Notes: generated by a model from the sequence alone, not told the origin. A DNA stretch of 63,090 bases, filler included, from Basidiobolus ranarum (GCA_040143965.1; 23 parts of 23 records of this genome joined end to end with filler, not necessarily neighbours in it), one strand, 5' to 3'. Numbered from the whole stretch's first letter, positions 1 through 63,090 are shown. Made by a program: numbers and translations.

Positions 1-189
1 CACTAGCACCTACAGAACACCAAGCCTAGCTGCCTAGCAAACCTACTCTCTATTGTAACATAGCAACCCACTGCTATTCCCAAGACATATATTAGTTAGA
101 TCTGCTCTGCTGATATATCCTGCTTACAACAGTTGTAAGATCCTGCACTTAACTGCTTCTTTGGTATGGTAAAGTTCAAGTCTTTTTAT

Positions 190-700
190 ACACTTTTCTC
201 TTGGACATAGCACCTGGTCTTCTAGCACCATTTGCATCTGGAACTTCCAATGATGAAAGTATTCACCATCAAATTTCTCTGTGGATGCAAAAAAGCTGGT
301 AATAGTACTGGTAGACATTCCCTTAACAGCTAGCTTGGAGCCCATAACCTGATAAAAGTGTTTAGGGGACCTCAAAGTGTTGTTGACAAGATTTGGACTT
401 GTGAGTTAGACACCTAAGTTTTATTGAATTAAATATGTCCTATTTATAGTTTACTATGAAATACGGCTATTGGATGTCCTAAATCATAATAAACATGCCT
501 GTTGAACATGGGTGAAAATTTGAGGTGATTTAGAGAATACTTGAAAAAATAGTGAAAATTGATAAAATTGATCTAATTGATATTTGTATTAATTAGAGCA
601 ATCAAGACATGTTTTTGAATGACAAAATTGAGAACTAAATAATCAGAATATGAAAAAACCCACTACCATGTAATGAGTTGCTGTTTACCTGATTTTAACA
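190..700 (-). mobile_element. Ty1/copia 5' end: LTR family A (350-700), PBS GGTTATGGGCTC, gag N-terminus
   Basis: On the minus strand TGTTAAAATC...CACTTTTATCA (351 bp), immediately followed by GGTTATGGG and the gag motif EKFDGEYFHHWKFQMQMVLE. Confidence 0.88.
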
Positions 701-1399
701 GATCTACAGTCTGTGGTTTGTCACAGAATGCTGCATATGCATAGACATCCTTGTTGGAAGTGTACCACCAGTCCTCCCGCTTGTTTCTCCTTCTGCACAA
801 TCTTCTAGGTCCCAAATCATCCGCTGATGTGATTGGGGTGGCAACTTTGTCAAACACTCACTGAATAATGCTGACTGTGCTTTCTGAATCAAGATTTGTG
901 ATTTGAGATGTAAAATTTGCCTTTTCATCAGAAGTCATATTTTTGCAACCAATGTCAGTTCTATTTTTTAGTGTCAAACACTTTGTAGACTTTAGATCAA
1001 CAATGGTAACCAAGTAATATGAATTTGATTCCCTTAATTCCTTATTCAAAGGCCTGGCCTTAATATATTCCATTGCTCATAACTCTTATCTGGACACTAG
1101 GTTAATTCTGAGGTCCTCACACTCACCAGGTAGGCTTCTGTGAGATGTCATCACTATATTATCTTCACTTTGAGGTGCTCTAATAGATGAGGGCTCATAT
1201 GCCATTGCTTGGTTTAAAATCCTATGAATAGCTATTGAATCACCTAGATTTATTGCAATTGAGAATTGTTTACAGCTGAGCTTTTGCCTATTAGCTTGAA
1301 TTTCTGTCTTGTAGAGTTTTCAACTGTTTTCCCAGCATTGATGTTTTGGCTGGTGGCATGTGCCTCCATTTTGAGTCTCTGAGATGAAGATAAAGGGTA

Positions 1400-2045
1400 G
1401 ACAGTGATAGTCCTCACCATCAAACTTATCTGTTGATAAAAAATGTCGATAATAGTGCTGATAGGCATTTTCTCAACAGCTAGCTTGGGGCATATAATCT
1501 GATAGAAGTGTTGAGGAGATAAGCAATTATTTTGGACTAGATTAGGAATTGTGAAACAGACACTTGCGTTTTATTATATAGAGTATGACTTATTTACAAT
1601 TTACTATAAAACAGAGTTGTTGGATGAGCTTAATCCTGACAAACAAGCCTGTAAAGCACTGTGATAGTATAAGATGAATGATGAAAGTGTTAAAGGGATT
1701 GAGAAGTGTTTTGAACAAGATTTGGGTTGGTGAGTTAGACACTTAAGCTCTGCCAAATTGAATATGCCCTATTCACAGTTTAGTATGATATTAAACTATT
1801 GGACATGCTTAGATCATAACCAACATGTCTGTAAAGCATGGGTGAGATTATGAAGTGATTTGGGGAAGTTTTTAGAAAAAAGTGAAAATTGGTAAAAGTA
1901 ATATGGTTGGTATTTCTATCAATTAGTGCAATAGATGTAGATTTTTAGATGTCTAAACCAAGTGCCAAATATTCAGCATATGAATATAGTAAATACCAAA
2001 TAATGAGCTGCTACTTATCCAATTTCAATATTCCCACTCAACTAT
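1400..2045 (-). mobile_element. Ty1/copia LTR-A tandem remnants: partial LTR 1500-1679 with degenerate PBS/gag start, 3' LTR 1680-2030 with PPT
   Basis: Homologous to 350-700. The PPT AGTTGAGTGGGAA lies on the minus strand at 2031-2043. Confidence 0.8.
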
Positions 2046-2059
2046 TATTTTGCATTGTA

Positions 2060-2657
2060 GCATATACATCAAAACAATTCAAAATAGAAACTTATCTTAG
2101 CACTATGTGTGGATGACTTGATTTTAGCCACATATGATCTAGAAGCACTAATTCAGATGAAAACCTGCTGCTCAAACCAATTTCATTTGACTGATTTGGG
2201 TGAAATAGGTTACTTGCTTTGAATCCAAATTACAAGAGATAAACCCAATCAGAAAGTCATGCTCAATCCATCTATGTGCATCCTAGAAGTCCTGAAATGC
2301 ATCAACATGGATGGATTCCAATGTGCAATTAATCAAAACTGCATCCAATTTGGCCCAAAAGAACTCAAATCAAAGCCAGGAGTTCCCTTTTGAATCCATG
2401 GTGGGCAGTTTAACATATTCAATGGTTGGAACATGTCCAGAAATTGCTGTTGCAGTGGGAACTGTTAGCCATTATCTCTGAACAACCAAGATCTGAGCAC
2501 AAATCTGCAGTAAGAAAAATATTCGGGTATTTACAAGGAATGGCAGTTCTAGTTCATGAATATTCTGGTACTCCCAATGCACAAAAGTTTGAAGGCTACA
2601 GTGATGCAAACTAGGGAGGAAACCTTGATGACAGAAGATCTATAACTTGAAACACTC
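2060..2657 (+). pseudogene. Ty1/copia reverse transcriptase/RNase H remnant
   Basis: Frameshifted motifs LALCVDDL, TDLGEIGYLL, SMVGSL, KFEGYSDAN. Confidence 0.85.
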
Positions 2658-2757
2658 NNNNNNNNNNNNNNNNNNNNNNNNNNNNNNNNNNNNNNNNNNN
2701 NTTAATTAATTAANNNNNNNNNNNNNNNNNNNNNNNNNNNNNNNNNNNNNNNNNNNN
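2658..2757. other. Artificial contig spacer N44-TTAATTAATTAA-N44, first of 22 (others start at 5414, 8170, 10925, 13679, 16433, 19186, 21939, 24692, 27445, 30195, 32943, 35690, 38436, 41181, 43925, 46669, 49409, 52148, 54886, 57622, 60357)
   Basis: Identical 100-nt block with stops in all six frames. The segments between spacers never increase in length (2657 down to 2634 bp). Confidence 0.99.
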
Positions 2758-5413
2758 TATGTAGTAATCAATTCTGTTATTCAAAAAGGTGTGTTTATTG
2801 CTCTAATTGATAGAAATATCAATTAGATCACTTTTACCAATTTTCACTATTTTCTCAAAACTTCTCCACATCACCTCCAATTTTCACCCATGCTTAACAG
2901 GCATGTTTGTTATGATCTAAGCACATCCAATAGTCCTATTTCATAGTAAACTACAAATAGGACATATTCAATTCAATAAAACTTAAGTGTCTATTTCACA
3001 AATCCAAATCTTGTCCAAAACACTTCCAAATCTCTAAAACACTTTTATCACTGTCAACATTTCTATAATCAAAAAAACTGGTCTAAGAAACTCAAAACTG
3101 ACATAAACAAGAAGGTGCATATGGGAGATGACTGGCTACTAGAAGCTCTGCAAGTGGGGGATATTGAAGTGGATCTTGGGGGTATCTCTGGGGATATGTA
3201 TTTGAAACTGAAAAATGTGCAATATGTGCCTGGGATAGGAAAAAATTTGTTATCAGTGAGTAAAGCTCCATCTGAGGGATATAGCTTTGATTTTGATCAA
3301 AATTGCTATGCAATCAGGGTTCAAAAAGGAAATTACATAGCTTCTGGAGCTAAGCAAAATAACGTGAATGAACTTCTTTATATTAGGCCAGTATATGAGC
3401 AAGTTAATACTGCCTCAGCTGAAGAGATAGACTGGAAAATCTGGCATAAGAGATTGGGTCATCTAGGATCTGAAAATATGAGATATTTATTGACAAACAG
3501 GATGGTTTTGGAACTACATTTCTTAATTCCTCCACAACTGGAGCTATGTGAAGGTTACCTATATGGCATGCAACACAAACAGCTATTTGTGGGCTCTGGA
3601 ATGAGCAAAATTGATCATAAATTGGGCCTGATACACTCAGATCTGGGTGGCTCAATGCAGACAAGATCCTTAGGTGGAAAAAGGTACTTTATGACCTTTA
3701 TTGATGATGAGAAAAGAATACTTGGGTGTACTTTCTGGCTGGTTAGGATGAAGCCTTTGATATCTTCAACAAATTCAAAGCAATGGGGGAGATTAAAACA
3801 GGTCTTAAGACTAAGATTTTCCATACTGATAAAGGTCGAGAATATACTTCAAAACTCTTCTCTAACTTCTGCTCAACACATGGGATAAAACCACAAACTA
3901 CATTACCATCTTCCTCACAGCAGAATGGAGTGACAGAATGTGCAAACAGATCAAAAATGGAAAAGCAAGATCAATGCTTCATGATCCAGATTTACCAAAA
4001 CAATTCTGGGCTGAATTGGTTGCAACTGCAGTATATATTAGGAATAGATGTCCATCTAGGTCTCTATTGGCTATGATATCTTATCAAGCTTGGTTTGGAA
4101 GTGAACCTGATGTGGCTAATCTCAGAGTTTTTTGAAGTACTGCATATGCAATGATTCCAGACTTGAAGAGATTAAAATTAGACCAAAAAAGCCAGAAATC
4201 TCTTTTTTTGGGATATTGCAATGGAACAAAAGGGTACAGACTATACAACACTGAAAAAAGAGGCCAATCAAGTCAGGGGATGTGGGATTTGCTGAAGAAG
4301 AACAGTCTTTAATCAAAACAATCCTGGATCAAGAAAACAACCCAAAATTGCTGAAAATATTTCTTTTCTCACCAGATCCTGATTAGTGAGAAAAACATTG
4401 AAAATTCCTCACCCGCAGTCTTCTCAATCAAGCCTGAAGTAGTTTCATTGCCTAAATTGGTACCAGAAGTTGTATGCCAGTTCCCCATCTTGGGAGATCC
4501 AATTGGATGAGATCTCCACCTAATTACTAGCCACACACTAACCAAAGGGAGCCAAGTGCTAATTTAGCCTTTTCTGATGAACCCAAATCATTACAGGAGG
4601 CTATGGAGAATCCCAACACAAAGTTTTGAAGTGCTGCAATGGCAGAGGAGTATTAGTCTCTCATAGATAACAAAAGTTGGACTTTGAGTAAGTTAATGAT
4701 GACCAAAAATCAATTGGATTCAAATGGGTACTTAAAGTTAAACAGCAGGCTGATAGATCTGTAGAAAGATATAAAGCCAGACTTGTGGCCAAAGGATACT
4801 CTCAAATGAAAGTAGTGGACTACAATAAAGCATTTGCTCCTGTAGCAAAGTTTAATTCGATCAGAACCATACCAGTAATAACAGCAATACCTAGCTTAAA
4901 AATCCATCAAATGGATGTTAAAGCTGCTTTTTGAATGGGGACTTGGAAGAGGATATATTCATGGATCAGCCAGATGGTTTTGTGGATCCTGAGTACCCTA
5001 AGGATGTGTGTAAGCTTCAAGAACCACTTTATGGACTTAAACAACCACCCAGGGCCTGGTACACTAAGCTAGACACATACTTGGAATCAATTGATTTTCA
5101 AAAGAGTATGCGGATTTTGGGATCTACTTTGAGACAGATAAGGACAGTAAGGTGATACTGCCTTATATGTAGATGATCTATTTATAGCTGATAAAAGTGT
5201 TTAGGGGATTTGGAAGTGTATTAGACAAGATTTGGATTTGTGAATTAGACACTTGATTGTATTGAATTGAATCTGTCCTATTTATAGTTTACTAGGAAAT
5301 AAGACTATTGGACATGCTTAGATCATAACAAACATGCCTGTTAAGCATGGGTGAAAATTTGAGGTGATTTGGAGAAGTTTTGAGAAAATAGTGAAAATTG
5401 GTAAAAGCAATCT
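2758..5413 (+). mobile_element. Ty1/copia pol remnant (protease end, GAG-pre-integrase, integrase, RT 5' half) between a plus-strand LTR-A (2758-3050) and a minus-strand LTR-A (5189-5413)
   Basis: Motifs [71 protein letters not shown] in IN-before-RT order. Many stops and frameshifts. Confidence 0.93.
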
Positions 5414-5513
5414 NNNNNNNNNNNNNNNNNNNNNNNNNNNNNNNNNNNNNNNNNNNNTTAATTAATTAANNNNNNNNNNNNNNNNNNNNNNNNNNNNNNN
5501 NNNNNNNNNNNNN

Positions 5514-5836
5514 CTATAAATAGGACATATTCAATTCAATAAAACTTAAGTGTCTAATTCACAAATCCAAATCTTGTCCAAAACACTTCCAAATCCCCTA
5601 AACACTTTTATCACTTGGATCATAACAAACATGCCTGTTAAGAGTGCATGAATATTTGAGGTGATTTGGCCAAGTTTTGAGAAAATAGTGATATTTGATA
5701 AAAGTGATCTGATTGATATTTCTATCAATTAGAGCAATAAACACAGGTTTTTGAATGACAGAATTGAGTGCTAAAAAATCAGAATATGAATATACTAACT
5801 ACTAAGTATTGAGTGGTTATTTACCTAATTTCAACA
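5514..5836. mobile_element. Two LTR-A fragments in opposite orientation
   Basis: 5514-5613 matches the LTR-A 3' end on the plus strand. 5617-5836 matches the LTR-A 5' part on the minus strand, ending TTTCAACA. Confidence 0.8.
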
Positions 5837-6872
5837 ATAACTGCAATAACTTTAGGGTTGTGTGAGACTGTCAAAGGGTGCAATGACCACATTTGAATAT
5901 TTCTGGGATGTATTGTCATATGGATCTGTCTGTTGCCTCTTGGGTCTTTGTGAAAGTGTATCAATCCTCTAGAAATGTCCAAGGACTGATAAACTACAAT
6001 ACATTCCTGAGCTATTTGTTGAATAATATGCTGGGATCTGATAAAAGGCTATACTGGCTTCAACATCCTTTCAGAATGATCAGATAAAAAGAGTATATCC
6101 AATCAAAAACAACTGTAAGCTTGGCCAGCAAAGTCTTGAACAAGAATGCAACGTTAGTGAGTTATCCAAAGACATGAAAAGTTCTTTCCCATTCAAACAA
6201 AGCTAGGGAAAAACATATAAAGTATCAGAGATTCAAACCCTCCCCCTCTATACTTCCATTGAGCTAGCCAGTCCTTTTTAGTCAAACAGTAGACTGTAGC
6301 TGTCTCAAGTAGTCTCTGTTGAGCTTCCTCTTCAAAGGTCTTGTAAGCAGTGATGAAAACAAGGGGTGAGCACAAATTGAAATATTAGTTGAGGACCAGT
6401 ATGCTTTTGTTGAAACACATGGCTCTGATTTATACTTTTATGAAGTTAGAAGTGACACCTGATCAAAATTTTGGAGAGTGTGAGAGAATTCCTTAGATGG
6501 GGACCTGGGAATATAATATCATCCTAAATTGTAAGACTGGTAATTCATGGGATATTTGGGAAGATTGTAGTATAGTCCAGATAGTCATGCAATATTCTAG
6601 CAAACTCAAGTTTTGATTGGTTAAAGTGCAGTCAATCATCAAATATTCCAACAATCTTGTGGAACATTGCAGCAGATTGCAGAAATTTCCAGCAAATAAT
6701 GGGGCTAACATGGATTAATACTGATGAATCTCAAATGATAGGGTTTAGTACCAACAGTGTGATATGAATGGCTAGAAAACTGGGGTAGGTCAAAGATGGA
6801 TAATAAAATAGAAATGTTAATTAGTATTGATTTGAGCTTGGAAATCAGTCAACCTGCCAAGGTGTAGCAACA
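5837..6872 (-). mobile_element. Truncated copy of a ~1.1-kb LTR-like repeat (family E)
   Basis: Collinear with 53705-54795 over about 1 kb. CpG-poor and non-coding. Confidence 0.7.
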
Positions 6873-7052
6873 CTATCACACTATACTGTCAGGACCATTA
6901 CCTTCCAAAATACCTACTTTACCTGGTAATGAATACACCTCTGTAGACAATTTGGATATAATGGCTACAATAAGGGAATCACAGGCAGTCTACCATTATG
7001 AAATGCACACATATATACAAAAAGATGAGGGAGTTTCTATGAAGGCTACAAC

Positions 7053-8169
7053 AGTCACAATGAGGAACTGGACTAGGACTGGCAACAGAGACAACAGGCT
7101 AGAAAGCAGGAGGGTACTTGGGTGTGGATCACCAGGCAAGATAAGACAAGACTGGACAGGGAAGATACTTGCACAAGAATCTTTATTAATAACTTAAATT
7201 GACCAAACTCTGGTCTGCTCAAGGAAAACAAGGATCCTACATAGATATTGCAGAGTGAAACATAATGTACTGAATTGGAAATATACTGGGGCAAGTTCAA
7301 GTGTTGGGGTGATTGAGAATACAAGGACCAATACAAAGAGGGACAATGTAAGAATGATTATGTGACCATAAATGGACAGTCTTGGCAGAAATACACTATT
7401 TGTGGGATGACATGATTGGTTTGGTTGGATGGAATATTCCAAAGAACATGACTTCCATAGAAGGTAGCCTGGATGAACTAGTAGAAGATTGCCAGGAGAG
7501 GATGGCATAGCAGATATGATGTCATAGCTGAATATTAGAAGAATTCCATTTGCATTGAGTCAGTATGCCAAAATTGGAATCACAATTGTATCCCCCACCT
7601 TTGGTAATGGCTTCTGCACATCATGGGTCAGGTTTGCCTGGGTAAGCTTCATAAAACTCCTAGCAAAGCTCTTTAGAGTTTGGAAGATTTTTTGCTGGCT
7701 CCTGTGAATCATCACTTGTTGAGTTTCCTTCCAGTCCACTCTATATTTCAATTAATGTGAATAAATTCTGGAATATAGAATTTTGCTAATTTCATATGCA
7801 GAGTGTTCTTCTACTTGGATTGCTGGACTGAGTCAATAGATTGGCCATTGAAGGTTTTGCTGGAATGTGGCCCTAGGAGATACACATGGAATGCGTTGTG
7901 GACTCTATAATGGTCCAGCAGTTGCATAGTGGAAGGCTGTTGAATTGATTTGCTTGATAATCTCAAAAAGCCATAGTCTTTTATGATTAAGTCTCTCACA
8001 GGGTGTAGTGGTCTTTATATTTTTTGGATTAGCCATTCACAATTGCTGGCTTGATATCTGGGTTTGGCTGTCTTTATTTATCAGCAAAGTTCTTAAATTG
8101 GGATTGAGCATGCTGAACTTGGGTATTAATTGTTCATGGATGTAATTGAGGAAAGTGGCATGATCTGAA
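7053..8169 (-). mobile_element. Ty3/gypsy chromovirus 3' end: integrase C-terminus, chromodomain, PPT, LTR family F (~7053-7584)
   Basis: VHNAFHVYLL, then a frameshifted LKYRVDWK...QEPAKNLPN...EFYEAYPGKP, then PPT AAGGTGGGGGA. The LTR end is shared with 38346-38435. Confidence 0.82.
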
Positions 8170-8269
8170 NNNNNNNNNNNNNNNNNNNNNNNNNNNNNNN
8201 NNNNNNNNNNNNNTTAATTAATTAANNNNNNNNNNNNNNNNNNNNNNNNNNNNNNNNNNNNNNNNNNNN

Positions 8270-8540
8270 TTTTATCACAGTAAAGGTCAAGAGATTTCAT
8301 AAAGTTTGGACTTGTAGGATCCACCGTAAATCCATCTACAAGCTTACCACCGGTACTCTGTTAAACGAAATAACATTTTTTAAAAATAAAGTATGAATAC
8401 AGATATACATTGATCTGGAATATATTCTATACCAAACTGCATTTCTCAATGCATTCACCATTTCTTTCGAAAGGAAACTCAGTTTGCCCTGATACCAATG
8501 TAGCGACGATGACGGGGAAGAGAGTAGAAGACAGATGCAT
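8270..8540 (-). CDS. Secreted Cys-containing protein, 5' part (exon 1 8540-8433, 75-nt intron, exon 2 8357 to contig end); absent from the ORF track
   Basis: Spliced translation MHLSSTLFPVIVATLVSGQTEFPFERNGECIEKCSL/STGGKLVDGFTVDPTSPNFMKSLDLYCDK. Phase-0 GT..CAG intron, and TATAAAA about 45 bp upstream. Confidence 0.8.
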
Positions 8541-9229
8541 GGCGGATTGTTCGAATGTTTCAGTTCAGAGTGAGGTAGGATACTTTTATACTTTCAAGTA
8601 TGACTATTCAGCCATTTACAGTGTACTTTTGTAGCTCTTAGTGAAGGTTTCAAGTTTTGTGTTACCCATTTCGCGACGTTGGTACTTCAAAACCTTGACA
8701 AATGTTGATAGTTATCAGATGGGGATTAATGGCACATTACACTGACAAATGACTTTACCTTATGGAGTATATTATCTGAAAATACTATATCTAGCTGCTT
8801 TTGTGCTTAAAAACTACGTGAAAATTAGTTACACCACATTAAATACCTCGGTAGTGCCATGGTGCTACCCCACCAGTTAGTAATGGAAGGGGCTGGTTGA
8901 GTCATACTGTGTTGCCTTATATTGTTCTTCCACAGAGTGAAATATACAATTCGTGCTTAATTTGGATCGAAGCTTTTGTGGTGATAATATTTGGAATTGC
9001 AAATATCGATGTGAAGTAATAAAAAAGTTAAATCACGTGATTCTAAGCGAGGCATATACATACTGTGTTTTTATTGTAATTAATGATTCACAACAAGCAA
9101 GTTGGCCATTTGTTACTACTGGTTATTAGTGCTAAATTGGCAAAGAGCTTATCAAGCATATCGTTTGTCTCATCGCCAGTAGTGTATTCTACATATTCCA
9201 ACTATGTACAAGTCATCTATATTGCGACA

Positions 9230-10100
9230 AAATGTGGTTCATAGCCAGTAACTATTCACACACAGTGCTATCTGGTATGTTTAACGACAAAAAAGTAGTT
9301 AGCGAGTAAACTTAAGCGTATCTAGTAACCAAACATCTTCCGGCACATATTTTGATTAGGCGTTCAGAATGAATGAGTAACTAACCACCCGCATTGTGGC
9401 TGGGCGTATTTAACAACCAGTAGATATCCACAGATTGTCTGAAGGCGTGTTTGACGGTAAGGAATCATTTAACAAGTAGACTTGGGCATATTTAATAGCC
9501 AAGTATCTTACAACATATATTTTAATTAGGCGCCAAAAACTACCAAGTAACTAACCACCCACATTGTGCCAGGGCGTATTCTATAGCAACTAACTATCCG
9601 CACACTGGACTTTAATCATATTTAATAATCAAATATCCTACGATACAATATCAACGTAACTGGTCACTCTTACTATGACTGTATGCACTTCAAAGCCAGT
9701 GGCTTTTCATACATAGTCCTACGTGGTATGTTTCAAGATAGAAAAACCATTGGTGAGTGGACATGCTTATCTAATATCCAAATATATTGTCATCATACAT
9801 ATTTTGATTAGGCGTATATAATAATCAAGTACTAACCACCTACATTGTGGTTGGGCGTATATTATAGCAAGTAACCATCCATGCACAGTTCTTTGTTACG
9901 CGTTAAACTACAAAGAATCAACCAGCAGGTAAACTTTAAACTGTAGAATATCTTATAGCCAAGTCTTATTTTGATTAAGCACTTATAATAGTCAAACATC
10001 TAGCCACCCACATTGTGCTTGGGCGTACTCGGTAGCCAGTAACTAGGTACAAATACTACGTTATGGCACGTATGACAACTACGAGGCGAGCAAACCTTAA
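9230..10100. repeat. Degenerate higher-order tandem array (~170-bp unit of four ~42-bp related subunits)
   Basis: TTT(G/A)ATTA(G/A)GC at 9351, 9521, 9803 and 9970, each followed by TA(A/G)CCACCYRCATTGTG...GGGCGTA. Confidence 0.85.
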
Positions 10101-10134
10101 TGATTATATTACGTAAGCTTTTTCTTGAGAGTGC

Positions 10135-10143
10135 TATATAAAG
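10135..10143 (+). promoter_or_regulatory. TATA box of the small secreted peptide gene
   Basis: TATATAAAG about 70 bp upstream of the ATG at 10210. Confidence 0.6.
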
Positions 10144-10209
10144 AGGCGTATTTTCACTATTCTAAATAATTATAACATCTTGACTTACTCAAAACAACTT
10201 TAGGCAAAT

Positions 10210-10392
10210 ATGCATATTCCTATCGCTGGCATTATCTTGGTGATTCTATCCATTGGAATGGTATCAGCTGGAAACAATAGTCACTACAAAGACTGCCGCA
10301 AGACTGGCTGCCACAAAGGGTACAAGTGTAAAAATGTCAACAAATGCCATAACCGCAAAGGACATTGCCCAGTCAAATATGAATGCAGATAA
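10210..10392 (+). CDS. Small secreted cationic 6-Cys peptide (defensin/antimicrobial-like candidate)
   Basis: 20-aa signal peptide ending VSA. The 40-aa mature peptide has the pattern Cx4Cx5Cx5Cx6Cx5C with 8 K + 3 R versus 2 acidic residues. TATA box upstream. Confidence 0.8.
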   Translation: MHIPIAGIILVILSIGMVSAGNNSHYKDCRKTGCHKGYKCKNVNKCHNRKGHCPVKYECR

Positions 10393-11024
10393 TGAATGCA
10401 GATAACCATCTATCTTGAAAGAATTTCTTCGTTTACTTTTCTTTGCAACTGGGTGTTTTCCTTGATATTTATTTGTTCAAATATATAAAAAATTCTTTTG
10501 TTAACGAATTTCCTACTCTCATAATTGACTGACCATTTTTAGTATCATTCATATTACTGAATCTGAGATCGTAGAGTTTGATCGATGATTACTAGCATAT
10601 TGGGCCTCACTGTAACGTGTTGACTCCTCATTTACGTGATTGAACAAGTGAGTTTTATCAGTTGTAGCAAAGGACTCTTACGGGAATTACAGTTATGGCA
10701 CTTGCCAACTCATACTTCTTTGCTACATCATTAAGATGATTAAAGGAAACAAATTCTACTCAATCAAGTCAGACTTTCTTAAAACCTTTCACATACTTAG
10801 GTACTAATGGTTAATTTTTAGCCACATTTTTGACTAATGGACATCTCATATATCGTACACAGATAAAACTTGTACACAGATAAAACATTCGGGCTAAAAG
10901 CGCATTAGACTATCTTGGTTAAGCNNNNNNNNNNNNNNNNNNNNNNNNNNNNNNNNNNNNNNNNNNNNTTAATTAATTAANNNNNNNNNNNNNNNNNNNN
11001 NNNNNNNNNNNNNNNNNNNNNNNN

Positions 11025-11849
11025 ATACTTGTGTGGCAGGCTATTCAGGACTGTAACTATGATATCTTGTTCAATTGTAGGTACTCCAATGCAATCCATT
11101 TCATCTACTAAAATAGTAACTCTATTAATTAGTGATTTAATATCTTCTCCAGGCTTCATCTTTAAGTTAAAGAACTGTCTTCTTAGAAGCCTCTTGTTGG
11201 CAACAGAACTTGTTTGATAGATGTCTTCCAAGGCTTTCCATACCTTCCTGGCAGTTTTAGCTCATAAACATTGAATTAGCAATTTGTTCTTTTTTAACCT
11301 GGAGTAAAACTTTGGCTTCAGATAGTTTTGCATTGTTTTCTTCTCTTACAACAGTGTCCCAAAGTCCTTTTTTGTGCAGCAACATTTTCATTTTAATATT
11401 CCAAACTTGATATTTAATTACATCCAATTTTTCAGAGGAGGGAATAGTTCCCTACATTTGGGAAGTAGATATTATGGAGAGTGCAAGCTTGGGGCTTGTA
11501 ACCTGTTAAAATATTTGGGAGCCTATTGGAAGTGGTTTGGAGAATTAGAGATATCAGTAATTTTCACTTATTGATTTATTGAGTGAAAGTTAACATTTAT
11601 AGTTTTGTCAAGATGTAGACAAACTAACATGTAGAATGGGGAAGAAAGGTCCCAGGCATATGTGTGCAAAGTTTGGGGCTTCTGGCACAAGTCTGACAAA
11701 TCCATATATCTGAGAACTTCTAAATTGGTAAAGATATTCTAAGTAAATTCCAATTGAGAATAATGGAAAATATCATAGTGAATTATAAGATAACTGGGTA
11801 CTAAGCTATATATGACAATATAGGTGTTTAGGCAATGCTAATTTCAAAA
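11025..11849 (-). mobile_element. Ty1/copia 5' end: LTR family C (11504-11849), PBS, gag
   Basis: Gag motif LLRRQFFNLKMKPGEDI...VLNSLPHKY. The LTR ends TTTAACA followed by GGTTACAAGCCCC. Confidence 0.88.
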
Positions 11850-12180
11850 GTTTTTTGGTTACTTTACTCTTAAGAAAATATGGTGACTTAAATAGTAGAG
11901 AAGTAAATCAGTTGTTTGAGTTATTCTGGAGTTTGTGTAATAAGATACAATAGATAAGTGGGGTTAATAAGAAATAGTTGTTATATAGATATATAGATAT
12001 TCCTATTTAGAGTACAGCAGCTATTGATTCAATGCTTTCTGTTTCTGATATATGCATCAGAACTAAAGTTAACTAAGATGGTGAATAAATATTAATTATC
12101 CAGCACCTTCCCTTAATTCTTTTTCAACATTATGCTTAAATTCACTAATGCCTATGCCTGCTCTTAAGTTTTCCATACTT
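11850..12180 (-). mobile_element. Copia 3' end with truncated LTR family D and PPT
   Basis: Homologous to 22869-23250. PPT TTAAGGGAAGG precedes TG(C/T)TGGATAATT. Confidence 0.7.
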
Positions 12181-12188
12181 GAAGATTT

Positions 12189-12494
12189 TGTTGAAATTAG
12201 CATAACTTTCTACTCAATAAATCATCAAATGAAAACCACCAATTTCCCTAATTCTCCAAACCACTTCCAACAGGCTCCCAAATACTTTAACAGGTTGTGA
12301 GCTCCAAGCTTGCCCTCTCTGTAATGTCTACTTCTCAAATCCATGGAACTTTTCCCTCATCTGAAAAGTTGGATGGAACTATTTATCAAGTTTGGAAAAT
12401 TACAATGAAAATGCTGCTGCAATAAAAAGGACTTTGGGACACCATTGTGAGAGAAGAAAATAATGCAAAACTATCTGAAACCAAAGTTTTACTC
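12189..12494 (+). mobile_element. Internally deleted LTR-C (104 bp, 12189-12292), PBS and gag start, inverted relative to the 11025-11849 copy
   Basis: TGTTGAAATTAGCAT is fused directly to the LTR-C 3' part ending TTTAACA, then GGTTGTGAGCTCC. Confidence 0.8.
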
Positions 12495-12873
12495 TGTTGA
12501 AATTTATTGTCTTTATCATGTTTGTTATCTCTGTCTTTATACACCTGACTATTTCATATATCACATTTAAGTTAGTTAACAATACTTAGTCAAATAACAC
12601 TTAGCTGAAAATTGGAACATATATTTTATATATATGTGAATTATGTGTAAATTGGCAATTCCATATTGAAAATTTCAAACTTGTTCAAATTGCCCCAAAG
12701 ATAGCTCATTTTACTCCCACACATATTCTGGGCACAACCCTAGTGTTAGTTCTCCACATTCCAACTAGAATGTATAAATGCTTCATTTCTGAAACAATAA
12801 ATAATTATCTCACAAAGCTATTCAGAACTCCACTTTTCTATAGTTCCTCCAATCAGCCCATATTTTCCCAATA
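12495..12873 (+). mobile_element. Solo LTR family B (379 bp, TG...TA ends)
   Basis: Full-length match to 29679-30056 (minus strand). Confidence 0.85.
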
Positions 12874-13678
12874 TAATCAAATCAATGGAATCTACTCTAT
12901 CAGGCATATGCATTAATACTATCCAAATACAAAACTAAACTCCATGATTTTGCCATCAAGAGCCCAGTCAGATTTCAACATGATCACTGATATCAATTCA
13001 CCAAATTTTCAGTCTAACATCAAATTTGGTATTAGCCATAAGCGTAAGATTATATTGCTAAAGAGGATCAGCTAGAGCCAGAGCTTCCCATTAGGCACTA
13101 TGCACCTACTATTCAAAAGCAATCCAATACTTCTCACTCAGCTATAGAGTGGAAAATTCAATATCAATGAGCCATTTGAGATAGGATCAAAGTATAAATC
13201 AATTGGGAAAATGCTTGAAAACATCTAGATATTGTCATATTTTACCAGGACTCCCATCAATATCCACCCATCTAAGCATTTATTCAAATGCAAAGACTGG
13301 AAATATTGGATTTGTATACATACAAGTGGAATCTTGAAAAGATTTCTGCCTGATAAGTATTGGCAACATTGGGAGTTGTTTGTGGATATTGTTAATATAT
13401 TCTTATGGCATCAACTCATATTGGCAGATCTCAGGCAGATATAGCAACTGTGCAAAGATTTTGTAATTTGATGTGAGAAACTGTATTACAGGATTGAAGA
13501 AGATAGACTGAATCTATTCCGTTATTGAATACATTCTCTGCTGCATCTTCCACAATGCTTAGAGATTTTAGGCCCTTGCTATACATTCTGGTAGTTCCCA
13601 ATGGAGTGCACCTTTGATGAAATGACCATCCATGTGAAATTGTCAGTATTACTATATGCTAATCTGATTAACAATGTA
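12874..13678 (+). pseudogene. CACTA/EnSpm transposase remnant (middle and C-terminal region)
   Basis: FKCKDWKYW, KYWQHWELFV, HSLLHLPQCLEILGP..TFW.FPME. Overlaps the copies at 62840+, 49509+ and 55233+. Confidence 0.85.
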
Positions 13679-13796
13679 NNNNNNNNNNNNNNNNNNNNNN
13701 NNNNNNNNNNNNNNNNNNNNNNTTAATTAATTAANNNNNNNNNNNNNNNNNNNNNNNNNNNNNNNNNNNNNNNNNNNNTTGGTTTTCTTTCTTTAG

Positions 13797-16402
13797 CTAA
13801 TGGTCGGTACGATGAGATGTTTGGGAATGAACATTATTCAAGTGACCAGGAAAATATTAGTACTTTTCAGCCATATCACGAGCTGAGGAAGTACTTGAAA
13901 AATGGAACCTTTTACTTTTCTCCTTCTTTCGACTTGACTAAAACGACACAATCGAGGTTTCTTATTTTTACACTAGATAGCCCTCAGTTTCCGTTCCAAA
14001 TGATTTAACTTATTCTTTTCGTTGTAGATACGAAAAACCCGACCCTGAGGAACCTTTCGATCAATCCTTCTTATGGAACTCCAATATGTTAAATCCTTTC
14101 ATAGCCTTCCGCAAGCACCTTGATTTAGATGAACGAACCCTTTTCGATAATACCAGATTTATTGTAAACTCTTGATTTAATGTGTTGGGTTCCGCTACTT
14201 TCAATACTAATCCCATTTCCACGTAGACCCCCCTTACTCAAGGTTACATTGGAGTTGAACAATGCGTGCTAGGTTCTGAAGTCGCTACGTTGGCGATCAT
14301 TTCTAAGCTAAGTTCTCATCGGGCAGGTGGGTGGATGCTGAGTTAATTCCCATGTGTTTGAATGATAAAATAACGCTCTTACCTGGGCACCTCTAGGTAC
14401 TCGTTTTAATTCAAGAGGAATCGACGATGACGGTCATGTAGCCAACTTTGTTGAGGTATTTCTTTAAACTCTCTTGGACTTCCTATACCGTATCGTATTA
14501 ACATTTAAGCCTATAAATAGACAGAATTTATTCTGAAATTGAGAGATCAGTATCTTTCTTATGTCGAAGTGAGAGGAAGTGTTCCAGGTAATTGCATTCA
14601 TTCCATCGTATGTCGATTAAAGCCTTTCTTAACTGACGCTATTTTTGTTATGCTTGGTTTGGAATTACAGTCTTTTGGGAACAAACGGTATGATTCGGTT
14701 TTCTTATGACTGATATCCTGATACTAATAGCTATTAACAGGGTCTAAGCCATAAGGTGAATGTTTTGAGAAGTGCTGCATCTACACAGCCTGCTGTAGAG
14801 GAGCATTTTTCCTCGTTGCTTAATCGCTACGGCCATGTGAACATTCTTAATCTACTTAGTCAAAAAGAGGGTGAACGATTGCTAAGTGAAGCATTCAATC
14901 ACCATGTCAAGTCACTGAAAAAGCAGAATTATATTCAAATGACCTCCTTTGACTTCCACGCTATTTGTAAAGGAGCGAATTTCGAAAATGCCTCTTATAT
15001 TCTTACTATGATACAAGATGATTTAGAAAAATTTGGCTATTTTCTTCTCGATTTAAAATCCGATCAAATGCTATACAGGCAGTCTGGTGTTTTCCGAACG
15101 AACTGTTTGGATTGGTATGTTGTTTCATACCAGTGTTTCTGACAATTCATGTACTAATTCATCATTGCGCGTAGTTTGGACAGGTGCTTTGATTTTCCAC
15201 TTTCTTTACTGGCGGTGTTAGAGCCACACTGCATTCTAGCTTTACTAACACATACATTTCTAGAACAAATGTTATCCAGAGCATTGTATTGCAAGAGGTT
15301 CTCAAATCCTATCTCTCTCAAATTGAAAAGATTCAGCCATACTGGATGGATGCTATCTACAGCAAAGTGTCATTTTTATGGGCAGAAAATGGAGATTGCT
15401 TGTCCAAGATGTATGCTGGAACTGGTGCTCTGAAATCATCGTACACCAGAAGTGGGAAGTTGACATTCTCTGGTAAGTATTGGTCTTACTTTCGAACCTT
15501 CCCAATTAACCCACTGATAACACCATAAACCTTGAAATTGTGTACAATAGGTTTAGTCAATGACATGTCCAAATCTGTGAACCGAATGTACATTAATAAT
15601 TTTCAGGATAAAGGAAAACAAGAAATTATCGACTTGTTGCTGGTCAGAATGGATTGATAGTTAAATGGGACTGGTGATACATAGACTAACCAGAATCTTA
15701 CATTTCTTAGGGAAAATCACAACACCAGAAACAGATCATTTTGCAAGATGAAGTTCACGAGCTTATTTCTAAGGACTTAGACCGACGGTAAATATAAAGC
15801 ATTCTACAGGTAGAAGATCGTTGTACTGATAGATCTCTCTTCTCTTCTCAAGTGTAAAGGAATATTCTACAAAATATAATATCAGAATACATATTGGTAC
15901 CTACAATGTCAACGGTCGAACGCCTTCTGGAGAGTCACTCTCTTCCTTCCTTAGAATATCATCAGGTTTGGAGCTTTGAACTGCTTATTTCGCCAGAATA
16001 TATTCTTATAGGGTTATATTATATACAGACGACGAACCTGATATCATCGCTTTGGGAATTCAAGAAATTGTCGAACTCACTCCTACACAGGTTTGGCAAT
16101 ATCCCGATATTTTAGCTTCTTGTAATCTATACCTAATTTATATTTTGTTGTAGATCATGTCAGCTGACATAGAAAAGAGGTAAAGTAAATTCTTGGGGTT
16201 TTCAAAGATGTTCAACGAATACTAACAACCTTGAATCAGACTAATATGGCAAAGAGAGGTCCAAACACATCTGAGCAAAGTCTACACCACCTCCAAATAT
16301 GTTCTATTAACATCTGAGCAGCTGGTGGGTGCTGCGATGTTAATTTTTGTGAGACAAGATAATATCTCCAAAATTCGAAATATCCAAGTCTCCACGAAAA
16401 AG
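13797..16402 (+). CDS. Synaptojanin-like polyphosphoinositide phosphatase (SacI domain + inositol 5-phosphatase; Inp51/52/53 or Syj1 family), internal fragment with 15 exons
   Basis: Exons 13797-13956, 14028-14163, 14227-14326, 14397-14455, 14521-14587, 14671-14687, 14741-15114, 15175-15183, 15264-15472, 15551-15642, 15711-15787, 15853-15965, 16029-16090, 16154-16179, 16240-16402 splice in frame. They give [54 protein letters not shown] and LGIQEIVEL. Confidence 0.95.
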
Positions 16403-16532
16403 GTAGAGTTTATATGAAATGACTTCATGTGGNNNNNNNNNNNNNNNNNNNNNNNNNNNNNNNNNNNNNNNNNNNNTTAATTAATTAANNNNNNNNNNNN
16501 NNNNNNNNNNNNNNNNNNNNNNNNNNNNNNNN

Positions 16533-16642
16533 GCAGAGGTGGTTGGGATGACTGCTGTGATGATTGTTGTGATGACTGCTGCTGGGATGATTGCTGTGAT
16601 GACTGTTGTGATGATTGCTGTGATGATTGCTGTGATGACTGC
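16533..16642 (-). repeat. 12-bp tandem repeat reading (QQSS)n on the minus strand
   Basis: About 8 units of CARCARTCATCM, with variation confined to third codon positions in this frame. Confidence 0.8.
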
Positions 16643-17635
16643 TACTTTCTTTGGTGAGGCAATAGTTAAGTTCTATCATATTAATCTCTATTGCTTCTCT
16701 AACAAAATGATTCCTAATAACCATATGTTTTGTTGTAGCCCAAAATGCAGGGTTTGTGGCTAATGAGATACAACTTTAATTAACTTCAAGTACACTACTA
16801 GCATGTTTTTACACATATCTCAAGTCCATGGATAACTTCCTTCATTACATAACTTCTGGTACAGTAGTAGAGGCAGCCATAAATTTTACTTCTGTAATGG
16901 AAAGTGCTATAGTTGGTTGCTACTTACTACTCCAAATCATTACTGCATTACCTTAGAGAAAAGCTTACCCAGTGATTACTCTTGTATTATCAAGGCTTCT
17001 TCCCAGTCTGCATCACTGAAGCCTTCACAATTACATGTCTCAGCAGTACCAGAGTATTCCAGAACTAGATCTACAATTCCTTGCAAATACCAAAATATTT
17101 GTTGTACTGCAGTTCAATGCCTAGATCTTGGATTTTTGAAGTATTGGCTATTTGTTCCCACCACCATAGCAATATCTGGGCATGTTCTAACCAGTGTATA
17201 CATTAAGCAACCCACCATGGACTGGTAAGAGAACTTCTGGATTTGATTTGAGTCATTTTGGGCCAAATAGAATGAAGTTTTGGTTAATCTCACACTGAGA
17301 TCCATTTATGAAGTTACAGGCTGGCTATTTTCCACATTGAAGCATTTTCAATTTGCAGAATGCATCCAGACTGATTTGGCATGACTTTTGAATTGGGTAC
17401 ATCTCTGTTGATTTGTATTCCAAGGAAATTACTTAATTCTCCCATATCAAGTTTCAGCAATTGGCTCAAAAAGCTGCTTTTCATCTGATTAAGTGATTGC
17501 AGAACATTTGTGGCTAGATTTACTTCAAATATGATAAAAGCATGTTTTTGTAGATATGCTAAGCCTGTAAATAGCTTTCCTAATGGCATAGCCTCCTTTG
17601 TGGTGGCAGAGGCAGCCATATACTCTGCTTCAATA
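16643..17635 (-). pseudogene. Scrambled Ty1/copia RT/RNase H remnants
   Basis: YQSMVGCLMY...PDIAMVVG, DMGELSNFLGIQI, QPTIALSITEVKFMAA, HFVREAIE. Confidence 0.85.
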
Positions 17636-19185
17636 TGTTGAAATTGCTGAAATTAGGAAAATAGCAACTCATTATTTAGTAGATGGTTTGTTCATATCAG
17701 GTGAATTCAGACGATTCTTTAGCTAATAGTATAAATTGGATAAAAATTTGGCAGAACAGCTCTCATCCACTGGAGCACCTCTAAATGAAGGTGACTTTGT
17801 TACTCTACTACTTGAAGGCCTGCTAGAAGAGTTTGGGCACCTTATATTAGTTCCAGAATCAACATCAGAGCCATCATAATAGAATATTATGGTGCCAGCT
17901 TTTGAATAAGGAATTAAGGAAATCCACTTTCAGCAAAATAACATAGATCAGGCATTTTTGGAGCTGTAGAGCATTCAAGAGGCTTCATTGATGGTGCCCC
18001 CAATAGGATATCATGTATCTACAAGTATTACTAGAAACCTGGCCATCTAATCCAAGATTGCAGAAAAAGGTTACTGGCTGAGCAGCTAAAATTTGAAGAA
18101 GCAAATAAAGTAGGCACTGATAAGCATTCACTATTTGTGTCAGCCTTATTGGTAACCAGTAAGGAAGACTCAGCAATGTGATACATTGACTTTGGAGCTT
18201 CCCAGCAAGTGTCAAACAAGAATATTGGCTTTCCAGCTTAAAAGCCATCCATAGAAAGAAATGTTTTGTGCTCAGCAAGGATGAATGCACTCTTGTGGAT
18301 TGGAATAAATCAAAATTTGCTACTGAGATCAAAACTTGAAACTAATACAAGTTGAAGAACAACAAATACATTCTGAGCATACAAACTTGGCCAAAACTGA
18401 TATGATAAGCTGTCAAATGTAACATAAAAGAATAGGCCACATTAGGGAACAGAAAGTGACCCATATACTCCAAAATCAGCTTGTTTAGGCTAAAAAATTT
18501 AAAATATCACAAAATTGGATCTGTGTGAAGTTTGCATATATCAAAAACATCGCATAAGGCAATTTACAAGCTCTTGAGAGATGAAGTCTACTCAGATTTT
18601 GCCCTGATTCTTTTGGATCTATGTGGGCCCATCAAAAACATCTCACTAGGTGGAAAAAGGTATTTCTTTACCTTTCTCAATGAAAAAACAAGATACACTT
18701 CTGTATCCTTTTGCAAATCAAGTTCTGAAGCCTTAAGCATATAAAAGTACTCTAGACCAAGGGTACACAAAGTATCAGCACAAACATGGGGGTACTACAG
18801 AGTGGGAAAGGTGGAGAAAACTGCTGCAAAGACTTTGCTAATTTTGCTCTCAACAAGGAGATAAGCAACACACTACTGCATCTTACCCTGGAACTCCAAA
18901 AATGTACAGCAGATCACAGTACTGTAATTGAAACAACCACAAATAGGTACCTTATTTTAGCACTAAATGAGCATGACTTGATCATAGCAACAAATAATCA
19001 TGTAGTACCCAATCAGATGGAAAGCAGCATATCAAACCAATTTTGAATGACTGATATGGGAGAATTAAGTTTTGCCATTGAAAACCATATCAAGAGAGAT
19101 AAGCATAGTCATAAAATAATGCTGAATCAGTCTATATACATCCTATTTATGCCAAAATGCTTCCACATGAAGAATTATAAGCTTG
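17636..19185 (+). mobile_element. Heavily internally deleted Ty1/copia (LTR-A stub, gag, zinc knuckle, protease, integrase, RT pieces)
   Basis: KPGHLIQDC, YIDFGASQ, DLCGPIKNISLGGKRYFFTF and MTDMGELSF occur in canonical order within 1.5 kb. Confidence 0.8.
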
Positions 19186-19287
19186 NNNNNNNNNNNNNNN
19201 NNNNNNNNNNNNNNNNNNNNNNNNNNNNNTTAATTAATTAANNNNNNNNNNNNNNNNNNNNNNNNNNNNNNNNNNNNNNNNNNNNCC

Positions 19288-19464
19288 ATTGGAGGACACG
19301 CGGCCGGCTATGGCGGGTCCCGTGCTGGAATTGGTGTGGGCAACCGAGGTGGAAATGGTGGTGGTAATGGCGGTGGCGCCTACGACACTGGTAATGGCGG
19401 AAATGGTGGTAATGCCGGCGGAAACGGTGGAGGAAACGCGGGTGTCTACAATACTAACTCATAA
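19288..19464 (+). CDS. 3' end of a Gly/Asn-rich low-complexity protein (true frame differs from the ORF-track frame)
   Basis: IGGHAAGYGGSRAGIGVGNRGGNGGGNGGGAYDTGNGGNGGNAGGNGGGNAGVYNTNS*. GGN codons vary at wobble positions and GC content drops after the stop. Confidence 0.75.
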   Translation: MGGHAAGYGGSRAGIGVGNRGGNGGGNGGGAYDTGNGGNGGNAGGNGGGNAGVYNTNS

Positions 19465-20393
19465 TCGTAATATAGTTAACTCTGATTCATATCTCTTATC
19501 AAACTCTCGCCTGTTAATTACCCCTATATCGAATATTAGTAAACAAAACCTCTCTGAATTAATAAAATTTCCGTTCGACATATTTTAGCGTGCTCGCTAT
19601 TTGGTACTCATTGTCGTCTCTTCCTACACTGATTTGCGACGTCTCCTGTTGTTCGTTGTTGGCTGCTGATATTTATCGCAAGTGTAACTCTGAATGCGGG
19701 TATAGTTTTACAGTGTTAAGTGAATTTTTGCTAAATAAACACTCTCTGGGTTTTTGGATTGCTACTGTTTACTAAGTTCAGTATATGTCTTCCCAGAACC
19801 CATATTTGAGATTCTCTTCTATCGAGATTCTCAATTTTTTGATACAAAATATCCATGATGTCAGCTAATGTCGAAAGTCTCACCAAATACGATAAAGTTA
19901 AAGTTGACTTTTAATCTTTTGTAATGAACTAAATATGCTCTATCAATAGAAAGCATATATATTCCAAGCTGAATAGCATAGTGCTACATATGAGCGAAAT
20001 TCTCTGCTGTGGTTCAAATTGCAGATACCTTCCTATATTGGCGGTGGTATGATCCAATCACGAAGAACTAAGCATTATACTAGATTCTATTACCATATCT
20101 AACTGAGTTGCGGTAATCCTTTGTACTGAACATCCAAGCATATATAAGCCTTCCCAATCAAATCCTCTATTTCGACAGTTATTTTAAGATAGCGTTGATC
20201 ACCTCAATATGACGACACACCTATCTATTTCCTTTAATTAGAAAATTAGGTCACGAATTACTTTAGCTGATTATATTTCCATATATGGACGGAATTACCG
20301 CATACCATCTTGAGGATCAGTGAACGTGTATTCTCTGGAATGAATATATATAGTGCTCAGTCATTTGGGGTGTTATTATCTTCAATTTACTTC

Positions 20394-21476
20394 ATGTCTC
20401 GCTCTCGCCACCACGATAACCAAGAGCCTTTGCGCACTTCAATCCGCCAACTAACATTCAGGCAGTATCTTCGTAGATACTGGTCTGACTGGGTACTTCT
20501 GATATGTACCGCTGCGTTAGGATTTGGTCTGTACGTAGCACCTCCAGCACCTAATAGGCTTTTCCCAGTCTATTACGACATTAAAAAAAACATAAGCGAC
20601 GACCAGTCAACTCCTACAGACTGGCACACCTTGGCCAATCCTGAGAATGCGTACCCGATTAAAAAGGAGATCATTCCCATGTGGTTGAGTGCATTCCTGT
20701 CATTTATTTTCTCATTTTTAACCTTCCTTATTACCCAATATTGGAAACGCTCATGGACCGACTTTCACTCGGCATTGATGGGATTGTTTTACTCCTTAGG
20801 AGGTTCAGGCCTATTTCAAGTTTTTTGTAAATGGTTGATAGGAGGCTTCCGCCCACACTTTCTGGAGGTTTGCAAGCCAGATTTAAGCAAAATCAGTCAA
20901 CCGGGACAAGGATATGATCATATCTACTATGATCGCTCTGTATGTACAGGAGATGAAAGAGAAATCAATGATTCTCTACAAAGCTTTCCTAGTGGACATT
21001 CTAATGCGGCCTGGGCAGGCTTACTCTTCCTCTTCTTTTACCTGAATGCCAATCTTAAACTTTATTCCCATCGTCGTACACCCTATTGGAAGCTCTTAGC
21101 CACTACATGGCCAATCCTCGTCGCATCTTTAATCTCGCTCACTAGGCTCTTAGACTACACTCATCACTGGTATGATATCTTCATCGGAATGATCATTGGA
21201 TGCGCTTACGCAACTTTAAGCTGGCGTATGCAATATGCTTCCATCTTCAACTGGAGGGTCAATCACATTCCGCTAGATGAATACAGCGCAGAGCTAGATC
21301 AAGAGAGTCTTCCGTATCATAACAGATCGAATGAGACAGGCCACAATGTCAACTCTACACATTATCCAATGACTGAAAGTAGCTCGACTCATGATTACCA
21401 TAGTTCCAATCCCAGTCACAATATGGACGCTAACCAAGACTTTATGAAACCTGAAAGCAGAGTTACTCAAGCCTAA
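20394..21476 (+). CDS. PAP2-family lipid phosphate / diacylglycerol pyrophosphate phosphatase (Dpp1/Lpp1-like), intronless
   Basis: All three PAP2 motifs: KWLIGGFRP, SFPSGH, TRLLDYTHHWYD. Multiple TM segments. TATA-like element at ~20343-20352 before the ATG at 20394. Confidence 0.93.
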   Translation: MSRSRHHDNQEPLRTSIRQLTFRQYLRRYWSDWVLLICTAALGFGLYVAPPAPNRLFPVYYDIKKNISDDQSTPTDWHTLANPENAYPIKKEIIPMWLSAFLSFIFSFLTFLITQYWKRSWTDFHSALMGLFYSLGGSGLFQVFCKWLIGGFRPHFLEVCKPDLSKISQPGQGYDHIYYDRSVCTGDEREINDSLQSFPSGHSNAAWAGLLFLFFYLNANLKLYSHRRTPYWKLLATTWPILVASLISLTRLLDYTHHWYDIFIGMIIGCAYATLSWRMQYASIFNWRVNHIPLDEYSAELDQESLPYHNRSNETGHNVNSTHYPMTESSSTHDYHSSNPSHNMDANQDFMKPESRVTQA

Positions 21477-22038
21477 ATCCATTACTCTTTTAATCATGTC
21501 AGCCAATTGAGCCATAAGCAGATTTGACTTATTTCCCGTCCACTAATAGTGGTACTTCAATCTAATTTCCCCCTTTTACTTTAGAATCCCCATGGTGTGG
21601 ATCTTCTTGTCATCCAATTAACTGTAAAAACTTTACTTTACCCACTCCATTGTAGCTAGGGCAAATGTTAAAGTAAATTGTATCGTATAACCTGTCATTT
21701 TCAGTAATAAATATCACACAATCATAAGCACTTCTCCAAAGTATTACTTAGCCTAAGTTGGGACTAATAATGTCAGTTGAAATGGGACATTATTAGACAC
21801 CCCAATTGTGGAGTACATAGAGGCAATAGGGATTCATCTCTAACAATGGATTCTTCAGGAGTGAAGTGAAGCAGTTGTTTTGCTACTAAACTCGACTCCC
21901 ATATTTCCATTTCAATGGCCGGCTACCTAAAGTCCTTGNNNNNNNNNNNNNNNNNNNNNNNNNNNNNNNNNNNNNNNNNNNNTTAATTAATTAANNNNNN
22001 NNNNNNNNNNNNNNNNNNNNNNNNNNNNNNNNNNNNNN

Positions 22039-24691
22039 GTTTTCACTTATTGATTTATTGAGTAGAAAGTTGACATTTATAGTTTTGTCAAGATGTAAAC
22101 AAACTAACATGTAGAATATGTTAAGAAAGGTCCCAGGAACATGTGTGCAGAGTTTGGGGCTTCTAGCACAAGTTTGAAAAATCTATATATCTGAGAACTT
22201 CTAAGTTGGTAGAATATATTCCAGTGTCTGCAAACTTTTTTAGGCTTTCTGGGCCTACAAATCCACCTGGCTGATCCATATAGATCTTCTCAGTTAGCTC
22301 ACCATTTAAAAAAGCAGCTTTAACATCCATTTGATGTATAACAAAATGATATTTAGCTGAAATTGCTAAAATCAAATCTATTGAATTAAACTTTGCTACT
22401 GGAGTAAAAGTCTCAGTATAATTTATTCCTGGTGTTTAGGAATAGCCTTTGGCTACTAGTCTAGCCTTATATCTTTTATATTGCCAACATAGTTTTGTTT
22501 AACTTTAAACACCAATTGGCAGCCAATTGATTTTCTATCAGCAGGTAAGTAGGTGTAAATCCAGGTTTGATTTTCAATCAAAGCCTGATACTCATCAGCC
22601 ATTGCAAATCTCCAAAATTTTGTGCAAGAGCCATTTAGGGCCTCTTTTACAGTCTGGGGTTCATGTATTTGATCTGTGCAGGCATAGGCCTGATTTTGAC
22701 TCATTAATATAGTAATCAGGGCTATTTCTGATCTGATTTGATCACCTGGTTTGGGATATAGGTAAGACAACTACTGGCAATGTATTGGGCACTTCAGTAG
22801 GCAGAAATTTGGTTGAAGGGTCCACAGGAATGCTATTTTCTACATTGTTTTGGTTTCTATTATAATGCTGTTAGCTCTTTCTGTTGCAGGATCTTGACAT
22901 AATGGGGGTAGACTTTGGGTACTAGAAGCTACATATGATAGTGTGTCTTAGTTGCTTTATTCTTAAGAGTATAAGGTGACTTGAATAGTAGAAAAGTGAA
23001 TTGATTGTTTGAGATATTCAGGAGTTTGTGTAATCAGATACAGTAAATATGTGGGAGTAATGAGACATACTTGTTATATAGATATAGAGATATTCCTATT
23101 TAGAATATAGGGGCTATAGATATGTTGCTTTCTGTTTCTGATATATGTTTCATAACTAAAGTTAACTAAGATGTTGAATAAAGACTAATTATCCAACACC
23201 TTCCCTTAATTATTATTCAGCATTGTGCTTATATTCACTAATGCCTATTTTCTAAGCAATGCATCCAAAGATCCTCAAAAATTTTGAATCTGGTTTAACT
23301 CCAAACCAAGCTTAATATGGTGCAAAGTTAGACAGACTTTTAGTAAAACTCTTATTCTTCAAATATACAGCTGTAGCAACAGATTCCACCCAAAAGTTTA
23401 AGATAAATTTTGAGCATTTATCATAGATCTTGCCACTTCAATTATAGTCCTGTTAACTCTTTCAGCAACTCCATTTTGTTGAGGTAAATAGGGAGCTAGA
23501 GTTTCTTGCTTAAATCCATGAACTTTGCAAATGTGATTAAATAGTGTTGAAGTATATTCTCCAACATTATAAGCAGGTATTTTCTTATATTTACAGTTTT
23601 GTCAAAATATAAGCAAACCAACATGTAGAATATGTTAAGGAAAGTCACAGGAATATGTGTGCCAAGTTTGGAGCTTCTAGCACAAGTTTGAAAAGTCTAT
23701 ATATCTTAGAACTTCTAAGTTGGTAAAAATATTCTAACTAAATTCCAATTGAGAATAATTGATGATATCTTAGTGAGCTATAAGATAATTAAGTACTAAG
23801 TTATATATGACTATATAGGTGTTTAGGCAATGCTAATTTCAACAAACATTGAGGTGGCCTTGCATGCAGATATTAAAATCTTGGCAATATTGGGACAATG
23901 TAGTACTTTCTCAAAGGTGTACACTTTCTCTTCAGAAGCACTAGTTAAATTGACTTGAATTGCTCCCATTCCAATGGCATACAACATACAGTCATCTCCC
24001 ATGAAAACCTTTTTAATTGGGATTTCTTCATAATCCACAAATCAATGTTTCTCATTTGTGAAATGTTGAGAGGCTCCAGAATCAATATCACATGTATGAG
24101 AATTCTTGTTGATAGTCATAGATAGAGCAGATATGAACAAGTGATCTTCTGCTATCATCACATTTCCAGATTCAGTATGTTTTTCTTCTTTTGCAATTCT
24201 TTAAAGGCAATCATTACTTGAATGGACAGTGCTTTTACAGTAATTACTGAATGTGTTAGTTTTATTCTTAAAGGGCCTTTGACCTTTATAGGAAGGTATT
24301 CCATAGCCATATTTTCCCAATAATAGGAAGATTTCCCATTGACTATTGAAGCATTTTCTTCATTCTTTTGGTTGGATCCCCATTTGTGTAAATCTTCATC
24401 CAGAAGTCTATCAAGTATGTAATTTAAGGTCACCTTTAAGTTAAAGAATTGATATTTAGTTATGTCAAGATATAAATAAACTAATGTGAAAAATATCTTA
24501 AGTAAGGTCCACCAACTTCTCTGTTTTTCTAAACCATTTCTGACAGCTCCCAAATTTTCAGATAATATTGGGAAACTATGGGCTGTTTGGAAGAACTTTA
24601 CAAAAGTGGAGTTGTGAATAGCTTTGTGAGATAATTGTTTATTGTCCTGAAATAAACCATTTATTTTTTTGGTAGAAATACAGAAAACTAA
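22039..24691 (-). mobile_element. Nested Ty1/copia debris: gag zinc knuckle, protease, integrase and RT start interrupted by LTR-C (22039-22222, 23587-23844), LTR-D (22869-23198) and an LTR-B end (24566-24691)
   Basis: [37 protein letters not shown] homologies within the window. Confidence 0.88.
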
Positions 24692-24791
24692 NNNNNNNNN
24701 NNNNNNNNNNNNNNNNNNNNNNNNNNNNNNNNNNNTTAATTAATTAANNNNNNNNNNNNNNNNNNNNNNNNNNNNNNNNNNNNNNNNNNNN

Positions 24792-25746
24792 AGCCAATAT
24801 CTCAAAAATCTAGGATCTGAGCACAAAACTGCAGTAAAATGAAAATTGCGGCATTTGAGATGAACTGTAGATCTAGTTCTGGAATACTCTGCCACTCCTG
24901 AAGCATGAAATATTGAAAGCTACAGTTATGCAGACTAGGGAATAAATCTTGATGATAGAAGACCAACAACCAGGTACATGTTCCTCTAAAGTAGTGGAGC
25001 CATAACCTGGAGTAGTAACAAGGAACCAACTGTAGCACTTTCCACTACAGAAGCATATGGCCACCTCTGCTACTACACAAGAAGCTATGTAGTTAAGAAA
25101 GTTATTTACAGACTTAGAATACATGCAAAAAACATGCTCTTACTTTATTTGAAGATAAGCAAAGTTGTATTTTATTAGCTAAAAACCCAACATTTCATGC
25201 CAGAACAAAACATATAGATATTAGGCATCAGTTTGTTAGAGAAGCAATACAGAATGATAAAACTGAACTCGTCTATTGCCCTACTAAAGAAACAATTGCT
25301 GACATCCTAACTAAACCATAAGCTAAAGTGCAATTTGAAATAGAAAGATATAAGTTAGGTTTAAGAGAAATACAAATAGTTAGTTGAGTGGGAATGTTGA
25401 AAGTAGGTAAATAGCAATTCTTTATTCTGTAGTTAGTTTATTCATACTGTGATTATTTAGCATTCAATTCTGCCTTTCAAAAATGTGTGTTTATTGCTCT
25501 AATTGATAGAAATATCAATGAGATCACTTTTACCAATTTTCACTATATTCTCAAAACTTCTCCAAATCACCTCAACTTTTCACCCATGCTTAACAGGCAT
25601 GTTTGATATGATCTCAGCATGTCCAATAGTTCTCATCCATAGTAAGCTATAAATAGGACATATTCAATTCTCTAAAACTTAAGTGTCTAATTCACAAATC
25701 CAAATCCTATCCAAAACACTTCCAAATCACCTCAACACTTTTATCA
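24792..25746 (+). mobile_element. Ty1/copia 3' end: RNase H, PPT (25382-25394), complete LTR-A (25395-25746, 352 bp, TG...CA)
   Basis: AKNPTFHARTKHIDIRH, IADILTKP, PPT AGTTGAGTGGGAA, TGTTGA...TTATCA. Confidence 0.92.
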
Positions 25747-25759
25747 ATTTGTTTTTGAT

Positions 25760-26300
25760 GAGGACTGAGTTCAGAGCCAAATAGCTACCATATATTTAGT
25801 GGGCTCCATCCTTATTCTTGACAAACTAGATTGGCACAACCCCTGGTCACTTTTTTGGTCCAATTTATACTTGCTACAAGTATTAGTCAATATGCTTTCA
25901 TATTCATTGCAGCTTCATGAAACTCATGTGATATGGTGCTTTGTTAAGAGGTCCACTGCCTTGTGTAATGGTGGAAACATCTTCTGCTCAGGCAGGTAAA
26001 AGCTTGGGCAATTCTGCTGGAAATTTGTCTTAAGAGTATTGTAATACTTTGTTGCTGCTGTTGGGACATCCTATGGCTCCTTGTTCTGCAATAGTGTATT
26101 TAGAAATTTCTCTTGCTTCTTCTTGACATCTTTGGTGCACTGACTCTTACTGGGAGAAATCTCATGCTCCTGCTTGGCCTTGATAGTGCTGTACTCCATT
26201 TCAGTTTGAGTAAGCTGTTAGTGTTTGTTTTTGATATGCACAGTAATCTTGTGTGTTCTACAATCTATACTTAGATAATCCTGAAACAGCCAAGTTCTTC
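25760..26300. pseudogene. Degenerate Ty3/gypsy protease/RT-start fragments
   Basis: Minus strand GSGPLNKAPYHMS..LQ; plus strand WHNP and FGPIY motifs. Confidence 0.45.
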
Positions 26301-26478
26301 CATGCACCAAGTCAAACTTAGAACTCATATACAAGAGAACATGTATTTTATCATAGTAGTATCCTGTGATAATTCACAGGTGACTTGTAATCAACATAGA
26401 AAGTGTATTGTTCCATCTGCAAGAGAATCTGTGATGTTTACTTTAACAGAAATAAGTTGATTTGATACATATTGTATC

Positions 26479-27444
26479 TGATCAAAGTGCTTAGGAGATT
26501 TGGAGGTGTTTTGGAAATGAGTTGGATTGGTGTAACTTATGATTTTTTCAACTGAATAAGTGCTGTTAATAGTTTACTATGAAATAGGGCTATAGGACAA
26601 GCTTAGATTAAAACCAACATACCTGTAAAGCATTGGTTAGAGTTTGAGATGCTTTGGAGAGGATGTGAGAAAATAAAGAAAGTGATAAAAGTGATCAAAT
26701 TGATATTACTATCAATCAGAGCAATAAAAACACACTTTTGAATGTCAGAGTTAAGTGCCAAATAATCAGAATATCAATAAACTAACTATTACAACATGAG
26801 CTGCTATTTACCTATTATCAACATTCCCACTCAACTAATTATTTTGTATTTCTTTTGAACCTAACTAATATCTGGGTAATTAAAATCATACTTTTGCTAA
26901 TAGCTTGGTAAAGATGTTAGCAATCATTTCTAAGCGGGGGCAATAGACAACTTTAATTATGGTGTGCTCTATTGCTTCTCAGACAAAAAAATGCCCAATA
27001 TATATATATTATGCACTACTTTGAGAAGTTGGGGTTTTTGGTAATTAAGAACCACATTGAGTTGAAATTAGATAAATAGCAACTCATTGTGTAGTAGTTA
27101 GTCTATTTGTAATCTGCTTATTTAGTACCCAATTCTGCCATTCAAAATGTGTGTTCATTGCTCTGATTGATAGAAATATTGAATAGATCATTTTTACAAA
27201 TTTCTACTATTTTCTCAAAACTAATTTCAACAAAACTATATGAAATAAGCTGTCAAACAAGGCGTAGAAGATTAGGCCACATTGAGGAAAAATGACTGGC
27301 CTAAATACTCTGAAATCAGCTTGTTTCAGGCATAGAAATTGAAAATATCAATAAATTGGATATGTGATAAAGTTATATATATGGAAAACATTACAGACAG
27401 CTACTTCAAGTTCTGTAGAGATCAACTCCACTCAGAATGTTGCC
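26479..27444. mobile_element. Second copia 3' end on the minus strand (LTR-A 26479-26823, PPT, RNase H end), then a partial plus-strand LTR-A and a GAG-pre-integrase fragment
   Basis: TCAACA-TTCCCACTCAACT junction, MIANIFTKLL, and an RLGH motif at ~27270. Confidence 0.82.
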
Positions 27445-27655
27445 NNNNNNNNNNNNNNNNNNNNNNNNNNNNNNNNNNNNNNNNNNNNTTAATTAATTAA
27501 NNNNNNNNNNNNNNNNNNNNNNNNNNNNNNNNNNNNNNNNNNNNCTGTTTCCAAAATGGTAAATAACATCGTGCCGGATAGTGCCCAATCATGCCAATTT
27601 GTGCTGGCACACTTTTTAGCTGGCCTGATCTGGCTCAATAAAATGGAACAAGTCT

Positions 27656-28023
27656 ATACTGCCATGCGACCTTGGCCACGGCCAGTCAAAAGAGATGAAG
27701 CTTCTACTGTGGTTGAAGAGGCAAGAACTGCCAAATACAAACCACAAGATAGATGACTTGCTCCAACACATACTGCCATGCAACTACGGTCATGGCCAGT
27801 CAAAAGACATGAAGCTTCTACTGTAGTTGGAGAAGAGACTGTAGACACAAACAAACCGCAAACTAGACCAAACAAGCCAACGCATACCACAGCACATTGA
27901 CCTCAAGCCACAACTCATGCTGGCTGAGATAGAGGAACTTCAGTAGGATCAAACTGACCAACTCAGCGCAGAGGTTCAAGCAAAGTTCCTTCCATGGAAA
28001 TATCAAGGAGACAACAAAAGTAA
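27656..28023 (+). pseudogene. Unidentified coding remnant with an in-frame 114-bp tandem duplication
   Basis: Units start at ~27655 and 27769 (TAM....PVKR.EASTVV). The frame is broken only by TGA codons. Confidence 0.5.
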
Positions 28024-29127
28024 CAGAAGCAAATCGGCATGTACTGCTTCAAGCCTAGGCAACTGCTGAATACTCTTGTTAATACTTACATTATCCTATC
28101 TTTAATGTGTAGCGCATCATGCAAAATTGATTTGGATTGCAGTTAAATATAGCATAAATTGCATTAGTTAGATCATGAGCACCTATGTGTTTATCAAACA
28201 CTGATAGCGTGAAATTGTCAAATATCAAAAAAAATCAATGATAGCCTATGAATACAAGCGATTTCACTACAATCAAATGAAAAATGTATGTCAATAAAAA
28301 GCTTGAGCAGCCATATTGGCTTGATATGGCTCAATCCGTTCGTATTTTCACCCAATTAGAAGCTGACATGATTGAATAAATAATTTGCTGATCTAAAAAT
28401 GATGAATCAAGCGATCCTGATCACTACTATCATACTGCAGATTGATCCATCATCAAGTGCTGTGATTTGTCACCGGTGTGCCAAAACTACTGGTGTTTTG
28501 TAATGCAGGAGCTGTTGTGCCCAATTGAAAATCAGGATATTGTGTTAGTGAGGGGCAAATGATTGGCCTAAAAACATGTGAATGTCTTGGTTATACATTT
28601 GATTGGGTAAGTTACAGTATAAATTGTTTATTGTTACATATTCAGTAATTTGTAACTTTCAAACTAGGGGATCAATTTACTTTGTCAGTTACCCAAAATT
28701 GTAATTTGGCAATACTAAATCAGGTAACTTGGTACAGGCTGGCACAATATCTCCAAAAAAATCATTGCGTCCGATTGTGGTGGGATAGTGCCATATTGTT
28801 CCTTTTAGTGTCCAATTGAGTGTTATAGGACCCAGCCATGGTAATTGACAGATCGTGCCAGATGGTGTACTAGCAGGCTGGATTGAGCGGCACAATCTGA
28901 CCTGGTCCAATGGAACAAGTCTACAGTTGTTTTTGATCAAAGAAGCTTTAGGACTTGATCAAGATCAAAGGACATTGATACCAGCATATTCTTTTGTCAA
29001 GGCACCAGTCATTTCTTCAACAGAAAGTTGGACATTGCATTGTGATTATCATTCCTAGAGAAACTTGTGGTTTTAAAAACTTCCCCCTCCCAACATAGTA
29101 AGTATTATGTCTATGGCAGCCCACACA

Positions 29128-29678
29128 ATGGAAGATGTTATGTGATCCCTTACTCAGCTTCAGCAAGAAAATCAAGGACTCTGTACTTCCATTGCTCAAG
29201 TACAGAATCCAGCTCCACCAAACTATACTCAATTCCTACTCCTGAACCCAAAATCTCCTTACAAATAAGTTTGATGGTACTCACCAAAACTATCGTGATT
29301 TTATTAACCAAGCAAAGCTTATCATACAGTTACATCCCCATCGCTACCCCTCTGACCAAACAAAAGTAGGCTTAGTGGCAACACTCTTATCAGGAACAGC
29401 TCTGTCTTGGTTTGCTCCTTTAATGGAAAGTCAATCTCCACTTCTTTCAAACTTCCTTGCCTTTCTTGCTGAACTGCAGGCCACATTTGGAAATGCAGAT
29501 AAAGAAAGAACTTCAGCCACCAAGCTCTGTGTACTTAAACAAGGGTTACAACCTGCATCAACTTATGCTGCAGAATTCCGCCTTCTTGCCTGTGATCTCA
29601 ATTGGGGAGAATCTGCCCTGATCAACCAATTCCAACATGGACTCCAAGAAAATATTAAGGATCTTTTACTCCCTATGG
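29128..29678 (+). pseudogene. Ty3/gypsy (chromovirus-type) gag remnant
   Basis: PEPKISL..KFDGT, LLSGTALSWFAPL, LKQG..ASTYAAEFRLLA.DLNWGESALINQFQHGL. Confidence 0.9.
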
Positions 29679-30194
29679 TATTGGGAAAATATGGACTGTT
29701 TGGAGGAACTTTAGAAAAGTGGAGTTGTGAATAGCTTTGTGAGATAATTGTTTATTGTCCAGAAATAAAGCATTTATACTTTTTGTTGGAAATATAGAAA
29801 ACTAACACTGGGGTTGTGTTCAGAACATCTGTGGGAGTAAAATGAGCTATCTTTGGGGCAATTTGGACGAGTTTGAAATTTCCACTATGGAATTGCTAAT
29901 TCTCACATTATTCACATATATATATAATATATGTTCCAATTTTCAGCTAAGTGACATTTGACTAAGTAATGTTAACTAACTTATATGTGATATATGAAAT
30001 AGTCAGGTGTATAACGATAGAGATAACAAATATGTTAAAGACAATAAACTTCAACACTCCCACTCAACTAAATATTCATATAACTTAATCCTAACTTAAA
30101 TCTTAATTCTTCAAATTTAGGCTTGGGTAATGGTTTGGTAAGGATGTCAGCAATCATGTCCTCAGTTGGACAGTACTGTAGTTGGATGTGCTTA
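29679..30194 (-). mobile_element. Ty1/copia 3' end with complete LTR-B (29679-30056), PPT and RNase H end, inserted in gypsy gag
   Basis: YCPTEDMIADILTKPLPK, PPT AGTTGAGTGGGAG, TGTTGAAG...TTCCCAATA. Confidence 0.9.
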
Positions 30195-30402
30195 NNNNNN
30201 NNNNNNNNNNNNNNNNNNNNNNNNNNNNNNNNNNNNNNTTAATTAATTAANNNNNNNNNNNNNNNNNNNNNNNNNNNNNNNNNNNNNNNNNNNNGGCCAG
30301 TTTGGGATGATACAAAGCGGGGCGAATGGCCCCCTGCGGCCTCTTAAAAGGGGGAGTTCCTAAAACCCCCCCCTCTCGGAAGCCTGTCCCCAGTAAAGGG
30401 GG

Positions 30403-31326
30403 CACCTTCCTGCCGAAATTGGAGATTATACCGATTTCTATGCCTCAAAAGAGCATGCCACCAACGTTGGAATTATGTTCCGTGGTAAAGAGAATGCACT
30501 TATGCCTAACTGGACCCATCTTCCAGTTGGTTATCACGGAAGAGCTTCTAGTGTTGTTGTTTCTGGTACTGACCTTGTTCGCCCCAACGGTCAACGAGTT
30601 GCTACCAAAGGTGAACCACCAGTCTTCGGTCCTTCTGTTCGTTTAGACTATGAATTAGAAATGGCATTCTTAGTTGGTACCGGTAACGAGCTTGGTAAGC
30701 CAATCACCATTAACGCCGCCAAAGATCATATTTTCGGTGTTGTTGTCATGAACGATTGGAGTGCTCGTGATATCCAATCTTGGGAGTATGTTCCATTGGG
30801 TCCTTTCCTCGGTAAGAACTTTGGTACAACCATCTCCCCTTGGGTAGTCTCCTTGGAAGCTTTGGAACCATTCTTGGTTGACCAACCCCATCAAGATCCC
30901 CAACCTTTACCTTATCTTAGGGATAATGAGAAGGCAGGTTACGATATCAACCTTGAAGTTCAAATCAAACCAAGAGGAACCAATGAATACCACACTGTTA
31001 CACGCTCTAACTTGAAGTACATGTACTGGTCTTTCAAGCAGCAACTTGCTCATCATGCTGTTAACGGATGTAACATGCGTACTGGAGATCTCTGCGGTAG
31101 TGGTACTATTTCTGGACCTACCGAGGATTCTTTCGGTTCTCTTTTGGAACTTACCTGGTCTGGTCAAAAGGAATTGGACCTTGGAGGTGTCAAGCGTAAG
31201 TTCATCGAAGATGGCGATGAAGTTTTGATGACCGGATTTTGCAAGGGTGATGGGTACACCATTGGATTTGGTGATTGCGTGGGAAAAATCATTTCTGCTG
31301 TCAACTATGAACAAATCAATTTATAA
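30403..31326 (+). CDS. fahA: Fumarylacetoacetase (tyrosine catabolism), 5'-truncated
   Basis: [78 protein letters not shown]. Confidence 0.96.
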
Positions 31327-31860
31327 TCATATTGTTTATTTTAATCATTCCCAATTCATCCATTTAAATTCATAAATAGCCCGACATTTTGTAACATGAA
31401 ATCATTAAAATCAGAGCTTGCCAATTACTTTAATCGATCCCAAGTATTTATTCTCTTACTGAAATGAAAACGTTGGCTTATTTAAGGGGTTTTTGGGGGC
31501 GTTAAAGATGTCTAGGTCAGTCTACTTCAGATGATTTTTGTACCTTTTTCTGCGTGCGCAATCCAGGAATAGGAAGAAAAGACTATTTCTGGCACAGAAT
31601 AGAGTGATTTTGCATTTGAAAGTACAAATTTTTGGATGTATTATGTGAAATGAATGAAGTTACATCCATTTGAAGGTAGAAGTTGATGGACCAGAATATA
31701 TGGGAATGAAATTAGTCGAAGCTCTTCAATTTGAAAGGATCCGGATAAGACTCTGGAAGTGTAAGATAGTCATCACTCCAGAAATTTATTAATTTGTTTG
31801 AGAATATGCTTCCCATGACGAATTATATGAATTCATGGATATGGTTAAATGGTAATGAAG

Positions 31861-32262
31861 TTAATCAAAGATATTCTTCAATTTGAAGGAGTTCGAGTCA
31901 AGGCTACACTTCTGATTGTCACTGGTTTTGGCACTCACTTGGAAATGGTAGTTCCCAGTAGGAACGTCCAAAGGTAGTGTGAATTCCGCTGATCCCCAAG
32001 TGCCGGCTGGCTTGTTTGGACTGTCGAAGATCTCGTTTACCGAGTTATCGCTGCTGACCAAGGCAATGGTGGTGATTGTTTTGACTTTAGAGGCACCAGT
32101 ATCCCAAGAGATACCTTGATTCGATCCGGTGTTCCAAGTGAGTCCGGGGTTATTGGGAGGTGAGGTCAAGCGCCAGCCTTTGCAGCTAGATGGTACTGGA
32201 GCTGCCTGAACGACGGAGAGTATGGCAGCGGTAGCAAGAAGAATGATGTTGGTTAGATGCAT
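31861..32262 (-). CDS. Small secreted beta-sandwich protein (Kre9/Knh1 N-terminal-like Ig fold), 133 aa, intronless
   Basis: Signal peptide ending VQA-AP. Pattern TSP..W..G....ISW...FTLP.DVPTGNY...S.SF.L, two Cys, TATAAAA at ~32317-32323. Confidence 0.75.
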   Translation of the reverse strand: MHLTNIILLATAAILSVVQAAPVPSSCKGWRLTSPPNNPGLTWNTGSNQGISWDTGASKVKTITTIALVSSDNSVNEIFDSPNKPAGTWGSAEFTLPLDVPTGNYHFQVSAKTSDNQKCSLDSNSFKLKNIFD

Positions 32263-32435
32263 TGTTTCGTGACTGAAAGGTGTGAATACTTTTTTGGATA
32301 TCAAGGATGGTCACTCTTTTATATGAGTCTTGTAGGACGAGTGAAGCAGTGAGATCCCTCCATTACCATCTCTCAGGGAGAGAGAAAGAGGGGGCGGGCG
32401 AAGGAATAAGAAATTCAGGTATATTCACTAAAGAA

Positions 32436-32942
32436 ACCAATAGACCTAACTTTGTGGACGAAAATAGATATGTTTAACTATAGAGACGCACATGTGCTAA
32501 AGATGCAGTATGTGGCCTTCGACTTTACTGAGTGTAACATTAGTGGCGTCAAACCCAAGTTGCGCAGCAGAACCGAAGACAACTAGTCCTAGCACTGCAA
32601 GCAATATTGTTGTATTTGGAAACTGAGCAGTGATGGGTGTGAATTTCGGAAAACATGACATGATAGAGTCAATGTTACCTTGGCCAGTTCTCTGAAAATT
32701 GTGCGAAGTATACGTTCATTGTGAAACGGATCTTCTGCATTCCTCATTTAGTATTTTCCACATAAATAGAAATAGACATGATCATCGTTAGTAGTGGGCT
32801 TTCAAAATGAAATTGTGTTTTTTGAATAGCGCCACTTATGTTACACTCGGTAAGGTTGAAGGTCACATACTGCATCTTTAGCACATGTGCGTCTCTATAG
32901 TTAAACATATCTATTTTCGTCCACAAAGTTAGGTCTATTGGT
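32436..32942. repeat. Inverted repeat with 113-bp arms (32436-32548 / 32830-32942); right arm cut by the contig end
   Basis: Outer 79 bp identical, inner 34 bp with 5 mismatches. Confidence 0.93.
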
Positions 32943-33369
32943 NNNNNNNNNNNNNNNNNNNNNNNNNNNNNNNNNNNNNNNNNNNNTTAATTAATTAANN
33001 NNNNNNNNNNNNNNNNNNNNNNNNNNNNNNNNNNNNNNNNNNCTTAATTCTCACCCATTAAAACACTTTCTCAAAACTCAACATTATTTCATATCCTAAA
33101 AACCCATTCCACTAGCAAATTAATTCATTTTTGAGATCTTCAACTTAACATGGTCAACACCATAGAAGACATTTTGCCTATTTGCATATAGAGAGCACTT
33201 CGTTGAGGAGACTAAAGATGGAATTTATATTGTTAGTAAAGCACAAATTTATATTGCTATTCTGACGATACATGAAAGAAGGTTGAAGCAAATTGAATCC
33301 ACAGGTAACAATAGTTTATTACTTCAATTACAAGTGCTTCGATACAAAGATGTAGTCAAATACTGGAGT

Positions 33370-34707
33370 TCACTTCAAGTCACCAAGGGCCTCCGCTATA
33401 GGGAGAATATTCTTGAGCCATTTTCTATTTTCTGCCGCATGAAGAGATTCTTTCCATTTCTTCAGTACAATGGCAGTGCTATCTTTAGCAAGATCCTTGA
33501 TGGAACCCTGAATTCCATTGGATTCAGCCATGCTGAGAAGTCCTGTTAGAGAGGCAATTGTACCAGCTACACCGATAGCAGATACCACTCCAGCTGGAAT
33601 GTTTCCTGTGGCGAAGAAACCGATGGTACTGACGATTCCACCAAGAACCATAGCTATGGAGGCTGGACTGATAGAAGTCGTATGCAGATCAACACTGCAG
33701 TCCATGATTTGCATAAACATATCTTGATCCCACCAATAAAAATCTGCATTCCAAAAATTTCCACCATGATTAAGGAAATGCCACTTGAGTGGATCTGGAT
33801 TGAATTGAAGATCTTTATCACAAGTATTTTCATATGGTTCTTTACCAGCACCACACCCAACAGTAGGTGAATCAAGAAAGGCAATCTTGAATCGCCCATC
33901 ATGCGGGACATCCAGCTCTGTGGCCTCGGTGTCAATCGGGATATCCAACTTCTTAACGGCTTTGCTGTAGCAATCAAACTTGGTTTTTTTGTCGGAGCTG
34001 CAGGTTGCCAAGAGCATGTAATTGATGTTGATGGCTTCTTTTAAGTTGATGCCATAGCTCCTCTCTTGATAGTATGGCATCTCTTGAACAAGGTTACCAT
34101 TGATACGATGAAGGTAGAATTTAGCATTCTTAGAGTCCTCAGTGAGCTCGTCAAAGATGCCAATTCCATCTAGAATTAAACCTCTCCCATCATCAACAGA
34201 TTGCAGCGCAATGTTACCATAGTTAGTCTTCTCAGTGATGATGAATATATAGCTATTCCATCTGTACCATAACCCCGCAGGCCCACTATTGGTGGGAACC
34301 ATATGCCAAGGTTTAATATCGCGATACAGTTTGTCCCCTAGGCGTATGGTTAACGGCTTGTTACGGTCCCAGTTGGCCACTGCTAGAACAATCAAATCAT
34401 GTAGATTGCGGTCATAAACCATTGTTTGTGGGGACCAGTATTCCTGTAGCTTATCTGGGTTACTTTCAAAGCGTGACTCCAAGACGTTGCGAATGCACTT
34501 GTCATAAGGGAGTTGGAAGCCTTTTTCGAACTCTGTTTGGAGTTTGACACTTCTAGGTACCAGGGAGTTTGTAGCATTGCATTTCATTGGTGGAGGTGTT
34601 GAATCCAGCAGGAGGTAACTTTCATCAGTAAGGTTAGCGCATCGAAGTCCTTCGAATACGCCACCATGTGCAACGGCTACCAGAGGGAGAAAAAAGAGCC
34701 AACGCAT
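33370..34707 (-). CDS. Uncharacterised secreted protein, 445 aa, with a C-terminal Gly/Ala-rich hydrophobic hairpin
   Basis: Intact intronless ORF, signal peptide MRWLFFLPLVAVAHG, 8 Cys, NLT/NAT sequons, TATATAAG about 70 bp upstream. Confidence 0.85.
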   Translation of the reverse strand: MRWLFFLPLVAVAHGGVFEGLRCANLTDESYLLLDSTPPPMKCNATNSLVPRSVKLQTEFEKGFQLPYDKCIRNVLESRFESNPDKLQEYWSPQTMVYDRNLHDLIVLAVANWDRNKPLTIRLGDKLYRDIKPWHMVPTNSGPAGLWYRWNSYIFIITEKTNYGNIALQSVDDGRGLILDGIGIFDELTEDSKNAKFYLHRINGNLVQEMPYYQERSYGINLKEAININYMLLATCSSDKKTKFDCYSKAVKKLDIPIDTEATELDVPHDGRFKIAFLDSPTVGCGAGKEPYENTCDKDLQFNPDPLKWHFLNHGGNFWNADFYWWDQDMFMQIMDCSVDLHTTSISPASIAMVLGGIVSTIGFFATGNIPAGVVSAIGVAGTIASLTGLLSMAESNGIQGSIKDLAKDSTAIVLKKWKESLHAAENRKWLKNILPIAEALGDLK

Positions 34708-34754
34708 ATTCAGTAAGTGTGAAAGTGAGCTGGGTAAAAGAACTTAAGATTCAT

Positions 34755-35456
34755 TGAAGGACGGTCGGTCAACCCTTATATATCTGGTGTACTGAACATC
34801 TTATGTTATCAAGATAATAACGTCATGGAAATGAAGACAAGAGACTGATGACAACATACTTTACTTCATGTCGCGCTTTGCTATAGTGTTTTAATCGCTT
34901 TGCTATCAACATCACACATTTGTTCCCGGAAAAGGAAGGCTGTAAGTAGTTAGTAGGCTGACAATTGATTTACTAATGATATGCTGCAATCCGAGGAAAG
35001 GACTTAGCAAGAAAAAGAGGTGTGAGGCTGATAATAATATACTTCGTATTCCCTTGCTAGCGTAAACAATTTACTTTTACGGCTTTCCCGGCCGACATCT
35101 ACAGAAATCAATCGTAGCAATACATGAAGGACGGTCAGTCAACCCTTATATATTTGATGTACTGAACATCTTATGTAATTAAGATAATAACGTAATGGAA
35201 ATGGATGCAAGAAACGCGCTTTGCTATTAATATGGTACTCTATAAATTTATTCCCGGAAAAGGAAAGCTATAGGTAGTTAGTAAGCTGACAATTGATTTG
35301 CTAATGATATGCTGTGACGCGAGGAAAGGTCTGCGCAGGAGAAAGAAGCTGTGGGGCTGACAATAATATACTTCGTATTCCCCTTGCTAGCGTAAACAAT
35401 TTACTTTTATGACTGTCCCAGCCGACATCTAAAGAAAATCAATGGTGGCAATACAT
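34755..35456. repeat. Tandem duplication of the proximal promoter (370-bp copy plus ~330-bp copy)
   Basis: TGAAGGACGGTC(G/A)GTCAACCCTTATATAT at 34755 and 35125. Both copies end in CAATACAT. Confidence 0.92.
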
Positions 35457-35789
35457 AAGCACAGTGTCGCTTTACTATAAAAGAAAAAGTACAATATGGA
35501 CCAATCAATAGTAATCAGATCCAGTGTAACTAACGATTAAGTTAAGAGCCTCAAACACTGCGTTTAGTTAGAACTAATACTGATGAATTGATGTAGCGAG
35601 TCATGTGGCAAGTGAATTTTGTGTACATCTGCTCCTTACCTAGTTATGTCCACATGCTTCAATCCGAGATAACCGATTTCTCCGCAAATNNNNNNNNNNN
35701 NNNNNNNNNNNNNNNNNNNNNNNNNNNNNNNNNTTAATTAATTAANNNNNNNNNNNNNNNNNNNNNNNNNNNNNNNNNNNNNNNNNNNN

Positions 35790-36228
35790 TTGCAGGGTAT
35801 CTGCCAGATAGCTGGAAGAATGTTGATTCAGCAGCATTGATACAATGGTGGGCTTTGATGGAGATATTCCTACAAACCTGTGTTGGGTATGAGCTAAACC
35901 TTGGGTATGAAGAACTCTATAAAATATTCAGGAGAATATATCAAGGAGACTAGGGATTTCAAAGGTGACAAATTAGCACTCAAGTGGAAATTGTGTAAAA
36001 TTTGAGTTATGTTTTTTATACATGTGTTGATCCATAGTTCTCTGAGATTGTAGCCAATCTTGTGCTACTATTTTGCAAGATCTTGAAATTTCACTCCCAA
36101 AACTGAAAAGACTGATTAAAATCAAATCTAACTTGACAATTTTATGATGGTAAGTAAATGGTCAATCTCAAATGAATTAAAATTGAGATGGTTTTCCTAC
36201 AATAACAATCCTCAAATTTCTGTCAGGG
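35790..36228 (-). mobile_element. CACTA/CMC element left end (reverse orientation) with ORF1 3' remnant
   Basis: Reverse complement of 45927-46360, terminating ...TTTCTGTCAGGG. Confidence 0.75.
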
Positions 36229-38435
36229 TCAATCTCTTTGAATTAAACCTTGCTACCAGAGCAAAGGTCTGTGTATAATCTACTCCTGGTGTTTTGAAAT
36301 ACCTTTGGCTACTAGTCTAGCCTTGTACCTTCCTATATTTCCATCAGAGTTGTAGTTAACTTGAAATGCTCATTGGCAGCCAATTGATTTTCTATCATCA
36401 GGTAAGTTGGCTAAAATCCAAGTTTGATTATCAATCAATGCCTGGTACTCATCAGCCATTGTGGAACCCCAAAATTTCTTTTGAGGGCCATTCAGGGCCT
36501 CTTTCACAGTCTGGGTTTCATGTATTTGAGCTGTGCAGGCATATTTGATTTGCTTGTTTGGGATAAAGGTACTACAACTTCTGGCATTGTATTGGGCACT
36601 TCTTTGGGCAAATGTTTGGTTGAAGGGTCCACAGGAGTGCTATTTTCTTAATTGATTTGGTTTGAATGAATATGAATGATTGGATCATCATCTGAGGTCA
36701 TTCTGGGTGAAACCTTTTCATATTCATTAAACAAAACATCCCTGGACTTGATTAATTTGGAAATTTTGGTATCATAGAATCCGCAGGTCTTAGTTTAATT
36801 ACAATAACCCAGAAATATGCATTTCTTACTTTTTGGATCAAATGTAGACTGATTTTTGGTTGTAATTTTGACATAAGCAATGCATCCAAAGATCCTCAAA
36901 TGTTTTACATTAGGTTTCACTCCATACAAGCTTGATATGGTGTAGAGTTATACAGACTTCTAGTAAAACTCCTTTTCTCTAGATATACAGCTGTAGAAAC
37001 AGATTCTGCTCAAAAGTAATGAGATAAATTTTATGTATTTATCATAGATCTTGCCAATTCTATTACAGTCATGTTGGTGCTTTCAGCAACTCCATTTTGC
37101 TGAGGTGAACAGGGGGCAATAGTTTCTTGCTTAATTCCATGAACTTTGCAAAAGTGCTTAAATAACATTTAAGTATACTCTCCACCATTATCTGTACATA
37201 TTTTCTTGATTTTAGTTCCAGTTTCAGTATCCACAAGTGTTTTAAACTCTCTAAAGATAGAGAGAGCTTCTTCTTTTCCTTCCATAAAGTAGACCCAAGT
37301 ATATCTTGTATAATCATCAATAAATGTGATTTAATATCTTTTTCCACCTAAAGATAAATTTTGCATAGGTCCACCCAAATCTAATTGAAATAGATCAAAT
37401 TTTTTAACCAATTTGAATAAACCAGAGCTCTTGAACAGTTGCCTGGCTTATTTTCCATAGATGCAACCCTCACAAATTTCCACTTTGGTTGGGGATTAAC
37501 TTGAATTTCAGAAATTAGGTGATTTTGATCATTTTGCTCAAATAATCAAATGCAATTTGGCAAAATTCATTAAGCCATAATTGAATAGTTTCCTGATTGC
37601 AATGACTTATATTCAGACAAAAACCTCTTGAATTATATGTAAGTTTGAATAAGTTTTGATCATTTTCTCCCAAAGCTCAGTAATTCCCATTTTGATTAGT
37701 GATGGTGCATCATGACTTATCAAAATTGAATTTTAGCCCTTCTGAGATGGCCTTGCATACAGATATTAAATTCTTGGCAATATCTGGAACACATGGTATA
37801 TCCTTGAAAGTATATACTTTCCCTTCAGACATTCCAGTTGAAGTGACTTGAATTGTTCTCATTCCAATAGCTTCCAATGTGTAGTCATGTCCCATGAAAA
37901 CCTATCTAGTTGGGATTTCTTTATAAACAACAAACCAACGCTTTTAATTCGTGAGATGTTGGGAAGCTCCAGAATAAACATATCATGTCTGAGAGTCCTT
38001 GTTGGTAGTCATAGATAGAGCAGATATGAACAAGTGATCTTCTGTTGTAACCACATTCACATATTCATTACATTTTTCTTCTTTTACAATTCTTTTATAC
38101 CAATCTTTGCTTAAATGGCCAATTCATTTACAATAATCACAGAATGGGTTACTTTTCCTCTTAAAGGGCTTTTGACCTCAATAGGAAGGTTTCCCATAGC
38201 CTATTAATGTTGAAGTTTATTGTCTTTATTGTAGCTTACAAGAAAAGAGATAAGAAGGCCTTTAATGTCATTTGTCAAGGTTTGAAGGATTCACAACTTG
38301 TGAATATTCAATATGCAAAGACTTCCCATCAAGCTTGGACTATATGTCACAATAAGGAACTGGACAAGGACTGGAAACAATGACAAGAGGCTAGAAGGCA
38401 GGAGAGTACTTGGGTGTAGACCACAAGACAAGACA
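36229..38435 (-). mobile_element. Ty1/copia internal remnant (zinc knuckle, protease, integrase, RT start), followed by an LTR-B stub, a gag scrap and an LTR-F end
   Basis: CDYCKE.GHLSKDW, YSGASQHLTN, DLGGPMQ, QQNGVAE, KCIFLGYC, YKARLVAKG. Confidence 0.88.
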
Positions 38436-38535
38436 NNNNNNNNNNNNNNNNNNNNNNNNNNNNNNNNNNNNNNNNNNNNTTAATTAATTAANNNNNNNNN
38501 NNNNNNNNNNNNNNNNNNNNNNNNNNNNNNNNNNN

Positions 38536-38820
38536 GGCTAAAGCATCTGTGACGGACTTGTCGCATCGTGGAGCAGTGCACGTTGTATCTAGAAGAGAGG
38601 TGTACTGATCCATTTTGACAGACTCATAGTTCTACCAATCAATAGAGCTAGCTTGTGACCAGATCTGACTGAAAGGAAGACAAGGCTCATTGCCAGTCAC
38701 GATGGAGAGCAGTGATTGTTTGCATGTATCCGAGAGTTGTCCAAATGCTGTGTCTACGGGGGCAGCATTGATGGAAAGTAGAGAAGCAGCAATCAAGGCA
38801 ATAGAGAGATTGAATTTCAT
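38536..38820 (-). pseudogene. Secreted Cys-rich protein paralog 1 (5' half; in-frame TAG at 38632-38634)
   Basis: Near-identical to 39538-40140, but GAG>TAG in DWENY. Truncated by the contig end. Confidence 0.65.
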
Positions 38821-39537
38821 ATTGAAAGGAAACAAACAAAACTTCAGATGTGGTTGGTGTTGTTATGAAGTGTAAAGTAAGCGACTAAGAAAGTGTTGTT
38901 GTACGGACAAAGAAATTGGTAATCCATTTATAGAGTCCTTAATAGAGGTGCCTGATGAGCCCATGCCAAGTTAAGCGAACAGCAGATTGGGCTGGTTCTA
39001 TAGAAATATGGGCTGTGATACTTGGTACTGTGTTTCAATAACAATTTTTATTATGACGTAAGTGTTCTTTCTTTCCTTGAGCAAACATTCGAAGGTAAGG
39101 TATGTATGTAACCTTGGCATTGTAATACTATCGAGTTATACTGAGGCATATCACCATGCCTTTTGATGCCATTAATTGACAGATTGCAAACTATGACCGC
39201 TACATTTACTTTCCTTGTACACTAGTCTATCCAACTACGGAAAAAGTATGGTCATTACTATACTGTAGTTGTGTATTCAACACATGCTTAATATCTTCGA
39301 ATGTATGTTAACATTGATTCTGCCATTAATAAGGAGTGTTCATTCATACAAAATGATGATAGCTTTGGCCTTTAGCGAGTATTAATGAGTTAATTTGCTC
39401 AGTACAGGGAAGTAAACTTACTATCTGTAATATAACTCGTAACCAAGAATGAGACTGAAATTTGAATATAACTTTAATGATATAAAATGTGTGATGTGCG
39501 AGTTGACGAGTTAAGTACATATGAATGATATGAATGA

Positions 39538-40140
39538 TTAGAAATTACATCTTTCTTTTACTTGGGAGACATCTGTCATATTTGCAAATAGATCTGAGTA
39601 ACTGTCAGAGTACTGGTCATATACTTTTACCCAGTTTTGGACACATTCAGTGCACAATTTCTCATCTGGAATATCCTGCAGATCCACATCTTGATGGCCC
39701 TTTAGTTCGTCTCCCTCTACAATAAGGCAGTACTGCTGCTGTGAGTTCTGGGCACACTCGATAGCTACCAGCGGCTCGTAGTTCTTGAATGCATACTCGA
39801 GTATCTTGACCACTATCTGTGAAGAGTCTTCAGAGCAATCAGTTTGAACTTTGGTGGCTAGAGCATCTGTGACGGACTTGTCGCATCGTGGAGCAGTGCA
39901 CGTTGTATCCAGAAGAGAGGTGTACTGGTCCATTTTGACAGACTCATAGTTCTCCCAATCAATAGAGCTAGCTTGTGACCAGATCTGACTGAAGGGAAGA
40001 CAAGGCTCATTGCCAGTCACAATGGAAAGCAGTGATTGTTTGCATGTGCTTGAAAGCTGGCCAAGCATGTTGTCAACTGGGGCAGCATTGGCCAACAGAA
40101 TAGAAGTAGCGATCAGTGCGAAGGATAGAGTGAATTTCAT
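39538..40140 (-). CDS. Secreted acidic 10-Cys protein, 200 aa (paralog 2, complete)
   Basis: Signal peptide ending ANA-AP. Motifs LSSTC, CLPFS, CTAPRC, YC, LCTEC. Intronless, with paralogs on both sides. Confidence 0.9.
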   Translation of the reverse strand: MKFTLSFALIATSILLANAAPVDNMLGQLSSTCKQSLLSIVTGNEPCLPFSQIWSQASSIDWENYESVKMDQYTSLLDTTCTAPRCDKSVTDALATKVQTDCSEDSSQIVVKILEYAFKNYEPLVAIECAQNSQQQYCLIVEGDELKGHQDVDLQDIPDEKLCTECVQNWVKVYDQYSDSYSDLFANMTDVSQVKERCNF

Positions 40141-40873
40141 AGTAGAAGCAAGGAATATACGAGATATGCTGGTGTTGATTTGGCTAATAGTTCTTAAAAG
40201 TTCAGTAATGGAAGTGAAGCGCTTTGCTTGTTGGGATGATAAAGAAGTAGACGGTGCCTTTGTAGAATATATATCCTGGAATCTCCTAAGCCGTCAGGAA
40301 ATTTAGTGTTCGATGAATGGGCTGAATATGTAGTTTCGATTCAGCATTGATCTTGGCAACATTGCTAAATTAATCAACCATCGAAGCAACGTAAATGGCT
40401 GGTAGATCAATCTATTTGTGCCTCGTAACTACGGAGAATGATGTCATTGACATAAATGATTTTCATCCAAATTGCACGCTATGCAAGCTTTGCTTGTGGC
40501 TTGATTCATTACTGTTAGATTTTTCTCTTCAGGATACTATGGTTGCGCATTACCGGTTTACCACAAATTCAAGCCTGATTGTAAATATCTCTAGGTTACA
40601 GGATGACCAGTTGCTCAGCCTATATTTCTCTATCAGTACACTTCGTAATACTATAGAGTCTATAGTGAATAATATTATGCAGTGTTAAATAGTATTTATT
40701 GGATATAAAAAATCAATATTCTGATGTTCATATGAATTTAGCAACTTAGTGTAGAACTGAAATTCAGTCAACGATTTTTGTATAGTGCAGTAACAAGAGT
40801 CATGATGATGTTGGTAAGTGTGACGTAGTATGTAGAGAGACATGAACTAAATGCTGGGGGAGAGTAGGTGTCA

Positions 40874-41180
40874 TCAGAAGTTACATCTTTCTTTTACTTG
40901 GGAAACATCGGTCACATTGGCAAACATATCCGAATAGCTGTCAGAGTACTGGTCATATACTTTTACCCAGTTCTGGACACATTCGGTGCATAGTTTATCA
41001 TCTGGAATATCCTGTAGGTCTACATCTTGATGGTCCTTTAGCTCGTCTCCCTCTATAATAAGGCAGTATTGCTGCTGTGAGTTCTGGGCACACTCGATAG
41101 CTACCAGCGGCTCGTAGTTCTTGAATGCATACTCGAGTATCTTGACCACTATCTGTGAAGAGTCTTCAGAGCAATCAGTT
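40874..41180 (-). CDS. Secreted 10-Cys protein paralog 3 (3' half)
   Basis: Near-identical C-terminal half with mostly synonymous differences. Truncated by the contig end. Confidence 0.88.
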
Positions 41181-41280
41181 NNNNNNNNNNNNNNNNNNNN
41201 NNNNNNNNNNNNNNNNNNNNNNNNTTAATTAATTAANNNNNNNNNNNNNNNNNNNNNNNNNNNNNNNNNNNNNNNNNNNN

Positions 41281-41594
41281 AGATGGATAAGTACCATCCT
41301 GGTTACTTCGGTAATGTTGGTATGCGTCAATTCCATTTGACCCGTAACCAACACTACCGCCCCGTGGTTAACCTCGACAAATTGTGGACTTTGGTTTCCG
41401 AACAAACCCGTGTCAAGTACGCTGATAACAAGGAAATCGTTCCTGTTATTGACACTCTTCGTGCCGGTTTCGGTAAGGTTCTCGGCAAGGGTCGTCTTCC
41501 TGAGCAACCCGTTATCGTCAAGGCTCGTTATGTTTCTCGTCGTGCTGAAGAGAAGATTAAGCAAACTGGTGGTGTCGTTGTTCTTACTGCTTAA
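41281..41594 (+). CDS. RPL28: 60S ribosomal protein uL15 (L27a / yeast L28), 5'-truncated
   Basis: [40 protein letters not shown]. Strong codon bias. Confidence 0.96.
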
Positions 41595-42530
41595 GTTTTT
41601 CCTTTGTATTGAGAATGCTTTCCCATTACAAATGACCCCTAGAATTTTGCTTATTAAATAAATATTGTGAAATACAATTTATGTTGTCATTTTACATTTT
41701 TTGTAGAAATACTGTCAGTACGAAGTGGCATCTAGCCAAGCCCATGAAGAAGATACAAATGAACCCCAAAAACAATATCTAAAAGTGATGGTTAAGAAAA
41801 AGCAACAATGCTTAGCATATCTGATTGACTAAACAGATCTCTCAAACCAGTAATAAATTTATCAAATATTTTAACAACGAACTTTAAACGCATATCTAAA
41901 AGGTTATCTCATTTGAGAGTATGAATTACTATTTCTATATAGATATGTATATATAATCATGAATTTCTCTCCTTTCGTAATCACTCCTTTGAGGATATAT
42001 ATTGTTCATATTTGCAACGTGGACAGCTTTCAGCAAGAAACAGCAGTTTTCTTCCCAGGGTCCACACTAAATCTGATACCCATGGAGGCTGAAATGGATT
42101 TTCAAATCTAAAAACAAAACCAAAGAAATTGGTGTTATTAAATGTGGTAATGACGTACACTTTTATTATGCAGAAGTCAATCAACTAATCTTAAAGATAT
42201 ATACAGATTGAACAATTATATTTACATATCAGCACATATCGTTTATTTTCTTAGTTCATAAATCTTACATATCAGTCGTTATACTCTTAGTTGGTGAATC
42301 TTATCGATGCTCCGAAATGTGTACAAAATAGTAACCGATTAGCCATTAAAGCTCAAACCTACACCACCAATCAGGGGTTCTCCACCAACGCAGTGGCGTA
42401 TTGAACAGTTTATAAGAATATAACGTATAAACCATGGAAGGGCCTTGATACCGCGTGCATTCCTCTACTTCTGCTCGTTTTCCCTTGATTGGAGTTGGTT
42501 TTGTAGAGATCAGAGTATAATTACTAACAT

Positions 42531-43112
42531 ATGCCTTACACGAATCAACGTCATAAAGTCGTATTGCTTGGAGACGGAGCAGTTGGTAAAACCGCATTGA
42601 CAGTTCAACTTTGCTCAGCTCACTTTCTTGAAACTTATAACCCAACTATTGAGCATTGCTCTCATACCCAAGCAGTAATTGATAATAAACCGTGTTTACT
42701 GGAGATTCTAGATACAGCTGGACATCAAGAGTTCACCACATTACGAGATCAGTGGATTCGAGAGGGTGAAGGTTTCCTACTGGTTTATTGTATCGCGGCC
42801 CGATCGAGTTTCGAACATGTTGAAGTGATTCGCAATGAAATCGCTAAAGTGCGTGATATCAGTAAGACACCAATCCTGCTTGTTGGAAACAAATGCGATA
42901 AAAGCTCAGAGCGAGAGGTATCTCAATTTGAGGGACACGCATTAGCCAAGCGTATGGGATGTCAATTCATCGAGAGTTCAGCCAAGACCGCGGTCAATGT
43001 GGAGATAATCTTTCATCGGATGGTCCGTATGATGCGATCGAATAATGAGGAATATTATCGAAAGAAAATGTGTCCCATTAACAAAATGAGACTAAAGTGC
43101 GCACTAATGTAA
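42531..43112 (+). CDS. Ras-family GTPase (fungal Ras2/RasB-like, divergent), intronless
   Basis: GDGAVGKT, DTAG, LRDQWIREGEGF, NKCD, ESSAK, CaaX CALM. Confidence 0.95.
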   Translation: MPYTNQRHKVVLLGDGAVGKTALTVQLCSAHFLETYNPTIEHCSHTQAVIDNKPCLLEILDTAGHQEFTTLRDQWIREGEGFLLVYCIAARSSFEHVEVIRNEIAKVRDISKTPILLVGNKCDKSSEREVSQFEGHALAKRMGCQFIESSAKTAVNVEIIFHRMVRMMRSNNEEYYRKKMCPINKMRLKCALM

Positions 43113-43676
43113 ATACCTAACCAGCATTGTACTTATTTAGTCTAATAGATGTAGCATGATCAAAACTCACCTCAAAACCCACCTTTATCTTGCCAGTCCA
43201 CTTTTACCTTGCTAGTAAACATATATATATATGCAAATATCAATTCGGTCAAATTAAATTTTCAATTTCTCAGATAAGATATGTTCTGGGTCCATCTATC
43301 CATATATTCTATAGAATCACGAGTACTTAAATGTGGTGGTTGAGTCTTGCAAATAAGTACCCCATTATTCTTTACCATATTGGCCAATCCTGTTGTTTGC
43401 TCACTATTTTTGGATTAGATTTTGGAACCTTTAACAGGCTTAGATACACCCTTAGATCAACCACCTCGTGTTACCTTAGCCTGAACCTATGGGCTTAAAG
43501 AATGATAGTGGCGTTTGTGTTTTCACACCTCGTATTTAGAACTAAAGGTTTTCGTGACAGGAAAAATTGTAGAATGGCAAATGGGTATATTTATTATACA
43601 TTTTAAAATACAAATGGCTATACATAGGGTTTCTATTTTTACAGTTTCCTAAGTGTTTACAATTCAGTTAAACGAA

Positions 43677-43924
43677 TTACATCAAATGACATTTACTCCT
43701 CATCTTGTTAACGGAGCACATCTTTCGAGGTGACTCTTCGTCATTATTGGAACGCATCATGCGAACAATTCGGTGGAAAGTTTTCTCCACGTTTACTGCT
43801 GTCTTGGCCGAACTCTCGATGAATTGGCATCCCATACGCTTGGCTAATGCATGTCCCTCAAATTGAGATACCTCTCGCTCTGAGCTTCTATCGCATTTGT
43901 TTCCAACTAGCAGTATTGGTGTCT
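43677..43924 (-). CDS. Second Ras paralog, 3' part, tail-to-tail with the first; absent from the ORF track
   Basis: TPILLVGNKCDRSSEREVSQFEGHALAKRMGCQFIESSAKTAVNVEKTFHRIVRMMRSNNDEESPRKMCSVNKMRSKCHLM*. Confidence 0.93.
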
Positions 43925-44902
43925 NNNNNNNNNNNNNNNNNNNNNNNNNNNNNNNNNNNNNNNNNNNNTTAATTAATTAANNNNNNNNNNNNNNNNNNNN
44001 NNNNNNNNNNNNNNNNNNNNNNNNCAAAAGTGCCTCACCTTTGGGAAGCCTTAGCTATGTTCCAGCACTTCAAAGTAATTGAAGAGAGCAAATTAGCACA
44101 AAAAACAAAGGTGCCCAGTAGAGATAATTTATAAGAACACTGCCCTAACAAGCTTGCTATTTTATGCTCTAAATATGAAATTAAGCAACATATTACTGTT
44201 TCTGATATTGCACAGCAAAACAGAGATGCTTCATGTGCTAAAAAACCATATTGGAGATGGCAAGATTAACATTAAATGATCAAAAGTTATAATACCAATT
44301 TTTGATTAATTTAGTCGCCACTGCAGTCAACATCAAAAAAGATGATAAACAGCATTGCTAAATATTATACTCCATTTGTAGCCCTACATGGATCAAAACC
44401 ATGTTTGGAACATCCCAGGATCCTTGGTTGTGCCACACACCACCAAATTCTAGCTCAAAAACACTCTAAATAACAGTCCAAAAGCAACTAAAGTGTTCAT
44501 TGTTTGTTGCTGTGCTGAATCTGATGCTTGCAAGCTGTAGGAGACTAAAATGGTAGAGTTAATCAAGAGTAAAGATGTAATTTGATGAGAAAAGCTAATT
44601 TTCATCCTAAATCAAAGCTCTTGAATTACATAAGAAATTCAGTAATGTTCAGGATGTTTTTGACAAAATTGTGATTTGTTCTGTGCTCAATTTAATGAAA
44701 TATTTGGTCCCAGTCACAGTAGAGGATTCTTCAGGACTTTGCAGGACATCCAGAAGGATAAAGAAGCCAGGGAACTGTTGCAATACATTTTATCATAATG
44801 GTTATATTTAAGCACCATGCTGTGAAAATCCATGGGCTTTACATCAAGTTCTGGAAAGTCCAGAATCAAAACTATTTGAAATAGCAATGGTAAATATATA
44901 TC

Positions 44903-45443
44903 GGACTTGTTCTCTGTAATGGTGCCAGATTAAGCAATATATTTACTATTGGATAAAGTTCTCTCAAATTTATGCAGTGCAATTTTGCACTGTCCAGCAC
45001 TCTCTTGCATGATCAGTTTCCTGTTGAAATTAGAAAAATAGCAACTCATTATTTAGTAGTTTTGTGACTTATATTCTGATTATTTAGTACCCAATTCTGT
45101 CATTTAAAACCATGTGTTTATTGCTCTAATTAATAAAAAAAGCAATTAGATCACTTCAACCAATGTTCACCATTTTCTCAAATCTTCTGCAAATCACCTC
45201 AAATTTTAACCCATACTTAGGATGCATGTTTGTCCTAATTTAAGCATCTCCAATAGTCCTATTTCAGAGTAAACTAAAAATAGAACATATTCATTTCAAT
45301 AAATCTTAAGTGTCCAACTCATATATATCCAAATCTTGTACAAAACACTTGCAAATCCCCTAAACACTTTTAACATTTCCATTGCATTTACAAAAGTATA
45401 ATGATCCAAGGTCTGATAAATACTGGCACAATGGCACTAGTCC
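44903..45443. mobile_element. 182-bp MITE copy split by a solo LTR-A
   Basis: Starts GGACTTGTTC and ends GCACTAGTCC. 541 - 354 - 5 = 182 bp. Flanks ATC/ATT. Confidence 0.88.
45022..45375 (+). mobile_element. Solo LTR-A (354 bp) with perfect 5-bp TSD TTTCC
   Basis: TTTCC-TGTTGA...TTAACA-TTTCC. Confidence 0.95.
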
Positions 45444-45926
45444 ATTCTTGACTCCAAATTAGCAAAAAGGGGCTTTTAAATCTTCTACCAACAGGAAGAA
45501 AGTTAATAGTTTGCAGACAGGTTTAAGCAGTGAAAAACAGAGCTGATGATCAACAGAAAGGAACAAAGCAAAATGAGTAGCCAAAGGTTGTTTGCATGCT
45601 CCCAGAATTGAGTTAAACCCAGCTTTTACTCCAGTAGCTAGGTTTTGCAGCATGAGATAATCCTGGGACGCAAGCAAGTACCTTGGGTATGATACAAGAA
45701 GGAGGATATAAACTTGGAATCACTGTTATTCCACTTATACATAGCTGATTGCAGTATTTACATCAAAATAGCCAGAAATAGCTTCCTTATCCTGACACAA
45801 TAAATCAATGCCTGCGCATGGCCACAAACATTCTGGAAGCACTCAATCAAATGTAAAACAACATAACAAACTAATCTCAAATATTAAATATGGTTAAATT
45901 TACTTAAATTCTTGGACCCAAATCAT

Positions 45927-46668
45927 CCCTAACAAGAAATTTGAGCATTGTTACCATTGGAAAAACATTATAATTTAAATCATTTCGGATCAGCTGTTTA
46001 CTTACCATCAAAAAATTGTGAAGTTAGATTTGCTTTTAATCATATTTCAGTTTCAGGAGTTAAATTTCAAGATTTTGCAAAATAGTTGCACATGATTAGC
46101 TACAATCTCCAAGAACTATGGATCAACACAAGTGCAAAAAACATAACTTGAATTTTACACATTTACCACTTGAATGATAATTTGTTACACTCAATATACC
46201 TAGTTTCTTTGAAATATTCTTCTGAATATTTTCATAGAGTTCTTCATACCCAAGGTTTAGCTCATATCCAACACAAGTTTGTATCAATAACTCCATCAAA
46301 GCCCACCATTGTATTAATGTTGCTGAATCAACATTCTTCCACCAATCTGGCAGATACACTGCAATATTGTGCCACTCTGTATTAAGTTCTTCTCAGATAT
46401 CTGCATGGTCAACACCAGGCTGAATGTCAAGTTAAGTGTTCTTCTTCTGGAGCCACTATCTCATACTGGCACTGCATTTTTCCCATTATACTTTTGAAAT
46501 ACTCCTCAAGCACTTATACAATTCTTGTACATCCATGAAGGTATCACACTGATCAGGGTACTTTGTTGTGTTTGTGTGGCTTTTTGCTTGCCTTTAAGTT
46601 TGGGTCTAATTCCAACACCTTGAGAACTACTGGTTGTGGTTGGTATACTCTGTGCTCTATTTGCTAAT
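45927..46668 (+). mobile_element. CACTA/CMC element left end (TIR CCCTAACAA) with ORF1 3' remnant on the minus strand
   Basis: Homology to 35790-36228 and 54986-55232 stops at CCCTAACAAG. Confidence 0.78.
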
Positions 46669-46768
46669 NNNNNNNNNNNNNNNNNNNNNNNNNNNNNNNN
46701 NNNNNNNNNNNNTTAATTAATTAANNNNNNNNNNNNNNNNNNNNNNNNNNNNNNNNNNNNNNNNNNNN

Positions 46769-49408
46769 CAATAAGATCCGTGCAACTGCGTATTGTATTG
46801 TCCTGTTGGTTAAACATAAACTAGAGCTTTTGGAGGAAGTTCTTCTTTAGCTGCTTTTCTTTCTTTTCCAAGTTGATATTTGTGTACATTTTTGAGATGT
46901 TTCACAAATTGGTCTTTACTAGCCCAATTGCCATTTGCTTGCAAAAACTCAGGATAAGCCACATGAGATAAGTCAAGAATGTGCAGAGTAACCCCGGGTT
47001 TTGGTTTTTCAATTATTGGCTCAAATCCAGGGGATTTTGGGCAATATTCTGCACAGTTTCTAAAATGTTAAACCACTCATCATCAGAGCAAGTGTTGGCA
47101 GCTCTGACATTCAGGGTCTTTTGGTTTGCAGCTTTCCTATGAGATTTTTACTTCCATGTGCCGAAGCAATTTTGGCTCATTGTGTAGGCTTGATGGTCTA
47201 ACACATATTCTGCACTGCTAGATTGCCATGGTGACATTCATATGTATGGTGTGGGAATGATTGAAATCCCATATGAGAATGGATGGAGGGAGCAGCATGT
47301 TGCTGTAGCTCAAGTACAGCATTCTGCAGGTCTTGTTTCATTGTTGAATGACTCTCTAACTATTGACTAGCAGCTTCTGAAATCTGCATTATTGCAATAT
47401 TGCGGTGTTATTGCTTGTCATGGCTGGTATAGCAACTTTGTAGTTTTTACTTATGATTGCATTAAAATCATTATGGTGTTCTGCCTGCAATTCCCTTGTT
47501 GTAATATTTCTATCCAAATTTTATACCGAGGGTTGTTCAATAGTGGGCAAAGTAGCCATTTTGGAATTTGATGGTCTTGATGGTGGTTCAGTGGAACTTT
47601 GCTCAACTATTGATTTACTAAGTAATTGGGGGATTACAATCTCTTCACTTGCACTATCCCTGGAAAGGAACACATCTGGTAAATTGGTTAATGCTTCATC
47701 ATTACTTGAGTTAGTTCCCAGCATGTTAATGCCTTCCAAAGTGGATAGTGGATTTCTAGACTGTTGATCAATCAAGGCCTCTGTTCTTGCTGGTTTTTTT
47801 CCATTTGTGCCCACAGGCTTTGGCGTGGAAGCCAATTTTGATTTAGATTTTGAATGCTTTTTGAATGGCACTGAATTTTCAGATGGTAAACTTTGTGTAA
47901 TGAAATTGCTTAGAAACAGCTTATAATTAACCAAAATTGCCATCGATTACCGGAAATATCTTGTAAATCCCCTGATGATTCATCTGGGACACTGTCTCAG
48001 AATCAGCTGACAATATTGATCGGCTATACCTAAAATACCAAACTTACTTAGGAGGTGTTCTTTTCTCACAATGGACTTGTTCTCTTTGATAGCACCAGAT
48101 TGTGCTGTATGTATCATATTGGATAAAGTACTCTAAAATTAATGAGGCACAATTTGGCACTATCCATCACCCTCTGGCATGATCAGTTTCAATCAAATTT
48201 ACTTTTATATATTGATCCAAGGTCCAATAAATCCTGGCACAATGGAACAAGTCCAATATCCTTCTGATGCCACAACACAAATGTTTAAAGAAGCCCTGCT
48301 ATTATTTTCACAAATTCTTGTGCTATGAAAGCCAGAGGCTTCATAGAAAAAATAATCACAGCCATGGTACTGTACAAAGCCACAAGCTGCACAAAGCCTG
48401 GTGTATAACAACAGTAATAAGTGCACTAAATTGACTTTAGTTTTGCCCATTGAGTCCACTGACTGTACTTTGCCTGAAAGCTTTAGTAACACTGCCAAAA
48501 GTCAAGATACCATGGAGTTACCATAGTTATATGACCAGAATGATGTAGGTAGAAATGCTACTTTGGTCAAGCCAGTAAGTCCAGACAACTTTGAGGACTT
48601 GCTGCTAGCTGCTGACCTGAGTTATTCCACTACCAATGGTAGTATATCAGAAGTTAAAAAAGAAGATGAAGGCTTTGTTACAGACTCTTTGTTATTGGCA
48701 AGCATTAGTCCACTCATAACACTTACTGTTAAGGAAGCTGTTTTGATTATTGAGGAGTGGACAGTTCAATCCAATCTTAGCAACCAGGTATTTATTGGCT
48801 TTCTTACACTTTTACCACAGTTGATTGGCAACTGTTGCTTGCCACAGTCCTGGTACAAGTGGAAAACACTTGTCAGTTGTATGACTTATAATCCTTCAGT
48901 ATTAAACTACCTTCACATCCAAATGGTTGTTTGGCACTTGCCAGTGATCTAAAAACCTGAAGCATGTACTGCTTGCACACAATTGACAGTCACTGAATCA
49001 GGTAACTATTGCTCATATTTGGCTTACATACCATTGACTTCCCATCTTAAAGTTTTGATGAAATCACCCAAATATAGATCATTGATCCAATACCAAAGTA
49101 CTCAGCACAGAGCTGATGGTATTACCAATATACTTGATGGATTTCACTACTAGAATCTGAATAGTCAAAGTTTCTTTGAGAACACATATGATCATGTATT
49201 TGCATTGGCTCTGGATGGTTTCTCACTAAATAAATATATCACTGGAAAGGCTTGCTGGCCAATAATTGTAATCAACTTAAATCTTCCTCCTTCTGAATAG
49301 TATAAGAGTCATGATATTGTGATACTATCCATCATATCTGAACCAAAATAACAAGTGCTTATAGATAGCTTCTTTGCGCCGTTGTTTGTGGGTTCTGATC
49401 AGTCATCT
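46769..49408 (+). mobile_element. CACTA/CMC internal fragment: ORF1 (minus, from 47943) and transposase (plus, from 48267), both decayed
   Basis: LALDGF, WPIIVINLNLPP, DSF..PL motifs. Collinear with 60457-63090. Confidence 0.87.
48073..48254. mobile_element. 182-bp MITE, TIR GGACTTGTTC, TSD AAT (PIF/Harbinger-like)
   Basis: AAT-GGACTTGTTC...GAACAAGTCC-AAT. The empty site is visible in paralogous copies at ~61560 and ~52738. Confidence 0.93.
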
Positions 49409-49508
49409 NNNNNNNNNNNNNNNNNNNNNNNNNNNNNNNNNNNNNNNNNNNNTTAATTAATTAANNNNNNNNNNNNNNNNNNNNNNNNNNNNNNNNNNNN
49501 NNNNNNNN

Positions 49509-50759
49509 TGAAAAGATTTCTGCCTGAGAAGTACTGAGAACATTGGGAGTTGTTTGTGGATATTGTTAATAAATTCTTACAGTATCAACTCACATTAGCA
49601 GATCTCAGGCATATACAGCAACTGTGCAAAGATTTTGTAATTGGATATGAAAAACTTTATTACAGGTTTAAAGAAGATAGACTGAATCTATGACAGTATT
49701 CAATACATTCCCTGCTGCATCTTTCACATTGCTTAGAGATTATAGGCCCTTACTATACATACTGGGAGTTCTCAATGGAGTGCACCTGTAGTGAAATGAT
49801 GCTCTGTGTGAAATTGTCAGTATTACCATATACTAATCTGATTAATAATGTATCATCTAAATCAGTGATGGAAGTAATGTGCTGGGTGAAAGAGACTCCA
49901 GAGTATATTAGCCTTGCAACAAAGAGCTCTTTTCAATGTACTAACGCATTTTCACATTGTTTGGGCACAATAACAGCAACAAAGCCAAATCCATGGAGAC
50001 AGAGTAAGTACCTGTATAATTTGGACTAATTTGTTTGTGTAATAATCTGATGGTATCTCTAACAAAGCTGCAAGACAGACTTCTTGGTGAGATACATGGA
50101 GATACATAGTATTATTGTTTTAACTATGGGGTAATCTATTCAACCAATGACACATCTACTAATGGCAGGACATTTGTTGACTGCAAGTCAGGGATATATT
50201 GGCTGAATTATTTATGGATATATGCCATAATCCAAGAGCTTATTCTCATTTTGAATGGTAACAAGAGTCAGTTATTTGCCAAGTGTCAGTGCTATTTAAA
50301 ATTGCAGATGTTTAGCAATTTTTCCACTGTTAGTTTGCTGGTAAAGCATATTTATGTTGTTAAATTATGTCTGATCAGTCAAGTATGTGCATATGCAGAG
50401 ACTAAACACAACCAGATTCTTGAATTTTTTGATTCTCATTATAACTGAAGTACAAAGCCTAAAGTAACTAAATAAAGGCATGCATATTAAATCAAATTCC
50501 TACAGCAGTAAACCCAGTAATTTGCCATTTGAAAATTATATTTTGCAGAAATTGCCAGATATTAACAACACATGCCAAACGTGTAGATCAATATTTTAAT
50601 ATGTATGAAAACCATTGTAATACCATCAAGAAACCGGCATCACACCATCAAAATCCCCGGCAGAATGCAAGCCACCCATATTGTGATGGTTCTCTGACAG
50701 TTTTACAACTTAGAAGGGTGAATCCAATCTGGATAACAGCAATTTTACTTTTGTTAGGG
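49509..50759 (+). mobile_element. CACTA/CMC transposase 3' remnant and right end (…TTTTGTTAGGG)
   Basis: Collinear with 55460-56718. Homology ends at TTGTTAGGG, where LTR-B sequence begins. Confidence 0.85.
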
Positions 50760-51783
50760 ATATGTGAATAATGTGAGAATCAGCAATTCCATTTTGAAAA
50801 TTTCAAACACATCCAAATTATGACAACCATACCTCATTTTACTGACACAGATGCTCTGAACACAACCCAAGTGTTAATTTTCTTTATTTCCCCCTAAATG
50901 TATTAATGCTTCATTTCTATACAATAAATAATTATCTCACCAAAGTTATTCACAATGCTGGTTTTCTAAAGTTCCTCCAAACATCCCATATTTTCCCAAT
51001 AGGTTATGAGCACCATGTTTTAACCTATACCGCATGACAGAAACCACTACTACCACTTTTATTAACTCAAGTATTAAAAAGCTTGATGAAGAAAATTACT
51101 ATTTCTGGAAGTTCAAGATGCAAATCATGCTGGAAGTCAGGGAGCCTTGGGTTGTAGTATCCACACATGAAAAGAAACCTTCTGACCCTTCTTCATTGGA
51201 AGCTTACAAGAAAAGAGACAAGAAGGCCTTTAATGCTATTTGTCAATGTTTGAAGGATTCACAACTTGTGAATATTCAACATGCAAAGACTTCCCATCAA
51301 GCTTAGACTATATTGGGAGAGTGTTATGAAGCAAAAAGTCTTGCTAATAGATTCTTTCTCTGACAAAGAATTTTCAACATGAAGATGGAAAAGTGTGAAA
51401 GCATGGTTATTGATATTGCAAATATGCAATCTTTGGCAAAATAGCTGGAAAATATTGGTGCAACTGTACAGGAAGATGTCATTATGACTATTCTAAGTAG
51501 TCTACAAGAACAGTATTTGAACTTGGTCACAGCTTTGGAAGCATGATCTGACAAGTTTTCTTTGGAGTTTGTGGTGATAAGGCTAATAGATTAACATCTC
51601 AGAAGTAAGAATTTGGAAAACAAATATGAGGAAGTGGCTCTTTTTGGAGCTGGAAAACATAGCTTTAGCAAGTACAAAGGTTAAAAATGAGGAAATCAAA
51701 TTTATGCTATGGTTGTAGCAAACCAGGGCACCAGGTAAAAGATTGGAAATCAAGAAATTACAACAAAAATGAGAAGTCAGAAC
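50760..51783 (+). mobile_element. Ty1/copia 5' end: partial LTR-B (to 51001), PBS GGTTATGAGC (51002-51011), gag remnant
   Basis: TTCCCAATA-GGTTATGAGCACC; KKLDEENYYFWKFKMQIMLE. Confidence 0.9.
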
Positions 51784-52147
51784 CTCTAACAAAAATAAAA
51801 TTCATTTGATCCGGATCAGATCTACCCTTCAAACTAGCAAAGCCATCAGAGAACCATCACAATATCAGTGGCTTGCGTTCTGCCAGGGATTTTGATGGTG
51901 TAACAATGGTTTCTTGATGGTATTTTAATGGTATTCATACATGTTAAAATGTTGATCCTCAAATTTGGCTAGTGTTTTTCAAAATCCAGCAATTTTTGCA
52001 AAAAAATTATTTTCAAATGGCAAATTACTGGGTTTACTGCTGTAGGAATTCAAATTATATGCATGCCTTTATTTAGAGATTTTAGGCTTTGTATTCCAGC
52101 CATAATGAGAATCAAAAAATACAAGAATCTTGTTGTGTTTAGTCTCT
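51784..52147 (-). mobile_element. CACTA/CMC right end, reverse orientation
   Basis: Reverse complement of ~50395-50759, beginning CTCTAACAAAA. Confidence 0.82.
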
Positions 52148-52247
52148 NNNNNNNNNNNNNNNNNNNNNNNNNNNNNNNNNNNNNNNNNNNNTTAATTAAT
52201 TAANNNNNNNNNNNNNNNNNNNNNNNNNNNNNNNNNNNNNNNNNNNN

Positions 52248-53704
52248 AATCAAAGCTGCTTCCTTTACAGTAAGTGTTATGAGTGGACTAATGTTTGCCA
52301 ATAACAAAGAGTCTGTAACAAAACCATTGTCTTCTTCTTCAACTTCTGATATACTACATTGGTACTGGAATAAATGAGGTTGACTTCTAGCATGAAGTTC
52401 TCAAAGTTGTCTGGACTTACTGGTATAACTAAAGTTACATTTTGACCTACATCATTCTGGTCATATAACTGTGGTAACTTCACATTATCTTGACTTTTGG
52501 CAGTGTTGCCAAAACTTTGAGGCAAACTACAGTCAGTGGACTCAATTGGCAAACTAAAGTCAATTTATTGCACTTATTATTGTTGTTATACACCAGGCTT
52601 TGTGCAGCTGATGGCTTTATACAGTGCCCTTGCTAGTGATTATTTTTTCTATGAAGCCTCTGGCTTTCATAGCACAGGAATTTGCAACAATAATAGCAGG
52701 GCTTCTTTGAACGTTTGTTTTGCAGCATGAGAAGGATATTGTAGAAAAAAGAACACCTCCCAAGTAAGGGTGGTATTTTAGGTATAGCCAATCAATAGCA
52801 TCAGCTGCTTCTGATATAGTGTCATAGATGAGTCATCAGGGGATTTGCAAGTATTTCTGGTGATGGATAGCAATTTTGGTTTTTTATAATCTGTTTCCAA
52901 GCAATTCCATTGCACCAAGCTTTCTGTTTGAAAATTTCAATGCCATTCACAAAGTGTTCGAAATTTAAGTCAAAATTGGCTTTCAAGCCAAAGCCTGCTG
53001 GCACAAAGGAAAAAAACCAGCAAGAACAGAGGACTTAATTGATGAGTAATGTAGTAATCTGCTATCCACTTTGGAAGGGACTAACATGCCAGAAAATAAC
53101 TCAAGTAATGATGAAGCATTCATCAATTTACTGGATGTGTTGCTTTCCAGCAATAGTGCAAGTGAAGAGAATGTAATCCCCCAATTACACAGTAAAGCAA
53201 TAGTTGAGCAAAGATCAACACAAACACAGTCAAGACCATCAACTTCCAAACTGGCTACTTTGCCTGCTATTGAACAACCCTCTGTAGAAAATTTGGATAG
53301 AATTATTACAACAAGGGAATTGCAGACAGAACACCACAATGATTTGTATGCAATCTCCCTGTGTCCATTCTCATATGGCATTTCAATGGACTTGTTCTTG
53401 GTGATAGTGCCAGATTGTACTGTATATATCATATTAGATAAAGTATTCTCAAATTTATGCGGCACAATTTGGTACTATCCATCACCCTCTGGCATGATCA
53501 ATTTCAATCACATTTACTCTAATATATTGATCCATGGTCTGATAAATCCTGGCACAATGGAACAAGTCCAATCAATCCCAAACCATACATATGAATGTCA
53601 CTATGACAATCTAGCAGAGCAGAATATATGTTAGATCATTAAGCTCACACAATGACCTGAAATTTCTTGTGCACATGAAAATAGAAATCTCATAGGAAAA
53701 CTGG
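52248..53704 (-). mobile_element. CACTA/CMC internal fragment (reverse orientation): transposase 5' part, bidirectional spacer, ORF1 5' part
   Basis: Reverse complement of ~47140-48750. Confidence 0.85.
53388..53569. mobile_element. 182-bp MITE, TIR GGACTTGTTC, TSD AAT
   Basis: TTTCAAT-GGACTTGTTC...GAACAAGTCC-AATCAATCCC. The empty site TTTCAATCAATCCC is present in the paralog at ~60740-60753 (minus). Confidence 0.93.
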
Positions 53705-54795
53705 TGTAGTTGTTTTAGGGTTTAAGCAGCAACTATAACTGCAATATCCTGAGGATTTTGTGAGATGTTCAGAGGGTGCAATAAACACATTGAATCACTC
53801 TGGGATGTACTGTAATATGGGTCTGTCTCTAGCCTCTTGGGTCTTTGTGAAAGGGAATCAAGCCTCTAGAAATGTCTAAGGACTGATAAACCACAATGCA
53901 ATGTCCAGCTTTCTGTTGAAGAATACACTGATGCCTGACAAAAGAAAATACTAGCCTCAATGTCCTTTGAGAATGATCAGATAAGAAGGGTATATCCAAT
54001 TAAAAACAACTGTAAACTCAGCCAGCAGGGTCTTGAACAAGGATCTACTGATAGTGATTTATCCAAGGATATGAAAAGTTCCTTGCCTATGCAAACAAAG
54101 CTGGGGAAAAAATATAGAGTATCAGAAATACAACACCTACCTGTCAGTACTTTCTTCAAGCTGGTCAAGTCCTTTCTAGCTACACAGTAGCCTGTAGCTG
54201 CCTGTAGTCATCTCTCTTGAGCTTCCTCTTCAAAGGTCTTGCAAGTGGGTATGAAAGTAAGGTATGATCACAAGTAGTAATTGTTAGTTGAAAACCAGGA
54301 TGATTCTTATTTGAAAAGATATGGCTCCTATTTATACTTTTCTGAAGTTAGATATGATGACTAATGCAAATTTCCAGAAAGTTCCAGATAGTTCTACTGG
54401 TGGGGATATGGGGTTACAATATAATCATAAATAATAAGATTAGTAGTCCATGGGATATTCTGGAAGGTTGTAGAATAATCCAGAAAGTCATGGATTGTTC
54501 CAGAAGAAACCAAGTTTTGACTGGTCAAAACTTAATCAATCATCAAGTATTCCAAGAATCTTGTGGAATGTTCCAGAAGATTGTAGAAGCTTCCAGCAAA
54601 TAATAGGGCTAATGTGGGTTTATACTGATAAATCTGAAATAATGGGGGATAATACTAATGGTAAAATATGATTGGCTAGAAAATATGGGTAAGTCAAATA
54701 TGGATAATAAAATAGAGAATGTGCAATAGTAATGATAAGAGCTTGGAGTGGAAATAAGTCAACCTGCCAGTGGGTAGCAATGCTGCCCCTTTACA
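53705..54795 (-). mobile_element. 1091-bp TG...CA LTR-like repeat (family E), probably a solo LTR
   Basis: Minus strand TGTAAAGG...CAACTACA, with TATAAATA at ~54329-54336. Second copy at 5837-6872. No TSD. Confidence 0.65.
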
Positions 54796-54985
54796 ATGTA
54801 GTAAGTCAATAGTTGAGCAAAGTTCAACCAAAACACCATCAAGACCATCAACTTCCAAATGGCTACTTTGCCCACTATTGAACAANNNNNNNNNNNNNNN
54901 NNNNNNNNNNNNNNNNNNNNNNNNNNNNNTTAATTAATTAANNNNNNNNNNNNNNNNNNNNNNNNNNNNNNNNNNNNNNNNNNNN

Positions 54986-56718
54986 TTAAGTAGTAAATGG
55001 GTATGATTTAAGTTACTTTTTTGTGCATGTGTTGATCCATAGTTCTCTGAGATTGTAGCCAATCATGTGCAACTATTTTTTGAGATCTTGAAATTTCACT
55101 CCTGAAACTGAACAAATTCATGAAAATCTAATCTCACTTGACAATTTTATGATGGGAAGTAAATGGTCAAACCAAAATGGATTAAAATTGTCATGTTGTT
55201 CCTATGATAACAATCCTCAAATTTCAGTTAGATTGCACTTACTATTCAACAACATTCCAATACTACTTGCTCAGCTATATAGTACAAAATTCAATATGAA
55301 TGAGCCATTTGAGATAGGATCAAAGTTTGAATCAATTGGGAGCATTCTTGAAATTGTCTAGATACCATCATATTTTACTAGGTCTCCTGTCAATATCCAC
55401 TCATCCAGTTGTTCATTCAAATCCAAAGACTGGAAGTATTAGACTTGTACATATTCTGGTGGAGTCTTGAAAAGATATCTGCCTGATAAGTATTGGCAAC
55501 ATAGGGAGTTGTTTGTGGATATTGTTAATATATTCTTATGGCATCAACTCACACTAGCAGATCTCAGGCAGATATATCATCAGTACAAAGATTTTGTAAT
55601 TAGTTATGAAAAACTCTATCACAGGTTTAAAGAAGATAGACTGAATCTAAGCTGGTATTCAATACATTGCCTGCTGCATCTTCCACAATGCTTAGAGATT
55701 ATAGGCTCTTGCTATACATTCTGGGTGTTCCCAATGGAGTGCACCTGTGATGAAATGATGCTCCATGCAAAATTGTCAGTATTATCATATGCTAATCTGA
55801 TTAACAATGTATCCACAAAATCAGTCATGGATGTAATGCAATGGGTTAAGGAGACTCCAGGGTATATTAACCTTCCAAAAAAGGCTTGTTGCAATTGGCT
55901 CATGGGTTTTTGCATTGATTGAGCACAATAACAGCAACAAAACCCAATCTATGGACACAGAGTGAGTACCTCTATAATTTGAACTAATTTGTTTGTTTGA
56001 TAATCATATAGTATCTCTAGAAAAGCTGTAAGATAGACCTATGGGTGCAATCAATCAAGATCCTCAGTATTACTTTTTTAGCCATGGAGTATTCTATTCA
56101 AGCAATGACACATCTACTGGTAGCAGGACATTTGTTGGCTTCAAGCTGGTGCTATTTTGGCTGAATTCCTTATGGAAATTTGCCATAATCCAAGAGCTTA
56201 TTTTCATTTTGAATGGTAACAAGAGTCAGCTATTTGCCAAGTGTCTGTGCTATTCAAAATCTTGGATGTTAAGCAATATTTCCACCATTAGTTTGCATGT
56301 AAAGCATATTGATGTTGTTGAGTTATGTCTGACAGTCAAGTATGTGCATATGTTGAGACTAAAACACAACAAGATTCTTGTATTTTTTGATTCTCATAAT
56401 GACTGGAAAACAAAGCCTAGATTATCTAAATAAGGACAAGCATATTAATTTGAATTCTTACAGCAGTAAACACAGTGATGTGTCATTTGAAAATTAGATT
56501 TTGCAAAAATCATTGTAAAGTAAATGACAAATGTCAAATATAGGGATCATTATTTTTACATGTAAGAAAACCACTGAAACACCACCAAGAAGCTACCATC
56601 TCACCATCTAAATCCCTGGCAAAATGCAAGCCACCAATATTATGATGGTTCTTTGATGGCTTTGCAATCCAGAAGGGTGGATCCAATCCAGTTGAAATTA
56701 ATTTTATTTTTGTTAGAG
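54986..56718. mobile_element. CACTA/CMC left end (reverse, 54986-55232) joined to the transposase 3' half and right end (55233-56718) of another copy
   Basis: KRYLPDKYWQH, HCLLHLPQCLEIIG..YTFWVFPME. Ends TTTTGTTAGAG. Confidence 0.85.
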
Positions 56719-56719
56719 A

Positions 56720-56971
56720 TAACTGATTAAGTTAAATCCATTGATTTGACAAAATCTACAGCAAAATAGTGCAATGTGCCTGCAAAAACCTCCAAGTTTA
56801 CTTATGGCAGTGGTGTCCCCAATACATACAATAATATTAGCTTGAAAAATTATTCACCCATCTGAATCCTATTTGATAACCTTTCAAATTCTGCAATCAA
56901 AGGCTCCAAAAAGCTATCTAAAACAACTGGTGACTTGGACCCAGATATGATGAATAGTATCAAAATGTTAT
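56720..56971 (-). pseudogene. Fragment of a diverged CACTA transposase
   Basis: IISGSKSPVVLDSFLEPLIAEFERL...CIGDTTAISKL..CRFC, homologous to 62640-62850. Confidence 0.8.
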
Positions 56972-57621
56972 TGTTAAAGTTTTTGAGAGCCTGTTGGAAG
57001 TGGTTTGGAGAATTAGCGGAATTGGTGGTTTCCACTTATGGAATTATTGAGCAGAAAGTTGACATTCATAGTTTTGTCCAGATGTAAGCAAACTAACATG
57101 TGGATTGTGTTAAGGAAGATCCCAGGAACATGTGTGCAAAGTTTGGGGCTTCTAGAACAAGTTTCAAAAATCTACATATCTGAGAACTTCTAAGTTGGTA
57201 AAAATATTCCAAGTAAATTTCAATTGAGAGTCCTTGATAAAATCTGATTGAATTAAAAGATAACCAAGCACTTAGCTATATATGACTATACAGGTTTTTA
57301 GGCAATGCTAATTTCAACATACTCCCTCAACTAAAAAGTCATATAAACTAACTCTAATAAAGGTCTAAATTTTAGAATTTCTGTCTAGCTAATGGTTTGA
57401 TTAATATATCAGCAATCAGGTCTTTGATACAACTATGATTATCTTGAAATATTGTAGGTGGTGAATTTTTAGAATAACCTAAATCTGTTAAGTGCTTTCT
57501 TAACCATATTGCTTCATTTGTTGGTTCACAAGCAGCCATGTATTCAGCTTTGGTTGTTGAAAGTGCTATGGCAGGTTGTTTCTTTGAATTCAAATAAATA
57601 GCTCCATCCAAGCAAAGATAA
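56972..57621 (-). mobile_element. Ty1/copia 3' end: RNase H, PPT, complete LTR-C (56972-57319)
   Basis: SKKQPAIALSTTKAEYMAA, ADILIKPL, PPT AGTTGAGGGAG, TGTTGA...TTTAACA. Confidence 0.9.
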
Positions 57622-57721
57622 NNNNNNNNNNNNNNNNNNNNNNNNNNNNNNNNNNNNNNNNNNNNTTAATTAATTAANNNNNNNNNNNNNNNNNNNNNNN
57701 NNNNNNNNNNNNNNNNNNNNN

Positions 57722-58297
57722 CTGAATCTGTTCAGGCTGTGATTGCTCATCGACTTGTGGTTCCTCCATCAATACTGGCTGACTTTCAGTTGAGCTGCCA
57801 GTCATCTCTGTTGATTGATAATCTTGGTTAGGAGTTTCCAACTGCTTATTTTGTTCTGGTTCCATTTGTATATCGAGGAGCCCCGGTTCACTCTGGACAT
57901 ATCCTGAACTGGATGGAGCTTCCGATCCACTTTGCTTTGCAGATGCCGATTTAGTAAACTCCCCCTCAACTTCTACGCTGGGACCAGTTTGATATTTAAT
58001 ATTGATACTTTTCTTGTGGTTAGCTTCAGCTGTATTGAGATTATCGTGTTTTCTGGTGATAGTAGTGAACACTTGCTTCATCACTGGTGCTTGGGTACTT
58101 CCACTTGCGAAAAATGAAGGAGTTTGTTGCATTTGTGGTCCTTGCTCACAAGCACCCCGTTGCTGCTCACACGGCCCATTAGAATAGTGAGTGGCAGCAG
58201 GTGCGTTGACTCTGGGTGCGAAGTAATTAACAGGTGTTGCACTCACTACCAGAACCAAAGAAGTACACGAAGCTAGTAGGGTGAGAGCGAGTTGCAT
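57722..58297 (-). CDS. Secreted Q/S/E/T-rich low-complexity protein, 5' part
   Basis: Signal peptide ending VSA-TP. Open to the contig end, in CpG-normal DNA. Confidence 0.78.
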
Positions 58298-60259
58298 ATT
58301 TAGATTGTTGTTTGAATGTTACTCGTTAGGAGCCACTTTTATTATCAAAATTCCAATGTGAATAATACAAAGTTTTAGATGAAAATCACTAAAATCGTTA
58401 CTTTTATCGAAGTTTCCGGGGAGTATACTTCATTGAGGAGTATATATTTATACAATTTGTAGTAGCAATGCTATAAGAATGTGATCAATTCCAATGATTC
58501 GGTCATAAATCCGCTTGCAGTTCTAATAATAGTAGTGAGAGATCCGTTAATAGTGAGACTTTCATTTTGCTAGCATTAGTACGTCATTATGGCAGTATTC
58601 CGAGTTTAATTCATGTCGGAGTGCATGTTTGGGGTGATTTAAAAACAACTTGGTGTATACAACAAAGGAAGATTGGTGCTCACATTTTCAACAGACGAGA
58701 GGATATTCTGGGTCTACTATGCTTGACTATTAGTACTTGTTATTCATTTGAAATATTACTTTAATGAGTACAAGTGAATTTTTCCAGTAAAATAGAAAAA
58801 GTACATGACGAGTGTTGTACTTTCCAAACGAATTAACAAAGTCCATGATACTAACGCAGCAATAGCCAGTTGAGTATTTGGATCATCATTTGAAGGCGAA
58901 GAAATTTTAAGCAAGGTAGTTAGATGAAATATCCTAGTACTGTGATGCTTTTAGCTAGGAACAAGCAAAGTTGGGTAGATTCCATTTGTTCGGTAATGAT
59001 TACTACTTGAAGCAATCTGAATGCAATATTAACCAACAGTGGCAGATCAGCTGATAATAAAGCTCGGGTTTATATGCTCATACATTAGTCACTAGTATAA
59101 AGGTATGACAGTGTTCCGAGTCTGATTCATGTGCACAGATAAAAATTCTATTATACAGTGCTACTTGGGTGAATATATAATCAATAATTGTTGAGTGATC
59201 TATACAAGTATGTATATCCAACTCAGTCTACTTACTTGATTCAGCCAATATTCAATGAGTAAGAACCTGAAAACAAGGACTACTTAGGCTGTAAAAGCTT
59301 AGGGTGGATTGAAGATATCAACACAGACTTGAATTCTTTCACATATATCGCTTTAGTAAAGTGACTATCACTAAACATTCACTCTGAGTGGATCTAATCA
59401 TCATTGCCTTTATTTCACTCTGACTTGATGAAAGTAATCTTATCAAAATCATCGCCAACCGGAGTTTCTAGATAGTATCACCACACTGTTGATTAAAGGA
59501 TGCATTATATATATTATATTATACTACACGTAACGAACGGAACCTTTGAGATACTTTACTACCACTCGGTGGGTTCATTTATTATAGCGTTAAGGGTTTT
59601 ACGATTTACTTTAGTATATTTACCGGGGATCTACTAGTCATGACCGACAGAGGCGGTGAATGGTTGGTAATGTATCTCTTGAAAACTGGATCAATATTCG
59701 ACAAGGCAGTTGGGTCGATAATGAAATCTAACCTCAACCCTGGAATAGTTTTAGGTAACTTCAGCAGCATACCGTAGTAGGGTATGGAATATTATTAAAC
59801 AAAGGATTAGTAGGGTTTACATAGGATTCCATTCATCACGATTAAGAGTTTAAGGTTGATGTCCTGAGGAAGTGTTCTAGATCTCAATCACAAACCTTGT
59901 TTTCTTATTTGGCGATATAAACTGTTCCAACCTTGCTTACTACTTTGGGAACTGATCTCTCCATTCCTGACTAGGTTACTGATCTTTCTAATATTCCGAT
60001 AAGTTTGTTCATTCAGTGGAGATTCTTCGTTCATTCAATAGGGACTCTTGTCGAAATTTTTGCTGTATCGTAATTATCCTCCATTGGACGATGGGTTTTA
60101 GAGTATCTGGGCATTGGTTAAACTTTTGTATTCCAGGCCTGTCTATACTAGTCTAATTTCAATTTGAGAATATGTGATTTCCGTCCAAAGTAATCCGGAT
60201 GCTTGATGGCAACTGCGTATAAATACCGTCCACCTCATTCCAGAAAAGTATACAAAATC

Positions 60260-60356
60260 ATGAAGTTCTCCAATTTACTCACTGCCGTTTTCGCTTTTTC
60301 CGGGGTTGCTGTCTCCTTTGATGCTAATGTACTACTCGCTCTAGTTAACCAACAGC
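60260..60356 (+). CDS. Secreted protein 5' end, probably CAP/SCP (PR-1-like) family
   Basis: MKFSNLLTAVFAFSGVAVS-FDANVLLALVNQQ(R). LxLVNxxR is the first CAP helix. TATAAATA at 60218-60225. Confidence 0.6.
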
Positions 60357-60456
60357 NNNNNNNNNNNNNNNNNNNNNNNNNNNNNNNNNNNNNNNNNNNN
60401 TTAATTAATTAANNNNNNNNNNNNNNNNNNNNNNNNNNNNNNNNNNNNNNNNNNNN

Positions 60457-63090
60457 AGTCAAGAACCTTCAGAGTAACGCCTGGTTTTTGGTTTTTCCAC
60501 CATTGACTCAAATCCAGGTGATTTTGGGCAAGATTCTGCACAGTTTCCAAAATGTTAAACCACTCATTATCAGAGCAAGTGATGGCTGCTCTGACATCAA
60601 AGTCTTTTGGTTTGCTGGTTCTCCAATGAGATTTCTACTTTCATGTGCATAAGAAATTTCAGGTCACTGAGAAGGCTTGATGGTCTGACACATATTCTGC
60701 TCTGCTAGATTGTCACGGCAACGTTCATATGTGTGGTGTGGGATTGATTGAAATCCCATATGAGAATGGATGGAGGGAGCAGCATGTTGCTGTAGCTCAA
60801 GTACAGCATTCTGAAGGTCTTGAATCGTTGTTAAGTGACTCTCTAACTTGTGACTAGTTGCTTCCAAATGCTGCATTAATTGCAATATTGTGGCATTATT
60901 ACTTGTCACGGCCTTTAGAGCTACTTTGTAGTTTTTACTTATGATTGCATACAAATCATTATGGTGTTCCACCCATGATTCCCTTGTTGTAAGAACTCTA
61001 TCCAAAATTTCTGTGGAGGGTTGTTCAATAGTGGGCAAAGTAGCCATTCTGAAAGTTGATGGTCTTGATAGTGCTTTGGTTGACCTTTGCTTAACTATTG
61101 ATTCACAACATGATTGGGGGATTACAATCTCTTCACTTGCACTATCACTGGAAAGGAACACATCTGGTATATTGATTAATGCTTCATTATTACTTATGTT
61201 AGTTTCTGTCATGTTAATGCCTTCCCAAGCGGATGGTGGAATGCTAGACTGCTCATAAATGGGGTCCTCTGTTCTTGCTGGTTTTTCTACTTTCTTGCCA
61301 GCAGGCTTTGGCCTGGAAGCTGATTTTGATTTAGATTTTGAATGCTTTTTGAATGGGATTGAAATTTTCAGATTGTAAACTTGGCACAATGAAATTACAT
61401 AGAAACAGCTTGTAATAAGCCAAAATTGCCATCCGTTACCGGAAATATCTTGTAAATCCTCTGATGACTCATCAACAACACTGTCTCAGAATCAGCTGAT
61501 GATATTGATGGGCTATACCTAAAATACCACCCTTATGTGGGAGGTATTCTTTTTTCCATAATATCCTTCTCATGTTGCTACACAAACCCTTAAAGAAGCC
61601 CTGTTATTATGGTCACATATTCTTGTGCTATGAAAGCCAGAGGTTTCATAGAAAAATAAGTCACAAGCATGGTCACTGTACAAAGCCACCAGGTGCAGAA
61701 AGCCCGGTGAATATCAACATTAATAAGTGCACAAAATTGACTTTAGTTTTGCCCACTGAGTCAACCGACTGTACTTTATCTCAAAGTTTGGGTAACACTG
61801 CCAAAAGTCAAGATACTGTGGAGTTATCACAGTTATATGACCAGAATGATGTAGATAGAAATTAAAATTTGGTTGAACCATTAGTCCAGGCAACTTTGAG
61901 GACATGCTGCAAGATTTTGACCTTGGGTATTCCAGTACTGATGCTAGTATATCAGAAGTTGAAGAAGAAGAAAATGGTTTTGTTACAGACTCTTTGTTAT
62001 TGGCAAGCATTAGCCCACTCATAACACTTACAGTAAAGGAAGCAGCTTTGATTATTGAGCAGTGGAGAGTTCAATCCAATCTTAGCAACCATGTGTTTAT
62101 TGGTTTTCTTACACTTTTACCACAGTTGATTGGTAACTGTTGCTTGCCACAAACCTGGTACAAGTGGAAAGCACTTGTCAATTGTATGCCTTATAATCCT
62201 TCAGTAATTAAACTAACTGCATGTCTGAATGATTGTGTGGTTTTCACTGGTGATCTGAAAAACCTGAAGTCATGTACTGTTTGCATGCAATTGGCAATCA
62301 CTGAATCAATATAATATTGTTCATATTTGGCTTACACACTGTTCTTTCCCATCTTAAAGTTTTGATGAAATCACACAAATATAGGTCATTGATCCAATAC
62401 CAAAGTACTCACCTTAAAGCTGATAGTATTACCAATATACTTGATGGACATCACTACCAGAATCTGAAAAGTCAAGGTTTTTTTGAGAACACATATGATC
62501 AGGCATTTGCATTGGCTCTGGATGGTTTCTTGCTAAAAAAATAATCCATTGAAAAGGCTTGCTGGCCAATAATTTTAATTAACTTAAATCTTCCTCCTTC
62601 CAAACAGTATACGAGCTATGATGTTGTGATAGCATCCATCATATCTGGACCTAAATGACCAGTGCTTATAGATAGCTACTTGGAGCCTTTGATTGTGGAA
62701 TTTGAATGGTTATCTAAAGGGGTTCAGATGAGTGAATATTCTATCAAAGCTTATATCATAGTATGTATTGGTGAAACTCCGGCCATTGGTAAACTTGCAG
62801 ATTTTTGCCAGCACAATCCACCATCTTACTGTACATTTTGTCAGATCTATGGAGTCTACTCAATCAGGCATATGCATTACTATTTTCCAAAGACAAAAGT
62901 AAACTCCATGATGTTACCATCAAGAGCCCATTTGGATTTTGACATAAACACTGATATCAGTTCACCCAATAGTCAGTCTAACATCAAACTTGATATTAGC
63001 CATAAGCCTAAGATTATATTGCTAAAGGGGATCAGCTGGAGCCAGGTCTTCCCATTAGAGAGAATGCAATAACTATAAAACAACCTTCCA
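60457..63090 (+). mobile_element. CACTA/CMC internal fragment: ORF1 (minus, from ~61432) and Transposase_21-type transposase (plus, from 61572), decayed
   Basis: ACLNDCVVFTGDLKNLKSCTVC, AFALALDGF, WPIILINLNLPP, DSYLEPLIVEF, GETPAIGKL, CTFC. Confidence 0.9.

Follow-up and report, generated by a model that had tools for sequence, protein, structure and literature searches.

A divergent Ras2-type GTPase of Basidiobolus ranarum with a natural histidine in place of the catalytic glutamine

Position 61 of Ras is among the most studied residues in biology, and changing it locks human RAS in the on state; residues 38-40 carry effector specificity, as known from the classic effector-loop mutants. In Sar1, a small GTPase of the Arf family, a Gln lies one residue after the catalytic His. 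The human KRAS Q61H mutant is described in the excerpted text of PMC11274496 as having low intrinsic GTPase activity and impaired GAP-stimulated hydrolysis, and PDB entry 6mnx is titled 'Structural basis of impaired hydrolysis in KRAS Q61H mutant'. The catalytic Gln, or some other residue used in hydrolysis, is also naturally missing from several Ras-superfamily proteins, among them Rnd1-3, RhoH and Rap (Thr61); excerpts of two papers describe their control through expression and turnover or through unusual GAPs (PMC13236570, PMC2265111). GTPases that are atypical and constitutively active, with expression and turnover as their means of control, form an established class that has been reviewed (PMC13236570, in excerpt). 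The absence of Gln61 is nevertheless compatible with regulated hydrolysis. In the excerpts of the respective papers, Sar1 His79 is the counterpart of Ras Gln61, and Sec23 requires it to stimulate hydrolysis (PMC2150902, PMC2265111); Rap lacks Gln61 yet is switched off through an Asn thumb that is supplied in trans by RapGAP (PMC2265111); and Rap's own Gln63 is pulled into the active site by plexin and dual-specificity GAPs (PMC3787391). Proteins of the Ras superfamily in which this Gln is missing are thus well known, and the fungal gene described here does not represent a new class of system.

Basidiobolus is a gut-associated fungus and an occasional pathogen. The whole stretch of B. ranarum DNA that was analysed, hereinafter the window, is 63,090 bases long, has a GC content of 35.5%, and consists of 23 pieces, each some 2.64-2.75 kb long, with 22 spacers between them that are made up of N44, TTAATTAATTAA and N44. 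The piece at 41281..43924 carries three features: a fragment of the gene for ribosomal protein L27a, a complete Ras gene (hereinafter window Ras), and a convergent partial Ras-like paralog. These features and the motifs of window Ras are as follows.

41283..41594, + strand: RPL27a, C-terminal 103 codons, cut by the start of the piece (Pfam Ribosomal_L27A, E 8.6e-16)
42531..43112, + strand: window Ras gene, a divergent Ras2-type small GTPase, intronless, 193 codons (ORF and Pfam Ras match)
42570..42593, + strand: P-loop GDGAVGKT, residues 14-21; Gly12 kept, Ala at Ras position 13
42636..42662, + strand: switch I and effector loop YNPTIEHCS, residues 36-44; D33N, D38H, S39C and Y40S, with Tyr32 and Thr35 kept
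42711..42734, + strand: switch II DTAGHQEF, residues 61-68; Q61H, E62Q and Y64F
42888..42899, + strand: G4 motif NKCD (guanine specificity), residues 120-123; intact, with N120, K121 and D123 in invariant alignment columns
42978..42986, + strand: G5 motif SAK, residues 150-152; intact
43071..43109, + strand: membrane-targeting tail with Cys181, basic residues and the CaaX box CALM (190-193)
43677..43922, - strand: partial Ras-like paralog, residues 113-193 and stop, ending in CHLM (tblastn, 84% identity, E 4e-42)

The window Ras ORF opens at the first ATG past an in-frame TAA and runs through 193 codons to a TAA stop without interruption, in agreement with the clean ORF reported in the initial annotation of this DNA, and each of the motifs named there (GDGAVGKT, YNPTIEHCS, DTAGHQEF, NKCD, SAK and CaaX) is present in the translation. 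Since the alignment with relatives of 185-195 residues spans the full ORF, an intron or a longer gene model is not needed. An 83 aa antisense ORF (42346..42597) that overlaps the promoter and the 5' end of the gene was treated as a chance occurrence.

Residue numbers in window Ras exceed those of human Ras by four (His65 is Ras 61, Ala17 is Ras 13 and His42 is Ras 38). In the alignments, the protein differs from canonical Ras by G13A, D33N, D38H, S39C, Y40S, Q61H, E62Q and Y64F; R41H is also changed, such that residues 38-41 of the effector loop read HCSH. His61 is encoded by CAT at 42723..42725 and His38 by CAT at 42654..42656. The natural Q61H that had been claimed is therefore real, and the effector loop is unlike that of any canonical relative. 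The other substitutions listed in the initial annotation are present in the sequence as well, but the list was incomplete, with D33N, E62Q, Y64F and R41H left out.

The product matches the Pfam Ras family (PF00071) with an E-value of 7.1e-49 and a score of 165.9 bits (cut-off 21.6), with residues 9-168 covering positions 1-160 of the 162-position profile. The full set of G motifs is present, namely G1 (GDGAVGKT), G2 (T39, Ras 35), G3 (DTAG), G4 (NKCD) and G5 (SAK), Gly60 is intact, and the catalytic Gln61 of the Ras family is replaced by His at residue 65. Because Rap also lacks Gln61, this replacement does not expel window Ras from the family, of which it is a member by every criterion except the catalytic Gln. 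Its sequence matches in the PDB are Rap2A, Rap1B, KRas, NRas and HRas (E-values of about 1e-45 to 1e-47), and the three alignments shown (Rap2A, Rap1B and KRas) extend from end to end without internal gaps. An AlphaFold2 model built from a 17-row alignment, of moderate confidence (pLDDT 70.1, pTM 0.72), has the topology b1-a1-b2-b3-a2-b4-a3-b5-a4-b6-a5 of the canonical G domain, with a six-stranded sheet and five helices. A Foldseek search with this model gave Rap2A and KRas as the top matches (TM 0.74-0.86), the best being 1kao (E 2e-19, TM 0.75/0.86).

A protein search with window Ras retrieved 217 proteins at E <= 0.001 among 276 candidates, and the best 120 of the 217 were compared. The closest among the matches listed all come from Basidiobolus: P0002 (81% identity), P0003 (83%) and P0006 (83%) from B. 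meristosporus CBS 931.73, P0003 being K493DRAFT_304868, and P0004 (88%) from B. ranarum. P0004 is a 143-residue model annotated as 'RAS2 protein, partial' and P0006 is a truncated model, both without the C-terminus. The next matches listed are P0007 and P0008 of B. ranarum (61-63%), followed by canonical Ras2 proteins of many fungi (55-64%). Among the best 120 of 217, the fungal Ras2 baseline consists of GDGGVGKT, found in 71 of the 104 readable P-loops, together with YDPTIEDSY and DTAGQEEY. Because the Ras2-type P-loop GDGGVGKT is the proper baseline, D at Ras position 11 and T at position 17 are family traits rather than oddities of this gene. The P-loop GDGAVGKT, with Ala13, occurs in 8 of the 104 readable P-loops among the matches listed and in further Ras1-like ones. 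Ala is native at this position in Rho-family P-loops, and the G13A change is a mild one.

Window Ras resembles the fungal Ras2 proteins (Mycosarcoma maydis Ras2, P0014; Basidiobolus P0011 and P0043) in its nesting in the trees described below, identity of 55-64%, length and gap-free alignment, and in the GDGxVGKT type of P-loop, NKCD, SAK and a C-terminal CaaX box. Unlike these proteins, it differs from the canonical sequence at four of the nine positions of the effector loop and at three of the eight positions of switch II, including the catalytic Gln, and has Ala at Ras position 13 and a CaaX box that ends with M rather than L. At position 61, the 116 readable switch II sequences among the best 120 of 217 show 112 Q, two H (window Ras and P0003) and two T, the latter in Rap-like proteins. 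A search of a representative library clustered at 50% identity yielded 46,046 proteins at E <= 0.001; the 147 of the best 150 that were new to the comparison were aligned, giving 173 domain alignments over the site, with 101 Q, 36 T, 4 H and 32 other residues at position 61. The four His61 alignments come from three proteins (P0136, P0150 and P0179), one of them with a degenerate DxxG motif. Thus, natural His61 is a rare state among Ras-like proteins, though not a unique one, and residues other than Gln are common in divergent, lineage-specific members.

The initial annotation had called for a collection of paralogs and a phylogeny, and these place window Ras in a Basidiobolus-only clade inside fungal Ras2. 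In a quick maximum likelihood tree of 44 rows picked from the 120 matches listed, window Ras belongs to a five-row clade that consists of Basidiobolus sequences only (SH-aLRT 99), within a seven-row clade that also includes P0007 and P0008 (96). The seven-row clade is nested in a fungal Ras2 clade that includes Mycosarcoma maydis Ras2 (95), and the canonical Basidiobolus Ras2 proteins (P0011 and P0043), the Ras1-like rows and the Rap-like rows all fall apart from it. The stem branches of the Basidiobolus paralog clade are long in this tree (0.37 + 0.45). The same clades were recovered in a careful 25-row tree from which the six trait columns (Ras 13, 38-41 and 61) had been left out, with UFboot/SH-aLRT values of 99/99 for the five-row clade, 98/95 for the seven-row clade and 96/89 for fungal Ras2. 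The claim of a Ras2-like GTPase is accordingly borne out by both the Pfam match (E 7.1e-49) and the nesting in the fungal Ras2 clade (95; 96/89). An identity as Rap or Rsr1, considered because Rap2A is the top match in the PDB search and the LEILDTAG..F pattern is Rap-like, was rejected: the trees place window Ras in fungal Ras2, and starred branches of the quick tree separate it from the Rap-like rows P0103 and P0117 (DTAGTEQF).

Because Basidiobolus also carries canonical Ras2, window Ras is an extra paralog rather than the Ras2 orthologue. These results are best explained if it belongs to a Basidiobolus-specific Ras2 offshoot that was born of gene duplication and is found in local paralog pairs. 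The initial annotation had treated the gene as a one-off; instead, it is one of a small subfamily specific to Basidiobolus, where the majority of the changes, namely D33N, E62Q, Y64F, G13A and the variation at S39 and Y40, are older than Q61H. Members of the clade P0002, P0003, P0004 and P0006 have in common with window Ras the YNPTIE stretch, xQEF and Cys at Ras position 83, and the complete C-termini (window Ras, P0002 and P0003) end in CaaM; unlike these four relatives, window Ras has both D38H and R41H.

His61 is found in two of the five members of the five-row clade, window Ras and P0003, with Gln61 in P0002, P0004 and P0006, and the switch II sequences of canonical and paralogous proteins form a series, from QEEY (canonical) through QQEY (P0007) and QQEF (P0002, P0004 and P0006) to HQEF (window Ras and P0003). 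D33N, E62Q and Ser83Cys are common to the seven-row clade; G13A, Y64F and the variation at positions 39 and 40 appear at the level of the five-row clade, where Ala13 is present in four of the five members, the fifth, P0003, having Arg13; and D38H, R41H, K48N and A156I are seen in the alignment in window Ras alone. YDPTIEDSY and DTAGQEEY are invariant across nine canonical Ras2 rows and absent from window Ras. The last residue of the CaaX box is Met in all five full-length members of the seven-row clade and Leu in 43 of 51 canonical Ras2-type relatives; the partial neighbour paralog also ends in Met (CHLM). Judging by this distribution among the paralogs, E62Q, D33N, Y64F and the change from CaaL to CaaM preceded Q61H. 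A CaaX box that ends in L directs geranylgeranylation and one that ends in M directs farnesylation, so a change of the lipid anchor can be predicted, and this shift may bear on the localisation of window Ras. Another Cys lies nine residues upstream of the CaaX Cys in window Ras, the neighbour paralog and P0002, and eight residues upstream in P0003.

The branching order inside the five-row clade is unstable. With all columns included, window Ras groups with P0003 (84); with the trait columns removed, it groups with P0004 of B. ranarum (92/87), in which case the His state requires two changes. Forcing a clade of window Ras and P0003 costs 8.3 log-likelihood units (AU p = 0.026), a marginal value with P0004 being a 143-residue partial sequence. 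Descent of a shared His61 in window Ras and P0003 as simple orthologues is not claimed, given the trait-free tree and the AU value against it. On these sequence comparisons, His61 might have arisen once or twice, and we lean towards two origins. The fuller scenario, in which Q61H arose repeatedly, in window Ras and P0003, after a permissive E62Q and was then kept under purifying selection, we consider unlikely. Were such recurrence true, it would imply that selection repeatedly favours either a hydrolysis-crippled, expression-controlled Ras or a Ras that relies, together with a co-evolved GAP, on a Sar1-like His or on the neighbouring Gln; in either event the altered effector surface (HCSH) would come with it, as would a switch of the prenyl type.

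The partial Ras-like paralog lies tail to tail with window Ras, starting 565 bp downstream; the end of the piece (an N spacer) cuts it, such that its N-terminal half, including the switches, is missing. Beyond this partial copy, tblastn detected no second full Ras copy within the window, the other matches having E > 2. In the 28 residues over which the two can be compared with B. ranarum P0004 (Gln61), the partial neighbour is identical at all 28 positions and window Ras at 27; given the complete match, the neighbour is probably a Gln61-type copy.

The comparison of the two adjacent genes also provided the estimate of dN/dS that the initial annotation had asked for. Over 81 codons (residues 113-193), window Ras and the partial paralog show 47 nucleotide differences, with dN 0.095, dS 1.18 and dN/dS 0.08, an average of both copies in which dS is near saturation, and saturated in the 25 tail codons; for the 56 G-domain codons in this region, the values are dN 0.031, dS 0.59 and dN/dS 0.053. 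A dN/dS of 0.08 points to strong purifying selection since the duplication and not to decay. Neutral decay had been named in the initial annotation as an outcome that would undo its reading, and it did not hold: along with the low dN/dS, there is conservation of the G motifs and of the prenylation signals. The interspecies conservation of window Ras, 83% identity to P0003, is about the same as that of the adjacent ribosomal protein L27a, the fragment of which is 84% identical to the B. meristosporus protein (and 97% identical to a B. ranarum protein, with 87% of the query covered). Together with the closest Ras matches, the L27a identities point to a Basidiobolus near B. ranarum as the source of this piece.

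The distribution of variable columns differs between the paralogs and canonical Ras2. In the five-row clade, 6 of 28 switch columns vary vs 22 of 95 in the rest of the protein (Fisher p = 1), and in canonical Ras2, 1 of 27 vs 29 of 88 (Fisher p = 0.002), the comparison being between five clade rows, which include two truncated gene models, and nine canonical rows picked from the 120. Taken with the dN/dS estimate, these counts suggest that the protein as a whole is maintained and that the special constraint on the switch surface is gone or changed. The co-occurrence of Arg13 with His61 in P0003 suggests that the constraint on hydrolysis chemistry was eased in these copies.

The sequence features of the gene are best explained if it encodes a functional, membrane-anchored small GTPase. 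Such a protein would still bind GTP and Mg2+ and change its conformation. By analogy with the human mutant, it would hydrolyse GTP slowly and respond poorly to a conventional arginine-finger RasGAP, and so would be largely GTP-bound. The canonical Ras2 effectors, proteins with RA or RBD domains, would no longer be engaged through the D38 and Y40 contacts, and window Ras would signal to a different partner or to none of the old ones. Expression, localisation and turnover would then be the main determinants of its output, as they are for other atypical small GTPases. The initial annotation had derived a constitutively GTP-bound or GAP-insensitive Ras from the activating effect of Q61H in human Ras, which is a plausible extrapolation. 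We consider this combined reading, with slow hydrolysis, a mostly GTP-bound state, loss of the canonical effectors and control by expression, localisation and turnover, to have about an even chance of being correct, and confidence is held at this level because of the three precedents for regulated hydrolysis without Gln61, the His of Sar1, the Asn of RapGAP and Gln63 of Rap. As regards substitution of hydrolysis residues, window Ras carries Q61H and retains Gly12, and it may resemble either the atypical GTPases that lack hydrolysis residues or the GTPases with alternative catalysis.

The precedents just listed bear directly on the possibility that window Ras is a normal GDP/GTP switch in which His61, Gln62 or a GAP residue supplied in trans positions the water. 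E62Q appears to have come first, giving QQ and then HQ, so that a Gln stayed beside position 61, and Gly12, where the GAP arginine finger must fit, is kept; with Gly12 kept and Gln62 present, hydrolysis with a co-evolved GAP has to be taken seriously as a rival. However, within Ras itself Q61H reduces hydrolysis, intrinsic as well as GAP-stimulated (PMC11274496, in excerpt), the Gln of window Ras is at position 62 and that of Rap at 63, the reach of Gln62 into the active site being an assumption, and Arg13 in P0003, the other His61 carrier, would be odd if efficient arginine-finger catalysis were preserved. We therefore regard a normally cycling window Ras as possible but rather doubtful. The slowly hydrolysing GTPase proposed above shares with Sar1 the His at the position of Ras Gln61, but window Ras scores 31.5 bits with Pfam Arf vs 165.9 with Ras, and Sar1 is not prenylated and is turned off by a dedicated GAP, Sec23, whereas window Ras has a CaaX box.

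A redundant duplicate that drifts to loss, either a pseudogene-to-be or a non-signalling nucleotide-bound scaffold with the switch changes being noise, is quite improbable. It would account for switches that vary at the rate of the rest of the protein in this clade, as simple relaxation would give, for the long stem branches and for the several changes confined to window Ras (D38H, R41H, K48N and A156I), but it sits poorly with a clean 193-codon ORF in DNA of 35.5% GC, intact G motifs and CaaX box, a dN/dS of 0.08 relative to a paralog at a dS of about 0.6-1.2, an upstream Cys and CaaM box that are conserved across paralogs and species, and interspecies divergence that does not exceed what a ribosomal protein shows. 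Errors of sequencing or assembly at His61, His38 or both, which the initial annotation had also listed as a threat to its reading, could be envisaged because pieces of about 2.6 kb imply a low-contiguity, very fragmented assembly and D38H is found in no other sequence of the alignment. Nevertheless, the independent genome of B. meristosporus encodes the identical DTAGHQEF in P0003, which makes an error at His61 unlikely, the ORF contains no frameshift or stop, and the changes are single-base substitutions inside an otherwise well-aligned gene; we judge this explanation extremely improbable. The reading of window Ras as a maintained, slowly hydrolysing GTPase, to which we return, invites comparison with human KRAS Q61H (PDB 6mnx and 9bgb), with which it shares the residue change, the position and a third-base change (CAA/CAG to CAT), the G domains being about 45% identical; unlike in the human mutants, the His is a germline, species-level state and is accompanied by E62Q, Y64F, G13A and a rewritten effector loop. 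Similarly, as in Rnd1-3, RhoH and Rap, hydrolysis residues are naturally missing, but those are animal Rho-family or Rap proteins, most of them without Gly12 as far as the excerpts describe them, whereas window Ras is a derivative of fungal Ras2 that keeps Gly12.

A literature search, assessed by titles and the openings of abstracts, returned no publications on these Basidiobolus Ras paralogs among the papers listed. A divergent Ras paralog without Gln61 is of little surprise to a specialist; what makes a neat natural experiment of it is that intermediates are preserved and that Q61H may have recurred. A His61 Ras is kept by selection beside Gln61 sister copies, with the intermediates QEEY, QQEY, QQEF and HQEF present in living paralogs. 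The series offers a way to ask which second-site changes make Q61H tolerable or useful, and allows catalysis by His or by the neighbouring Gln to be tested in a true Ras scaffold. The clade also flags a lineage-specific expansion of signalling in Basidiobolus, and there are hints that P0003 and P0006 might form a local pair like the one in the window.

Natural His61, as carried by the Ras2-type GTPase of the Basidiobolus-only clade, recurs elsewhere, given that, among the best listed matches aligned at Ras position 61, three more Ras-like representatives (P0136, P0150 and P0179) carry His at this site. The motifs around this His in the three proteins are DTAGHEEY, DTAGHEDA and the degenerate DMSSHEEN.

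The lineage-specific changes to His in the Basidiobolus protein are three in number, D38H, R41H and Q61H (Ras numbering). Two of these three, D38H and R41H, fall within a single short segment of the effector strand, beside a Cys, an arrangement that may be either a metal or redox site or coincidental. This segment and the neighbours of the gene on the same piece are as follows:

42654..42665, plus strand: His-Cys-Ser-His effector strand, residues 42-45
43677..43922, minus strand: partial paralog, convergent with the Ras-like gene, residues 113-193, C-terminus CHLM
41283..41594, plus strand: C-terminal coding part (103 codons) of the ribosomal protein L27a/uL15 gene, truncated at the piece start

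The partial paralog shows 84% protein identity to the Ras-like gene product and is identical to P0004, the partial RAS2 protein of B. ranarum with Gln61, at 28 of 28 residues across their overlap; the piece end falls before its switch regions. The L27a/uL15 fragment, which gives the piece its taxonomic placement, is 97% identical to a B. ranarum protein and 84% identical to that of B. meristosporus.

The window consists of 23 pieces of approximately 2.64-2.75 kb each, separated by spacers composed of N44, TTAATTAATTAA and N44 (for example, 41181..41280 and 43925..44024), and piece ends often truncate genes. Features on separate pieces are not physically linked. The other pieces contain the following:

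33373..34743 (minus), 60667..61485 (minus), 57677..58318 (minus), 24161..24739 (minus) and 53050..53631 (plus): long stop-free frames of 193-457 codons
20271..21473 and 30397..31323, both plus strand: open frames with PAP2 phosphatase (E = 4e-27) and fumarylacetoacetate-hydrolase (E = 1.2e-35) domains
2980..3885 and 29246..29731, both plus strand: retrotransposon fragments with Pfam domains

The five stop-free frames yielded no Pfam matches at E <= 0.001. One of the two retrotransposon fragments contains Pol beta-barrel and GAG-pre-integrase domains, and the other contains Ty3-type gag/capsid domains.
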